Below are positions 1 to 64,000 of a stretch of 64,000 nt of DNA, piece by piece. Each line of letters opens with the position of its first letter. Position 1 is the stretch's first letter. A program made the translations under genes and the position numbers. The stretch is from Promethearchaeota archaeon (GTDB lineage: Archaea > Asgardarchaeota > Lokiarchaeia > Sigyniarchaeales > SOKP01): NCBI GenBank assembly GCA_048938855.1, contig JBHLLT010000013.1:1-64000 (forward strand), in the 5' to 3' direction. The notes beneath the pieces are model-generated. The model did not search any database and was not told where the DNA came from. It worked only from the letters and a program-made list of their open reading frames with translations.

Positions 1-567
1 GAAATTTCTAAACTTGTGAAAAGAGCATGGAAAGCGAATGTTCAGGTCATGGTTGAAGGACCTGGTCATATTCCTGCCAATGAAATAGAGAGAAATATTA
101 AATTACAAAAATCCTTATGCGATGAAGCTCCTTTTTATGTTCTAGGGCCATTAGTTACTGATATTGCACCTGGTTATGATGATCTTGTAAGCGCAATTGG
201 TGGAACCATTGCGGGATTAGCTGGAGCAGATTATTTATGTTATGTAACCCCTTCAGAACATCTAGGACTTCCCACAAAAGAGGAAGTTAAAAAAGGTGTA
301 ATTGCTTCTAAAATTGCCGCTCACGCCGTAAATATTGCTAAATATGGTAAAAGAGCTTCAAATTGGGATTTCAAAATGGATATAGCTCGCAAAAATTTAG
401 ATTGGGAGGGAATGATTAATCATTCCATCGACCCAGAATTAGCAAAAGAAGTTCATTATAGAAATGGAAATGCTATAGATAATGAAGTTTGCAGTATGTG
501 CGGAGAATTTTGTGCGATAAAACTATTAAAGGACGCATTAGAAAACAAAAAAAAGCATAAAAAATGA
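1..567 (+). CDS. thiC: Phosphomethylpyrimidine synthase ThiC, C-terminal part (5' end lies outside the window)
   Basis: [35 protein letters not shown] and the Fe-S motif CSMCGEFC; the frame is open to the window edge. Confidence 0.95.
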
Positions 568-580
568 AATTATTATCTAA

Positions 581-1261
581 TTATTTTATTTTTAAAGCAT
601 TTGGACATTTTTTACGACATAAATTACATCTTTTAAGTGTATAACCTTTTTCAGTCTTATATATTGATTGTTGCCTACATAATTTTTGATTAACTGTGAT
701 TCCATCTAATGCTCCTTGAGGACATGAATCTAGACAAATTTGACAATCAGTTAAACATCCTTCATAACTAGCTAAAGGATCTTCATCTAAGTTTACATTT
801 ACTAATACTGCTCCAAGTTGAATCATGTTTCCATACTCCTTATTCATAAGTAAAGTATTTTTTCCTAGAATTCCTAATCCTGCAAGATAACCTGCGTGTC
901 TTAATGATAAAATAGCTCTGCCATAGGATCTTTCAGGCTCCCAATGTTCATATGGATCATCAGTTGGAATAGGAACACAGCCTATGTCTAATTCTTCAAA
1001 CATTTTTACAATTTTTATAGTTAATGCATCGACTTGATTGATTAATATTGTGCTAAAATGAGAGTAGGGTACTAAATTAGTGGCTGAGAGTAATGATTGC
1101 GGGACTTTAATAGCAAAAATAATTATAGTTTTACAATCTTTATATATATCGAGAGGATGAAAACCATCAGGAGCATCATTAAATCTTTCAACTGGGGCAA
1201 AGCCACAAATATCTGCTCCTAACTCTTTAATTCTTTCTTTAATCATTTGAGAATCTATCAA
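581..1261 (-). CDS. QueG/reductive dehalogenase-like 4Fe-4S protein (epoxyqueuosine reductase family)
   Basis: GADICGFAP N-terminus, LSLRHAGYLAGLGILGKN, CxxCxxCxxxCP and C-terminal CxxCxxxCP. Confidence 0.75.
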   Translation of the reverse strand: MIDSQMIKERIKELGADICGFAPVERFNDAPDGFHPLDIYKDCKTIIIFAIKVPQSLLSATNLVPYSHFSTILINQVDALTIKIVKMFEELDIGCVPIPTDDPYEHWEPERSYGRAILSLRHAGYLAGLGILGKNTLLMNKEYGNMIQLGAVLVNVNLDEDPLASYEGCLTDCQICLDSCPQGALDGITVNQKLCRQQSIYKTEKGYTLKRCNLCRKKCPNALKIK

Positions 1262-1319
1262 TATGCATAATAGTTTATTTTAGTATCTAATAAACATAGG
1301 AATTACTTAACCTTATTAA

Positions 1320-2720
1320 TCAAGATATCGCATCAAGTATTTTCTTAATTTTCTTTATCATATCCTTTGAATTTTTACCAAATAATCTAATCATTGGTTC
1401 CTTTCCTATAGCCCCCTTATCCCAGATAATATCAGGAATTCTACCTGTTCTTTCTGAACTTTCTTTAATTAACCATTGCATGGTAGAAAATTCTTCTTTT
1501 TTAATTTCTTCTGGTTGTTCTTCCCTGATAATTTCCTTTAATTCTAAATCAGTTCCTTTCTGAATCATAGATATCCAATCGAAATTATATTTTAAATTCA
1601 TTACAATATTAACAGAATTATCAAAATCTTTTGCAGATAGGATTAATCGAGCAGTATGATCAGATGCACCAAATTTAATTTCTCCAGAAGCTTTTGGAAA
1701 ATTGTTAACAATTGTAATTCTTCCATCCACTCCAGCAATTTCCTCTTTTCTAATAGCATTTGGAAGCGATGCAGAGATATTCATTCTAACTTCGGGAATA
1801 AATTTACTGAATTCTTTTGATTGAGAGATAAAATTATAGACTTCTTTGATTTGTTCTATAACTTTTAATCGCTCATCAGAGATTGTTAAATCCATCATTT
1901 TACCATTATCAGGCAATTCTATAAACATTTGAAACTTTTTGTCAAAGAACTTTTCCGCTTTATCAATTGCTTTCTCAATTGAGTAACTCTTAGCTAAGAA
2001 AGCTGTAATTGCGGATGAAAAAACACAGCCAGTCCCGTGAATGTTCCCTTTAAAATTGACTTTTTTTTTTTTATAAAATTGAGATTCTTTTTTCATTTGA
2101 CCATTTATATCTTTATTAATGAACACAAAATCATAAATATCATCGCTTTTGCTTCCAATGCTTTTAATAACTACTGCTTTTTCAATGTTCTTAGAATCTT
2201 CATTAAAATATAATTTATTAAGTAAAATTTCCCCAGCTTCTTGTAGTTCATCAACATTTTCATTTGAAATATCTGCCAAATTCATTTTTGAATAGTAAGA
2301 AGCTTCTTGTATATTAGGTGTGATTATTTTTACATAAGGAAAAAGATTTCTTTCAATTTTTAATTCCAATCCTTCACTAGAAAGTCTTTCTCCTGCACTA
2401 GCAGTTGAAATTGGGTCGAGAATAGTTTTTAGTTTATAATTTTTAATATATTTTACAATTATATCTATTGTTTTAGCATCTGGAATCATCCCAATTTTTA
2501 TAAATTTTATTGGATAAACTGTTAATATTGCGTCTAATTGACTATCTAATTCATCAGAAAGAGATCTATATCCAATAAACTTCTTAGCTGTTTGATATGT
2601 AATCGCAGTGATTACAGAAAAAGGATGTACTCCACATCTATCAAAAGTCCTTATATCTGCTTGAATTCCCGCTCCTGAAGTAGGATCTGAACCCGCGATC
2701 GTTAAACATATGGGCTTCAT
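1320..2720 (-). CDS. thiDN: Bifunctional HMP/HMP-P kinase fused to thiamine-phosphate synthase ThiN
   Basis: LTIAGSDPTSGAGIQAD, KIGM and HGTGC (ThiD); IPEVRMNI, GVDGRI, FGASDH and GKEPMIRLFG (ThiN). Confidence 0.92.
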   Translation of the reverse strand: MKPICLTIAGSDPTSGAGIQADIRTFDRCGVHPFSVITAITYQTAKKFIGYRSLSDELDSQLDAILTVYPIKFIKIGMIPDAKTIDIIVKYIKNYKLKTILDPISTASAGERLSSEGLELKIERNLFPYVKIITPNIQEASYYSKMNLADISNENVDELQEAGEILLNKLYFNEDSKNIEKAVVIKSIGSKSDDIYDFVFINKDINGQMKKESQFYKKKKVNFKGNIHGTGCVFSSAITAFLAKSYSIEKAIDKAEKFFDKKFQMFIELPDNGKMMDLTISDERLKVIEQIKEVYNFISQSKEFSKFIPEVRMNISASLPNAIRKEEIAGVDGRITIVNNFPKASGEIKFGASDHTARLILSAKDFDNSVNIVMNLKYNFDWISMIQKGTDLELKEIIREEQPEEIKKEEFSTMQWLIKESSERTGRIPDIIWDKGAIGKEPMIRLFGKNSKDMIKKIKKILDAIS

Positions 2721-3017
2721 AATAATTATAGGTTAAAGAGAAATAAAATCATTTACTTTCGTTAATTTAAAAATAATTTTCAAGATTAGAAATAAGACGC
2801 ATTTCTAAATTATATTTATTAAAAATTAGCAATATAGTATATAGAAAAAAAATTGTTTGGGAATTTTATAAAAGGGTAATTTATTTTGTAGATTATGTTC
2901 AGATTTCAGGCACTTATAAGAAATTAATGGATGGATCTTTTATAGATTGGAAAAGTTTAAATTTAGTTTAAGAATATTCAATTTTGTATAAATCCAATTA
3001 TAATATATCAATAAGAG

Positions 3018-3446
3018 ATGAGGATTTTCAATAAAATAATATTTATACCTATAGGAGCTTGTTTAGGTTTATTTGTAGGATATTTAACAGGATTTATTTC
3101 GATAATTATTTATAATATACCCCCTATGGTAGGATGGTGGGGATACGATATCGTTGGAGGAATCGCGGGTTTTTTTATCGGTACTATTGTAAGTATTATT
3201 ATAATTATTATAATCCGAAGAACCAAAAAACCAAGAGATAAAGGATTTAAAAAAAAAAGGAATGTCATAGCAATAATTTTAAGCATAATAATATGGTTAA
3301 CACTTTATATATGGTCAATGCTTAATATGATGGGGGTTATTAATTTACATTTCTTAACATATCCACTGATTATCAGCATAGTGTTAATTATTTATGTGGT
3401 AGCAATAATTTTGATTGAAAAAAAAAGAACTCGCCTAAGAACATAG
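3018..3446 (+). CDS. Hypothetical membrane protein (about 4 TM helices)
   Basis: Four hydrophobic segments separated by a basic loop. Confidence 0.65.
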   Translation: MRIFNKIIFIPIGACLGLFVGYLTGFISIIIYNIPPMVGWWGYDIVGGIAGFFIGTIVSIIIIIIIRRTKKPRDKGFKKKRNVIAIILSIIIWLTLYIWSMLNMMGVINLHFLTYPLIISIVLIIYVVAIILIEKKRTRLRT

Positions 3447-3483
3447 GGATTTCATACACATTATAGGTTTAAAGACAATAAAT

Positions 3484-4068
3484 TTATTTACCTTCTTTAA
3501 TTCGCTCATAAGCCCATTGAGCCTTATCTTTAAGACCAATTTTCTCATAAGCATTACCTAATAGCAGAAATCCATCTGGATAGTCAAATCTTACTTTTAC
3601 TAATTTAAATAAGAAATTTATTGCTAAATCATATCTCCCTTTTAAGAGATTAACTTTACCTAATAAAAAAAGAATTTTCATATTGTTGTCATCAATCGCA
3701 GCTTCACTGTAAGAATCAAGAAGTTTACCAATTGCCTCCTCATATTTTTCTTCTTCCATGAGTTTTTCAATTGTTTCAATGAATTTTAAAAATACTACTT
3801 TATCAGCAACCTCTCGCATTTTTTTCATTGCCTCTTTCTGCATTTCCTTATCTAATGCATCTTGTTTTTCTCTTTCTTTTTCTTCTTTGTAATCTTTGAA
3901 TTGATCAATTACACTTTGAGGATATGGTTCATTGCATAATGGACAATTGTGCGAATGTAATAACCATTCTGCTAAACAGGTTTTGTGGACAAGGTGTAAA
4001 TTTTCACAGCTTTTGAAAGAGTCTGTGTGTTCATTTATATTCAAATGGCAAATTATACAAGAAGGCAT
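3484..4068 (-). CDS. RING-H2 zinc finger + coiled coil + TPR protein (putative E3 ligase)
   Basis: CIIC...CENLHLVHKTC...W...CPLC; C-terminal TPR-like helices (LFLLGKVNLLKGRYDLAI, GFLLLGNAYEKIG); ATG at 4068 preferred over the ORF-track start at 4110. Confidence 0.8.
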   Translation of the reverse strand: MPSCIICHLNINEHTDSFKSCENLHLVHKTCLAEWLLHSHNCPLCNEPYPQSVIDQFKDYKEEKEREKQDALDKEMQKEAMKKMREVADKVVFLKFIETIEKLMEEEKYEEAIGKLLDSYSEAAIDDNNMKILFLLGKVNLLKGRYDLAINFLFKLVKVRFDYPDGFLLLGNAYEKIGLKDKAQWAYERIKEGK

Positions 4069-4311
4069 TGTTAAATATATTCTTATTTTGAGTGGTTTAA
4101 TACAAACCAATTAATATAATTAAATAAAAATACTAACTATTTTTAAGAATTTGCATAACTTAGACTACTAATAATATATAAAAATAAATAAAACTGATAG
4201 TTATAATCTAAATTGTAACTTTCCCAAGATAAATATATAAAAAGAACTATTTTTATTATAAGTGTAAATACTCTTTTAGGCTATTACATTTTATAAAGGG
4301 TAGAAAATCAT

Positions 4312-5898
4312 ATGTCTATAAATAGAAATGCACTTTTCACAGAATTATTCAGCCAATTTTTAGATATAAATAATGATGTTGAAGCAGTTATAGTAAGTGA
4401 CAAACAAGGATTAGTAATTGCTGGTGAAAAAAGAACAGAAGTTGATATGGAGATTGTAAGCGTGTTAACTTCAATTATCAATCCCATTATTGAACGTATT
4501 CGAGATGAGTTCATGTTTAAAAAATTTGGAACTGCCAGCTTCGACACGGATCTCTATCGACTTCTATTCATATCTTTGGATGAACAGAGAACATTAAGTA
4601 TTGTGCTAAATAATTTAGCCTCTATAGATAAAGCATCACCTTATGCATATCTACTTGCTGAAAAGTCTGTTCAAATACTTAATGCGAATGAGGGTGATTA
4701 TCTGCAGCTAAATATCCCTAGTTTTGAATATGAAATCGATGAATCAGCATATTCTGATAGGTTGAGAAATCAAATTTATCAAATGCGGTTAGATCAGGGT
4801 GGGAAATACCGATTTAAATTCTCAATTATTGGTAATCATGAAGTAGGCAAGACATCTTTAGTTCGGCGCTTCGTGGAAAATCGTTTCTCGCATGATTATC
4901 GTGCTACTATAGGACTCAATATTTTATCTCATTCAATTGAATTTTTTGGAAATGAAATTATATATAGTTTGTGGGATGTGGGAGCGCAGCAATATTTTAA
5001 GAGATTTCGCCAAACCTATTATCTCGGTACACAAGCAGCATTTATAGTTTTTGATCTTACAAATAGAAAATCTTTTGAAAGTGTTACAGAATGGTATACT
5101 GAGTTAGAAGAATTTATTGGGGGTAGAGAAATTCCAATCATTATTATTGGAAACAAAACAGATTTAGCAGATCAACGAGTTATTGAATATCAGGAAGGAG
5201 TAGATTTGGTTAGTGAGTTGTCTCAGAAACCTAATATTAAGATCTCATATATTGAAACGAGTGCTCTTTCGGGAGAGAATGTCGAAGATGCATTTACATT
5301 AATAGCCTACCATTATATTTCAAAAAGTAAAGAAGATGAAGAAGAGATAGTTAAACAAGATCTAATAGAAGAACTCAATTCTATCTTGAGAGAAAAAAAA
5401 GTAATAGGAGAAGAATTTGATTCACTGTTAACTTTAACAATAATTTCAGAAAATGAATTTTGGTCACCAGGACTGCAAATCCTTTCAGAAATCAATAATT
5501 TGAGTAATTGTGAGAAAATTAAAGATGAGCGAGAAGAAAAAGTATATAACTTCTCAAACGGAGTTATTTTAAAGAATTATCTTTACCATAACTTTGAGGT
5601 TACTGATTCTGATGGTGTTTTTTGCATTTTTGACGCCAGAGATAAGGATCATATAGATCCAGATTGGAAAGATGTTGTTATTAAAATTATTAATGACATT
5701 GGAAAGAATAAAGTTGTATTAATTGGGATTAGAGTTTCAGATAGAAGCGATTGGTCGGCAATTATGGAGGAATTTAATGTTAATGAATTATTGGAACAAA
5801 AGATGGTATCTTTATTATTTTTTAAATTAGGGCTCGAGTATAGGCTAGAAATATATGATCAACTGAAAGTAATGTTGAATACAATAAGATACTTTTAA
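4312..5898 (+). CDS. Roadblock/LC7 domain + Rab-like small GTPase + degenerate G-domain-like C-terminus (paralogue 1)
   Basis: VEAVIVSDKQGLVIA (roadblock); GNHEVGKTS, YRATIG, WDVGAQ, GNKTD, ETSAL. Confidence 0.88.
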   Translation: MSINRNALFTELFSQFLDINNDVEAVIVSDKQGLVIAGEKRTEVDMEIVSVLTSIINPIIERIRDEFMFKKFGTASFDTDLYRLLFISLDEQRTLSIVLNNLASIDKASPYAYLLAEKSVQILNANEGDYLQLNIPSFEYEIDESAYSDRLRNQIYQMRLDQGGKYRFKFSIIGNHEVGKTSLVRRFVENRFSHDYRATIGLNILSHSIEFFGNEIIYSLWDVGAQQYFKRFRQTYYLGTQAAFIVFDLTNRKSFESVTEWYTELEEFIGGREIPIIIIGNKTDLADQRVIEYQEGVDLVSELSQKPNIKISYIETSALSGENVEDAFTLIAYHYISKSKEDEEEIVKQDLIEELNSILREKKVIGEEFDSLLTLTIISENEFWSPGLQILSEINNLSNCEKIKDEREEKVYNFSNGVILKNYLYHNFEVTDSDGVFCIFDARDKDHIDPDWKDVVIKIINDIGKNKVVLIGIRVSDRSDWSAIMEEFNVNELLEQKMVSLLFFKLGLEYRLEIYDQLKVMLNTIRYF

Positions 5899-6035
5899 CA
5901 AATTACATTTTAAATTATAAAACCTAAAGAATTTTTCTTTTACTTATAATCAAGAATAAAAATACTTATTTTATATTTAATATAAATAATAGAATACGAT
6001 CAAATCAAAAATATATTTTAGGAGTAAAGGAGCAT

Positions 6036-7595
6036 TTGCCAATACAAAAGAATAAGCTCTTTAGGGAGTTGTTCAGTAAATTCTTAGAAAATAATAAAGA
6101 AGTAATAGCTATTATCATATCAGATTCAGAAGGTTTGATAATTGCGGGAGAAAAGAGGAAAGATATTGATATGGAGTTAGTTTCTGTTCTAACTTCTATT
6201 ATCAATCCTATATTAAGTCGGATGCGAAATGAATTTGATTTTCAACAGTTTGGGCTTACTAGTTTTGATACGGAAGACCACCGCATTCTATTTATTTCAG
6301 TCGATGAGGAAAGAGTTTTAAGCATTGTGTTAGAAAGCTTTGCTTCAACTGATAAAATGTCTCCATATGGGCTTTTTCTTGCTGAAAAGACAGCACAAAT
6401 TCTAACTGCCGAAGAACATGATTTAATTCAGACCTCTATCCCTAATTTCGAGTATGAAGCGGGAAATGCTGAACGATTGAAAAATCAATTGTACCAAATG
6501 CAATTGGGTGTAGGTGGTGAATATCGTTTTAAATTTGTTATTCTCGGTGATTTTAAAGTAGGTAAAACTTCCATCATAAGAAGATTCGTGGAAAAAAGAT
6601 ATACAACTGATTATAGAGCGACTATTGGACTTAATGTTTTATCTCACGAATTTACTTTTTTTGGTAATCAAATCGGTGTGACTCTCTATGATATCGGAGC
6701 TCAAAAATTCTTCCGTCGTTTTCGTAAAGTGTACTATTCAGGAACTCAAGCAACGTTTATTGTATTTGATCTTACAAATCGAGAGTCATTTGAAAATATC
6801 AAAAATTGGTATGAAGAATTGAAACTCTTTACACCTGGTGAAGATATTCCCATAGTAATAGTCGGAAACAAAACCGATCTAATTGAAGAAAGAAAAGTTT
6901 TTTATCAAGAAGGTGCTAAAATAGCCAATACATTATCTAAAACCGAAAAGATAAAAATTTCTTATATTGAAACCAGCGCGTTAACAGGAAGCAATGTAGA
7001 GGATGCTTTTAATTTAATTTCCTATCATTATGTGATGAAAAGCAAGGAAATCGAAGAAGAAAGACGTGGAGATATTCTTTTTGATGTTATCAATTCTATA
7101 TTGAAAAAGAAAATTGTTTTAACTTTATCTTTAATAACTGAAAACGTACAATGGAGTCCCGGTTTACAAATTATAACGAATATTCAAAAATTAGGAACAA
7201 AATCTCTTATTAGAGACTATGATGATGAAGAAGTTTATCAGTTTACAAATGGTTTGATTTTAAAACAACATGAATATTCTTCTATTGATGATGTTTCCAG
7301 TTCTGATGGAATATTTTGTATTTTTGATGCCCGAGTAGAAGTTATCGAATATATAAAATGGAAGGAGTTAATTATAAAAATCATAAAAAATGCGAAAGAG
7401 AATGGAGTAATTTTGATTGGGATTAGAGCTTCTGAGAGCACAAATTGGTCTGAAATAATTGAACATTTAAATATAAATGAACATCTTGAAAAAAAAGTGA
7501 TCGATCTCTTATTCTTTAGAATTGGTATGGATTTCAGACTTGATATTTTCGATCAACTGAAAGTAATGATTTCAGCTATAGATAATAAATATTAA
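6036..7595 (+). CDS. Roadblock/LC7 domain + Rab-like small GTPase + degenerate G-domain-like C-terminus (paralogue 2)
   Basis: AIIISDSEGLIIA; GDFKVGKTS, YRATIG, YDIGAQ, GNKTD, ETSAL; colinear with the upstream paralogue; GGAG before the TTG start. Confidence 0.88.
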   Translation: MPIQKNKLFRELFSKFLENNKEVIAIIISDSEGLIIAGEKRKDIDMELVSVLTSIINPILSRMRNEFDFQQFGLTSFDTEDHRILFISVDEERVLSIVLESFASTDKMSPYGLFLAEKTAQILTAEEHDLIQTSIPNFEYEAGNAERLKNQLYQMQLGVGGEYRFKFVILGDFKVGKTSIIRRFVEKRYTTDYRATIGLNVLSHEFTFFGNQIGVTLYDIGAQKFFRRFRKVYYSGTQATFIVFDLTNRESFENIKNWYEELKLFTPGEDIPIVIVGNKTDLIEERKVFYQEGAKIANTLSKTEKIKISYIETSALTGSNVEDAFNLISYHYVMKSKEIEEERRGDILFDVINSILKKKIVLTLSLITENVQWSPGLQIITNIQKLGTKSLIRDYDDEEVYQFTNGLILKQHEYSSIDDVSSSDGIFCIFDARVEVIEYIKWKELIIKIIKNAKENGVILIGIRASESTNWSEIIEHLNINEHLEKKVIDLLFFRIGMDFRLDIFDQLKVMISAIDNKY

Positions 7596-7596
7596 A

Positions 7597-8169
7597 GTGG
7601 ATTTTAAATTGGATATACAAATAAAAGTTTTAAGTCCAGAACTCGTTGATGATTTTCTCTTTTATTTCGATAATGTTGCATTTTCTGATAATCCAGATTG
7701 GGCTGCTTGTTATTGCCACTTTTATCATTTCAAAGGAAAGACCAAAGAATTTTCTAAGAGAAAGGCTAAAGATAATCGAGAATCCTCAAAAGAATTGATT
7801 TTATCAGGAAAGATGAATGGGCTTTTAGCATATTATGAGAATAAACCTGTAGGCTGGTGTAATGTTAATTCCAAGGAAAATTATAGTAAAATCCCTTTTA
7901 AAGAAGATTCTCAAAAGAAAATTGCTTCAATTATTTGCTTCATTATTGCTCCCTCATACAGAAAACATGGTTTAGCTAGAAAACTCTTAAGATATGCTTG
8001 TTCTAGTTCTCGAGATAAGGGTTACGATTTAGTCGAAGTTTATCCTCGTAAAGGTAAGAATTTATCTGATGCTCATAGTTATCGAGGCCCATCATCCCTA
8101 TATCTTTCTGAAGGCTTTTCTATTTATAAGGAATTTAAAGATTATTATGTAATGCGTAAAAATCTTTAA
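7597..8169 (+). CDS. GNAT family N-acetyltransferase
   Basis: WAACYCHFYH, KPVGWCN, CFIIAPSYRKHGLARKLL (acetyl-CoA motif A), EVYP, YLSEGF. Confidence 0.85.
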   Translation: MDFKLDIQIKVLSPELVDDFLFYFDNVAFSDNPDWAACYCHFYHFKGKTKEFSKRKAKDNRESSKELILSGKMNGLLAYYENKPVGWCNVNSKENYSKIPFKEDSQKKIASIICFIIAPSYRKHGLARKLLRYACSSSRDKGYDLVEVYPRKGKNLSDAHSYRGPSSLYLSEGFSIYKEFKDYYVMRKNL

Positions 8170-8477
8170 AAAACTGATTTATTTAATTTTATTTAAGGAA
8201 TTGGGGCGAAATTGTGGTTTTTTATTTCCTTCTAACAACATTTTCTAAGATCAAAAAAGATCTCAGATCTAAAGCCTCAGAACTATATCTACCGGCTTTC
8301 TTTTCAGACATCGCAATTCTATCGATCGGATGAAATTATTAACCGAAACATATTCTATCGGAAATTTAACGCAACTTTTAAATATTTGAAAGAAGTAATA
8401 TAACATAATAAAGTTCATATTGAAAAATTTGAACTTTTAGAACTCTTATTTAAAATCAAAAGTGGAGGAATATTTAA

Positions 8478-8693
8478 ATGGCTAAAAAAGTTTTTGCTTG
8501 GTCCCCAGTTCGTAAGTTAATGAAGGATAATGGTGCTGAAATGGTTGCCCGAGATGCTGTAGATGCCTTAATTGATTATTTAGAAAAGTTAGCTAAAGGC
8601 ATGACAAATAAAGCACTTGAAATGACCCGACATGCTGGAAGAAAGAAACTCACGCTTGAAGATATGGACTTGGCTATGAAAATCAAGATGTAG
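8478..8693 (+). CDS. Archaeal histone (HMf-like single histone fold, no tail)
   Basis: SPVRKLMKDNGAEMVARDA...HAGRKKLTLEDMDLA; GTGGAGG ribosome-binding site upstream. Confidence 0.92.
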   Translation: MAKKVFAWSPVRKLMKDNGAEMVARDAVDALIDYLEKLAKGMTNKALEMTRHAGRKKLTLEDMDLAMKIKM

Positions 8694-8831
8694 AAAATTG
8701 GGTATTAATTTAAAAATAATTCTTTTTTCTTTTTTATTTTACTTTTTTTATATGAAATTTAGCTAATCTTAAAATGTTAAAGATACATTAAGGTATCTTA
8801 ATTAAGAAATTAATTTTCAAGTAGTAAAATT

Positions 8832-9917
8832 ATGCCTATATTAGATAGATCAAAACTCCGTCCTGAAGTTCTTAAAAATATAGATAAAAGTGCAAAGATT
8901 CAATTGAAAGCTACTTTAGAATACCTTAAATTAGAAGAAAATAAAGGATTCAATCCACAACCCTATCTGCAAAAAACTGCAGAAGGAAATGAGAAATTTT
9001 TTGAGATGTTATCTAAGGATGAAGGAACTATAGAAGATTTTTATGGATTTTTTACTGATGAGGAGATGCTTAAGCTTGCTAAATTTTTCCGATTTGTTGT
9101 CAACTATACTATAGAGACAGAAGTAAAGCAGCATCCACTACCGGAAGATGTAAAAATAGAGGAAATCACAATTGATGGAGTCCCTGCTGAATGGCAAATA
9201 TTACCTGGAGTAAGTGAAGAGAGAGTTATTTTATACTTCCATGGAGGTGGTATGGTCTTAATGTCTCCTAAAACTCATCGAGCATTAACAATAGAGATAG
9301 CAAAACAGGCTAAAATGCGAGTGCTAAGCGTAGACTATCGTCTCTCGCCTGAATATTCTCACCCGGCGCCTTTAGAAGATTGTGTTAAATCGTATAAATG
9401 GCTTCTTTCACAAGGAATAAAAGCAGAAAATATTGTTATTATTGGAGACTCAGCGGGAGGTAATCTAACTTTGACTACACTAATACAATTAAGAGATGAA
9501 GGAATTAAACTACCTGCTGGTGCTGTAGCATTATCACCAGCTACTGATTTTACAAATGATAGTAAGTCATTTTATGAAAATGCTAAGACTGATCCAATTT
9601 TAGCAGATATAGGGGTATTTTGGTGGATAACAGCTTTTTTAGCGGGGGCAGATCCAACTAATCCACTGATTTCTCCATTATGCGCAGATTTGAAGGGCTT
9701 ACCCCCATTACTTATACAAGTGAGTACAAGTGAAATGCTCTACGATCATTCTACAAGATTCATAGAAAAGGCTAAAAATGCTGGTGTTGATGCAACATTA
9801 CAAGAATGGAAAGATACAATCCATGTCTTTCAGGGTTTTGGATCATACGATTTACCTGAGGCAAAAGAAGCTATAATTAAGATTGGAGAGTTTATACAGA
9901 AACTTTTTCAAAACTAA
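8832..9917 (+). CDS. Alpha/beta hydrolase, hormone-sensitive-lipase-type esterase
   Basis: HGGG oxyanion motif, VDYRLSPE, GDSAGG nucleophile, catalytic H in HVFQ. Confidence 0.92.
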   Translation: MPILDRSKLRPEVLKNIDKSAKIQLKATLEYLKLEENKGFNPQPYLQKTAEGNEKFFEMLSKDEGTIEDFYGFFTDEEMLKLAKFFRFVVNYTIETEVKQHPLPEDVKIEEITIDGVPAEWQILPGVSEERVILYFHGGGMVLMSPKTHRALTIEIAKQAKMRVLSVDYRLSPEYSHPAPLEDCVKSYKWLLSQGIKAENIVIIGDSAGGNLTLTTLIQLRDEGIKLPAGAVALSPATDFTNDSKSFYENAKTDPILADIGVFWWITAFLAGADPTNPLISPLCADLKGLPPLLIQVSTSEMLYDHSTRFIEKAKNAGVDATLQEWKDTIHVFQGFGSYDLPEAKEAIIKIGEFIQKLFQN

Positions 9918-10070
9918 GATTTTTTTTCTTAATTTTTGTAAATTCGAATGAAATTTCTTTAAAAATTATCTGTTTTTTAGGGAATAGTCCACAATATTCC
10001 CACATAGCCCAAACTTAATACTTGATGGCTCATTTATAGAATTACTAACTAAAAAAAAAATGTAATTAAT

Positions 10071-10640
10071 TTGAAAATGTCAGAAACAAAAGAAGATAAA
10101 CCATTACCATTTATAGAAGGAGAAAATATATCTCTTTGTGCTGCAAATGAAGATCATATTAACTTATATGCTGCATGGATGAATAATCCTCAAACCAGAA
10201 AGTATGCAAGATATGAAATGCCCCAAACTATTGAGGAAATTAAAAAACAATTTGAGCCAAAAAAAGAACCAGTTAAAAATGATATTTTTTTTGAAATTTG
10301 GCATAAAAAAGATAAAAAACCAATAGGTTATGCGAGGTTAATGAGGATAATGTGGTTTACGCGTAATGCTCATATTTACTTTCTCGTTGATCCAGAATAC
10401 TGGGGAAGAAATCTCGGAACCGAAGCAGGTAAGTTAGTTGTAGATTATGCTTATAAAGAATTGAATCTGCATAAAATAACGGCTCGCACTTTTGCACCAA
10501 ATAAAGCTTCTCAGAGAGTAGTAGAAAAAATAGGGTTTAAACATGAGATAACTCTTAAAAAGGAAGTTTATATAGATGGAGAGCATGTGGATGTTATTGA
10601 ATATGCTATCTTTAAGGATGATTGGATGAAATCTTTGTAA
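10071..10640 (+). CDS. RimJ/RimL-type GNAT acetyltransferase (array copy 1 of 6)
   Basis: FIEGENISL, IWHKKDKKPIG, YWGRNLGTEA, LNLHKI, NKASQRVVEKIGF. Confidence 0.88.
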   Translation: MKMSETKEDKPLPFIEGENISLCAANEDHINLYAAWMNNPQTRKYARYEMPQTIEEIKKQFEPKKEPVKNDIFFEIWHKKDKKPIGYARLMRIMWFTRNAHIYFLVDPEYWGRNLGTEAGKLVVDYAYKELNLHKITARTFAPNKASQRVVEKIGFKHEITLKKEVYIDGEHVDVIEYAIFKDDWMKSL

Positions 10641-10683
10641 TAATATTTCCATCATTTATGATCTATAAGATGAGGTTAACATT

Positions 10684-11274
10684 TTGGGAGAAAAAGAAAA
10701 GACCAATATAATTGAAGAAATTGAAGCCTTCCCTTTCATTAAAGGAAAAAACATTGATCTTTGCCCTCGAAATTCAAAGCTAGCTAACACTTATGTTCGT
10801 TGGAGAAATCATCCCCGTGTTAGAAAATATGCTCGAAATGTTGTTCCTAGAACATTAGAAGACCAAACTAAAAGGTTTGAAGAAAGAAGTGAAAGGATGA
10901 GCGATCATATTTCACTAGATGTTTGGCATAAGAAAGATAAAAAACCTATTGGGGAAATAGGTTTAGGACACATAGATTGGATTAACGGTTGGGCAAATGC
11001 TTTTCTGCAAATTGGAGAACCAGATTATTGGGATAAGGATATTGGAACTGAAGCTACAGAACTGCTAGTAGAATATGCTTTCAATGAATTAAACCTTAAT
11101 AAGTTACATGGAGGCGTCGCAGTAGATAATATTGGTTCTTGGAGTGTCGCTGGAAAAATTGGATTTAAATTGGAAGGAATCAAAAAGAATGAAATGTATG
11201 TTGATGGAAAGTATGTTGATACAAAGATCTTTCAATTATTGAAGGAAGATTGGGTTAAAAAAGAGAAGAATTAA
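10684..11274 (+). CDS. RimJ/RimL-type GNAT acetyltransferase (copy 2)
   Basis: VWHKKDKKPIG, YWDKDIGTEA, AFNELNLNKL, KIGFKLEG. Confidence 0.88.
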   Translation: MGEKEKTNIIEEIEAFPFIKGKNIDLCPRNSKLANTYVRWRNHPRVRKYARNVVPRTLEDQTKRFEERSERMSDHISLDVWHKKDKKPIGEIGLGHIDWINGWANAFLQIGEPDYWDKDIGTEATELLVEYAFNELNLNKLHGGVAVDNIGSWSVAGKIGFKLEGIKKNEMYVDGKYVDTKIFQLLKEDWVKKEKN

Positions 11275-11335
11275 AATCGAGATTTTGTAATTTAAAAAAA
11301 TTTAATTAATTAAAGATATTGAATGGTAAATAAAT

Positions 11336-11905
11336 ATGAATGACAAAAAGAACGAAATTATCACACCGTTCTTAGAGGGAGAAAAAATAAATTTATGTCC
11401 CTTAAACACAGAGCACATAAGTTTATATACAAAGTGGAGCAATGATCCCGATATACGCCGATACTCAAGAAGTATAATTCCATGGAGTATCGATGAAGTA
11501 AAGAAATGGTATGAACCGGAGGGAGAAAGCGTCAAAAAGGAAATTGTTTTCGAAATATGGCATCGTAAAGATAATAAGCCTATTGGGTCTGCGGGATTTA
11601 GTTTGATTAATTGGTTTAACCGAAACGCTAACATTTTTGTGTCTATTGGAGAATCAGATTATTGGGGACAAGACATTGCTCCGGAAGTAAGTAAATTATT
11701 AATCAATTATGGATTTGAAGAGCTAAATTTCCACAAAATTTATACAAGTATATTTTCTCCAAATAAACGATCCTTACGTGTTGCAGAAAAACTTGGTTTT
11801 GAGCATGAAGGAACACTAAAAGAACAAATTTACATCGATGGAGAATTTTTTGACGAGTTTAAATTTGCCATTTTTAAGAATGAGTGGATAAAGCATGACC
11901 GATGA
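11336..11905 (+). CDS. RimJ/RimL-type GNAT acetyltransferase (copy 3)
   Basis: IWHRKDNKPIG, YWGQDIA, GFEELNFHKI, NKRSLRVAEKLGF. Confidence 0.88.
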   Translation: MNDKKNEIITPFLEGEKINLCPLNTEHISLYTKWSNDPDIRRYSRSIIPWSIDEVKKWYEPEGESVKKEIVFEIWHRKDNKPIGSAGFSLINWFNRNANIFVSIGESDYWGQDIAPEVSKLLINYGFEELNFHKIYTSIFSPNKRSLRVAEKLGFEHEGTLKEQIYIDGEFFDEFKFAIFKNEWIKHDR

Positions 11906-12473
11906 AGAAAAAAAAAAGAGTGAAGAAGTTCCAGTCTTTATTGATGGAGAGACAATATGTTTAGTTCCTCAAAATTCTGAGCATATTGATCTATATGTAA
12001 AATGGATGAATGATCCCAAAGTTCGAAAATTTGCTCGATGGGAAACACCAAGAAGAGTTGAGGATGTGAAAAAATGGTTTGAACCTCAACAAGGAAGAGT
12101 ATCCTGGTTTATTGGTTTTGAAATATGGCATAAGAAAGATAAAAAACCAATTGGTCAAGTCGGATTAGCTTGGATAGATTGGATTAATGGATGGGCAAAT
12201 GCCTTTGCTTACATTGGCGAACCCGAATATTGGGGGAAAGGAATTACAACAGAAGCTACAAATTTATTAATTGAATATGCTTTCAATGAATTAAATTTGA
12301 ATAAATTACAGGGGGGGAGTATTGTAGACAATATAGGTTCATGGAGTGTTGCTGAAAAATGTGGATTTAAATTTGAAGGAATTAGGAAACACGAATTCTA
12401 TCTTGATGGAAAATACCATGATACAAAAACTTATCATATTTCAAAAGAAGATTGGACAAAATCCAAAAAATAA
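11895..12473 (+). CDS. RimJ/RimL-type GNAT acetyltransferase (copy 4)
   Basis: IWHKKDKKPIG, YWGKGITTEA, AFNELNLNKL; overlaps the end of copy 3. Confidence 0.88.
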   Translation: MTDEEKKKSEEVPVFIDGETICLVPQNSEHIDLYVKWMNDPKVRKFARWETPRRVEDVKKWFEPQQGRVSWFIGFEIWHKKDKKPIGQVGLAWIDWINGWANAFAYIGEPEYWGKGITTEATNLLIEYAFNELNLNKLQGGSIVDNIGSWSVAEKCGFKFEGIRKHEFYLDGKYHDTKTYHISKEDWTKSKK

Positions 12474-12493
12474 ATTTATTAAAACCGAATAAT

Positions 12494-13093
12494 ATGGAAG
12501 ATAAAGATAAAAGAAACGAGAAGGAAGGGATAGAAGTCCCAACTTTTATTGAAGGAGAGACAATAAGTTTGATTCCTCATAATTCTGAGTATATCAATCT
12601 ATATGTTAAATGGTTTAATGACCCTAAAGTGCGAATATATTCTCGGAATCTTCTACCAATACGAATAGATGATGCTAAAAAATGGTTTGAAGAAAGTCAG
12701 CGAGGAGTTCCTGAATATATAGGTTTTGTAATTTGGCATAAAAAAGATAAGAAACCAATTGGTACAATAGAATTAGGAATGATAAATTGGGTTGATGGAT
12801 GGGCAAATTTAGGTGCCACGGTTGGCGAACCTGCCTATTGGAATAAAAATGTAACTACTGAAGCAGCAAATTTGGTAATTGAGTATGCTTTCAATGAATT
12901 AAATCTAAATAAACTGCAAGCTTGTGCTGCTATAGAAAATATAGGCTCTTGGAGCGTGGCTGAAAAACTTGGGTTTGAATTTGAAGGATTTGGTAAAAAC
13001 GATATGTATGTTGATGGAAAATATTTAGATGAAAAAAGATATGGGTTACTCAAGGTAGATTGGCTGAAAGCTAAAAATTTGAAAAATAAATAA
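12494..13093 (+). CDS. RimJ/RimL-type GNAT acetyltransferase (copy 5)
   Basis: Same motifs; ATG at 12494 preferred over 12452 by comparison with the paralogues. Confidence 0.85.
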   Translation: MEDKDKRNEKEGIEVPTFIEGETISLIPHNSEYINLYVKWFNDPKVRIYSRNLLPIRIDDAKKWFEESQRGVPEYIGFVIWHKKDKKPIGTIELGMINWVDGWANLGATVGEPAYWNKNVTTEAANLVIEYAFNELNLNKLQACAAIENIGSWSVAEKLGFEFEGFGKNDMYVDGKYLDEKRYGLLKVDWLKAKNLKNK

Positions 13094-13120
13094 TACCAAA
13101 TATAAAATGTGATTTGTTTA

Positions 13121-13687
13121 ATGGAAGAAAAAGAAGTGCCTGTTTTTATTGAAGGGGAAAATATAAGTTTGATTCCTCAAAACTCAGAGAATATAAAGTT
13201 ATATACAAAATGGTTGAATGATCCCAAAGTGCGAATCTATTCTCGAAATCTCTTACCAATACGAGTAGAAGATATTAAAGATTGGTTTGAACCAAGGGAG
13301 GGAAGAACCCCTGGTTTCATAGGATTTGAGATTTGGCATAAAAAAGATAAAAAGCCTATTGGTCATGCAGGTTTAGGATGGTTAGATTGGATTAACGGAT
13401 GGACAAACGTAGGTTTAACTATAGGTGAACCAGCCTACTGGAATAAAAATATAGCTACTGAAGCTACTGAATTAATTATTGAATATGCTTTCAATGAATT
13501 AAACCTAAATAAACTACATGGTGGAGTTTGTGTTAAAAATACAGCGTCATGGACAGTAGCAGAAAAATTGGGGTTTCAGTTAGAAGGAATAAGAGAAAAT
13601 GAGTGGTATGTTGATGGAGAATATCTTGGAATAAAAACCTATTTTTTATTAAAAGAAGATTGGATGAAAAGAAAAGGCGCTAAATAA
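13121..13687 (+). CDS. RimJ/RimL-type GNAT acetyltransferase (copy 6)
   Basis: Same motifs; closest to copy 5 (VRIYSRNLLPIR); ATG at 13121. Confidence 0.85.
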   Translation: MEEKEVPVFIEGENISLIPQNSENIKLYTKWLNDPKVRIYSRNLLPIRVEDIKDWFEPREGRTPGFIGFEIWHKKDKKPIGHAGLGWLDWINGWTNVGLTIGEPAYWNKNIATEATELIIEYAFNELNLNKLHGGVCVKNTASWTVAEKLGFQLEGIRENEWYVDGEYLGIKTYFLLKEDWMKRKGAK

Positions 13688-13704
13688 CTAATATTTTTTA
13701 TAAA

Positions 13705-15588
13705 CTACTCTTGTATTTGCTCTATTTCTGGTAATAGAACAATGAAATTACTCCCTTGAGTGAAATCATTTTTTATTTTATCCTCAACCCAGATTTTACC
13801 ATTAAAGGTTTTAAGAATCTTTTTTACTAGAGATAATCCTAATCCCATACCTTTTTTACCCTTTAATTCTCGATTTCCTTGTTGAAAAATAATTTGTTTT
13901 CTGTCATCAGGCACACCAATACCATTATCGATAATTTCAATTTTATGGTAGTTCTTATTCTCCATTTCAGTCTTCGATACTTTTATAGAAATAATTATAT
14001 CAGAATTTATATTGTACTTGATACTATTAAGAAGAATATTCTCAAAAACACCCTGTATAAGCTCATTTGCGTTGATAAATACATGATGTTCCTCACATTC
14101 GATATTGATTTGCATATTTTTACTGTTGTAAGTTTTTTTAACAAGATCTATAGCGTTTGTCATCAATTTGCAGATTTCTGTTGGTTTAGAATGTATTTCT
14201 TCTTTTTCAAGTTTAGAAAGCGTATGTACATCTGAAACCAATTTAGCTCCTCTCTCAACTTGTTTATTAATAATACTTTCTGCTTCCGCAATCATCTTCG
14301 ATTTTTCAGAATTATTAGAGCCGTAAGAAATTAATTCCATAGAAGAACTAATTATGTGAAGAATGTTATTTATATCATGACCAAACAATTCTTGATAAAA
14401 ATTTGCTCTATTATATGCCTCTCGATATTTATTTTCTGATTCTATTAATCTTTTTTCTGTTGCCTTACGTTCAGAAATATCCCTAGAAATAACAATCGCT
14501 TTAAAATTTCCATCCTTGTCAATATAAGTTTTACCTTTTGCCTCAATCCACACCCATTGTCCATTTTTATGTTTAAATCTTAGTTCTGCACCCCCTTCTC
14601 CTTGTTTGAATCCATCAATTAATGCATTTGCTGTGTTTGCTATATCATTTGGATGGGTGAATTCTAAAGCTGATTTTCCAATAATATCTTCTTTCGAATA
14701 CCCTAATATTTGTCGAAAAGCAGTTTCATTAATATATTCATATTTAAATTTATCATTTAATACACCAATTAAATCATATGCAGTCTCAGAGATTAGTCTA
14801 TACTTTTCTTCAGATTCTTTTAGTCTCTGCTCCATCATTTTTTTTTCTGATACATCACGAACTACACCATAGAATCTACCGTTTTCTATAAGCCTTCCTT
14901 TAGCTGAAACAAAAACGTAATGACCATCTTTGTGTAATGTTCGATATTCAACTGTTATTTCTTCCTTTGTTTCAAAACCTTTTTTCATTGCATCTACTAC
15001 TGTTGAAATATCATCAGGATGAACAAATTTATGAAACCTTTTACCAATAATTTCAGTGGGAGTAAATCCAAAAATATCAAAAAGTTGAGGGCTAACATAT
15101 GTAAATTTTCCTTTTAAATCTATTTCTAGAAGTAAATCAGGAATCTGATTTACTAAATCCCGATATTTTTCTTCGGATTCCTCTAATTTACATCGAAGAT
15201 TATATTTTTCAGTAACATCTATAAATGTCCCATCAATCCGTATAGGGAGCCCATTGATATCCTTTATTAGATGTGAATTTAATTCTACAATGATGTTCGT
15301 TCCATCTTTTTTCAGAGCATGACAAATATAATCTTTTGAAAAGCCATGTTTTAACAAATGTTCTACATACTTATCCCGATCGCTAGGATTCTGCCAGAAT
15401 TGTCTTACATCTATAGATTCTAAGCTTTCAAATGGATCATATCCTAAAATAGTATTATGAGCCCTATTATGATTCAACATTTGGCCATCTAATGTTACTG
15501 AATAGAAACCTACATCAACGATTTCAAGCAAATTACTGAAAATTGACTCATCTTCTTTAGATTTTTCAATAGATGTCAAAATGTTCAC
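13705..15588 (-). CDS. Cytoplasmic multi-PAS (3 PAS) sensor histidine kinase
   Basis: PAS/PAC repeats ending in D(I/V)(T/S)E; H-box FGHDINN; N-box ENILLNSIKY; DNGIG; GMGLGL. Confidence 0.9.
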   Translation of the reverse strand: MNILTSIEKSKEDESIFSNLLEIVDVGFYSVTLDGQMLNHNRAHNTILGYDPFESLESIDVRQFWQNPSDRDKYVEHLLKHGFSKDYICHALKKDGTNIIVELNSHLIKDINGLPIRIDGTFIDVTEKYNLRCKLEESEEKYRDLVNQIPDLLLEIDLKGKFTYVSPQLFDIFGFTPTEIIGKRFHKFVHPDDISTVVDAMKKGFETKEEITVEYRTLHKDGHYVFVSAKGRLIENGRFYGVVRDVSEKKMMEQRLKESEEKYRLISETAYDLIGVLNDKFKYEYINETAFRQILGYSKEDIIGKSALEFTHPNDIANTANALIDGFKQGEGGAELRFKHKNGQWVWIEAKGKTYIDKDGNFKAIVISRDISERKATEKRLIESENKYREAYNRANFYQELFGHDINNILHIISSSMELISYGSNNSEKSKMIAEAESIINKQVERGAKLVSDVHTLSKLEKEEIHSKPTEICKLMTNAIDLVKKTYNSKNMQINIECEEHHVFINANELIQGVFENILLNSIKYNINSDIIISIKVSKTEMENKNYHKIEIIDNGIGVPDDRKQIIFQQGNRELKGKKGMGLGLSLVKKILKTFNGKIWVEDKIKNDFTQGSNFIVLLPEIEQIQE

Positions 15589-15776
15589 CCTAGTGTCGAA
15601 CTATATCTCAAAATTTTTCCATACAGAAGTTTTCTTTAAAATTTCTATAGAAAAAAGCAAATATATTATGCAATATTTCTGATTATAATATTTGTATAAA
15701 TACATAATTAAAAAGAGAATCAAAAATTGTTATTGAACGTTCTTTCCTCAAAAACAAAAGAAAAAATTAATTGAAA

Positions 15777-18461
15777 TTAATTTGTTTCAGGTAATAGAAT
15801 TATAAATTTAGAACCTTGAGAATAATCTCCTTTTACTTTATCTTCAACCCATATTTTTCCATTGAAAATATCTATTATTTTACTTACTAAAGAAAGACCA
15901 ATTCCCATTCCTTTTGTTCCCTTCACTTCCCTATGACCCGGTTGAAAAATCATTTCCTTTCTTTGATCAATTACACCTATCCCATTATCCATGAATTCAA
16001 TTTGGATATATCCTTTTTTTTCTATGGTAACCTTAGAAATATTGATCTTAATATCTACAATGGTATTTTCATTGTATTTAGCTGCGTTAATTAAGATATT
16101 ATCAAAAACATCTTGAATAAGTTCATTACCAACTATATAATATTTCTGATTAAGATTTTCCGCAATAATAGATAGCCTTCTTTCAGGATAAGCTTTTCTA
16201 ACAAACTTAATCGACTCATTCATAAATCTTGAAATGTCTATTTTATCTAATGCAATTTGCTCTTCATCAAGTGAAGTTAATGTACGCACATCAGAAATTA
16301 ATTTTGATCCTCTGTCTATTTGGCTCTTAATCATGTTTGTAAGGTTTTCAATAAATAACGATTTTTCAGAATCTCCTAGTTGAAATGAAATAATTTCTGC
16401 TGAGGAATTTATAATTTGTAAGATATTGTTCATATCATGAGTAAAGAGATCTTTGTAAAAATTTGCCATATCATATGCCTCTTTATAATTATTTTCTGAT
16501 AACTTTAAAGCTTGTTCAGTTTTTTTACGATTCGTTATATCCAAAACGATCCCTTGAAAATGAGTAATCTTACCTTCTGAATTCCTCCTTACCCAAGTTC
16601 TATCGTCTAACCATTTTATTTCTCCTGATCTTGTTATAATCCTATATTCTTGCATAAATTCACTTGCTCCCTCACTACTATAACGGTTCACTTCTTCAAC
16701 TACTATTTTTAAATCATCCGGATGGATAACTTGGTCATACCTAACTTTTCCAGAATAAAAATCTTCCGGAGTGTATCCAAATTGCGAAATATTTTCTGAC
16801 ACAAATTCTACAGGCCATCCTTCAGAGTTTTTCCATAGAAATACAACTCCAGGACTACTATTAATAATTTTTTCTAGTTCTTTGAGTTGTTCATAGGACT
16901 CATTTAGCTTAAATGTGGCTAGTTTTTGTTCTGTAAAATCATGGATAATCGCTTGTATATAAGTCTTTCCTCGCAGATTAACAAATTCAAGATGGCTTCT
17001 TGCCCAAAATTGAGATCCATCTTTTCTATAGAGTAAAAGCTCTCTAGGTTCGGGAATTATGCCTGAGTTTACAAACTCTTGCCTTTGATCCAGTTTTGCC
17101 GATATAATATCAACATAGAAATTAAAATCTTTGAAATTATTTCCTATGAGTTCTTCTTTTGAATATCCGGTAATTTTTTCTGTTTGATTATTACAATCTA
17201 AAATGAATCCATCAGTATTGAAAAGTAAAATCGCAAATGGTGCATTATCAAATAATTTACGATATTTTTCTTCAGAATCTTTTAATTTTTGCTCAGCTTT
17301 TTTCCGTTCTGTGATATCTTGTGAAACACCTAAGATACCTATAACTTTTTTATTTTCATCACGCAAAAATGTAAATATAATTTCTACAGGGATTATATTA
17401 CCATTTTTATGAATTTGTTCTGTTTCCAATCTTCGAGAACGGTTTAAATCTTTTGATTTCTTTCTTTCAATTTTTAATTCTTCTCTAAAAACCTTTACAA
17501 CAGATTTCAAAGACTTTGGAGTTAATCTTGCTGAAATTGGAGTTGTTGATACCTCTTCAGGTGTGAAACCTAATATGGTGGAACAATTTTCACTTATAAA
17601 TGTAAAATTTAAATTTAAATCTGCAGACCATACTACCATATTTGAATTTTCCGCAAGTAAACGATATCTAGCCTCAGATTCTCTTAATTTTTTTTCAATT
17701 TCATAACTTTCAGTTTTATCAATTGTCATCACTAAATCCGCTGGAGACCCTTGATAGTCTATAGTTTTTGAGAAAATCTCAAGCCGTCTTACATCTCCGT
17801 TTTTTTTAACTATGTTAAATGAATATTGATTAATAACCTCCTCGTCACCTGCTTGCTTTTTAAATGCTTGTTCCATTACGAATTTCTTATCATCAGGATG
17901 AACTATTTTTGAAAATTCATTAGGAACCCAATTTTTCATCTCCTCTTTTGAATAACCATTGATCTCACAAACTCTTTCATTAAAATATTTAAAAACACCA
18001 TTTTGTATCACACTAATTCCCATCAACGACTGTTCAGTAATATTTCTAAATCTTTCCTCTGATTCACGTAATTTTTTCTCAATCAGTTTTCTCTCTGATA
18101 TATCTCTTCCTACAGAAACAATTAAACTATTTCCCTCTGGATCTCTAAGGAGGGTACCAGAATATTCATATGGAATTCTTCGACCATCTTTAGTAATTAA
18201 TGTCATTTCTAAAGTTGTTTTTCCACTTTCCATTATCTCTTTTGATGCGATTTCTGCTTTCCTTAAATCTTCTTCACTATAATAAGAATTAGGTGCCTTT
18301 AATGTTTGAATTTCATCATCATTATATCCTGAGATGTTTCTAAATGCAGTATTCCATACAATAGCTTTTTCTGTTTGAGGGTTGAATACAAATATTGTAT
18401 CCTCTGATGCATTGATTACACTTTCAATAAATTTTCTTTCAAAAAGTTCTGCTATAGTCAT
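15777..18461 (-). CDS. Cytoplasmic multi-PAS (5 PAS) sensor histidine kinase
   Basis: PAS repeats; FTHDMNN; NILINAAKY; DNGIG; GMGIGL; kinase core paralogous to 13705..15588. Confidence 0.9.
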   Translation of the reverse strand: MTIAELFERKFIESVINASEDTIFVFNPQTEKAIVWNTAFRNISGYNDDEIQTLKAPNSYYSEEDLRKAEIASKEIMESGKTTLEMTLITKDGRRIPYEYSGTLLRDPEGNSLIVSVGRDISERKLIEKKLRESEERFRNITEQSLMGISVIQNGVFKYFNERVCEINGYSKEEMKNWVPNEFSKIVHPDDKKFVMEQAFKKQAGDEEVINQYSFNIVKKNGDVRRLEIFSKTIDYQGSPADLVMTIDKTESYEIEKKLRESEARYRLLAENSNMVVWSADLNLNFTFISENCSTILGFTPEEVSTTPISARLTPKSLKSVVKVFREELKIERKKSKDLNRSRRLETEQIHKNGNIIPVEIIFTFLRDENKKVIGILGVSQDITERKKAEQKLKDSEEKYRKLFDNAPFAILLFNTDGFILDCNNQTEKITGYSKEELIGNNFKDFNFYVDIISAKLDQRQEFVNSGIIPEPRELLLYRKDGSQFWARSHLEFVNLRGKTYIQAIIHDFTEQKLATFKLNESYEQLKELEKIINSSPGVVFLWKNSEGWPVEFVSENISQFGYTPEDFYSGKVRYDQVIHPDDLKIVVEEVNRYSSEGASEFMQEYRIITRSGEIKWLDDRTWVRRNSEGKITHFQGIVLDITNRKKTEQALKLSENNYKEAYDMANFYKDLFTHDMNNILQIINSSAEIISFQLGDSEKSLFIENLTNMIKSQIDRGSKLISDVRTLTSLDEEQIALDKIDISRFMNESIKFVRKAYPERRLSIIAENLNQKYYIVGNELIQDVFDNILINAAKYNENTIVDIKINISKVTIEKKGYIQIEFMDNGIGVIDQRKEMIFQPGHREVKGTKGMGIGLSLVSKIIDIFNGKIWVEDKVKGDYSQGSKFIILLPETN

Positions 18462-18755
18462 TTGTTTTAAATCCCTTTTAAATGTTAAATTCTAAGAGAA
18501 TAATCACGATTTTTCTCATTTATTTCATAATGATTAATACATTATTTTAAATTTCATCTAATATTCTATAAAATTGGTGTAATTTACGTAATGATAGAAC
18601 GTATATCTAATAAAACTCGAGATTTATAAACTATCGGTATTACAAAACTACTTTTATATTAGGTAAAATTAATGAACTTTACTTTCATTTCAGATATATT
18701 AATATTTTATAAAAAAAAAATATAAAAAAAAATAAAATTAAATTTTAACGTGGAA

Positions 18756-19001
18756 TTAACCTCCACCAATAGGAGGAAAGATTGAAACTAAATCTCCCTC
18801 TTTTAACACCGTATTTAGTTCTTTATGTGGACGACCATTCACTAAAATAATTGCTCTTCTCTCATCTTTAGGTATATTATATTTGTTAAATAACAACATA
18901 ATCTTACTGTTTTCTGGAATGGTTAAGACTTCTTTTGGAGGACCATATTTGCGTAGGGCAGCAAAGAATTTAACTGTGATAGTGATAGTATTAATATTCA
19001 T
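18756..19001 (-). CDS. moaD: MoaD/ThiS-family sulfur carrier (ubiquitin-like)
   Basis: VKFFAALR...ILVNG...LKEGDLVSIFPPIGGG; lies in the aor operon. Confidence 0.88.
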   Translation of the reverse strand: MNINTITITVKFFAALRKYGPPKEVLTIPENSKIMLLFNKYNIPKDERRAIILVNGRPHKELNTVLKEGDLVSIFPPIGGG

Positions 19002-19278
19002 CTTCTTCTCGGTTAAAATACCATTTATATAATAGTGCCATATTTCGCGGAAATAACGATACTTTATCTCCGGGGTTAACCTTTTTCTTAAGTCCTGCGT
19101 ATATTCCGTTCACAAAAATATGGCTGACCTCATTATCTCCAATTTTATACTTTTTTAAAATGTCTGCTACCCAGGATATTTCTTGATCATCTATTTCTAA
19201 CTTCAACGATAAGGTGCCTGTTATTGTTGGATCCACTTTTTTCCTTAAATCCCCATAAATTTTTAGACTTATTGGCAT
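18991..19278 (-). CDS. MoaD/ThiS-like beta-grasp protein lacking the C-terminal di-Gly
   Basis: LKIYGDLR...HIFVNG...VNPGDKVSLFP, then RNMALLYKWYFNREEDEY; ATG at 19278. Confidence 0.75.
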   Translation of the reverse strand: MPISLKIYGDLRKKVDPTITGTLSLKLEIDDQEISWVADILKKYKIGDNEVSHIFVNGIYAGLKKKVNPGDKVSLFPRNMALLYKWYFNREEDEY

Positions 19279-19297
19279 TTTCCAAGTCCTAATTGGC

Positions 19298-21037
19298 TTA
19301 AAATACACTATCTAAATCACTATCTGGTACATCAAACACAGTATTATGTGGTGGAAGCTTTTCTTCCAATATGAACTCTGGGAGTCTATCATGAATAGCT
19401 GTAAACCCTGCCTTCTTATTAAATTCAAGCTCTGTATCGATAATAGATTTTCCAATTGGTCCAACATCATCAACTGTTAGATTGGTTCCCAAAACACCAT
19501 TTAGAGATTCGACAACCCCTTCTAATCCTTCGGGAATGTCAAGTACTGCAAACGCAATGAAAAGACAATATCCAGTTGCATCCACTGCAGCGGTAGCTAA
19601 TTGTAAATTACGTGAAACTTCAGTTTTTTTTGGATCCAATGGATCTAAAGTTCCTCCTACTCCTAAGATTTCTGGAGCAATGGCATAGCCTGCAGTATGA
19701 TCGGCACCCATAGGAGTTGTTGCATATGTGACTCCTATTCCTTTTATAGCTCTTGGATCATATGCGGGAAATCCTTGGCCTTTACAGGTAGGGATTCTCG
19801 TAACTCCTAAAACCTTTCCTGTTACTTCCGTTCCATTAGCTAAAATTTTACCTGTTGGAGTTTTCTTTCGAATTTCATCCATGAGTTTTAAAGCAGCTTT
19901 TCCATCGCCAAAATTAGCTAATCCCCCTTCCATTGCTACTGCGAGTGTATCTCCGGCTTCAATTGTATCACATCCCAGATCATTGCAAGCACGATTTAGC
20001 TCTCCAACATCATCTAAATTATAGATGCCACAATTTGCTCCAAGTGCCCAAACACTTTCATATTCAAGAACACCTACAGGATCTTTTCCACCGGGTTTTA
20101 CCCATATTTCTGAACACTGTATAATACAGCCGGGATTACAAAAGTGTGGTCTTGAACCGCCTCTATTTTTGATAATTTCTGCCTTTGCTTCACCAGAAAT
20201 CTGTTCAGCTCTGTCATCTTGACCTACAGAAAAGTTTCTTTGAGGTAAACCTCCAGCTTCATTAATGATATTTACTAATACAGATGTACCATACGAATTA
20301 AGAGCCCCACCTGGTTTGGTTACATCATGAGTTGTAAGTGCATCTTCTAATTTTTTTATACCTTCTATAAAAACTTCTTTATTAGCAATCTCTACTCCTG
20401 GAGCACCAGTTTCATCAATTACAATGAATTTTAAACCTTTTGAAGCCATAACAGCCCCTAAACCACCTCTTCCAGCATATCTACTAGGTAATCCCTCAGG
20501 ATCATTAAAACAAACTCCTGACATAGCCCCAAGAAGTTCTGCAGCGATTCCTACACTACATATACCTACTTTATTGCCATATTCTTTAAAGAGATCCTTA
20601 TAAACACCGTATAATCCCTTTCCTGACCATTTATTTGCATTTATGAACTCTCCACCATCCATAGTAACTTTAAGAAGATAATAATCATCTCCTTCATGTT
20701 TTCCCTCAACAATTATAGCACCTATACGCATTCTAGCTAACATTTGAGAAAAAGGAGTTCCAGCATTAGCTTCTTTTATACCTCCCGTTAAAGGAGATTT
20801 TCCTCCAACCGAAAGTCTTCCGCTCGAAGGGGCGGCAGTTCCAGTGACTATCCCTGGAGCAAATACTAACTTATTATGTGGGCCTAATGGATTACATGTT
20901 GGTGGTACTTCTTTATTGACAATAGTTGATGTCATACCACGTCCACCTAAAGCAGCATAATCAGCCGGGAGATCCTCATATTTGACTTCAAGGGTATTCA
21001 TATTAACTCTTAATATTCTTTTTGGCAAATTTTTCAC
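19298..21037 (-). CDS. aor: Tungsten-dependent aldehyde:ferredoxin oxidoreductase
   Basis: KSPLTGGIKEANAG, AGRGGLGAVMASKGLK, CNPGCIIQC, EYES, CNDLGCDTI, YDPR, GADH. Confidence 0.93.
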   Translation of the reverse strand: MKNLPKRILRVNMNTLEVKYEDLPADYAALGGRGMTSTIVNKEVPPTCNPLGPHNKLVFAPGIVTGTAAPSSGRLSVGGKSPLTGGIKEANAGTPFSQMLARMRIGAIIVEGKHEGDDYYLLKVTMDGGEFINANKWSGKGLYGVYKDLFKEYGNKVGICSVGIAAELLGAMSGVCFNDPEGLPSRYAGRGGLGAVMASKGLKFIVIDETGAPGVEIANKEVFIEGIKKLEDALTTHDVTKPGGALNSYGTSVLVNIINEAGGLPQRNFSVGQDDRAEQISGEAKAEIIKNRGGSRPHFCNPGCIIQCSEIWVKPGGKDPVGVLEYESVWALGANCGIYNLDDVGELNRACNDLGCDTIEAGDTLAVAMEGGLANFGDGKAALKLMDEIRKKTPTGKILANGTEVTGKVLGVTRIPTCKGQGFPAYDPRAIKGIGVTYATTPMGADHTAGYAIAPEILGVGGTLDPLDPKKTEVSRNLQLATAAVDATGYCLFIAFAVLDIPEGLEGVVESLNGVLGTNLTVDDVGPIGKSIIDTELEFNKKAGFTAIHDRLPEFILEEKLPPHNTVFDVPDSDLDSVF

Positions 21038-21079
21038 CTCTATTTTTTAGGCAAATAATAATAGTGTTTCTATTTTATT

Positions 21080-21093
21080 TAACGATGTCGTTA
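21080..21093. promoter_or_regulatory. Candidate operator palindrome TAACGA-TG-TCGTTA upstream of aor
   Basis: Perfect 6-2-6 inverted repeat overlapping a TTAAATAA TATA-like element on the - strand, about 45 nt upstream of the aor start. Confidence 0.35.
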
Positions 21094-21220
21094 TGTACTG
21101 GCTGAAATAACGAAGAATTAGACTTCTGGGATTTTTTACATTTAAATCTGATCTTTAAAGAAAAAAATCCTTGAAAGTAATATTTTAATAGAATAACAGT
21201 TTTATTACACCTTGAAAGGT

Positions 21221-21499
21221 ATGGACAGCTCAATTGATAAAGATATTGAATATTTATCCATCTTAATTGTTCAAAGTGGAGATATAATAAGAATTAAAAC
21301 ATCTACAGAAAATTTGAGAAAAGAATTTTATGACATATATAGTTCAATGTTAAGGGATTTAAAGTTAAAACAAAAGTATGCATATCTTAGCAATGAAGAA
21401 GGTAAAATGATTGGTGATTTTGATCTTAACAAACCACTAGAAGAAATTTTACAGGAATTTGGCTCAAGATTGAAATTATATTATGAAAAAGTGATTTAA
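21221..21499 (+). CDS. Small hypothetical protein, possible Ufm1-like beta-grasp fold
   Basis: YAYLSNEEGKMI...LEEILQEFGSRLKL resembles the C-terminal half of Ufm1. Confidence 0.5.
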   Translation: MDSSIDKDIEYLSILIVQSGDIIRIKTSTENLRKEFYDIYSSMLRDLKLKQKYAYLSNEEGKMIGDFDLNKPLEEILQEFGSRLKLYYEKVI

Positions 21500-21510
21500 T
21501 TAGGTTCAGT

Positions 21511-23466
21511 TTACAATGTATACTCAGAAACAGGGATTATTAGATGACTTGGATATTCTTTAGTGTGATAGATCTTTTGTTCTGCAATAAGATAATCTCC
21601 GGGTTTACCCTCTCCCCCTAAATTAGAGTTAATATCGAATCTCGGAAAATTACTGGAAGTAATTTCTAATCTTATTCTATGTCTCTTCCTAAAATAGTTA
21701 GATGTATTCCCAAGCTCGATTTCATATTTGTATATTCTTCCTGGTTCAATAAGAGAAGGTTTATCATCACCATCTCTATATCTCGCACGAATTCCTGCAT
21801 CTAAAACATTTAGTGCTTTACCTCGAGGATATACATCAACTAATTTAACCATAAAATCTGTATCTTTAACTGAAGAAGAAGCATATAGTACCATCTTTAC
21901 TGGGCCCGTTAATTCCAATCCTTTCTTTAACGGTTTAGTTGTATATATTAAAACATCTTTTCTTTTTTCCGCATTTTTCTGATCTTGAGCTCCTTTTAAA
22001 ATTAGTAAATTCCTTCCTCCTTTCGTAATAACAGGATTCATTGGATTAAATATGTATTTATCCTCAGTTTCATGGTCAGACTCTATAAAATTTAAGATTC
22101 CATCTCCTTTTTTGCTATTTGCATTCCCACCGGAGTGGATATATAATTTTCGATAAATTATATTATTTGGTGGCCAATTTTCTGTATATCTCCACATATT
22201 TCTTCCTATTACCCAATATTTAATTGAAGGTTTACTTAAATCAGGGAACATATCTTTTTTATCCATTAACCAATATTTATTCCAATTAATATTTAGAAAA
22301 TCTCTAAAGAAAGCAAGCATTCCACCGTTCATAATTTTACTTTCAGGGTGTCCCGATGCTGCATGCGCCCATGAACCAATTTTTAATTTTGAACACTCTC
22401 TAACCTCTGCCATTGCGTTTTCTTTAATTTCTAGAAAGTCTTTTAATTGCTTTTCAAGAAACATATCCTGCCATCCAGCTACCATAAATACAGGTTGCGA
22501 TAATCTAGATACGTCCATCTCTAAAAATCCAGACATCTTGTATGTATCTTTGTCTAATCCTTGTGTAATTAAAAAATCATTTAAAAATTTGAAATAAACT
22601 GCATAACTTCGTTTAGAAGGATCGAAATTCTTAACATTATAATATGCAACCAAAAGATCTTGAATTTCATTAATCGATTTACCTTTTAACTGTGATAGGC
22701 TAATCCGACTTTTCTTCTTAATTGGATCATTGAATAAGGCATAATTCGGGTTTAAAAATCTCTCATACATTAGCTCTGTAAGTGTTTGCATTTGGGGTAT
22801 CTCTCGATGAGAAACGATATTTACCATTATTCTATATATGGACGTTGTAAGAGCATGAATTTGTAACCCTCCATTGTTTTTCCACAAATTCAAGCTTGAT
22901 GTTACTACTGGCGTTATACATGTTAAATATTTGTTATCCCAAGATAATGCTAGTTGAGTTATACCAAAATAGCTTGCACCTACCATACCAATTTTACCAT
23001 TATACCAATATTGTTTAGTAATCCATTCTAAAGTTTCTAATCCATCCTTCCTTTCAGTAAACAAATAATAATTAAAACCACTTGAATGACCTGTCCCTCT
23101 AATATCTTGTATTACTGTAACAAATCCATTAGCAGCATAACCATACCCTATAAAACTGAACATATCTTTCCAATAAGGTAATCTTATTAAAATAGTTGGA
23201 CATTTTCTCTTTCTCTCGAATATTTTTTTGGGGATATATATATCTGTAGCTAACTTAACTCCATCCTTTAGTTTAACAAAAGTTTCTGGATATCTTTTAA
23301 CTCCATTTTTTCCAAATCCTATTCCTAATATCAACCCTATTATCTTAGCAAAAGGAAGAGATCCATATTTAACTAGTTTTGTGATTATCTTCCATACAAA
23401 ATTAGGAAATCTTGGTCTTATTGGTACTTTCAAATAAGACAAGCTGGTAACGTGGTGTTCTCTCAT
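21511..23466 (-). CDS. CocE/NonD family serine hydrolase
   Basis: DGVKLATDIYIP, QDIRGTGHS, WYNGKIGMVGASYFG, GWQD, RLEITSSNFPRFD. Confidence 0.9.
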   Translation of the reverse strand: MREHHVTSLSYLKVPIRPRFPNFVWKIITKLVKYGSLPFAKIIGLILGIGFGKNGVKRYPETFVKLKDGVKLATDIYIPKKIFERKRKCPTILIRLPYWKDMFSFIGYGYAANGFVTVIQDIRGTGHSSGFNYYLFTERKDGLETLEWITKQYWYNGKIGMVGASYFGITQLALSWDNKYLTCITPVVTSSLNLWKNNGGLQIHALTTSIYRIMVNIVSHREIPQMQTLTELMYERFLNPNYALFNDPIKKKSRISLSQLKGKSINEIQDLLVAYYNVKNFDPSKRSYAVYFKFLNDFLITQGLDKDTYKMSGFLEMDVSRLSQPVFMVAGWQDMFLEKQLKDFLEIKENAMAEVRECSKLKIGSWAHAASGHPESKIMNGGMLAFFRDFLNINWNKYWLMDKKDMFPDLSKPSIKYWVIGRNMWRYTENWPPNNIIYRKLYIHSGGNANSKKGDGILNFIESDHETEDKYIFNPMNPVITKGGRNLLILKGAQDQKNAEKRKDVLIYTTKPLKKGLELTGPVKMVLYASSSVKDTDFMVKLVDVYPRGKALNVLDAGIRARYRDGDDKPSLIEPGRIYKYEIELGNTSNYFRKRHRIRLEITSSNFPRFDINSNLGGEGKPGDYLIAEQKIYHTKEYPSHLIIPVSEYTL

Positions 23467-23516
23467 TATTTTTAAAAAATTTTACTACCATATAAAGTTA
23501 TTAAAACTAAAAATAG

Positions 23517-23619
23517 CAGGCCCGGGGGGATTTGAACCCCCGATCTTCGCCTTAGGAGGGCGCTGCAAAATATTGCTTGCAATATGCTAACAATCTTATC
23601 CAGTCTGGGCCACGGGCCT
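23517..23619 (-). tRNA. tRNA-Arg(CCU) with a 28-nt intron at non-canonical position 23/24; CCA not encoded
   Basis: Acceptor stem AGGCCCG/CGGGCCT plus G73; anticodon loop CT-CCT-AA; T arm GGGGG-TTCAAAT-CCCCC; 75 nt after intron removal. Confidence 0.93.
23567..23594 (-). other. BHB intron in the D-arm of tRNA-Arg
   Basis: Outer helix CUG/CAG, central helix GAUA/UAUU, bulges AG|A and UU|G, inner helix UUGUU/AGCAA; removal restores the D-stem GCCC/AGGC. Confidence 0.88.
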
Positions 23620-23845
23620 ACTTTCAAATTATTGCTATATAATCATATAAAAGCACTATATAATAAAAAGTTAAATGAATGAGTAATTTATACTTGCTCC
23701 TATAGATAATTTTATCATTGGGTTTTATGTGGGTATGTATGTATAAAACTATAAAAAGTATAGAAAGGTTTTAATTAGCTGACTATTTAAATCTAATTAT
23801 AAATAGTTTTTTATGAATAATTTTTTTTTAACGAGTTTTTGAAAT

Positions 23846-24109
23846 ATGGAAAGAAGAACTTCAAATCGTCCGATAGATTATTTAAAGTCATCAATTAATG
23901 AAATAATTCTTATTAAAGTGAAGCGTAACCGCCTTTTCAGAGGTCGTCTTGGCGGGTTTGACGAACACTTGAACCTATATCTTGAGGAAACGAGCCAAAT
24001 TTTTGAATATCAAGATGATGAAGGTAACATTCGGGAAGAACATGAAAACCTCGGTTCAATAGTAGTACGTGGGGACAACGTGATATTTGTGAACCTAGCC
24101 CATCTATAG
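23846..24109 (+). CDS. Sm-like (Lsm/SmAP) RNA-binding protein
   Basis: RPIDYL, FRGRLGGFDEHLNLYL (Sm1), GSIVVRGDNVIFV (Sm2). Confidence 0.93.
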   Translation: MERRTSNRPIDYLKSSINEIILIKVKRNRLFRGRLGGFDEHLNLYLEETSQIFEYQDDEGNIREEHENLGSIVVRGDNVIFVNLAHL

Positions 24110-24271
24110 AGGATCTTAAGCAGAATTTTTTACTTTTTAAATCATCTCTAAGTTCAGAAGGATATATTTACTTGCAATTATCTTTTTAAATTACGAATAT
24201 TTTGTAAGTAATAATTAATTTGTTTGAAATATATAAAATAATTAGTTTTAACATTTGAGTATTTTATAAAA

Positions 24272-26326
24272 TTGAATTCACAAAAAGAAGAAACTAAGGA
24301 CAGATTAAATCTAATTCATCCAAATTTGGGTCAACCGTCTATTTTAAAAATAGACCGTAAATTAAAAAAGAGAAAACTTCAAACGGATTTATATTTTATT
24401 AGTTCTGAATCGGATCCCCAAGTTTTAAGAGAATACCTTTCAAATCAAATATCTATTGTGCCTTTATTTGACTACAAATGGTCATATAGATTAATTTTTA
24501 AAAGAAAAAAACGGGGGGTATTCTCAAAATTAAAGGAAAGATTATTTTTTAGAAAGAAGAAGAAAGTCCTCGAAGAAGAATTGAAGTCATCATTAGAAGG
24601 AGATCTTAATTTAGAACAATTGAAGAAATTAAAGGCTCGCTTACATAGAGGAGATCCAATTTACACCAAAATTATAGAGCTTGAAAATTATTCTGTATCT
24701 GGAATTCAAGATGCATTAAATGTTGAACAATTCTCACCTCAAGAAATTCTAAAAAAAAATCAAGTATATGGCATATTAGATAAATACTGGAAAGTTATTA
24801 TTAAATTTACTCTTAATAAGGAAGTACTTAAGTTTCTAAAGAGACGAAATTTTGTAATGTTTGATATAAACTACCTGGATAATCGAATAAATTATCATTC
24901 ATTAGTAGTTTCAAAACAAAAATGGAGAGATTTTACATTTATTCACGCTACTGATTTACACCTAGCAGAAAGAAATGATAGGCTTTATGAGCTTATTAAA
25001 AAATGGACAGAATCTTCAATAGTAGAAAATGTTGAAGGTTTTTTTGAAACAGTAAAGAAAAAATTGAAACTTACGAAGGAAAAACCAAATCAAGAAAAAA
25101 TATTATCTGAGATTAAAATACCGTTGAGAAAGCGCTTAATTAATTCAAATAATCAATTTCGTATATTTATTAAATTAATGAATCGTAAAGTACTAAGGAA
25201 TGAACTTGATTTCATTGTAATTACAGGAGATCTTGTAGATTATACTATACTGAGTAAATTAGTTGCAAAAATTGATAAATTGAATGAATTCAATTATGAG
25301 GATAGTAATTGGATGATTTTTAAGAACATTGTTCTTAATACTCCTTTAAAAGAAAAGTATAAAGGAGTTTTGAGAGGTGAAGAATTAAATTGTCCAATTT
25401 TTACCACAATAGGAAACCATGATTTTCGACCATTCCCATATGATATCACATGGGGTGAAATGTACAGAAAGATTGGTTTGAATGCCTCTGAGGCAATTGC
25501 TCTAAATCAGTTATTTTCTGCTTCCCCTATTAGTGCTATAACAAAAAGTTCATTAGCCCTGAAAGGGTATATTTCTGAAATTAATTCGTCAACAGATTTT
25601 TCTATTAAACTGGGTAATAATTTGTTCATTATTTTAAATACCGGGTCAGATTCTTTTAAAAATCTTAAGGATTTCATAACTGGACATCCTTCTGTTACGG
25701 GAGTTTCTGTTAAACAAATAAAATATTTAGAAAACCTCATTAACAATCAAATTGATGGAATTACTAATACTTATTTATTTTTACACGGTCCTCCATTGAA
25801 TGCAGAGGGCAAAAAATATAGTATAAATTTATTCGAAAAAAAGGGAAGTCGATTCATAAAGAAGAAGATAAGTGAATTTCGGGAATCATTGATGATAAAA
25901 AAAGGAGAACCCTTATCCAATGCACGCATCGATGGAATATTTAATGTTAAATATGGGTGTGTTTCATCTAATTGGGAAAAACTTGTCGAATTTTGCAAGA
26001 ATTACACGATTTTAACTTTATCCGGTCATACCCATGAAAACCGTGAATTTAGATTAGATGATCCAGGGCTTAAAAGATCAAGTGTTTATGATGCACCCCC
26101 ATTTAAACTAAAAAAAATAGAAAATCCCGCAGCAATTTATTATGATAAATATTCTGAGATGTATGATAATCCAGAAAGGATAAGTCAGAATGGTCCATTT
26201 GTAGTACAAACCCCTGCTTTAGGACTTGGAAGCTATAGGAACCCAAATACAGCAGGAGGTTACAGGGAACTAGTTGTTAAAGATGGTAAACTATCTTCAT
26301 TTAAAGTTAACTATATTGACCGTTAA
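24272..26326 (+). CDS. Calcineurin-like metallophosphoesterase with a long basic N-terminal extension
   Basis: TDLH, TGDLVD, GNHD, FLHGPP, SGHTH. Confidence 0.85.
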   Translation: MNSQKEETKDRLNLIHPNLGQPSILKIDRKLKKRKLQTDLYFISSESDPQVLREYLSNQISIVPLFDYKWSYRLIFKRKKRGVFSKLKERLFFRKKKKVLEEELKSSLEGDLNLEQLKKLKARLHRGDPIYTKIIELENYSVSGIQDALNVEQFSPQEILKKNQVYGILDKYWKVIIKFTLNKEVLKFLKRRNFVMFDINYLDNRINYHSLVVSKQKWRDFTFIHATDLHLAERNDRLYELIKKWTESSIVENVEGFFETVKKKLKLTKEKPNQEKILSEIKIPLRKRLINSNNQFRIFIKLMNRKVLRNELDFIVITGDLVDYTILSKLVAKIDKLNEFNYEDSNWMIFKNIVLNTPLKEKYKGVLRGEELNCPIFTTIGNHDFRPFPYDITWGEMYRKIGLNASEAIALNQLFSASPISAITKSSLALKGYISEINSSTDFSIKLGNNLFIILNTGSDSFKNLKDFITGHPSVTGVSVKQIKYLENLINNQIDGITNTYLFLHGPPLNAEGKKYSINLFEKKGSRFIKKKISEFRESLMIKKGEPLSNARIDGIFNVKYGCVSSNWEKLVEFCKNYTILTLSGHTHENREFRLDDPGLKRSSVYDAPPFKLKKIENPAAIYYDKYSEMYDNPERISQNGPFVVQTPALGLGSYRNPNTAGGYRELVVKDGKLSSFKVNYIDR

Positions 26327-26618
26327 TAGAATAAATCACTTATATTTTGGCTTATTCTAATACTTTTGAATAAAATTTTCGAATTGCACTTTGTACTTTA
26401 GATATAAAAATATCCATTTTATAGTATTTAGATCTTTGATTGATCAATAAAATCTAGGTTTTGAATATAAAACAATATTGAATAAAACAAGATATATTTA
26501 AATTTCATTAAAAACAAGGATTCTTTTACTTTGTATCAAACAAAACTCCACACATAATTTATTAAACTGGAAAGGATTATATATCAGAAATTAGATAATC
26601 TTTAAGTAAACTTAGAGT

Positions 26619-28037
26619 GTGTTTTTCTTGTTTATCAAAAATGCTTCTGAAATCCTTAAAAAAAACATACCAGAGATTCATAAAAATTTCAGAAGAATAG
26701 GCCTCCAAGCAATTTCAAGAGCGATATCTGCAGTAACACCAAAAAATTTAATCGATAAATCGGTAAGACTCCTTGGAAATAATTTATATATATTTAATGA
26801 TGAATATGATTTGCAAAAATACCAGAAGATTCACATCATCGGAGGAGGTAAAGCAGCTGCTGAAATGGCATTTACTTTTGAAAGGATTTTACAAAAAGCG
26901 AACTTTATTAAATATAATGGTATTATAAATGTACCGTTGGGTATTGAAAAGCAAAAAAGTAAAATTAAAATTAATTTTGCATCTCATCCAATTCCAAATG
27001 AAAATGGAATTAAGGGCACTTCCGCTATGATGAAAATTATAGAGGAATCAAATGCCAATGATCTTTTTATATGTTTAATTTCAGGGGGAGGATCTGCTTT
27101 ACTACCATTACCGAAAATAGGGCTTTCCCTAAATGATTTGCAAGGAACAAATTCTTTACTTTTATCATCAGGAGCATCCATTCATGAGATCAACACTATA
27201 AGAAAGCATTTATCAGATTTTAAAGGAGGAAATCTAGTTAAAAAATTATATGATACAAGCGGTGCTCCTCTGATTTCTTTAATAATATCTGATGTTGTAG
27301 GAGATAATTTAGATTCAATAGCTTCTGGCCCTACTGTACCGGATGGAACTTCCTTTAAAGATGCTATGGAAATTATTAAAAATTACAATCTCTTGGAAAA
27401 AGTCCCAAAATCAGTAAAACAACATTTAATAGAAGGACTTTCTGATCCCTCATTAGAAAACCCTAAGCCTAATAACTCATGTTTTACAAATGTTCGTAAT
27501 TACCTAATTGGAAGTGTAAGATATGCCGTTGAAGAAATCGAATCTTTCTTAAGATATGAAGGATTTGAAGTTAATTATTTTTCTAATACTATAATTGGCG
27601 AAGCAAGGAAATTTGGAGTATCCCTATATGAAATTATTTCTAATGAAATTAAAAAAAAAATTGACTCTGGGATCTATGAAAAAATCGCTTTAATTGGAAC
27701 TGGTGAATTAACTGTTACAATCAGAGGAAATGGAATTGGGGGAAGAAACCAAGAAATGCTATTAAGTTTTTTAAATTATATCAAAGAAAAAAAATTATAC
27801 TATAACCTTTTAATTATTGGTGTAAATCTCGATGGGATTGAAGGGAATAGTAAAGCAATGGGGGCTTTAATTGATAATTATGTATTTGAACAAATGATTT
27901 TGAAGAAAATCAATCCAGAAGAATACCTTCAAGATAATGATTCAAATAGTTTTTTTAAGAAGCTAAAATCGGAAATAATAAGTGGGCCAACGGGCTGTAA
28001 TGTGAATGATTTACTCTTAATTCTGATCTCAAGATAA
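26619..28037 (+). CDS. Glycerate 2-kinase (MOFRL family)
   Basis: IGGGKAA, SHPIP, LISGGGSAL, IISDVVGD, IASGPT, GGRNQE, DGIEG, GPTGCNVND. Confidence 0.92.
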   Translation: MFFLFIKNASEILKKNIPEIHKNFRRIGLQAISRAISAVTPKNLIDKSVRLLGNNLYIFNDEYDLQKYQKIHIIGGGKAAAEMAFTFERILQKANFIKYNGIINVPLGIEKQKSKIKINFASHPIPNENGIKGTSAMMKIIEESNANDLFICLISGGGSALLPLPKIGLSLNDLQGTNSLLLSSGASIHEINTIRKHLSDFKGGNLVKKLYDTSGAPLISLIISDVVGDNLDSIASGPTVPDGTSFKDAMEIIKNYNLLEKVPKSVKQHLIEGLSDPSLENPKPNNSCFTNVRNYLIGSVRYAVEEIESFLRYEGFEVNYFSNTIIGEARKFGVSLYEIISNEIKKKIDSGIYEKIALIGTGELTVTIRGNGIGGRNQEMLLSFLNYIKEKKLYYNLLIIGVNLDGIEGNSKAMGALIDNYVFEQMILKKINPEEYLQDNDSNSFFKKLKSEIISGPTGCNVNDLLLILISR

Positions 28038-28073
28038 ATTTAAATATATAATTATATACTAAAATTATCGAAG

Positions 28074-28223
28074 ATGATTAATGTTATAGTCTGCCCCTTA
28101 TGTGGTTTTAGTTTTAGATATCCAAATGCTAAAACCAACAAGAAAAAAATTAAATGTCCTATGTGTGGATTTGAGTTTGAACATCCTCACATTTCTAATT
28201 TTACTCCACGGGAATTTAACTAG
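28074..28223 (+). CDS. 49-aa zinc-ribbon protein (below the ORF-track cut-off)
   Basis: Hand translation: MINVIVCPLCGFSFRYPNAKTNKKKIKCPMCGFEFEHPHISNFTPREFN*, with two CPxCG knuckles. Confidence 0.75.
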   Translation: MINVIVCPLCGFSFRYPNAKTNKKKIKCPMCGFEFEHPHISNFTPREFN

Positions 28224-28421
28224 TGAATTATGCTATCAATAGTAGAATTGGAGTGAAGAAATTAGATTCATATATAATTCAATAAAACCCCTCCATGTAA
28301 CCCTATTTCCTATATTGATAAATTTTTTAAAGATTGTCGTTGAAAATAGATCACCGATTAATTTTTATTAATTGATAAATAATTTGCAATTTAATACAAA
28401 ACAAAATCATGGTGTAATATA

Positions 28422-30614
28422 ATGGCTAAAGATAAGAAAAAGAAACCAACAGCGCGAACACCACGAATGGGCTTTGATAAATCAGAAGCGGAAGAAGAAC
28501 TCGTAGCTGAAGCTTTGAAACGAAAGGATATGGATACAGGAAGGGTGGAATTAATAGACAGAGATACTTCCACGCCCATTATCGAAACATATGATAAAGA
28601 TACTGGAAAACTTGAGGGTAGCATAGTTTTGAAGGATGGTAATAGAGAAGGATTACTTGCTTTAGTAAAGATAATCGAAACAGTAGAAGTAGAACAGGAT
28701 CATGATGCTAACATCAATTCATTTAAACATAGTGGAAAATTCAATATTGAAAATCCTAGTACTGCTGATAGATTATGGGATATTGATGTTTCTCTTGAAA
28801 ATATTGGAAGTACCGATTTGAAATCAAAAGATATTTCAATAAGAGAATTAGGAACCGGTTCTCCAGAAAACATTAACTCAAGAGATTTTAAAATAACGAA
28901 AGATATAAAAAATTTGTTAATTGTCAAGGAATTTATAAGTACACTTCCAAATGCTGATGATGTTCTAAACATCAATGATATTGAAAAAGAACTCTTAAAA
29001 TTGAAAGATAAAACGGGAGAAGTCTCATCAAAACCACCATCAAGACCATCATCAAAACCACCATCAAAACCAAATACAAAAGAGGAAGAAGAAGAAGAGG
29101 AGGAAGAAGAAGAAGAGGAGGAAGAAGAGGAAGAAGGTGAAACTTGGGGTGATGGAGGAACCCTTGTAGAAACAGGTTTAGAGTCTTTCGGAATTTCCAT
29201 TGATCGAGATAATGTAGTTACTTTTGCTATAGCATTAAGAAGCATGTTTGATAAACCAGTCTCAAACATTAAAGTTGTTAAAAATATTCCTAATGATTAT
29301 ACAAATCCAATAATCAAAGATACTACCGAAGGAAGGGCTGAAATTGAGGGTGATAAAATAATCTGGACAATTGATAAATTAGCTCCAGAATATACCATAA
29401 TGTGTAAATTCACATGCAATATTATGGTAACAGATATTACTAAAAGAAAAACAGGAACAATAGAAGTTACCTATCAAGCGACATCCTCCTATGCTGAAGG
29501 CCTAGCGATAGAAAAATTTGATGCTTACACAAGAAATAAGTTTTATGTAGATACCGTCGAAAGAGACGAGGAACCAGGTATTTTTGATTGTAAACTTGTT
29601 TTTGACAATTCATCCGAGTTTATTATACAACTCTTCAATGCAGATGTCTATTCCCCGGAAGATGAGTCAAAAAAATTTGTAGATATCGATCCTAATGATG
29701 TTCCAATGTTACCTAGTGGTGCACAATGGCATTCGATAAAATGGCAATATGAGAGTGATGAATATCCAACATTTAGAAAGAAGTTGGAGTTCAGAGTAAT
29801 GCCAGATTTTCAAACAATTGTTAATGGAACCATGTCTCTCTCAGATGTTATACTCGAGATTGGAAGTATTACAGGTGTAATGTCATATAATTTAACTGAA
29901 GTACCAACCTATCGAGCAAAAGATGTTATTGCCACTCTTAAAATGGTTAATAATGGTTCAGCACCACTTGATGAGGTTACAGTAATTCAACAATATTTTA
30001 CTGATGAATATGCACCGCCAAAAGCAGATGAGATTAAATTATTATGGGATGGAGAAGAAGTTGAGGTTTCTGCTGGAGCTGTAAGTTTCGAAGATAAGGC
30101 TTTCAAAATTGATCTAAAAGATCTGAAGAACAGTAGTACTGGAATGTTTAAACCTGATTCTACTTTAACATTTGAATATCCTATTCATTGTGTAAATCCT
30201 GCACGTGAATCCACTTTTGAGTCTGAAATAATCTATTTAGCAAATACTTATCCAGTAAGTCAAGAATTAGAATTTAAGCCAGAAGTTCCTGTAATCGAGG
30301 CAATGCATATCAGACGTAAATTCAGAATTGGAAAGGAAGTTCTTCCAATTGGAGAACTAGGAAATTATAGAATCATTTTAACTCTTGAAAACATTGGGGA
30401 ATCTAAATTGCACAATTTAATCTTATTAGACAAAGTCCCAGATCTTTTTGAATATGGTTCTTATTCTATGACTCCTGAGATAACAGATGAGGTTGGCGAG
30501 GATACATTGAAATGGGATATTGAGCTTTTAGACGTGGGAGAAAAGTTAGAAATCACTTATGAGATAACGGGAAAAGGAAAATTTTCTCCTTCAGATGCCC
30601 AGTTAGCGCTTTAA
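28422..30614 (+). CDS. Beta-rich protein with a mu-homology-domain-like region and C-terminal Ig-like beta-sandwiches
   Basis: LVKIIETVEVEQDHDANINSFKHSGKFNIEN; IALRSMFDKPVSNIKVVKNIPNDYTNPIIKDTTEGRAEIEGDKIIWTIDKL; IEVTY...EGLAIEKF; these follow the AP-mu/delta-COP MHD pattern; no signal peptide. Confidence 0.6.
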   Translation: MAKDKKKKPTARTPRMGFDKSEAEEELVAEALKRKDMDTGRVELIDRDTSTPIIETYDKDTGKLEGSIVLKDGNREGLLALVKIIETVEVEQDHDANINSFKHSGKFNIENPSTADRLWDIDVSLENIGSTDLKSKDISIRELGTGSPENINSRDFKITKDIKNLLIVKEFISTLPNADDVLNINDIEKELLKLKDKTGEVSSKPPSRPSSKPPSKPNTKEEEEEEEEEEEEEEEEEEGETWGDGGTLVETGLESFGISIDRDNVVTFAIALRSMFDKPVSNIKVVKNIPNDYTNPIIKDTTEGRAEIEGDKIIWTIDKLAPEYTIMCKFTCNIMVTDITKRKTGTIEVTYQATSSYAEGLAIEKFDAYTRNKFYVDTVERDEEPGIFDCKLVFDNSSEFIIQLFNADVYSPEDESKKFVDIDPNDVPMLPSGAQWHSIKWQYESDEYPTFRKKLEFRVMPDFQTIVNGTMSLSDVILEIGSITGVMSYNLTEVPTYRAKDVIATLKMVNNGSAPLDEVTVIQQYFTDEYAPPKADEIKLLWDGEEVEVSAGAVSFEDKAFKIDLKDLKNSSTGMFKPDSTLTFEYPIHCVNPARESTFESEIIYLANTYPVSQELEFKPEVPVIEAMHIRRKFRIGKEVLPIGELGNYRIILTLENIGESKLHNLILLDKVPDLFEYGSYSMTPEITDEVGEDTLKWDIELLDVGEKLEITYEITGKGKFSPSDAQLAL
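29025..29135 (+). repeat. In-gene low-complexity tract: imperfect 12-bp (SKPP) repeats followed by 18 Glu codons
   Basis: tcaaaaccacca-like units x4; gag/gaa run at 29082..29135. Confidence 0.9.
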
Positions 30615-30746
30615 TTTTAATAAAGTATTTTATTTTTTTTATTTTTTATATTTAAAATAATAGTTTAATAACGTTAGGAGTAATTATTAAATGAAGAAAT
30701 AACGAAGTTTAATTTAATTACTACTTTTAATAAGTCTTGAGAAATA

Positions 30747-32402
30747 ATGTTAAGAAAACGTTATCAGCTGAATTGGATGTTTGAATGTCCTGATGCGGTA
30801 TTAACATGTTCAGTATTGAAATGTAAGAATAATAATTTTTTAGTTTTTGGCGGACATGATAAAACTCTTTATTTAATGGATGAAAAGATGAATATCGTCG
30901 ATGATAGAACTTTTGATGGCTGGTGTAGATGCAGTTATTCAATAGATCTTGACGGAGATGGATGCGATGAAGTATTAGTAGGTGCTGGTGATGGAAATTT
31001 CATGGTTTTAAAATTAAATGTTGACAAAAAGAAACTTGTGGGTATAATGCGATATAAATCTTCAAAGAGGATTAATTGTTGTACCGCTGGAGATTTTACA
31101 AGAGATCGGAATATTGAATTAATATTTGGAAGCAATGATAAAACTCTTAAAATTTTTAATGATATAAAGGCAAAAGAGCCTAAATTTGTGTTATATTACG
31201 ATTCTTGGGTTACAGCTTGCACATTGGGTTTCTTAAAACTAGCAGATTATGAAAATCCTATAAATGGATTATTAATTGGCACTAAAAATGGTATAGTTCA
31301 ATTAGTTCAATTTCAAGATAATATGCTCGATATTGTATGGCAAAAAAATTTTCATACACAGATAAATGATATTAAGGTTGGTGACGTTACGAATGATGGA
31401 TTAAACGAAATCCTCCTAAGCACTGATGATTCATTTGTAAGAATTTTAAATAGTGAAGGAGAATCCATTAAAGAAATTAGCACTGAAGAAGGGCGTCCAA
31501 TTTCACTTTTAATAGAAGATATTGACGGTGATAATGCCAAGGAAATAGTAGCCGGATGCGCAGATGGCTCGTTAAAAGTGTTCCAGAATACATCTTTAGA
31601 TTCACAAGAATTTGAGTTAAAATGGAAAACTAAAGTATCTACCTCTATTAAAAATGTATGTTATCTTACAGGAGATGATAAGAATATAAAGCAAATTGTA
31701 TTTGGAGGATATGACCGTACAATTAGAAATATTACGGACTTTGAATGGGGTCAGAAACAATCACTAGAAATTCCTAGGAAAATTAAAGTTGATGAAATTA
31801 AAGAGAGCATAAAAAAAGATTTAGCTAGCGAAATTGCGAAAATAAAAGAAATTCCAACAAGTATGCGAGAGTATATTTTCAATTATTTTCAAGAACATGG
31901 ATATTTAAAAGATATAATGGAAGAATTATTAAACCAAGGTTATTCTGAAGATGCAATCTTAGATGAATTCGCACTTCTAAAAACACAGAAATCAGTTGTT
32001 TACGAGAAAGTTACATATCCTGTATGGAGTTTACCTAGTGAAGAAATTGAGAAGGAAATGCCAAAAGAAGTTGAAGCCGAAGTCATCGTTGAAGAACAAC
32101 TAAAACCCAAAGTACAACCACTAGTCATTGAAGAGACAGTCACCCCGAAAAAGGAAAAATTACGATCAGCTTTAGATAATGAACCTAAAGCAAAAGTTAG
32201 TACTGACGGTTCATTAGGAAATATTATTATTGAGTATTTAAAAGAAAAGAAATTAGTGGCAACTAAAACTCAGGTTATTGATGACATTAAAGAAAAAGGT
32301 TTTTCAAATACTGAAATCGATAAGGAAATAAATAATCTTAAGGAACAAGGCAAGATTCAATATTCTCGAGCAAAACCAAAAGGATGGAGTTTGGCTGAGT
32401 AA
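30747..32402 (+). CDS. FG-GAP-like beta-propeller protein (BBS2/ITFG2-like repeats) with a C-terminal winged-helix-like domain
   Basis: DLDGDGCDEVLVGAGDG, GDFTRDRNIELIFGSND, GDVTNDGLNEILLSTDD, DIDGDNAKEIVAGCADG; C-terminal IIEYLKE...INNLKEQGKIQY. Confidence 0.7.
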   Translation: MLRKRYQLNWMFECPDAVLTCSVLKCKNNNFLVFGGHDKTLYLMDEKMNIVDDRTFDGWCRCSYSIDLDGDGCDEVLVGAGDGNFMVLKLNVDKKKLVGIMRYKSSKRINCCTAGDFTRDRNIELIFGSNDKTLKIFNDIKAKEPKFVLYYDSWVTACTLGFLKLADYENPINGLLIGTKNGIVQLVQFQDNMLDIVWQKNFHTQINDIKVGDVTNDGLNEILLSTDDSFVRILNSEGESIKEISTEEGRPISLLIEDIDGDNAKEIVAGCADGSLKVFQNTSLDSQEFELKWKTKVSTSIKNVCYLTGDDKNIKQIVFGGYDRTIRNITDFEWGQKQSLEIPRKIKVDEIKESIKKDLASEIAKIKEIPTSMREYIFNYFQEHGYLKDIMEELLNQGYSEDAILDEFALLKTQKSVVYEKVTYPVWSLPSEEIEKEMPKEVEAEVIVEEQLKPKVQPLVIEETVTPKKEKLRSALDNEPKAKVSTDGSLGNIIIEYLKEKKLVATKTQVIDDIKEKGFSNTEIDKEINNLKEQGKIQYSRAKPKGWSLAE

Positions 32403-32849
32403 TTATTCTTGAGGTTTTTTTATGAAAAACTCTTCTATTGTTTCCTGAAAAGGTTCAAATTGATTTAATTCCGTGAAATCAGCTTCATTGTATCTTTGAA
32501 TAAATAGTTGTAAAACGGGATCTACTTTTTCAAAAAACTTTCTAACAAGTTTATCAGATTTCTTTTTTGATTTATCAACTAATCCATATAAAATAATTGG
32601 TTCTTTCATGCAATTATCTCCTGATTGGATATAAGCAATTTTAAAGATAAACAAGATATTTCCAGATTCTAAATATTCCATAGAATTGTTCTTAAATGCA
32701 GTATCTACAAATGTATTAATTGCTGATATAAATGCTCCCCTAAGATCCTTATTAATACCAGAATCTTTTTGAACTGGCATCTTTTTGAGTATATGGTTTA
32801 CAAGGACAAATCCTCGGAATACAAAGCCTATCTCGTAAAGCTCCTTCAA
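32403..32849 (-). CDS. Stand-alone longin-like domain protein
   Basis: Beta-beta N-terminus, DLRGAFISAINTF helix, LESGNILFIFK strands, C-terminal F..RY...FEPFQETIEEFF. Confidence 0.7.
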   Translation of the reverse strand: MKELYEIGFVFRGFVLVNHILKKMPVQKDSGINKDLRGAFISAINTFVDTAFKNNSMEYLESGNILFIFKIAYIQSGDNCMKEPIILYGLVDKSKKKSDKLVRKFFEKVDPVLQLFIQRYNEADFTELNQFEPFQETIEEFFIKKPQE

Positions 32850-33106
32850 CTTAGAATCAATTGATTTATGTAATAATTAATCATTGGTAATGTTTGTTAA
32901 AAAATTAATATTTATTTTCATATTTATTTTTAGAGTAAATGATTATTTTTCGTTATAAAGGCGGGTCTGAATAATATTTTGGATTATAATCTAAATACGA
33001 ATTTTTTAATTTATTGAAATTATAAGTTTTTTATACTAATATTGGTTTATTACAATTATTCAAAAAAAAAATATTGATGATTAAGGTTAGGGAGTAATTT
33101 TCAAAA

Positions 33107-33352
33107 ATGACTAATGAGTCAGAAAGTCGGTTTTGTCCATACTGTGGTACTAAGTTAAAACACCCATATTGGGCTCATATTCAAGCGGAACACCCAGACA
33201 AATATACACAGAAAGAAACATGGGTAAAATTATATCAAGATTATACAGGTTTAGGGATGGACCAAAAAACTTCTTTACTGGTGATATCAGAACTATTCAA
33301 TGCAACTCAAGAAGAAATTAAATCTTTCTTAAAAAATGCGAAAGTTCTGTAA
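33107..33352 (+). CDS. Small C2H2-type zinc-finger protein
   Basis: CPYCG...YWAHIQAEHP. Confidence 0.7.
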   Translation: MTNESESRFCPYCGTKLKHPYWAHIQAEHPDKYTQKETWVKLYQDYTGLGMDQKTSLLVISELFNATQEEIKSFLKNAKVL

Positions 33353-33435
33353 TATTATTTTTAATAAAACTAATTTTAAAATTAAAATAAATAAAGAAAT
33401 AGTTTTAATTTAAATTATTAAATGCCAAGTTTAAG

Positions 33436-33732
33436 TTAGAATTCTTCTTCTTCCTCGTCTTCTTTTAAAAGTCCCGCCTGTTTCAAAATATCTTCTATGC
33501 TATCGCGAGCTTTTATTACTTGTTCATTCTCTTTTAAGTTAAGTCTTTCAAGCGCATCATCACTGAATTCCATTATTTTTTTAATAGCTTCAGAAGAGAA
33601 ATCTTTAACTTTCTCAGAAGTTTCTTCAATGAAGTCACGTCCACTTTCACCAAAAATATTTCCAAAGAAGTCAGTAAAGGACTTGTTTAGTTTTTCTATG
33701 AAATTTTCTTTTTCTTCTCCTTCATCACTCAT
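33436..33732 (-). CDS. Small acidic amphipathic-helical hypothetical protein
   Basis: Clean 98-aa ORF with periodic F/L/I and an acidic C-terminus. Confidence 0.65.
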   Translation of the reverse strand: MSDEGEEKENFIEKLNKSFTDFFGNIFGESGRDFIEETSEKVKDFSSEAIKKIMEFSDDALERLNLKENEQVIKARDSIEDILKQAGLLKEDEEEEEF

Positions 33733-33819
33733 TTTATTTCACTACTTTTAAGTTTTTATTATAGTAATTTTTTAAAATATTAAAATTCATACTTCTTTTT
33801 GTTAAGTAAACTTCCCGTT

Positions 33820-35076
33820 TCAGATTAATTTTTTTCTTTTCCACTGTTTTAATTCGTCATTACTGTACCCTAATAATTTACAATAAATTTCTTCATTATG
33901 ACATCCAAATTCTGGTCCAAAATCCTCAACAGAACCCTTTGTGTCTGAGAAGTTTATCAAGCGATTGGGTACTGTTGCTTTTTCAACACCCCATTTAGAA
34001 AAATCAAAATGATCAATTAACATTCCTCTCTCTCTAAGGTTGGGATGATTGTGGACTTCATCTATTCTTAAAGTTTTGCCACACGGAATTCTTTCTGCTT
34101 CTAATTGTTTGATAGCATCCTCTCTAGACAAGTTCCTGCTCCAATTTTCAATGTATTCATCTAAAATCTCAATATAATCAAATCTTTTTATTATATTAGT
34201 AAATCGAGGATCTTTAACTAACTCCGGCTTTTTTAATACAACCTCACAAAGACGAATCCACTGTTTTTCAGTCAAAGTAGTCAATACAATTAATCCGTCC
34301 TTGCAATGGTATTGATTGTAGATGGGTAAGAATTTTGAAACTACATCGATATCTTGAGCTCTTGGAATAAATTCTTTTGCTTGAGCTCTAATATTTATAG
34401 CGAACATGATATCATGCATCGAAATATCAATAAATTGTCCATTACCTGTTCTTTCACGATGATATAAAGCTTGGCTTATTCCAATTGCTGCAATATGACC
34501 TGCAGTATAATCTGCTATGGGTAATCTAGGTGGTCCTTCTTTAAAGCCTAAAGCATCAAGAATACCTGATTGGGCTTGAATAATTATATCAAATGCAGTT
34601 TTTTGAGTATATTGCTCTAATCCTTCGTTGCCATAACCTGATATTTTTGCGTATACTAATCTAGGATTAATTTCTTTCAACACTTTATATCCTAATCCCC
34701 ATTTCTCCATTGTTCCTTTTACGAAATTTTCTACAAGAATATCAGTTTTTTCTACTAGTCTTTTAAAAATTGTTTTAGCTTCTTCTTTTCTTAAATCAAG
34801 GGAAATTGATTTCTTTCCTCTGTTTAATATCGAAAATAATGGAAAAATAGTTTTATCATAAAGCACAAATAAACGGAATGCTTCTCCAAAAGGGGGTGGT
34901 TATAGTATAAAATGCGAACCGCATTCATATTTCTACCTTTATTACTTCTGCCCCTTGGTCTGCAAAAAATGTACTTGCCCATGGACCCGAGATGAATTTT
35001 GTACCTTTGAAGCGAAACGCTCTTTTTCAAAGTGTGAACAATCAAGGATCCTTAAACCATCAAATATTTTAGTCAT
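33820..35076 (-). CDS. Family III CoA-transferase (CaiB/BaiF), split by two introns: join(35034..35076, 34931..34998, 33820..34899), 396 aa
   Basis: Spliced N-terminus MTKIFDGLRILDCSQFISGPWASTFFADQGAEVIKVEPPPFGEAFR; then LNRGKKSISLDLR, DILVENF, NPRLVYAKISGYG, catalytic D in IADYTAG, RERTGNGQFIDISM. Confidence 0.9.
34900..34930 (-). other. Candidate BHB-type mRNA intron 2 (31 nt, phase 0)
   Basis: AUAUGAAUGCGGUUCGCAUUUUAUACUAUAA; central helix GUAG/CUAU, bulges AA|A and AA|C; removal joins KVE|PPP. Confidence 0.82.
34999..35033 (-). other. Candidate BHB-type mRNA intron 1 (35 nt, phase 1)
   Basis: ACUUUGAAAAAGAGCGUUUCGCUUCAAAGGUACAA; inner helix CUUUGAA/UUCAAAG, central GUUC/GUAC, bulges AC|A and AA|A; removal creates the CAA (Gln) codon of DCSQFISGP. 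Confidence 0.82.
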
Positions 35077-35277
35077 ATATCATCAAATTAAAAATTTTTA
35101 AAATATTTTTTTGAAAGAATCAACAATTTCCTTTATACGAAATAGACCTATAGTTAATAACAATTCACTTTTGAAAAAATAAAACAATTTGTTGTTTCTA
35201 GTTAAATTGGATTTTCTCTGAAAATGTCAAGAAATAATTTATTATAAAAAAAAAAAAAATTTAGTTTCGAGTTCACA

Positions 35278-38200
35278 TTATGAAATTTGATTTATTATAA
35301 TAGAGGCTTTAGTAATTAACAAATCTCCTTCTTCTTGAGAGATTATTTCATTTTCGATGAAATCAAACACTTGATTAATGAATGCTTTAAGAATATTACT
35401 AGCTACATTGATTTGCATAGTCTGTATTTTTAAACTCGCTAAATCCAATTTAATTGTTAAAGATTTTGCTTGACCTTTTCTTAAAATTCCTTCATTAAGC
35501 ATTTCGGTTATATCGTCTCTCAGATTGAGAACTCTCTGTATAGGGTTATCACCTTCACTAGTTCGTGGATATGGATCTTCATTTAAAGCAAAACCATCAA
35601 TAGAATATGGAAAATCAACAATACCTATTGGATCTTCTACATCGGGGCTAACCCAATCACTCCAGTAATTATATTCAAATACATTACTAAATCCATTATC
35701 AGAAGCTTGACAACTTCCTTGATTGTTTTCAATGATATCGTTCCATTTAATCAAGTTTTCACTAGACATGTAACCAATATAAATCCCATACTCTCCACTA
35801 TTAAGAATTTTATTGTGGATAATACTATTGTGATCCGATTCATCGTTTAGTCCTATTCCCTCAGCATAACTGTTATTAATCTCATTCCAAGTTAAATTAT
35901 TATAATTTGAATGCTCATAAAGAATTATTCCAGAATCACAATCAAAAATATGGTTTTTTGAGACATTATTGTTGTCGGAGGAATGGAGACCAATCCCTTC
36001 CAATTGATTATTGTAAATAATATTGTCTACGATCTCATTATCAACAGATCCATCCCAAAGTACAATACCATGAAAATTGTTAATGATGACATTATTTTCA
36101 ATAATTCCGTTTTTGACATTTTCTAATTTAATACCTTCCCATTCCTGTGTGATACCATTTAGTTTACACTTGGATATGATGAAATATGCTGATGTATCTT
36201 TGATATGGATTAAATTCCCGTAATCAGCAGTAATGTAATAACTTTCAATAAGATAAGGGTCACCTTCCTCTCCACTCCCCGGGAACTCATAATCTTCAAA
36301 ATCATCATCATCATCAATATATATTGGTTCTTCCAGAGAACGAACAGATATGGTGGGCTCACCGGTTTCTGGGTCCTCTGATTCCTCTATAATTGTAACC
36401 ATCTGATCTGTTTGACCTTCTTCTAAAGGAACGTCCTCAACAGACCGTTCAAATAATATTACCCCTTCTGCACTGGAGAAATAGTTCATAGAATAAGTTG
36501 TTTCTTCCGTTGCGGTTATTTCATAACTGTAAGTTCCAAATATAGGATCTTTAGGATTGATTGCTATAAGGATCATTACACTGTCTTCTCCCTCCTCCCA
36601 GTCTTCGTTTTCTATATAGAATGCATTTAAGCCAATTTGATTTTCGTGTACGTTAATTATTCGCCCATAAGGATCCTCAGCCTGGAAAAGTATAGGAGAA
36701 CCTCCACGCCCTGTCATCCACCAATCGGCGTACGGAAGTGGTCCATAATTCTCTGGAATTGAAGGATCTAAAAGGGGTGCATCATCTACACCTTCATGTG
36801 GTAGATCAGTGTCACCAATATAATCTCCATCTAAATCTTCTCCCCAGTAATTACTCCAGAAGTTCCCTACATCGTTAATCGGGTCCACCCATACATTTAA
36901 ACCAGCCAAAATTTGATAATAATTATTGATCAAAAGATTTCGGTAAATATAATTTGAACTACCATTAGCAAAAATACCCCACCACGTATTTCTAGCAACA
37001 ATATTATTGGTTACTTCATTCAGTGTTGAGGAAAGTATAATACCTATTTTATTATCCGATATATAATTAACTGTAATATTATTATGGTCGCCATCATAAA
37101 TTGAAATTCCTGTATGAAAATTTTGAATTGTAAGATTTTTTATTGTAACTGAGTAATGATTAATGCTCAAAACTCCACTTCCATTGCCGCTACCTATAAT
37201 TTTGTGTCCATTGCCATTAATCGTGATTCCATCTGCCCCTATTATAAGCCCATTTCCTTCCTCAAAATACATATCTGAAGTTAGTGTATAATCAGTGGTG
37301 ATTAGTTGATTCTCATGTTCATAATAAACAGAATAAAACCATACTTTATCCATAGGATTAGATTGAAAGCCATTGAATTCATTATTATAAGCATCATAAT
37401 TTCGTGGTACACAGAGCCATACATAGGGCATTGAATCCTCAACAAGATATTCTTGGATCTTATCATAAATTTTTTTTCTAGCAATATGATCAATAGTATT
37501 TAGCCCTTCTGTTATTAGTTGTTCAAGATAAGCATCGTCTACTTGACCAAAGTTAGAAAATGAATCTTTACCGAATAAATAATATAAATAATCGCTTGGA
37601 TCGTTGTAATCCTGACCCCATCCTAAAAATGTAATGTCTATCTTTCTCCTTTCAATAAATAATCTCCTAGAATATTCTTCCCAATCTACGTCTTCAAGGA
37701 TTATTTTTATTCCAATTTTTGTTAGATTATTCTGTAATGTGACCCCTAACTCTTCTTTTCGTATACTTCCTATATTATAGGTATAATTATATGTTAGAAA
37801 CGTTGCTGCTTCCCATTGTGCTTCATTTATACCGGGAAAAGTTGGATCTAATCCAAGACCATAACCTGCAGCTTGCATTGCTTTCCTGGCTTCGGTGTAA
37901 TTTAGTTCTGGAAATTTCAATGTTGAATTTGCATATAAAATCCCATCAGGAACAGGTGATTTTAACCTTGAATAGTGGCCCTCTAATAGATCATTAATTA
38001 TATAATTATAGTCAATTGCATATGATATAGCTCTTCTACTATATGGATCTGATATTTTTGTATTATTCATTGTAAAGAAATAAGTTATTGTAGTATTCCC
38101 ACCATCTACAAATGTAATACCTGTATCTCCTTTAAGATCTTCAATCCGAGAAGTATCAATGTCATTAATAAAATCAACATTACCATCTAATAGTGATTGC

Positions 38201-38985
38201 GTAGCATCTGGAGTGATAGAAAACGTTAATTCATCTATATTAGCAGGACCATCCCAATAATTTTCATATTTGTGAAAACTCACTTCATTACCCACATATA
38301 AGTCATAGATAAAAGGACCTGTTCCAACTAAATCTCCTGTCATCAGATCAATATAATCTTCTCCGGGAGTTGAGTCAGGAGACATAATTCCTGATCCGCT
38401 AAAACATAAGAGAGCTTCAAATGGAGCAAAAATTCTATTTAATTTAAATTCTATTTCATATTCGTTGAGGATGTTTGTCGAGTTGATTACAGGTTTTCCA
38501 TCAGGCCATTCGTACAATGTAGAAAATATACATCTCCGAGTTTCATGAGGTAAAGTACCAGATACATTCATGAAATAAGCTAATCTTTTAAAGTTCCACC
38601 AAACAGCTGATGCATTGAATTCAGATCCATCATGAAACTTGATGCCCTGTCTAAGTGAGATTGTGTATGTTAATCCCCCCGAAGACCATATACCGAAATC
38701 TTTAGCGAGCCTAGGGATAATTTTATTTTCAGAATCAGATAAATTGTAAGCAAAAAGCGTTTCAACAACCTGATCGATAACATCAATAGAAGCACTATCC
38801 CATGCATCATGAGGATCCAAAGTTACTGGACCATTCCTTGTACCATATTTTAGTGTTATAGGTGGCTCAGAAGTCTTAAGGAATTCAAGTTCTTCTATTT
38901 TATTATCCAGTCTTGTCGGATTATAAATAAATATACCAAAAATAATGATAAAAAGAATACAAATTGAAATTCGTTTAGTTTTCAT
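35278..38985 (-). CDS. Secreted family-5 (OppA/DppA) solute-binding protein fused to two NosD/pectin-lyase-like beta-helix blocks and a C-terminal FIMAH-like helical domain
   Basis: N-terminal hydrophobic segment; TLDPHDAWD, LRQGIKFHDGSEFNA, GTGPF, RRAISYAIDY; GNFWSNY and YNYWSDW beta-helix ends; KAFINQV; ATG at 38985. Confidence 0.8.
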   Translation of the reverse strand: MKTKRISICILFIIIFGIFIYNPTRLDNKIEELEFLKTSEPPITLKYGTRNGPVTLDPHDAWDSASIDVIDQVVETLFAYNLSDSENKIIPRLAKDFGIWSSGGLTYTISLRQGIKFHDGSEFNASAVWWNFKRLAYFMNVSGTLPHETRRCIFSTLYEWPDGKPVINSTNILNEYEIEFKLNRIFAPFEALLCFSGSGIMSPDSTPGEDYIDLMTGDLVGTGPFIYDLYVGNEVSFHKYENYWDGPANIDELTFSITPDATQSLLDGNVDFINDIDTSRIEDLKGDTGITFVDGGNTTITYFFTMNNTKISDPYSRRAISYAIDYNYIINDLLEGHYSRLKSPVPDGILYANSTLKFPELNYTEARKAMQAAGYGLGLDPTFPGINEAQWEAATFLTYNYTYNIGSIRKEELGVTLQNNLTKIGIKIILEDVDWEEYSRRLFIERRKIDITFLGWGQDYNDPSDYLYYLFGKDSFSNFGQVDDAYLEQLITEGLNTIDHIARKKIYDKIQEYLVEDSMPYVWLCVPRNYDAYNNEFNGFQSNPMDKVWFYSVYYEHENQLITTDYTLTSDMYFEEGNGLIIGADGITINGNGHKIIGSGNGSGVLSINHYSVTIKNLTIQNFHTGISIYDGDHNNITVNYISDNKIGIILSSTLNEVTNNIVARNTWWGIFANGSSNYIYRNLLINNYYQILAGLNVWVDPINDVGNFWSNYWGEDLDGDYIGDTDLPHEGVDDAPLLDPSIPENYGPLPYADWWMTGRGGSPILFQAEDPYGRIINVHENQIGLNAFYIENEDWEEGEDSVMILIAINPKDPIFGTYSYEITATEETTYSMNYFSSAEGVILFERSVEDVPLEEGQTDQMVTIIEESEDPETGEPTISVRSLEEPIYIDDDDDFEDYEFPGSGEEGDPYLIESYYITADYGNLIHIKDTSAYFIISKCKLNGITQEWEGIKLENVKNGIIENNVIINNFHGIVLWDGSVDNEIVDNIIYNNQLEGIGLHSSDNNNVSKNHIFDCDSGIILYEHSNYNNLTWNEINNSYAEGIGLNDESDHNSIIHNKILNSGEYGIYIGYMSSENLIKWNDIIENNQGSCQASDNGFSNVFEYNYWSDWVSPDVEDPIGIVDFPYSIDGFALNEDPYPRTSEGDNPIQRVLNLRDDITEMLNEGILRKGQAKSLTIKLDLASLKIQTMQINVASNILKAFINQVFDFIENEIISQEEGDLLITKASIIINQIS

Positions 38986-39249
38986 TTGTCTAAACCCAAT
39001 TTTCTTTTCTAATTTATTAGGATTTCCACCCAAAACTAAGGTTTTTGGAACTAATTAATTAATTTTGGATTACCGAATGATTATGATATTTGGAATGTTA
39101 ATAAAGTTATTGTTTTTTTTGACAAATCTGTTAAGTCAAAACTAAATTTCAAACAAAGTTCAATACCTGAATTTTGTTTTCTAAAAAAAATATTATAAGA
39201 AAATTATTCTTCTTTTTATTCAACATTAAATTATCTAGAATTTAATCCA

Positions 39250-41178
39250 ATGCCAAATTTAATTGAAAAGAAATTAGGTTATATGAACCAACTTTTTGTA
39301 GAAGGTTTATATTCTAACGTTCTTGATTCTATAGAAGAATTCGAGCAGATAGAAGATCTTACTACAGAAGATCGAATCTCTTGCTGTCATCTTAAGAGTA
39401 ATCTCTATTTTGAGATATGCAAATATACTGATGCTTTCAAATTCGCTGAACAGGCCTGCAACATGAGTCGGGAACTAGGAAATAAATCACTCATACTCGA
39501 TAGTTATATCTCTAAAGCTAGGGCTTCATTGATGTTAAGAGATTATGATTTAGTCTCACAGCTGATATCTAATGGTGAAGAAATGCTCAGAGAGCTTACA
39601 TTAAAACCACAATCAGAGATTGCAAAAAGAGAAGCTCTTTTGAACTTCATTAAAAGTCAAATTTACTTTTCCAAAAATGGTGATATAGAAAAATCTTTAG
39701 AGTATGGAGAACTGGGTCTAAAAATATCAGAGGAACATGAAAATAAAGTGGAGATGGCGTTAGCGTTACAACTAAACGCTCGGTCATATCTTATGATTGG
39801 TAATTTAGATCGAGCTTTAGATTATTTAAAAAGATGCCTGAGTATTCAGAGAACATACCGAAAACGCGATGATTGGTGGACTCTTAACAATCTCGGGGTA
39901 TTGAATGGGATGAGAGGTGAATTAGATCTTGCTTTAGATTATATTAAGCAGAGTTTAGCACTTGCTGAAGAATTAGGTAATAAAAAAATCATTGGACAAT
40001 GCCTTAATAATGCTTCATTAATATATCGACAAAAGGGGGAATTAGATCGCGCTTTGGAGGCATTAGAGCGAAATCTTATGATCTGGGAAGAATTGGGTGA
40101 TAAAATGAATAGGATGGGTGGTTTAGATTCTCTATTTATTGTTTCCTTAGATGCTAACTCTCTTGAAAAAGCACAAGATTATTTATTAGGTATGCAAGAA
40201 ATCAACGAACAAGTCCAAGATCATACATGTGAAGTTGCGTGTCGAGTAAATAAAGCGCTAATGCTAAAAATGAGTCCAGATTCTCACGATCAAGAAAAAG
40301 CTAAAGAAATACTTCAACAGATTGTTAATGATGATATAATAAATTGGGAATTCACTGAACGTGGATTACTTCATTTGTGTGATATTTTCTTGAATGAACT
40401 ACAAAGAGATGATAATGAGGAAGTCTTGGATGAAATAAATATTCTAATCAATAAATTGTTAGATTTTGCTAAATTTCAAAATTCCTATCGCTTGCTAGCG
40501 GAAACTAATCTTTTACAAGGTAAGTTAGCATTAATTCAAATGAATTTGGGAGACTCAAGAAAGTTATTCACAAAAGCTGAGCGTATAGCTGATGAACATG
40601 GACTTCATTTATTAGCTAGAACAATTTCGACAGAACATGATAATTTATTAGAAGAACTAGAAAAATGGGAAACTTTAAGAAAAGTTAAAGCTCCTGTCTC
40701 GGAGCGCTTAAAACATGCTGAAATCGATAAAACTTTAAATCATATGATGGGTAAGCAGATGATGGAACCACCAGATTTAGTTGAAGAAGATCCAATTTTA
40801 CTTTTAATCATGGATGAGTCAGGGAACCCTTATTTTAACCATACATTTATAAAGGATTGGGATTTCAGCGATCTATTTAGCTCTTTTATATCCGCTTTTA
40901 ATACTTTTAGTTCTGAGATCTTCTCGAAAACTATTGATAGGATTAAAATCGGGGAAAATATTATCTTTTTGCAACCAGTTGAACAATTTTTAACTTGTTA
41001 TGTTAGTAAGGGTCAGTCATATCCAGCTATGAAGAAACTTACTAAATTCTCAGATTCTATCAAGACTAAATCAGAGATTTGGGAAAAGTTAAAGAAAGCA
41101 GCTGAAACTTGCCAAGTGTTAAAAGAAGAAAATTTACCTATACTTGGGTCCGTCGTTAACGAAATTTTTACTCATTAA
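39250..41178 (+). CDS. TPR-repeat protein with a C-terminal longin-like domain
   Basis: Repeats such as LNNLGVLNGMRGELDLALDYIKQSLALAEELG; C-terminal PILLLIMDESG...DLFSSFISAFNTFSSEIF...IDRIKIGEN. Confidence 0.8.
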   Translation: MPNLIEKKLGYMNQLFVEGLYSNVLDSIEEFEQIEDLTTEDRISCCHLKSNLYFEICKYTDAFKFAEQACNMSRELGNKSLILDSYISKARASLMLRDYDLVSQLISNGEEMLRELTLKPQSEIAKREALLNFIKSQIYFSKNGDIEKSLEYGELGLKISEEHENKVEMALALQLNARSYLMIGNLDRALDYLKRCLSIQRTYRKRDDWWTLNNLGVLNGMRGELDLALDYIKQSLALAEELGNKKIIGQCLNNASLIYRQKGELDRALEALERNLMIWEELGDKMNRMGGLDSLFIVSLDANSLEKAQDYLLGMQEINEQVQDHTCEVACRVNKALMLKMSPDSHDQEKAKEILQQIVNDDIINWEFTERGLLHLCDIFLNELQRDDNEEVLDEINILINKLLDFAKFQNSYRLLAETNLLQGKLALIQMNLGDSRKLFTKAERIADEHGLHLLARTISTEHDNLLEELEKWETLRKVKAPVSERLKHAEIDKTLNHMMGKQMMEPPDLVEEDPILLLIMDESGNPYFNHTFIKDWDFSDLFSSFISAFNTFSSEIFSKTIDRIKIGENIIFLQPVEQFLTCYVSKGQSYPAMKKLTKFSDSIKTKSEIWEKLKKAAETCQVLKEENLPILGSVVNEIFTH

Positions 41179-41726
41179 TAATAATCTTGGATTCTTAAAA
41201 TCATTGATTTGATGATTTATTCACCAAAACTGAAAAAAGGTAAGGGCAGAAAGAAAAAAATATAGGATTTCGCCCTTTAAATATATTCTCCCTTTTTTTA
41301 AAAAAATATTCTCTTTCTGCCATTATAGGCTAGACTATTTTGCAGAATTTTTAGGCAATATTTAAAGCCATCTATAAAAAATGTGAGTAATAATTTTTTC
41401 AATATTTATTTTTTATCAAATCCAAAAATAGCTTTGAAAATCTAACTTCAGCAATAGATTGCAGTTTCTATTCGCCTTTATCTACTTAATGGAAATCCAT
41501 CTATCTTTTTTTTTCCAAAAGATTCTTGCTGTAATTTCTTTAATTATACAATTAATTAAAGCAAACAGTTATTAATTTCTAACTTCTTAATTAATATTAA
41601 CATTAAAACAATCATCATCTGCCTATTTGGGTTTTAAAATCATGAAATATTTTTTGAATTAAGGTAAATTCATTTTCCAAAACCATTCTCCTTCTATGAG
41701 CAAAAATTTCAATTTATTATTATTTT

Positions 41727-43478
41727 TTAATAGAAATTTGGTGGAAGTAATTCTAATGGATCAATAATTACATCTACTAAATTGAAGCCTTCTGATTTTA
41801 TTGATTCCCTAATTACAGAATCTAATTCAGATAATCTTTCTACTCTAATACCACTTCCACCAAAAGCTTCAACTAATTTAGCAAAATTAGTATTAGGGCG
41901 GTCCGTATCGTAAAACCTTTTTTTATAAAGCATAGCTTGGCCGAATTTGACAAATCCTAATGAAGAATTATTAATTACTATAATTGTGCAATCTAGATCC
42001 AATTTTTTAATTGTTTCAAATTCATTGATACCTCCATTCATTAGACCACCATCTCCAGTAAATAAAATTATTTTAGAATTTTTCTTGTCTAATTCATTCG
42101 AATTAACAGCTATACATGTGCCGATGAGAGCTCCCACCCCGAATCCTGTAGGTCCAACACCTCGGGGCACAATAATTTTTCTACCAATGCTTTTAACAGG
42201 AAAATAAGCACCAATCCATCGCGCACTTGTACTTGCATCGGTAACAAGATAATCATTATGGGTCATATTATCCGATATAGCTTTTAATACTCTCTGAGGC
42301 TTGATTGGCTCACTAAACATCCAATTTACGTTATCTAATTCACGATATTTACTATGATCAATTCTAAGTTTTTCAGTATTTCTTAACCGTTCTTTAATAA
42401 TTTCACCTTCATTATCAAATGCGGTTGTACCTCTCTCGATAAGTAAATTTAAAATCTCTGTAAGAGCCGCTTTTGGATCTCCTATTACACCCCATGGATG
42501 ATAGTTAAGACCAATCTCAGCCGAATCGATATCAATTTGAATCATTTCCATTCTTTGAGTCGGTACCTTAAAATTCGCAGTGTCATCTTCAGTTAATCTA
42601 TTACCTATGACTATCAATAAGTCTGCTTTTGTTCTAACAAATTTATGATTAGGTTTTTCTCCAAAAAGCCCAATAGTACCAAAATATAAATTATTAGGAT
42701 CTTTGTTTTCTTGAACCATTATTCCTTTACCTGAGATTGTTGAAAATACAGGCGCATTTAAAATTTTACTTAACTCTTTTACTTCTTGAAATGCTCCAGA
42801 TAAAACAGCGCCTCCACCAGTATATAAAGCAGGTTGCTTAGCATTTCGAATCATTTCAACAGCTTGTTCTATTTCAGAACTAGGGGGAGCTATACGACAA
42901 CTATTTATTGAGCATGATCCTTTAACAATTGGAACAAAATCTTTAAGCTTCAATTCTGATGACGATATAACATCTTCAGAAATAACTAGTGCTACTGGTC
43001 CAGGTCTTCCATTTACAGCTTGTTTGATTGCATAAGTCATAAATCTTGGCAAATATTCTGTTCTTAAAACTTTCCCTGTCCATTTTGTAACGGGATTTAA
43101 AGTTTCAGATACGTTAATATCATGTGGGATATTCCTTAATTCATCATATGATTTTATTACTCCAACTATTGCTAAAATTGAAGAGGCAGAACCTTTGGCT
43201 TCAGCAAGGGCTACCGGAAAATTCATGGATCCTGCTGCTCCAGCATCACAGACCCCAAGTGAACCTGTAACGCGAGAATATGCATCAGCTGCGAAACAAG
43301 CACTGCGTTCATCGTTGAAAAGAACATGTTCTATTCCGTCTGTAGCCAAAATTCCATCATAAAATCCTAGAGTATGACCATCAGGTATCCCAAAAACAAA
43401 TTCAACACCATGCTCTTTTAAAAACCTTGCCATACCATGTCCCGTATGAACAATCTGCTTAAGATTCTCAGATTCCAT
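41727..43478 (-). CDS. Thiamine-pyrophosphate-binding enzyme (acetolactate synthase large subunit-like)
   Basis: GVEFVFGIPDG, DERSACFAADAYSRVTG, GRPGPV, GDGG...INN TPP motif. Confidence 0.88.
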   Translation of the reverse strand: MESENLKQIVHTGHGMARFLKEHGVEFVFGIPDGHTLGFYDGILATDGIEHVLFNDERSACFAADAYSRVTGSLGVCDAGAAGSMNFPVALAEAKGSASSILAIVGVIKSYDELRNIPHDINVSETLNPVTKWTGKVLRTEYLPRFMTYAIKQAVNGRPGPVALVISEDVISSSELKLKDFVPIVKGSCSINSCRIAPPSSEIEQAVEMIRNAKQPALYTGGGAVLSGAFQEVKELSKILNAPVFSTISGKGIMVQENKDPNNLYFGTIGLFGEKPNHKFVRTKADLLIVIGNRLTEDDTANFKVPTQRMEMIQIDIDSAEIGLNYHPWGVIGDPKAALTEILNLLIERGTTAFDNEGEIIKERLRNTEKLRIDHSKYRELDNVNWMFSEPIKPQRVLKAISDNMTHNDYLVTDASTSARWIGAYFPVKSIGRKIIVPRGVGPTGFGVGALIGTCIAVNSNELDKKNSKIILFTGDGGLMNGGINEFETIKKLDLDCTIIVINNSSLGFVKFGQAMLYKKRFYDTDRPNTNFAKLVEAFGGSGIRVERLSELDSVIRESIKSEGFNLVDVIIDPLELLPPNFY

Positions 43479-43590
43479 TTTTTCTCAAAGACCTTAAATT
43501 TAACATTGAAATTAAGGAATAGAATTTATTAAAACTTCATTTCTAGAAAATATAAATTCTTATATCAATTCAAATCTTAATATAAGGAAC

Positions 43591-44682
43591 TTAAGAATTA
43601 GTTTTGGGAAATATAATTTTAAACTTTTTAAATCTTAATATAATAAAGTATATACATATTCCGATCAACATAAAACTCAAAATTAATGATAATGAATATC
43701 CATTAATACTTCTATTTGATAATTTAATAATCTCAAGACCATCTTGATGAATAGTCAGATATATTATACTTCCAATAACTTGAATATCAAAAATTGGACG
43801 ATTAGGAATATATTGACCAACCCTTTCTGGATTTGAGGGATTACTAATATTTAGAATTTCTAATCCATTTTCACCAGTAATATAGGCATATTTTTCATCA
43901 ACAAATACATTGTGTACATATCCTCCATTATAGTATGAGCCAATTTCTGTTATATTGTTGTAATCAGAAATATTCAAGATCTCCAAACCTTCAACATAAT
44001 CAGCGATAAAGGCAAGGTCATCATATATATACAAATTTCTAGTGTTTCCACCATCAGTATATTGAGTAATACCTTTAGGATGATATGGATCACTAACATT
44101 GATTATATTAAAACCTTGATTCCAATCAACTGCATACACTATGTTTTCAATTACATGTAAATCAGCAAGATTTCCATACGAATTAAATTGACCTAATAAT
44201 GATGGTATGGCAGGAGAACTCACATTTAATATTTTTAGCCCATGGTATACCATATACGCAAGATTGTCCACTACAAAAACACTATCAGCGTCGTCAGTAT
44301 CTTTATAATTTCCAATTTCATATGGATTAGAAGGATCTTTAATATTAATTATCTCTAATCCATCATTCCAATCCCCAATAAAGGCTAAATTTCCCTCGAT
44401 AAATAAATTATGAGCAATTCCACCATCAAAATAATTACCTAATTCATAAGGACTAGAAGGGAAACTAATATCAACAATCCTTAAACCTCCCTCTGCATCA
44501 GCCACATACGCAGCTCCATTACTTACAACAAGACCCATTGCGTCCGTACATCCTGAAAAACGCCCTAATCTGACAAGAAATAATTGATCTTGGTTTCCAG
44601 AAGTATTAACACTAAATATATTTAGGACTATTATCAAAATTAAAAAAAAATGCTTAAAATTCCAATTATGATTATGACTCAC
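43591..44682 (-). CDS. LVIVD-repeat surface protein with a C-terminal membrane anchor
   Basis: Repeats AYVAD...GLRIVDIS/GLEIINI..PSNP; signal peptide; C-terminal INGY + TM + basic tail. Confidence 0.85.
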   Translation of the reverse strand: MSHNHNWNFKHFFLILIIVLNIFSVNTSGNQDQLFLVRLGRFSGCTDAMGLVVSNGAAYVADAEGGLRIVDISFPSSPYELGNYFDGGIAHNLFIEGNLAFIGDWNDGLEIINIKDPSNPYEIGNYKDTDDADSVFVVDNLAYMVYHGLKILNVSSPAIPSLLGQFNSYGNLADLHVIENIVYAVDWNQGFNIINVSDPYHPKGITQYTDGGNTRNLYIYDDLAFIADYVEGLEILNISDYNNITEIGSYYNGGYVHNVFVDEKYAYITGENGLEILNISNPSNPERVGQYIPNRPIFDIQVIGSIIYLTIHQDGLEIIKLSNRSINGYSLSLILSFMLIGICIYFIILRFKKFKIIFPKTNS

Positions 44683-44982
44683 GATGTATCACAGATTTTC
44701 AATAATATATACTGAATTTTCTTTTTGATTTATAAAATTGTTCTGGCTCGTTTAATGTGTTGTAATATTAAGAATAATCTGACTATAATTGAATAATTAA
44801 ATGATTATAATTTATTCACAAGTTAATCTTACACTTACTCTAACCACTTTTTTATTGGAATCATTAAAACAAATTTATCCTTAGACGTTTAATTCTTATT
44901 TTACTGATTATTATCTAATAACAATATTATAAAAATAGTTTAAATCAATTATCAAATAATACATATAATAAAGATATTAATT

Positions 44983-46980
44983 GTGAAAAATATGACTGAT
45001 GACCGAAAAAAATTATGGGAACCTTCAAAAAAATGGATTGAAAACGCAAAAACCACTCATTTTATCGAATTTGTTAATAAGAAATACGATCAAAAAATAA
45101 AAGGGGGTAAAGAGCTATACAGATGGTCCGTTGAGGAAATTCCTGATTTTTGGGATGCTATGTGGAAATTTTCTGGCATTATATCTTCCCAACCTTATGA
45201 TAAAGTTGTAGAAGATTTAAGTGTATTTCCTGGTACTAAATGGTTCCCTGGGGCTAAATTAAATTTTGCTGAAAATCTACTTAAGTATAAGGACAAACAA
45301 CTAGCATTTATATTTCAAGGTGAAACTAAAGTTTCAAAAAAAATGACGTATGAGGAATTAAATAAAACAGTAGCTCACTTAGCAAAATCTCTTAAAGGAA
45401 TTGGAATTAAAATGGGAGATCGAGTAGTATCTTATATTCCAAACTTGATTGAGACTCCAATTGCTATGTTAGCAACAACTGCAATAGGAGCGATTTGGGC
45501 TTCATGTGGTGCTGAACTTCAATCAAGCGCAGTAATAGATAGATTTAGTCAAATTGAACCGAAAATACTTTTCACAGTTGATGGTTACTTTTATAGAGAT
45601 AAGATCTTTGATATCAAAGATAATATAATAGCAGTTGTAGATGCAATCCCTTCAATTCAAAAAGTTGTTGTTGTTTCTTATATCTCTGAGGGCAAAGCTG
45701 ATATTAGTAGTATTCCAAAAGCGATAAATTGGGAGGATTTCATAACTAAGGATGAGGATGTTAAATTAGAATTTGAGCAAGTGCCATTTGATCATCCTAT
45801 CTATATAATGTTCTCTTCGGGAACTACAGGTAAACCAAAATGTATGGTTCAGAGTGGAGGAGGAGTTCTTATAAATCATTTGAAAGAACTTATTCTCTCT
45901 ACAGATTGTAAACGTAGTGATGTTATTAATTATATTACAGCACCCTCTTGGATGATGTGGAATTGGCTAATCAGTGCGTTAGCTGTTGGTGCAACTATTT
46001 TCCTATATGATGGAAACCCCCTTTATCCAGACCCCCTTAGATTTTTTGAGCTAATTGAAAAACATAAAATAACCATCTTTGGAACCAGTGCTGCTTATAT
46101 TCATTATTTAATGGGTCTTAACGTTAAACCTACTGAAAAATATGATCTCTCTTCGTTAAGAGAAATTTCACAGACAGCATCGACTCTTTCACCCGAAGGA
46201 TTTGAATATGTATATAGAGAAATTAAGAAAGATCTGTTTTTTAATTCAATAAGTGGGGGAACAGACATAAATGGATGCTTTGCTGGAGCAATACCAATTC
46301 TTCCAGTATATTCCGGAGAATTACAAGGTCGTGCTTTAGCCATGAAAGTGGAGGCATATAATGATAATACAGAACCTGTTGAAGATGAACAAGCAGAACT
46401 TGTATGTGAAGCACCAGCTCCTTCTATGCCCGTGTATTTCTGGGGAGACGATGATAATATGACAAAATACAAAGCAGCTTATTTTGATCACTTTAAAGAT
46501 ACAGGAAAGAATGTATGGAGGCACGGAGATTATATAGTAATTCATAGTGACACAGGCGGAATTACTTTTTGGGGACGCTCTGATGCTGTTTTAAAGCCCT
46601 CAGGAGTAAGAATTGGTACTGCTGAAATATATAATGTAGTCGAACAACTTCCTGAAGTTTCAGACTCATTGGTAATTGGTCAACAATGGGAAGGTGATAT
46701 TCGCATTGTTATGTTCGTTCTATTAAATGAGGGCTATGAATTAACAGATGAATTAAAAATAAAAATACAACAAATAATTCGAGAGAAAACTAGTCCAAGA
46801 CATGTGCCAAAGTTAATTTTTGCTGCGCCTGAAGATGGTATTCCTTATACTTTTAGCAACAAGAAAGTTGAGATTGCAGTTACTAAAATTATACATGGTA
46901 TGGAAGTGGCTAATCGTGGTGCTCTAAGAAACCCAGAATCGCTGGACTTCTACATGGAAATGAAGGATAAGCTTCAATAA
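44983..46980 (+). CDS. Acetoacetyl-CoA synthetase (acetoacetate-CoA ligase)
   Basis: WFPGAKLNFAENLL, MFSSGTTGKPKC, SISGGTDI, WRHGD, GRSDAVLKPSGVRIGTAEIY, SPRHVP, KKVEIAV. Confidence 0.92.
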   Translation: MKNMTDDRKKLWEPSKKWIENAKTTHFIEFVNKKYDQKIKGGKELYRWSVEEIPDFWDAMWKFSGIISSQPYDKVVEDLSVFPGTKWFPGAKLNFAENLLKYKDKQLAFIFQGETKVSKKMTYEELNKTVAHLAKSLKGIGIKMGDRVVSYIPNLIETPIAMLATTAIGAIWASCGAELQSSAVIDRFSQIEPKILFTVDGYFYRDKIFDIKDNIIAVVDAIPSIQKVVVVSYISEGKADISSIPKAINWEDFITKDEDVKLEFEQVPFDHPIYIMFSSGTTGKPKCMVQSGGGVLINHLKELILSTDCKRSDVINYITAPSWMMWNWLISALAVGATIFLYDGNPLYPDPLRFFELIEKHKITIFGTSAAYIHYLMGLNVKPTEKYDLSSLREISQTASTLSPEGFEYVYREIKKDLFFNSISGGTDINGCFAGAIPILPVYSGELQGRALAMKVEAYNDNTEPVEDEQAELVCEAPAPSMPVYFWGDDDNMTKYKAAYFDHFKDTGKNVWRHGDYIVIHSDTGGITFWGRSDAVLKPSGVRIGTAEIYNVVEQLPEVSDSLVIGQQWEGDIRIVMFVLLNEGYELTDELKIKIQQIIREKTSPRHVPKLIFAAPEDGIPYTFSNKKVEIAVTKIIHGMEVANRGALRNPESLDFYMEMKDKLQ

Positions 46981-47069
46981 TATTATTTTTTTATTTTCAA
47001 TTTTTTTTGAAATAAAGTCTTACTTTTGAATTATTCTTCATAAAAAAAAAAGAAGAGAAATAAATATCT

Positions 47070-47285
47070 TTATATCGTAATAAGGAGTGGTACTATCATT
47101 ATTACAAGCATAAAATTAGCTATCATATGAGCAAAAATTGATAATCTTACATCCTGCTTTTTCAATACCAGATAAGTTATTGGAATAAATATAATAATAT
47201 TTGCAATGATAGTCCATGGTGCCCATAAATGGTATAAAGCCCATAGAGATACATTTAAAATAGCAGCTTTTCTACCAAATTTTAT
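47070..47285 (-). pseudogene. C-terminal remnant of a CPBP/Abi (CAAX protease-like) membrane protein
   Basis: Hand translation IKFGRKAAILNVSLWALYHLWAPW...SIFAHMIANFMLVIMIVPLLITI*; in-frame stop directly upstream; N-terminal EE..R motif absent. Confidence 0.6.
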
Positions 47286-47315
47286 TTAGAATATTATTTT
47301 TTATTATTGTAAGGA

Positions 47316-47969
47316 TTAAGACTTTTTAAGCCGAGGACAAGATAAAATACATACCAGACATCCATTATCTCCTAAACAAGTCTTAATATTTAAAACATCC
47401 TCTCTACATGAGGGATGATCGTCAAAAGCAACAAACGTAAGTGCGTTCTTAGGACACGCTTCTATACATTTTCGACAATCACCACATTCATTTTTTATTA
47501 CTTGATTAGTTTGAAGTGGCAGGTCTGTCAAAATTGCGATTAAGCGATGTAAGGGACCATATTCTGGAGAAATAATTAATAGTGACCTTCCTTGCCAACC
47601 AAGTCCTGCTTTTTTAGCTAAGAGTTTAAGAGACATAAATCCTAACCGATTAATAGGATCAAATTCATCTTCAGTATGAATAATAAGTTGCCTATAGCCC
47701 TTATCTTCTAAGTATTCCATTATAGAAAACGCAGCCTCTTCTAAAAATAGTGCGGTCTTACCGCTAGAGGCTTTTTTCCCTAACTTTCCATATTGAGCTC
47801 CTAATACAATGGCATATGGAAACATATTTAGGAATTTTTCCAAATTTATTGGAATTCCCGTTTCCATTTCCTTTAACAAATTCATGTTAGCAATACCATA
47901 GACATCAATTTCTAGCTTATTAATATATTTCCTAAGATTTTCTGTATCTATTTTCTTTTCCTCATCCAT
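47316..47969 (-). CDS. QueG-like 4Fe-4S protein (epoxyqueuosine reductase family)
   Basis: SLKLLAKKAGLGWQGRSLLIISPEYGP, ILTDLPL, CGDCRKCIEACP, CLVCILSCP. Confidence 0.78.
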   Translation of the reverse strand: MDEEKKIDTENLRKYINKLEIDVYGIANMNLLKEMETGIPINLEKFLNMFPYAIVLGAQYGKLGKKASSGKTALFLEEAAFSIMEYLEDKGYRQLIIHTEDEFDPINRLGFMSLKLLAKKAGLGWQGRSLLIISPEYGPLHRLIAILTDLPLQTNQVIKNECGDCRKCIEACPKNALTFVAFDDHPSCREDVLNIKTCLGDNGCLVCILSCPRLKKS

Positions 47970-48287
47970 TTTCTACAACTTAATTATTTCTTTTTTATAA
48001 TTTTATTCTTATTTTCATTATTAATTCAATTATTTCATTCTCCAAATAATTTCTTTTAAAAATTTAAAGATATTTTTAATTTTTTTTTTCATATTATTTA
48101 AAACTTAATTTTTATCGTATCAGATTCGTCTTTTTTATTATTATGTCTAATATCGGCTATAACTAATAAAAAATTAAAAAAAAAAGAATTCTTCAATAAT
48201 TAGTCTTTCCAATTAAAAAATCTACTACCGACTAAAGCAGAAATTGTAATGTATATAACTAATCCTAAGATCATAAATCTTAATCGC

Positions 48288-48716
48288 CTAGGTTTTAAAC
48301 TCTAGCTCACAAGCGCAATTTTTTGAATTAATTATATCATCTCCGCAAGGACATTTTTTTGGATGCCCATACTTTTCGCATATCTTATTTATCGTATCAC
48401 ATGATAATAAAAGATTAAGTTTTGTGCTTTCTTCATGAGCTTCTTCAGCTGTCATTCCTAATTCATTAAAGAAAAGTAATTCAAGCAATCGTTCGTGTCT
48501 TAACAATTCTCTTGCAACGTCGATTCCTTTGTTAATTAAATTTACTTCGCAAAAAGGTTCATAATTGATATATCCATTCGCTTTTAACCTTTTTACACAG
48601 CTACCTAGCGTAGAATGTTTTATATTTAGCTTAAGAGCCATATGGCTTATTTTTATGGGCATTTTGTGGTTATACAAAAACTTTAATACTTTATAGTCTA
48701 AATCTATCATTATCAT
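48288..48716 (-). CDS. DtxR/MntR-family metal-dependent transcriptional regulator
   Basis: HTH, LLRHERLLELLF, AHEES, GHPKKCPCG. Confidence 0.88.
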   Translation of the reverse strand: MIMIDLDYKVLKFLYNHKMPIKISHMALKLNIKHSTLGSCVKRLKANGYINYEPFCEVNLINKGIDVARELLRHERLLELLFFNELGMTAEEAHEESTKLNLLLSCDTINKICEKYGHPKKCPCGDDIINSKNCACELEFKT

Positions 48717-48735
48717 AACCCCTGTTATATTTAAT

Positions 48736-49449
48736 TTAAAAGATAAAAATTTGTTTAATTATTTCATCTATTTCATTATCATCCGGCTTTCCATCATATA
48801 TTATAGTTCCATCCATAAGTAAAAGTCTATTACAATATGGTTGTAATAAATCAAGGTGATGATTAATTGCGATAATGGTGATATTTAATTTATTATTTAG
48901 TTCAACCAATAAATTCATCAAATCTTTAACCATCATAAAATCTAAGGCACTAGTTGGTTCATCAAGGAGTAAAATTTTAGGTTTTGAGGCGAGGGCTCTA
49001 GCAACCATTACTTTCTGAAGTTCTCCTCCAGATAAATGTCCAATTGGACGATTCTTATACGCTTCCAGATGGACTGTATGAAGTGCTTCTTCAGCTTGCT
49101 TTTTGTCTTCTTGTTTTAGGGGTTTCAAAAATCCAATTTTACCGAATAACCCCATTTCTACTACTTCTAACACTGTTGCTGGAAAAGATTTTTTAACTGA
49201 AATATTTTGAGGAACATAACCAACATTTGATCGGACTTTTTTGATATTTTCAGAACCTAGTACTCTTACCCTCCCAATGTCAGGTTCAATAAGACCTATA
49301 ATTGTCTTCAGAAAAGTAGTCTTTCCTGAACCATTTGGACCGAAAATACCAATATAATCTCCTTGATAAATACTTACATCTACATTCTGTAAAGCAGTTA
49401 CATTCTGGTACTTGACGGTAACATTTTCAAACATTACAACTGGTTCCAT
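48736..49449 (-). CDS. znuC: Zn/Mn ABC transporter ATP-binding subunit
   Basis: GPNGSGKTT, GYVPQ, FPATVLEVV, LSGGE, LLLDEPT. Confidence 0.88.
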   Translation of the reverse strand: MEPVVMFENVTVKYQNVTALQNVDVSIYQGDYIGIFGPNGSGKTTFLKTIIGLIEPDIGRVRVLGSENIKKVRSNVGYVPQNISVKKSFPATVLEVVEMGLFGKIGFLKPLKQEDKKQAEEALHTVHLEAYKNRPIGHLSGGELQKVMVARALASKPKILLLDEPTSALDFMMVKDLMNLLVELNNKLNITIIAINHHLDLLQPYCNRLLLMDGTIIYDGKPDDNEIDEIIKQIFIF

Positions 49450-49485
49450 TTACAAGCCTCCTATATTTTTTATAAAAGTTCAATT

Positions 49486-50529
49486 TCAAGATGATTCTCT
49501 CCTTCTTATGTAAAGAAATGAAATTAAGAGAGCAATTAAAATTATACCAGAAGGAATGATAATCCATATTATACTAAATAAACTGGGTGGATTGATTGGA
49601 TTACCTAATGCCCATATATTATATTCAATCATCTGTGTATAATTTGAAATTAATACTTGTTCTCCGTTCCAATCAACTTTTACATCTAAAAGGGGGGTAA
49701 GTAAGGCAATTTTTGATTTGGTTTCCCTTGCTATTTCATATACATTCTCAGTTCTATGTTGGGGATCTGTAACGATTAGATGACATCCTTCTTCCCTCAT
49801 TATTCTTATAACATATGCAATCTCTTTAGCAGATGGTTCTTGAGCTTCCCCTTTTTCGATGGTTGCCAATCGAGTTAAATTTAAAAGGTTTTCTTGAAAT
49901 AAATAGAAATAAGCAGGATGATTAACAACGAGTTTTGTTGCATTATAAATGGCTCTGGCATTCTGAATAGTATCTAATAATTCATCAAGAATTGTTAAAT
50001 AATTCAAAGTGTTATTTGAAAAAATCCACTTATTAGAAATTAAAGGTTCTTTAGTCCAAAGAGTTTGATTAATTTCTTGTGTAAAATTTTTCATGTTATT
50101 AGGATCCATCCAGATATGGGGATTTACAAATCCAAGTAAAGGGTCAATTTTAAGCATGTTTGGATCAATTAATTTAACAATATAGGCATCCTCCCATTCA
50201 TTTCGCCACCATGGCTCTAGATCCTCAATTCCCATCCGAAAGATGATATCAGCATTTTCAAGAGCTAAAATTTCATCAGATGTTGGTTCGTAGGAATGTG
50301 GATCAGCTGATCCAGGAACAACTACGGGGACATCTTGTCCAATAACATGTTTGACTGCATCCTCTATTATAGTTATTGTTGCAACAATATTCAGAGAAGT
50401 ATTTGCTTCTTTTAACGAAATTAATGAATATGTAATTCTTTTATTTACTTGACCTATATTTAATCCAAAACTCCCCATTAAAAGGAAGAGAATAAAAATA
50501 ACAGGTAGATTCTTTTTAATTTCTTCCAT
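49486..50529 (-). CDS. znuA: Zn/Mn ABC transporter substrate-binding protein with a C-terminal membrane anchor
   Basis: DPHSYEP, NPHIWMDP, HPAYFY, EPSAKEI. Confidence 0.88.
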   Translation of the reverse strand: MEEIKKNLPVIFILFLLMGSFGLNIGQVNKRITYSLISLKEANTSLNIVATITIIEDAVKHVIGQDVPVVVPGSADPHSYEPTSDEILALENADIIFRMGIEDLEPWWRNEWEDAYIVKLIDPNMLKIDPLLGFVNPHIWMDPNNMKNFTQEINQTLWTKEPLISNKWIFSNNTLNYLTILDELLDTIQNARAIYNATKLVVNHPAYFYLFQENLLNLTRLATIEKGEAQEPSAKEIAYVIRIMREEGCHLIVTDPQHRTENVYEIARETKSKIALLTPLLDVKVDWNGEQVLISNYTQMIEYNIWALGNPINPPSLFSIIWIIIPSGIILIALLISFLYIRRRESS

Positions 50530-50693
50530 TTTTTCATTCTAAGAAGGGTTCTTAAATTTATGATTGTTCGTATCTACGATCATTCGTATTTTATTTTATT
50601 TAAACATTATGACAAAAAAATCGATAAAAAAAAATTTAAATGAGTTTTCCATAATTTTACTCAAAATACTTTTGGAAATGAATTAGATTTATC

Positions 50694-51659
50694 ATGTTAT
50701 TTGAAAACTTTTTTGAAGCTTTACTAAAATATGGGTTTCTCCAACGTGCGTTGATCACATCTATAATTGTAGGTGTAATTTGTGGTCTTGTAGGAGTTTT
50801 TATAATACTACGAGGTTTAATTTTTATGGGAGCCGGAATCGCACATTCTTCTTTTGCAGGTGGGGCGTTGGGGATCCTCCTAGGAATTAATCCGTTTGTT
50901 ACAATATTCTTTTTCAGTACAGGGGCAGCATTAATGATTGGTTTCATTAATGAGAAAGGTTATATAGAAGATAATAATGTTGCAGTGGGAATTATTTTTT
51001 CTCTCACAATGGCCCTTGCTATATTATTTATAAGTTTAATTAATACGTATAATGCTGCTGTTAATGCTATCCTATTTGGAAATGTTTTGATTGTTACAAC
51101 CGAAGATATGATTTTACTAATTGCTATTAGTGCTATAATCATCATGATCGTTTTCTTTATGAAGAAAGAATTATTTTTCATAACTTTTGATGATGAAATG
51201 GCAAGTGCAACTGGGATTCCAGTAAGGTTTATTTCTTACATATTTCTTATATTAATTTCATTAGCTATTGTTGTCTCTTTGAAGGCAATAGGTGCAATAT
51301 TGGTTTTTGCGATGATTACAACTCCTGCGGCTGCTGCATACCAATGGAGCTATAAATTGAATCGGATTTTATTACTTTCAATTCTATTTGGAGCTGCTTC
51401 ATCATTTATAGGATTATTTTTATCTTATATTCTTAATTTACCTTCTGGTTCTACAATCACCATAACCATAAGCGTTATTTTCGTAATTTCAATTATTTTT
51501 TCACCAAAAAGAAGAGCAGGTAAGGATATAGGGTATAAACACACGTGCAAAGTGTGTGATAAAGCTAGCGTTGAAGAATGTGAGTTTTGTTTAGCAGAAG
51601 AAAGAAATACCCATCAATATATAATCCCAAAAAAGAAGAGTGAAAAAAAAGCAGAATAG
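50694..51659 (+). CDS. znuB: Zn/Mn ABC transporter permease with a Cys-rich C-terminal tail
   Basis: FLQRAL, GIAHSSFAG, ILFGNVL, TFDDEMA...GIP, TPAAAA; tail CKVC...CEFC. Confidence 0.88.
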   Translation: MLFENFFEALLKYGFLQRALITSIIVGVICGLVGVFIILRGLIFMGAGIAHSSFAGGALGILLGINPFVTIFFFSTGAALMIGFINEKGYIEDNNVAVGIIFSLTMALAILFISLINTYNAAVNAILFGNVLIVTTEDMILLIAISAIIIMIVFFMKKELFFITFDDEMASATGIPVRFISYIFLILISLAIVVSLKAIGAILVFAMITTPAAAAYQWSYKLNRILLLSILFGAASSFIGLFLSYILNLPSGSTITITISVIFVISIIFSPKRRAGKDIGYKHTCKVCDKASVEECEFCLAEERNTHQYIIPKKKSEKKAE

Positions 51660-51861
51660 AAAATATAATGACTATTCATAATAACTTATGGATTTTTTAA
51701 TGTATTGGATATATAATTACTTATTCCACTCAAGTGTAGGCAAATAAAAAACGTATTTTGGTGAAGAATTGGTTATATTGGAAAGGGGATAAATATAAAA
51801 AAACTTAGCCTATTATAACCTAGGAACTCTATATTAAAATTACATGATTTATCAAGGTTAA

Positions 51862-53310
51862 ATGTTATTCTGTCCTAAATGTGGAGCTAGGAATAAAACC
51901 ACATATAACTACTGTTATAGATGTGGAACTAAAATTAAATACTCAGTCGAAGACAATAAACAAATAAAAAAGGAAGTAGCTAAGTATAAAATAAATGATT
52001 TTATTACATTAAAACTTGAGAAAGATAACACCGTAATCTATGTTAATGACGAGAAATTCTTACAGTGTAAATATCTGTTAATTGAAATTCCAAAAGATAA
52101 AATCAATGAATTCTACGATTTTATGTCAATCGATGAAGTGAGTGAAAAACTTGATCATTCATTAGAAAAAAATGTAAAATCTACTCAAATATTACCTGAA
52201 ATTGAATTCTGGGGGCATTGTTCCAATTTACAAGCTTGGGCAGAAAACAATTATGATACAAATCTACTTCATAGTAATTTAGCTTTTCCTCTTCTAAAAA
52301 AATTGACTGATGTAGGCGACCCTATAGCTAAACGTATTTTCAAAGAAGAAATAGCCGAGAGACTCACTAATATTTTTACCAATGTTGCTCAATATTTAAT
52401 ACAAGAGAATTATCTTGAATATTTTAGCCCAGAAGAGAATGAAATAATGATGGAAATACTCTTTTCACAAATAGAACAGCAATTTAGAAACAAACAGAGT
52501 TCTTTGCTCGAAGAAAAAGAAATTAATGCATTATTAGACATTATTGAAACTAATTTAATTCACTCTAAAATATTTTTAACCAATCGATTGAAAAGTACTG
52601 AAAAGATTAACAGAGAGACCCATTTAGGTTTTTTAAACGATAATAAAAGAGTTATCACTTTAGGATTGAATCGATGTGGAATTGAAGTACTACCCTCTTC
52701 AATAGAGAATTTGGAAAATTTAGAGGAATTATACTTAACTGAAAATAGATTGAATTATCTCCCTTCTTCTCTTGGAAATCTAACTAAATTGAAGAAAGTT
52801 GATCTTAGTGATAACCACTTAATTGAACTACCAATTGAAATTGGAAATTTAATAGCACTGAAGGAATTACATTTAAATCATAATGTTATTCAGAATTTGC
52901 CTGATACTATATCTAATTTAAAAATTTTAGAAATTCTGTCAGTATGGGGTAATCAATTAAAAGAATTTCCTAAAAATGTAAATGAAATGGAATCATTACG
53001 AGTTTTAGGATTAAGTTTTAATCAATTAGAAGAACTTCCTAAGATTTCTCATGAGATTCCTAATCTTGAAGTTTTAGACTTAAGTAATAATAAAATTCAC
53101 TTCTTACCAGATAATATGGATTATTGGAAATCTTTAAAAACATTATGGTTGAATAATAATCCTTTAACTGCAATTCCTATGTCATTATTAGACCTTCAAA
53201 ATCTCACAGATATATATACTATAAATACTAAAATTTTCACTAATCAAGATTCTGAAACTATTAAAGTTCTAAAAAAATTGAAAATGAAAGGAGTTAATAT
53301 TTGGAAGTGA
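51862..53310 (+). CDS. Zinc-ribbon + Loki-type conserved domain + leucine-rich-repeat protein
   Basis: CPKCG...CYRCG; EFWGHCSNLQAW...LHSNLAFPLLKKL; about 8 LxxLxLxxNxL repeats. Confidence 0.85.
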   Translation: MLFCPKCGARNKTTYNYCYRCGTKIKYSVEDNKQIKKEVAKYKINDFITLKLEKDNTVIYVNDEKFLQCKYLLIEIPKDKINEFYDFMSIDEVSEKLDHSLEKNVKSTQILPEIEFWGHCSNLQAWAENNYDTNLLHSNLAFPLLKKLTDVGDPIAKRIFKEEIAERLTNIFTNVAQYLIQENYLEYFSPEENEIMMEILFSQIEQQFRNKQSSLLEEKEINALLDIIETNLIHSKIFLTNRLKSTEKINRETHLGFLNDNKRVITLGLNRCGIEVLPSSIENLENLEELYLTENRLNYLPSSLGNLTKLKKVDLSDNHLIELPIEIGNLIALKELHLNHNVIQNLPDTISNLKILEILSVWGNQLKEFPKNVNEMESLRVLGLSFNQLEELPKISHEIPNLEVLDLSNNKIHFLPDNMDYWKSLKTLWLNNNPLTAIPMSLLDLQNLTDIYTINTKIFTNQDSETIKVLKKLKMKGVNIWK

Positions 53311-53608
53311 ACTAATCTGGTAGTTATCTAATTTTCATATATTAACAGCACTAAAAAAGAGTAATTTAATTTGAATAATATAAGAAAAAACATAAATTAC
53401 ATAAGGGATTATATTCTATCTTATTGGATTGTAAATAAAAATATAAGATAGTATATTATTTTAAAAATATTAATTCGCTTTCTGCGAAGTTCTATACAAT
53501 ATTTATTTCCGGTTTTCATCCAACAGAATTAAATAATTATTATTCTAATTTTGGAAATTTAAGAAAATTGGATTTACAATTTTGCATCAAAACATGAGTT
53601 TGTGATCT

Positions 53609-53998
53609 ATGCCAAAAATGAAAAAAAAACAGGTTAAAAAAGGAAGGAGAACCTATGGACCAAATCCAACTCCTGAAGTAAAGCGTGTTAAAATGCCATA
53701 TAGGAGAAATGGAGAAATGTTTGCTCGTGTAACAGATATATATGGCCAAGATAGGATGGGTGTCTATTGTGAAGATGGTAAACATCGCTTAGGACGGATA
53801 CGTGGAAAAATTAAGAAAAGAGTGTGGATAAGAAAAGGTGATTTAGTAGTCATTAATCCTTGGGGATTTGAAACAGAAGTTCAAGGACAAAAAGAAAAAT
53901 GTGAAATTTCTTGGAGATATTTAAGACATGAAATCTCTTGGTTAGAACGAAAAGGTTTAGTACCAGAAAATCTGGACCTAAACAATATTCTCCTCTAA
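53609..53998 (+). CDS. eif1a: Translation initiation factor aIF-1A
   Basis: CEDGKHRLGRIRGKIKKRVWIRKGDLVVINPW, WRY...WL. Confidence 0.93.
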   Translation: MPKMKKKQVKKGRRTYGPNPTPEVKRVKMPYRRNGEMFARVTDIYGQDRMGVYCEDGKHRLGRIRGKIKKRVWIRKGDLVVINPWGFETEVQGQKEKCEISWRYLRHEISWLERKGLVPENLDLNNILL

Positions 53999-54159
53999 AA
54001 TTATTTTTTTATTTTAATCAAATTTAAGAAATTTAAAAAATTAAAAAGAAAAAAAAGAATAAGATTCGATAACAATCGCAAAACAGATTTTTACTAATTA
54101 TTATTCATTTCTTATATTGTTTTTTATTACTTTTTGTAGATTTATAATTACTCAAATAT

Positions 54160-54420
54160 TTAAAAGCGGAAATCTCCTCTTCTACCTCTATTATAGGGAT
54201 TAGGAGGAGCTTTCTCGGTTATTACAACATTGCTAGCTTGTGGTCCTTTTTGACCATCAACTACTTCAAATTCTACTTTGTCGTTTTCATTTAATGTCTT
54301 GTATTCATCATCTCTACCTGCTAATGCAGTGTAATGAACAAAAACATCGGTCCCTTCTTCAGAATTTATAAATCCGTAGCCTTTACGGCTATTAAACCAT
54401 TTTACTGTTCCTTTTACCAA
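54160..54420 (-). CDS. Cold-shock domain protein with a short RG-rich tail
   Basis: [32 protein letters not shown]; start uncertain (TTG at 54420 or 54432). Confidence 0.92.
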
Positions 54421-54654
54421 TTTTAAAACCAATTTTTAAATTTTCTGTTAAAATTCTTTATTTCTAAAGAACTGATAAAAAAAAAGAATTCCAAGATAAT
54501 AAATTTTGACTTTTTTGGGATAGCTGTGGAATTTTTATGAAAAAATTTTCCTGTTTTTTTGAAAGGATTTTCAGATGATTCTAATATTGAAGCTGTAAGC
54601 GAAATTGACCGTAATTTTAATAAATGGTCATAACTTTGATATCTCTAGAAAATA

Positions 54655-55083
54655 ATGATGGCTAAAAATCAATATAATTTATTTTTTATTGGATTTTTGT
54701 CTCTTATAATAGTGCTTCTTGCGCCATATGGGTTCCATATAGACTTAGGACCAGGACCAAATAACTTAATGGCAATCCTTTGGGAATATTGGACTTTATC
54801 AATTATAAGATGGTTTACTGTTTTGGAGTATGTTCCATATTATTTTTTTAGGTTTATCACAATTTATTATTTGATACGATATATCTTAGATAAAGCATCG
54901 TTGAAGAAAACGATAATAATGGGAATTATAAATGAGTTAATTCCATTGATAATTTCAATTCCCGCTGTGCTTATACTTAATCAAGATGGAGAAAACTATA
55001 TCCCCATTGTGATTCCGATTCCAACTTTACTTGTATTCCATCTGTCTGTGGTTTATACATTTTACTACTTAAAAAAGAGATAA
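54655..55083 (+). CDS. Hypothetical membrane protein
   Basis: About 4 hydrophobic segments; IPIVIPIPTLL. Confidence 0.65.
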   Translation: MMAKNQYNLFFIGFLSLIIVLLAPYGFHIDLGPGPNNLMAILWEYWTLSIIRWFTVLEYVPYYFFRFITIYYLIRYILDKASLKKTIIMGIINELIPLIISIPAVLILNQDGENYIPIVIPIPTLLVFHLSVVYTFYYLKKR

Positions 55084-55128
55084 ACAATATTTATTGGAGA
55101 AAAAAAGAAATTTCATGAGTAATCTTTC

Positions 55129-57885
55129 CTAAACTAATGGCAAAGACAAATAAAAAGTTGAGCCTTTATTTCTACCTTCAGACTCAACCCAAATATCTCC
55201 ACCATGTAATTCAATTATCTTTTTAGAGATAAATAAACCAAAACCAGATCCCTCTGCAATAATATCTAACCCCTGACCGTATCTCTCAATCTTACCAAAT
55301 TGTTTGAATATCATACCTTTTTCCTCTTCTGTAAAACCAATTCCATTGTCTTTTATCGAAACGATAATAAGATTGTCTTTAATTTCAGAACTTATCTCTA
55401 TTAAACCACCTGGGGGTGTATACTTTACTGCGTTGTTTAGAAGATTACTAATTACTTGATGGATTTGCTCTTTTTCAATTAAGGTCATTAAATTATCTGG
55501 CAATTCTAAATTTATACTATGATTTCTCAATTTCGAAAATCCTTTAATCTCATTTACACACACTCTAACCAAAAAAGATAGATCTTCTTTCGATGTTTTT
55601 AGTTTGATGGTACCAGATTCTAGTTCAGCAGTTTTCAAAATATCACCAATAAGATTTTCTAGACGAATACACCCTTGCATAATCTCGTTTAGAGTCGATA
55701 TAACTACATAATCTATTTTGTCCCTGTGAACTTTTAATAGGAGTTCAGTAAATCCTTTAATAGAAACTAGGGGTGTTTTTAACTCATGAGAAGTTCTTCT
55801 AAGTAATTCAGATTTTAACTGGTTAAGTTTGATTAATTCTTGTTGCGCTTTCACTCTTTCAGTGATATCAATTTGAGTCACGAGATTTGCTGGTCTTCCC
55901 TCATACATCATAGTTTTAGAGAGATTATCAACCCAAAATAATTCTCCATTCTTCCTTTCAATTTGAATAGGATAGTTAATTATGACATCTGGATCACCAA
56001 CTTGTTTTTTTCTTAATTGTTCTTTAACTATTTCTAATGAATCAGGTGTAACAGTTTTTAATAATTCCCCTGGCACCCAATTATACATTTCCTCTTCCGT
56101 ATACCCATATAAGGTTGCCATTTCGTGATTAACATATTTTATGACATTATCTTGAATAATACATATCGCTAATAAAGATTCTTCTGTAATTTTCCGAAAT
56201 TTCTCTTCTGATTCTATTAATTTCTGTTCAGATATTTTTTTATTAGTTATATCATGTATTGCAACGAAATCCGCCAGCTCCCCTTTGTAATTAATAGTTT
56301 TTGAGAAAAGCTCAAGCCAAATCATATCTCCATTTTTTTTTATTCCTCTAAATTCATATTGATTAATAACATCTGATTCACCTAATTGTTTTTTCCTTGC
56401 TTGTTCACTAACGAACTGTCTATCTTCAGGAAGAATAACATTAATAAAACCTCCTTGACTCCAATTCATAATTTCTTCTATAGTATATCCAAATATGTCA
56501 GCAAGTTGCTCATTGACATATTTAACAATATTATTTTGAAGAATGGTAATACCTAAAAAAGATTGTTCTGTAAGTGTTCTAAATTTTTCTTCCGATTCTT
56601 TTAATTTTTGTTCTGCTTCTCGCTTTTCAGTGGTGTCAATAAGGGTCACCAAATCTGCCGGACGCCCATTATACATTATGGTTGTAGAGATATTATCAAC
56701 CCAAAATTTTTCTCCAGAACTATTGACGCAATGTATCGGATATGCGGCAGTTATGTCAGGATCTCCAATTTGCTTCTTACGTGCTTGTTCCATTACAAAT
56801 TCTAAAGATTCTTCTGCCACAGTCTTTGCATACTCTTTTGGTGTCCATGTTAGCATCTCCTCTCTATTATATCCAAACATATCAGCCATTTTTTGGTTTG
56901 TATACACCACTAAATCATCTTGTAAGATTGTTATTGCAAGATGAGAATCCTCTGCGATAGTTCGAAAATTTTCTTCTGATTCTTTTATTTTCTGTTCAGT
57001 ATTTTTCCTGTCAGTAATATCAGTAAATGTTACCGCAAAATAACCTTTCTTAGGAGAATATCCTGAAACTTTAAACCATTTTTGTATGGCTTTTGAATAA
57101 TCTTCTACTGTTAAAGGTACTCCTGTTAGCCCGACCTGACCAAATCTACCAATCCAATCAGCAGGATCATTTTCTGTGCCAGGAATTGCTTCAGTGACCC
57201 TTTTTCCAATTAAATCCTCCTTCTTTAGACCCGTTAATTCTTCAAATTTAGGATTTACTTCAATATATTTGTAGTCAATTGGTTTGTTTTTATTATCAAC
57301 TATGACTTCATGATAAGCAAACGCTGCATTCATATTCTCAAACAAAGAGCGATATTTTTCTTCTGACTCTTTTAATTTTTGCTCAGCTTCAAATTGATCA
57401 GTTATATCTGTTAGGAATGCGTATGTTCCTTCATACTGATCACCATCATTAAAAATAGGTGTAGCTTTTATTCTTAAATGTATGTTTTTACCAGTTTTGT
57501 GAAGTAGTACGGCATCATGTTCCTCAGAGATTCCTTTCTTTCGTCGTTCTAGATGATATCGAGTAATATCAAAAGAATCCTCATCCATGAATGCAAATAT
57601 AGATTGTCCAACCATTTCTTCGATTTCATAACCCAACATACTCGCCATACTTGGATTCACTAAAATAGTATCTGCATTTTCATCTATTACCCAGACCCCT
57701 TCTATAGAATTCTCAATAAAATAGCGATATTTTATATCTAACTCTTTTCTTTGTATAGAATTTTCTCTAGCTTTTTGTTCTAATATAGAAGCAATCTTTT
57801 CAAAATCCTCATCGGGATTTTTTAATAGACTCTTTATAAGGATAGTTTCAGATGGAGAAAAAACATTTAGTTCCAAACTGGTCAT
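55129..57885 (-). CDS. Cytoplasmic multi-PAS (5 PAS) sensor histidine kinase
   Basis: RRTSHELKTPL, NLLNNAVKY, DNGIG, GSGFGL. Confidence 0.92.
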   Translation of the reverse strand: MTSLELNVFSPSETILIKSLLKNPDEDFEKIASILEQKARENSIQRKELDIKYRYFIENSIEGVWVIDENADTILVNPSMASMLGYEIEEMVGQSIFAFMDEDSFDITRYHLERRKKGISEEHDAVLLHKTGKNIHLRIKATPIFNDGDQYEGTYAFLTDITDQFEAEQKLKESEEKYRSLFENMNAAFAYHEVIVDNKNKPIDYKYIEVNPKFEELTGLKKEDLIGKRVTEAIPGTENDPADWIGRFGQVGLTGVPLTVEDYSKAIQKWFKVSGYSPKKGYFAVTFTDITDRKNTEQKIKESEENFRTIAEDSHLAITILQDDLVVYTNQKMADMFGYNREEMLTWTPKEYAKTVAEESLEFVMEQARKKQIGDPDITAAYPIHCVNSSGEKFWVDNISTTIMYNGRPADLVTLIDTTEKREAEQKLKESEEKFRTLTEQSFLGITILQNNIVKYVNEQLADIFGYTIEEIMNWSQGGFINVILPEDRQFVSEQARKKQLGESDVINQYEFRGIKKNGDMIWLELFSKTINYKGELADFVAIHDITNKKISEQKLIESEEKFRKITEESLLAICIIQDNVIKYVNHEMATLYGYTEEEMYNWVPGELLKTVTPDSLEIVKEQLRKKQVGDPDVIINYPIQIERKNGELFWVDNLSKTMMYEGRPANLVTQIDITERVKAQQELIKLNQLKSELLRRTSHELKTPLVSIKGFTELLLKVHRDKIDYVVISTLNEIMQGCIRLENLIGDILKTAELESGTIKLKTSKEDLSFLVRVCVNEIKGFSKLRNHSINLELPDNLMTLIEKEQIHQVISNLLNNAVKYTPPGGLIEISSEIKDNLIIVSIKDNGIGFTEEEKGMIFKQFGKIERYGQGLDIIAEGSGFGLFISKKIIELHGGDIWVESEGRNKGSTFYLSLPLV

Positions 57886-57968
57886 ATAATCTCATCTAAA
57901 TAAGTTTAAAATTCAGAATTACAAATTTAATTGTACTTTGATAATAATGTTAAATATTTTTAAAAACT

Positions 57969-58997
57969 ATGATTTCAAAAAATAAATCTATTTATGAAAA
58001 ATATTTTTTTAAGGATAAATTAATTACAGATAGATCTCTAATGTCTAAATCTGTACTTTTTGACATTATTAAAATGGACAACCTTTGCGTATCAATTCCA
58101 GAAACTAGCCATTTTAGTTTAGGAACATCACCCTACTATGCTCATCAACATGGACTTGCAATTGACGTATATCATCATCTCACTTTAGAAGATTATGATA
58201 TGTTGAGTCCCATCTCAGGAAAAGTTTTAAAGATAAAGACTTTAGCAGCTCCTAAACCAAGGTTCGTTGAGGGAATCGATGTTGATTATTTAATATTGAT
58301 TCAGAATTACAATTCTCCTAAGTTAGTCTGGAAGATTATGCATATTAAACCTGCAGTGAGTGTCGGAGAGTATGTTAAAATAGGAGATATATTAGGGAGA
58401 ACAATTCGAAATGGGTATTTTGCTTACTGGTCAAGTCCACATCTTCATCTTGAATTAAGGCCATCCAACGATGCAATTCGTGCTAGAGGAGGAATAGATT
58501 TTTCTTTAGCTATAGATAACAGAAATATAATTCATCAGATTTCCGAAGAAGAGAATGTAAACGAAATTCCAATCGAGATAAAATCTGTTTACCCAGAAAT
58601 AATTTTAGCAGAACTTCCCAAACATTTTTACCATAATCTCCATCCATTATATGGGATTAAAGTTAAGGTAAACAGTGGAGAATGTATTTTAGATGGAGGA
58701 ATTCCTCACTATAAAATAGGTACAGTAATAAATAGGCAAAAAAATTCATTTATTGAAGCTGAACCCGTATATTTCGGAGTTCATAAAATAGGGATACTCC
58801 ATGAGATTAATGGACAATTTGGATTTTTAAAATTTGCTGCTATAAAGTTTTTCCTTAATGATATCGAAATTAGAGGGATTTCTCTTTATTTAGCTAATTT
58901 TTGCCCGCAAATAAAGATAATTCCTTCTAAAAAGAATCAATTCTCATTCAAACCAAAGTCAATTCAATATTTAAAGCTTATCCCAACTGAGATCTGA
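57969..58997 (+). CDS. M23/LytM-like metallopeptidase-fold protein
   Basis: HQHGLAID (HxxxD), SPISGKV, VKIGDILG, SSPHLHLE (HxH); start codon uncertain. Confidence 0.7.
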   Translation: MISKNKSIYEKYFFKDKLITDRSLMSKSVLFDIIKMDNLCVSIPETSHFSLGTSPYYAHQHGLAIDVYHHLTLEDYDMLSPISGKVLKIKTLAAPKPRFVEGIDVDYLILIQNYNSPKLVWKIMHIKPAVSVGEYVKIGDILGRTIRNGYFAYWSSPHLHLELRPSNDAIRARGGIDFSLAIDNRNIIHQISEEENVNEIPIEIKSVYPEIILAELPKHFYHNLHPLYGIKVKVNSGECILDGGIPHYKIGTVINRQKNSFIEAEPVYFGVHKIGILHEINGQFGFLKFAAIKFFLNDIEIRGISLYLANFCPQIKIIPSKKNQFSFKPKSIQYLKLIPTEI

Positions 58998-59005
58998 TCG
59001 AAAAG

Positions 59006-60460
59006 TTATTTTAAACTATTAATTGATGTCTTTAATACACTTTCAAATTTATCACAGATAAACTCGCCATTATCTTCAGAGATGTTAAGTGGAGGTTTTA
59101 TTTTAATTAAATTTCGTTTTAATAATTTACCTGTTCCACTTAAATAAGGCATGCTAGGTCCGAAATAAATATCTTGTCTTACACCCTCATGTAGCATTTC
59201 TTCCATGAGCTCTGTAAAAGGTTCTCTAGTTTTCTGATCTTTTACTAGTTCGACCCCTATAAATAGCCCAGGCCCACGAATATCTCCTATCACCTCAAAT
59301 TTTTCTTGGAGCTCTTTTAACCTATTAGTGATTTGTTTGCCTCTTTCTTCGCAATTTTCGCCAATTTTTGCTCTTTCAATTACCATTATTGAAGCAAGTC
59401 CAGCTGTACAACCTATAGGTGCATTACAAAATGTTGTATGATCTTCGGATGGGCCAAATCTCTTTTTGATTTTAGTTGATACAATCATTGCTCCTAAAGG
59501 AAATCCTCCACCAATGGCTTTTGTGAAGCACATCATATCAGGAGAGACATCAATTCCTAGTTCCTTTTCATATTTCTCTGTGAGAGTAAAATATTTACCC
59601 GTCCTCCATACACCTGTTTGAGATTCATCATAAATTATCAAAATCTTCTCTTCTTCGCATACTTCTCTTAATTTAACGAGAAAATCTGGTGGAAAAGGTA
59701 CATGACCTCCTGCTGCTTGCCAGGGCTCTAAAATAACACCTGCTAATTGTCTTGAGGTTAAACCCATTAGATATTCTTTAACCAAATTGAAACATTCGAG
59801 GTTACATTCAGGATCTTTCTTACCATATAATCCATTTTTATAATTCCATAAACAGCGATAACAATATGGTTGTGGAACTCGTGTAAAAAAATCTACTCCA
59901 AATGGTCGGAATCTTGTTATTGTATGGAAGGGTTGAGATGCAGTAATTGTAGCCAACGTGTTTCCATGATACCCACCTCGAAATGTAAGGAAATGATCGC
60001 CTGTTCTTGATGCGATTAGTGCGAATTTTATAGCAGCTTCAATGGCCATACTACCACCTTCATTATTAATGGCCACTCTTCCTCCTTTCAATCGGCCAGG
60101 ACATAATTCAGCAAGCTTATTTATAAACTTAGCGCGAGAAGGAAATACACCTTCTGATTTGATATGAGTAATTCTTTTCATTTGTTCTGCCACAGCATAA
60201 TTTACATCTGGATGTGCAAATCCCAAAGCTAAAGACCAATACTGAGCTGTGCAATCAAACTTTTCTGATATTTTTCCTGTCTTAAAATCCTTTACAATAA
60301 CCCAAGGAGAACCTGGTTCTTTAGCTTCAATAAAAACATTTGAATCATAATAATTTTCTAATAAATGTTTATCAAATAATAATAATTCTTCTTCATTCAC
60401 ACCCGACGAAATTGCACTTAATTCCTCCTTACTTAAAACTTTTGGATTAAACTCGATCAT
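59006..60460 (-). CDS. Class III PLP-dependent aminotransferase
   Basis: GGSMAIEAAIK, GGYHGNT, ILEPWQ, DESQTGVWRTG, PDMMCFTKAIGGGFP, IRGPGLFIGVE. Confidence 0.92.
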   Translation of the reverse strand: MIEFNPKVLSKEELSAISSGVNEEELLLFDKHLLENYYDSNVFIEAKEPGSPWVIVKDFKTGKISEKFDCTAQYWSLALGFAHPDVNYAVAEQMKRITHIKSEGVFPSRAKFINKLAELCPGRLKGGRVAINNEGGSMAIEAAIKFALIASRTGDHFLTFRGGYHGNTLATITASQPFHTITRFRPFGVDFFTRVPQPYCYRCLWNYKNGLYGKKDPECNLECFNLVKEYLMGLTSRQLAGVILEPWQAAGGHVPFPPDFLVKLREVCEEEKILIIYDESQTGVWRTGKYFTLTEKYEKELGIDVSPDMMCFTKAIGGGFPLGAMIVSTKIKKRFGPSEDHTTFCNAPIGCTAGLASIMVIERAKIGENCEERGKQITNRLKELQEKFEVIGDIRGPGLFIGVELVKDQKTREPFTELMEEMLHEGVRQDIYFGPSMPYLSGTGKLLKRNLIKIKPPLNISEDNGEFICDKFESVLKTSINSLK

Positions 60461-60560
60461 AAATAATCACTATTATAAAACATTATATTAATTATAGATA
60501 ATAAAAGTAAAAATTAAAAGTTTTAAAAGTATTTAACAAAAGTGTTAAGAAATATCATGG

Positions 60561-61187
60561 TTAAGATGGTATCTCCAACTTTGAAAGGAACTCTTTAGCT
60601 TTCATTACTGTACTTGGACTACTACTATCTAGCTGATTCTTTACAAATTGCAAAATTTTAGCTTTATCCTTAATATTTTCAAAAATTTCACTCAAACTTA
60701 CTATAATATCTCCTTTTATCAAATCTTTACGGCTTTCACTATGCTGGGTATCATCAATGCTTAATAAAACTGTGGCTATCCTAGAACCTAATGATGGTTT
60801 AGCTTTGCCAATTCTCCCAGAATAAATTGATAACTTCCTAGACACTATAACACTTCCATCATCAATGAGTTTGAAGAAATCCTCAAAAATCTCTTCAAAT
60901 TTCTTTTCTTTATCAATTTGTGTCAGATTTGAAATTACAGAGATTCCAATCGATTTGTGATAAGCATTTTTACTTTTTAATAAATTAACAAAGGCATTCC
61001 ATTGAGGATAAACAATCTCAGGGTTTTTTTCACTTAAAATTTCTAAAGCTAATGTATTTGGATATCTTATTGAATCCTTTTTAGATACTACGCCTTTTAA
61101 TAATTCAGAGAGTAAATTATTATGTTTTACGACATTATTAACTATTTTTTTTGCTTGGATTTCAGCATCTTTTTTTGAAATTGACAT
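60561..61187 (-). CDS. HEAT/ARM-like alpha-helical hypothetical protein
   Basis: Repeated helical pairs (KDSIRY...LEILSEKNPE; DGSVIVSR; SSSPSTVMKAKEFL). Confidence 0.6.
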   Translation of the reverse strand: MSISKKDAEIQAKKIVNNVVKHNNLLSELLKGVVSKKDSIRYPNTLALEILSEKNPEIVYPQWNAFVNLLKSKNAYHKSIGISVISNLTQIDKEKKFEEIFEDFFKLIDDGSVIVSRKLSIYSGRIGKAKPSLGSRIATVLLSIDDTQHSESRKDLIKGDIIVSLSEIFENIKDKAKILQFVKNQLDSSSPSTVMKAKEFLSKLEIPS

Positions 61188-61282
61188 AGATAACAGAATT
61201 TGAATAATATTAAAAAAGATCAGATAGTGATGATTTTTAGTTCTTTAATATAATGTTGGAAATAGGATATTTAAAAAAATTT

Positions 61283-64000
61283 CTACTTAATAATCGGAAT
61301 GGTAAAGTAAAAAGTGGATCCTTTGTTCCTCCCTTTTGACTTAACCCTTATTGTTCCTCCGTGTAATTCAATAATTTTTTTAGTTATAAATAATCCTAAT
61401 CCAGAGCCTTCAGAAATGATGTCAAGGCCTTGTCCATACCTTTCGATTTTTCCAAATTGAGTGAAAAGCCTTTTTTTTTCTTCGCTAGTGATTCCTATAC
61501 CATTATCTTCAATTGAAATTAGAATATAGTCATCAGTCTTAGCCGATTTAACTTCAATTTTTCCATTCGGGGGCGTATATTTAATGGCATTATTGATTAA
61601 ATTACTCAAAACAAGATGAATTTGATCTGGTTCAAACTTAGTTATCAGTTTATCATGTATATTTAATTTTATCTCATGATTTCTCAATCTTATTAACCCT
61701 TGTAATTCTCTAACACACAACTTTATTAGAAATGACAAATCTTCCTCAGTCTTCTTCAAATCAACTGATTCAGAATCCAATTCAGCCGTTTTTAATATAT
61801 CTTGAATTAGATTTTCTAATCTCTCGCATCCTAATTTTATTTCACGAATCGTTGCTAAAACATAATCATCTAATTTTTCTTTATGTACAGTTAATAAGAG
61901 ATCAGAGAATCCTTTTATTGAAACAAGTGGGGTTTTTAATTCATGAGAGGTTCTTCTGAGAAGTTCCGATTTTAAGCTGTTAAGTTTTATTAATTCTTCT
62001 TCAGCTTTTTTCTTTTCAGTAATATCCATGATTGTAACTAATTCAGCTGGTTTCCCTCGATATATAATAGGTCTTGAGAACTGATCAATCCATTTAATTT
62101 TACCATATTTAGTAAATACCCTATAAGAATAATATTGTTTTAAGTCTGATTCACCTGATCTTAGTTTCTCGCGATATTCTCTTAAATATTGCAGATCTTC
62201 AGGATAAATTAATTTCCTTAGATCCTCTATAGTCCAATTATCAATTTCTTCGTAAGAATAGTCAAAAATTTGGAGTACAGCCTTATTTACATATACAACA
62301 TTATCCGTTTGTATTATTAAAATTCCAATGAAAGCTTGCTCTGCTATAGTTCTGAAGTTCTCTTCTGATTCTCTTATTTTCTGCTCAGCTAATTTTTTTT
62401 CATTGATATTCCTTGATACGCATAAAATTTTAGTATTCCCGTGAGTATCTACGAATTTTTTACCAGTCACTTCAAACCAAAGATAATTTCCATTTTCTTT
62501 TTTTAATCGAAATTGATATTGAAAATTCCCTTTTACTAAACCTTCTTTTCCAGATTGATCCGCTAGTTGTTTATCATCCTTATGAACTAATTTGTCTCTA
62601 AAAGACTTTTCAAAAAATTGTTCTGTTTTATAGCCTAAAACTCTTGAATGAGTCTCCGCATTAAGATATTCTACATTCTCGTCTTCATTATATACAACAA
62701 TTAAATCATCTGTGTTCTCTGAAATTAACCTATATTTTTCTTCAGATTCTTTTAAACTTTCGTCTGTTTTAATTTTATCACTAATATCTATAGTCATTAC
62801 AAAATCAGCGGGTCTTGCTTCAAAGCTTATTGTTTTTGAAAAGTTTTCAACCCATATCACTTCTCCATCTTTTTTTATTACTCTATATTTATAATGAGTA
62901 ACTACATCAGGATCACCTATTTGTTTCTTTCTTGCTTGATTTATCACAAATTCTCTATCATCTGGGTGTATAAGCTTTTGAAATTCATAAGGTTCCCAAT
63001 TTTGTATTTCTTCCATCGAATAACCATTTATATTGGCAGCTTGTTCATTAAAATACTTAAAAATTCCATCTTGTAATACGATTATTCCCATAAACGATTG
63101 CTCTGCGATAGTCCTGAATTTTTCTTCAGATTCTTTTAATTTTTGTTCTGCTATTTTACTTTGAGTTATATCTGCTAAAAACGCATATGTTCCTTCATAA
63201 TTACCTTCCGTGTCGAAAATAGGAGTTGCTCTTATTCTTAGATAAACCTCACCACCATTTTTATGAATAAAAATTCCATCTCTCTCTCCTGATATCCCTT
63301 GCTTTCTTTTTTCTAAGTGAAATTCTGTAATACTTTTTTGTTCTTTATCCATAAATGAGAATAGTGATTTTCCAATCATTTCTTCCATTGAGTATCCTAG
63401 CATATTTGCTAAACTAGGATTAACTAAAGTTGAAATAGCATTAGAATCTATTACCCAGACTCCTTCTATCGCATTTTCAATTAAATATCTGTATTTTTCC
63501 TCAGAAATTTCTAACTTTTTCTCATATTCTTTCCTTTTTGATATGTCTCGCGAAACAACTAATACTTTCTGTTCAGCTTTTTGATCCAAGATTTTTTTAC
63601 CTCGGATATCTAACCAATGATACTTTCCATTTATATCTATGAATCTTGCTTGAATGTTTGATTCTCCATCTTCCCAACCTTGTTTAAAAGCATTTATACA
63701 TCTATTCTTATCTTCAGGATGAACCCATCGTAATGCACTGTTACCAATTAACTGTTCTTTGTTTCTGCCCATAACATTTTGGAACGAGGCTTCATTTATG
63801 TATTCATATTCTATTTTATTATTAAGAATGGCAATCATATCATTGATATTTTCAGTGATGAGACGATACTGTTCTTCAGATGCTTTTAAATTTACTTCAG
63901 CTTCCTTCTGTTCAGTAATATCCCTTAAGATGGTAATAATCTGGCTTACTGATCCTTCTCTAATAATAGGAATTTTTAAAGTCTGAGTATATATAAGTCG
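61283..64000 (-). CDS. Cytoplasmic multi-PAS sensor histidine kinase, 5'-truncated by the window edge
   Basis: RRTSHELKTPL, NLINNAIKY, GSGLGL; frame open from 63838 to 64000 with another PAC (ILRDITEQKEAE); paralogue of 55129..57885. Confidence 0.92.
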   Translation of the reverse strand, partial: RLIYTQTLKIPIIREGSVSQIITILRDITEQKEAEVNLKASEEQYRLITENINDMIAILNNKIEYEYINEASFQNVMGRNKEQLIGNSALRWVHPEDKNRCINAFKQGWEDGESNIQARFIDINGKYHWLDIRGKKILDQKAEQKVLVVSRDISKRKEYEKKLEISEEKYRYLIENAIEGVWVIDSNAISTLVNPSLANMLGYSMEEMIGKSLFSFMDKEQKSITEFHLEKRKQGISGERDGIFIHKNGGEVYLRIRATPIFDTEGNYEGTYAFLADITQSKIAEQKLKESEEKFRTIAEQSFMGIIVLQDGIFKYFNEQAANINGYSMEEIQNWEPYEFQKLIHPDDREFVINQARKKQIGDPDVVTHYKYRVIKKDGEVIWVENFSKTISFEARPADFVMTIDISDKIKTDESLKESEEKYRLISENTDDLIVVYNEDENVEYLNAETHSRVLGYKTEQFFEKSFRDKLVHKDDKQLADQSGKEGLVKGNFQYQFRLKKENGNYLWFEVTGKKFVDTHGNTKILCVSRNINEKKLAEQKIRESEENFRTIAEQAFIGILIIQTDNVVYVNKAVLQIFDYSYEEIDNWTIEDLRKLIYPEDLQYLREYREKLRSGESDLKQYYSYRVFTKYGKIKWIDQFSRPIIYRGKPAELVTIMDITEKKKAEEELIKLNSLKSELLRRTSHELKTPLVSIKGFSDLLLTVHKEKLDDYVLATIREIKLGCERLENLIQDILKTAELDSESVDLKKTEEDLSFLIKLCVRELQGLIRLRNHEIKLNIHDKLITKFEPDQIHLVLSNLINNAIKYTPPNGKIEVKSAKTDDYILISIEDNGIGITSEEKKRLFTQFGKIERYGQGLDIISEGSGLGLFITKKIIELHGGTIRVKSKGRNKGSTFYFTIPIIK

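What the first reader, a model, noticed from the sequence alone, without database searches (positions are those of the whole stretch)
33820..35076. Protein-coding gene interrupted by two BHB (tRNA-type) introns: candidate endonuclease-spliced mRNA in an Asgard archaeon
Seen in sequence: the annotated 348-aa ORF lacks the CaiB/BaiF N-terminus. That N-terminus is present upstream in two pieces in different frames: MTKIFDGLRILDCS (35076..35034) and FISGPWASTFFADQGAEVIKVE (34998..34931). They are separated from each other and from PPPFGEAFR... by self-complementary inserts of 35 nt (34999..35033) and 31 nt (34900..34930). Insert 1: inner helix CUUUGAA/UUCAAAG, bulge ACA, central helix GUUC/GUAC (one U.U mismatch), bulge AAA, outer helix UGAUU/AUUCA (4 of 5 pairs). 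Insert 2: inner stem UAU-GAAUGCG/CGCAUUU-U-AUA, bulge AAA, central helix GUAG/CUAU, bulge AAC, weak outer helix (relaxed motif). Established: the archaeal splicing endonuclease cuts after the 2nd nucleotide of each 3-nt bulge. Applying that rule gives TCA-C|AA-TTC (S-Q-F) and GAA|CCA (E-P), i.e. DCSQFISGPW and VIKVEPP, and a normal-length 396-aa enzyme with no other lesions. Inference: these are true mRNA introns removed by EndA and RtcB. The established precedent is the single cbf5 intron of some Crenarchaeota; two introns in a metabolic gene of an Asgard archaeon would be a new setting. I cannot verify whether this has already been reported.
Basis: partly seen in the sequence, partly recalled or inferred. 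Interest (0 to 1): 0.96.

Follow-up and report, generated by a model that had tools for sequence, protein, structure and literature searches.

The report
Asgard enzyme gene with two mini-introns
A CoA-transferase gene of an Asgard (Promethearchaeota/Lokiarchaeia-type) archaeon is broken by two 31-35-base inserts shaped like tRNA introns, and comparison with about 40 relatives shows they almost certainly have to be cut out of the messenger RNA, which the papers I could search report for only one archaeal coding sequence (cbf5), though no spliced RNA was seen here.

Summary
Confirmed. Removing 34999-35033 and 34900-34930 gives a stop-free 396-aa family III CoA-transferase that aligns without gaps (80-90% identity) to intron-less orthologues. 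Among 42 distinct orthologues, 11 carry an insert at site 1, 21 at site 2 and 19 at neither. Insert sequences diverge, but the bulge-helix-bulge (BHB) central helix stays 95% paired at the protein-defined junction, and the intron-2 stem shows compensatory changes. Flanking exon codons are constrained in carriers, and the gene is under strong purifying selection (dN/dS 0.06-0.10). Three independent DNA studies hold both inserts. The genome encodes both EndA subunits, with the broad-specificity loop, and RtcB. I verified five more such inserts in rpl11 (two), RNase HII, AMP phosphorylase and cdhC. Most share a C-NNN-UCG apical loop. Splicing itself is inferred: no RNA data were available. Verdict: EndA/RtcB-spliced pre-mRNA introns (about 0.9), a new variant of the cbf5-type intron. 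This scan has noted the same phenomenon before, on other DNA and in other genes of this genome.

The parts
35034..35076 (-). Exon 1 (start codon to Ser14 plus the first base of Gln15)
34999..35033 (-). Intron 1, 35 nt, phase 1; BHB with 7-bp inner helix
34931..34998 (-). Exon 2 (68 nt; Pfam PF02515 positions 12-33)
34900..34930 (-). Intron 2, 31 nt, phase 0; relaxed BHB; in-frame TGA
33820..34899 (-). Exon 3 (residues 38-396 and stop; contains the mis-called 348-aa ORF starting at GTG 34866)
35036..35039 (-). Intron 1 central helix, exon strand (pairs with 35004-35001)
34933..34936 (-). Intron 2 central helix, exon strand GUAG (pairs with 34905-34902)
35013..35019 (-). Apical C-NNN-UCG loop of intron 1
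34915..34921 (-). Apical C-NNN-UCG loop of intron 2
35041..35061 (-). Exon 1 strand of the predicted extended exon-exon helix beyond intron 1 (partner 34996-34976)
34976..34996 (-). Exon 2 strand of the predicted extended exon-exon helix beyond intron 1

Best explanation
The gene is a working family III (CaiB/BaiF) CoA-transferase gene whose transcript carries two short BHB introns. Shown by sequence comparison: each insert pairs with the last exon bases to form a 4-bp helix flanked by two 3-nt bulges and an inner hairpin, and removal after the second base of each bulge gives the conserved 396-aa protein. Inferred: the heteromeric alpha/beta splicing endonuclease EndA (with the L1/CSL loop that accepts relaxed motifs) cuts both bulges on the pre-mRNA, and RtcB ligates the exons, so that translation of the enzyme depends on the tRNA-splicing machinery. 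The introns are optional and labile across the genus, being present or absent at the same two sites. They belong to a set of 28-37-nt mRNA introns in this genome that mostly share an apical C-NNN-UCG loop.
For: Spliced product is 396 aa and ungapped against orthologues. A protein-only spliced aligner blind to RNA structure recovers 35-nt and 31-nt inserts at these sites. The BHB cut point lies among the residue-preserving junctions in all 32 carriers, and is the only one in 6 of them. Central helix 95% paired versus 1-67% in slid registers. The window carries a two-sided exon/intron change, C-G to U-A, in helix 1. Intron-2 alignment: 85.6% of cells paired, 8 pairs and 22 cells with two-sided changes versus at most 5 and 9 when slid. 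All 21 intron-2 carriers keep exonic RUAG versus 5 of 21 non-carriers; a stricter G-RUAG test goes the same way in 8 of 8 independent pairs, p = 0.008. Exon1-exon2 duplex is stronger in intron-1 carriers (median -12.0 versus -6.3 kcal/mol), with different synonymous solutions in different lineages; independent-pair p is about 0.07, so only suggestive. pN/pS in exons 1+2 is 0.15 in intron-2 carriers versus 0.13 in intron-less genes. EndA alpha is closest to the Aeropyrum pernix alpha subunit, with the loop Lys and the Tyr/His/Lys triad (PMC5829648); beta subunit; RtcB. The only rpl11 and RNase HII genes found in this genome carry the same kind of insert.
Against: No spliced transcript, circular intron or cleavage assay was observed. 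Intron 2 has only one closing outer pair, intron 1 has a U.U mismatch in its central helix, and the MFE fold does not show both BHBs complete. One carrier (L035) has a frameshift downstream, either a pseudogene or an assembly error. Orthologues are related and many come from one set of submissions, so the counts are not independent.
Confidence: 0.9

Rival explanations
1. The inserts are removed from the RNA, but by a different or additional factor (for example a protein that reads the conserved C-NNN-UCG loop) rather than by EndA alone, or EndA cleavage mostly leads to decay and acts as a regulatory switch.
For: The apical loop motif occurs in 49 of 58 distinct mRNA inserts from four genes, although EndA reads only the BHB. 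By eye the tRNA introns of this genome lack it. Yeast TSEN cleaves mRNAs for decay (PMC10485636).
Against: The cut points match the EndA rule exactly. The G000 cdhC insert lacks the motif. Conservation of the joined protein requires ligation, at least part of the time.
Confidence: 0.05
2. Translational bypassing or programmed frameshifting skips the inserts without splicing.
For: The inserts are short hairpins with early stop codons, and intron 2 is flanked by a short AA repeat.
Against: Insert lengths cover all three frames at site 1 (32, 33, 34, 35 nt) and two at site 2, and every carrier stops early when unspliced. Site 1 splits a codon. The AA repeat is missing in L026, L032 and L034. The conserved pairing geometry is that of a BHB.
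Confidence: 0.02
3. Pseudogene or truncated gene: the inserts are lesions, and at most the 348-aa product from GTG 34866 is made.
For: Intron-less alleles are common, so the gene might be dispensable; L035 is frameshifted.
Against: dN/dS is 0.06-0.10 over the whole spliced CDS. Exons 1-2 are under purifying selection in carriers. Pairing-preserving divergence of the inserts and the same inserts in rpl11 and RNase HII cannot be explained by decay.
Confidence: 0.015
4. The inserts are excised at the DNA level in part of the population (a miniature mobile element or phase-variable insert), and intron-less DNA supplies the protein.
For: Presence and absence are patchy, needing at least 10 and 12 changes on the exon-3 tree.
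Against: Contigs from four runs show the inserts and no joint skipping them. Intron-less alleles differ at many synonymous sites rather than being precise deletion copies. There are no terminal inverted repeats at the ends and no consistent target duplication.
Confidence: 0.015

Closest known systems
BHB intron in the cbf5 pre-mRNA of Crenarchaeota (Desulfurococcales, Sulfolobales; Yokobori et al. 2009, PMC2738675; Yoshinari 2006 as cited in PMC10485636)
   Same: Short intron inside a coding sequence at a conserved motif; relaxed BHB at the borders; cut after the second base of each bulge; host with heteromeric (alpha-beta)2 EndA; patchy gain and loss among relatives.
   Different: Different gene (a metabolic CoA-transferase), different phylum (Asgard), two introns around a 68-nt exon, several intron-bearing genes per genome, and a shared apical loop motif. 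cbf5 splicing was shown by cDNA and cleavage; here it is inferred.
Haloferax volcanii HVO_1309 mRNA intron (reviewed in PMC10485636)
   Same: EndA-cleaved mRNA whose spliced form appears in RNA-seq.
   Different: A single case in a euryarchaeon with alpha-2-type EndA; not homologous to this gene.
Non-canonical tRNA introns of Asgard archaea (PMC11291895; bioRxiv 10.64898/2026.10.13.758758)
   Same: Similar size and BHB/relaxed-BHB geometry; repeated gain and loss; same enzymes presumed; those too have not been shown spliced in an Asgard cell.
   Different: These lie in mRNA. Neither paper mentions protein-gene introns in my term searches. The C-NNN-UCG loop was not seen by eye in this genome's tRNA introns.
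Family III CoA-transferases (PF02515; formyl-CoA transferase / YfdE / CaiB relatives)
   Same: The spliced protein is an ordinary full-length member: exon 2 and exon 3 hit PF02515, and its 90%-identical orthologue P0002 matches PDB 10uh and 4hl6 at E about 1e-50.
   Different: No NCBIfam equivalog cut-off is reached, so the substrate is undetermined.

Membership tests
EndA-spliced BHB pre-mRNA intron | [quoted passage not shown] | tested here: met
EndA-spliced BHB pre-mRNA intron | Cutting after the second base of each bulge restores the conserved reading frame and residues | tested here: met
   (unique junction in 6 of 32 carriers, compatible in all)
EndA-spliced BHB pre-mRNA intron | Host encodes a heteromeric EndA with the broad-specificity L1/CSL loop, and an RNA ligase | tested here: met
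   PMC5829648
EndA-spliced BHB pre-mRNA intron | Host gene is functional (purifying selection on the spliced frame) | tested here: met
EndA-spliced BHB pre-mRNA intron | Spliced mRNA or excised circular intron observed | tested here: inconclusive
   No RNA run holding this stretch was listed; pattern and protein look-ups returned only contigs that read as DNA or could not be typed
EndA-spliced BHB pre-mRNA intron | Cleavage by the host EndA in vitro | not testable with these tools
   needs a biochemical assay
cbf5 intron family proper | Located in the catalytic Asp codon of cbf5 | tested here: not met
   The host gene is PF02515; it works like the cbf5 intron but is not a member of that family
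Group I / group II self-splicing introns | Ribozyme core of hundreds of bases, often with an ORF | tested here: not met
   Inserts are 30-35 nt
Programmed frameshift / ribosomal bypass | Fixed frame change with matched take-off and landing codons | tested here: not met
   Insert lengths vary over all frames and site 1 splits a codon
Family III CoA-transferase (PF02515) | Full-length domain including the N-terminal segment | tested here: met
   Exon 2 covers profile positions 12-33 and exon 3 covers 50-366; joined length equals that of the orthologues

The most novel reading that the evidence does not exclude
This Asgard lineage has a dedicated class of mRNA micro-introns, distinct from its tRNA introns and marked by a conserved C-NNN-UCG apical loop. 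They give several genes (including rpl11 and RNase HII) a multi-exon structure, shape synonymous codons in the flanking exons, and are gained, lost or exchanged between lineages together with the upstream exon block. That would be a spliceosome-independent exon-intron system, actively turning over, in the closest prokaryotic relatives of eukaryotes.
Probability: 0.35. Interest if true: 0.93.

Novelty: new variant of a known kind. Interest (0 to 1): 0.82.

Why it matters
The papers I could search treat endonuclease splicing of archaeal mRNA as a rarity (cbf5, plus one Haloferax mRNA). If confirmed, an Asgard genus splices ordinary and housekeeping mRNAs, some with two introns, through the tRNA machinery. 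Gene expression would then be coupled to EndA/RtcB, and Asgard annotations would systematically truncate proteins: about half of the top database hits for this enzyme are short forms of roughly 293-385 aa, though some of those may simply lie at contig ends. Intron gain and loss becomes testable in closely related genomes, which the recent tRNA-intron preprint names as the central open problem. It also shows that multi-intron coding genes can arise in the lineage sister to eukaryotes without a spliceosome. It does not imply any homology to spliceosomal introns.

Tried and rejected
RNA evidence: no RNA holder listed. Reads were laid on four DNA runs. A JGI pattern scan for exon 2 gave three contigs, all carrying introns. 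Full-length database proteins that might have come from transcripts gave nothing usable: the CoA-transferase ones were intron-less genes far from the window at synonymous sites, one rpl11 record was labelled as a metagenome, and the sample type of the others could not be told. None of this counts for or against splicing.

De novo genome scans: the BHB-plus-ORF scan was too noisy (826,993 raw candidates). The motif-guided scan ranked five verified introns in its top eight, but control motifs scored nearly as high; its top new hit (C28) lay antisense to an intact gene and another (C6) inside an intact ORF. A covariance model of intron 2 found only itself.

Genome comparison: I fetched one contiguous 400-kb stretch of relative G006 and stopped there rather than tile the rest, because the tool lays only the window's own genome whole. 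In that sample, 274 and 235 gene comparisons showed no further BHB-like insert private to either genome. Introns shared by both genomes are invisible to that test, so I have no genome-wide count.

Failed or mis-set calls: structure counts were mis-registered (my bracket strings, plus a MAFFT gap inside helix 1) and are disregarded; one search was a length error. The exon2-exon3 duplex test for intron 2 was not significant (p about 0.1; independent pairs p = 1). The sigma-70 promoter scan is uninformative for an archaeon. Literature searches for Asgard or Lokiarchaeia mRNA introns found nothing on point; subscription journals are not covered.

Full report
Observation. The minus strand holds an ATG at 35076, two inserts and a long 3' frame ending at 33820. 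ORF callers report only a 348-aa product from GTG 34866. Removing 35033-34999 and 34930-34900 gives 1191 nt and 396 aa with no internal stop; leaving either insert in stops translation at residue 45 or 39. Exon 2 alone matches PF02515 positions 12-33, and exon 3 matches positions 50-366. At a fixed junction such anatomy arises by chance at about 3e-4 and 1.5e-4. Contigs from three other studies carry both inserts without gaps, so this is not an assembly error. Global folding energy is unremarkable (z = -0.43).

Host. Orthologues come from genomes titled Promethearchaeota. The labels Hermod-, Hod-, Odin- and Thorarchaeota on some records are probably misassigned, because the same loci were returned from genomes placed in the window's own genus. 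The genome is 3.95 Mb, 30% GC and 97% complete, and many of its tRNA genes are interrupted.

Orthologues. Dozens of database proteins are exactly 395-396 aa and align without gaps to the spliced product at 80-90% identity, reading DCSQFISGPW and VEPP across the junctions. Of 42 distinct gene sequences, 9 carry both inserts, 2 only the first, 12 only the second and 19 neither. Inserts lie at identical positions, are 32-35 nt and 30-31 nt long, and are only 50-87% identical to the window's. Every carrier stops early if unspliced, including those whose insert length is a multiple of three. A protein-to-DNA aligner with no structural information recovers the same two inserts. The EndA rule gives a residue-preserving junction in all 32 carrier cases and the only such junction in 6.

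Structure under selection. Anchored at the protein-defined junction, the 4-bp central helix is 95% paired for both introns, against 1-67% in slid registers. In the window the second pair of helix 1 is U-A where the other ten carriers have C-G: a synonymous exon change matched by an intron change. For intron 2, 14 sequences give 85.6% paired cells, 8 pairs with two-sided changes and a covariation score of 0.34, against at most 0.12 when slid (the structure was derived from these sequences, so the control flatters it somewhat). All 21 intron-2 carriers keep exonic RUAG, against 5 of 21 non-carriers, and a stricter version of the test holds in 8 of 8 phylogenetically independent pairs. Intron-1 carriers also form a stronger exon1-exon2 duplex using synonymous positions, with different codon solutions in L034/L050, L030 and the window's group (independent-pair p about 0.07, so suggestive only). 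The equivalent test for intron 2 was not significant.

The gene is alive. Whole-CDS dN/dS against five relatives is 0.06-0.10. Exons 1-2, which would be dead sequence without splicing, have pN/pS 0.15 in intron-2 carriers and 0.13 in intron-less genes. One carrier, L035, has a downstream frameshift.

Machinery. There are two EndA-domain genes. One is closest to the Aeropyrum pernix catalytic subunit, aligns through the N-terminal loop with its Lys, and keeps the Tyr/His/Lys triad (triad identity from the alignment and my knowledge of the family). The other lacks the catalytic His and is read as the structural subunit. PMC5829648 reports that Asgard archaea have (alpha-beta)2 EndA with this L1 loop, which allows relaxed motifs to be cut. 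RtcB is present.

Not an isolated case. Following leads from earlier scan notes, I verified BHB-type inserts in this genome's rpl11 (37 and 36 nt), RNase HII (30 nt, in the DEAGRG motif; present in 13 of 13 genus members searched and absent in the other families), AMP phosphorylase (30 nt) and cdhC (30 nt). rpl11 and RNase HII each gave a single match in the genome. That makes at least 7 introns in 5 genes; I have no complete count. A 400-kb sample of one relative revealed no further private inserts, so intron-bearing genes are a small minority. Of 58 distinct inserts from four of these genes, 49 have C-NNN-UCG near the apex; the shorter WUCG occurs in 46 of 58 against about 7% expected per insert. 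The G000 cdhC insert lacks the motif. EndA does not need it, so it is unexplained: common ancestry, a stable loop or a binding site.

Turnover. Presence and absence need at least 10 (intron 1) and 12 (intron 2) changes on the exon-3 tree. Eight carriers, including the window, are nearly identical at synonymous sites over exons 1-2 (window versus L013: 2 of 32, against 53 of 132 in exon 3, p = 1e-4). They are rejected as a clade on exon 3 (p-AU 1e-70; the group was chosen after seeing the data), and the window's exon-3 sister L010 lacks both introns. Two readings fit: structural constraint on synonymous sites in carriers, which partly shows, and recombination of the 5' block between lineages. 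L080 favours recombination in at least one case: its upstream region and exon 1 resemble the intron-less L001 type, while exon 2, intron 2 and exon 3 resemble L013. Direction (gain or loss) is not resolved.

Mechanism and confidence. Shown: the inserts, their conserved BHB geometry, exact restoration of the protein, selection on both protein and RNA structure, and the enzyme genes. Inferred: transcription, EndA cleavage and RtcB ligation. No RNA was available. I put EndA/RtcB splicing at 0.9. An additional or different RNA-level factor gets 0.05; bypassing, pseudogene and DNA excision share the rest.

Comparison with what is known. It works like the crenarchaeal cbf5 intron (PMC2738675) but is not a member of that family, since the host gene and site differ. 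A 2023 review counts two archaeal genes spliced by EndA, cbf5 and HVO_1309 (PMC10485636), and the 2009 paper notes that introns in other protein genes had been predicted but not confirmed. Asgard intron papers concern tRNA genes or group II introns. I found no paper on Asgard BHB mRNA introns, within a library that lacks most subscription journals. This scan's own notes report the same phenomenon in at least 33 genomes, including this enzyme family and one RNA-derived contig in a Jordarchaeum. Those notes are unchecked and I do not count them as evidence.

Verdict. A real, well-supported pair of tRNA-type introns in a functional Asgard enzyme gene; a new variant of a known kind; interest 0.82, limited mainly by the lack of RNA confirmation.

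Noticed in passing
G000:C49 rpl11 (L124, about 1850-1950, minus strand): Two BHB inserts (37 and 36 nt) around a micro-exon. Relatives show three alternative intron sites in the first 36 codons, in various combinations.
   Followed up: yes
G000:C81 RNase HII (L146): 30-nt insert in the DEAGRG motif in 13 of 13 genus members searched; the central helix covaries (UGGU/ACCA, UGGG/CCUA) but is weak in G000.
   Followed up: yes
G000:C74 AMP phosphorylase (L170) and G005 (L163): 30-nt BHB insert in HSTGG, present in 2 of 13 genus members.
   Followed up: yes
G000:C49 cdhC (L184) and G004 (L185): 30-nt BHB insert in G000; G004 has a different 30-nt insert six codons upstream.
   Followed up: partly
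window 35013-35019 and 34915-34921; L116-L170: Shared C-NNN-UCG apical loop in 49 of 58 mRNA inserts; not seen by eye in this genome's tRNA introns; function unexplained.
   Followed up: partly
L080, L022/L006, L003/L036: Mosaic alleles: the exon 1-2 block and the upstream region do not follow the exon-3 tree, suggesting allele exchange around the intron sites.
   Followed up: partly
L174:2002-2717 and L175:659-1370: rpl1 is called in two pieces in two other assemblies; possibly another intron. It is intact in G000.
   Followed up: no
L035, about codon 113: One-base frameshift in an A run in an intron-bearing orthologue: pseudogene or assembly error.
   Followed up: no
proteins P0287 and P0256: Truncated (probably intron-bearing) and full-length rpl11 proteins differ at only 2 of 135 residues, hinting at very recent gain or loss; the DNA was not fetched.
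   Followed up: no
G000 contigs C11, C18, C19, C29, C30, C37: GC 53-67% in a 30%-GC genome: probable contaminant contigs.
   Followed up: no
G000:C49:41348-41440: tRNA-Sec predicted by ARAGORN.
   Followed up: no
window 35278-39033 (-) and 30747-32402 (+): Neighbours: a 1251-aa solute-binding protein (SBP_bac_5) fused to beta-helix/NosD repeats, and a BBS7/FG-GAP-like beta-propeller protein. The small genes downstream are syntenic in relatives.
   Followed up: no
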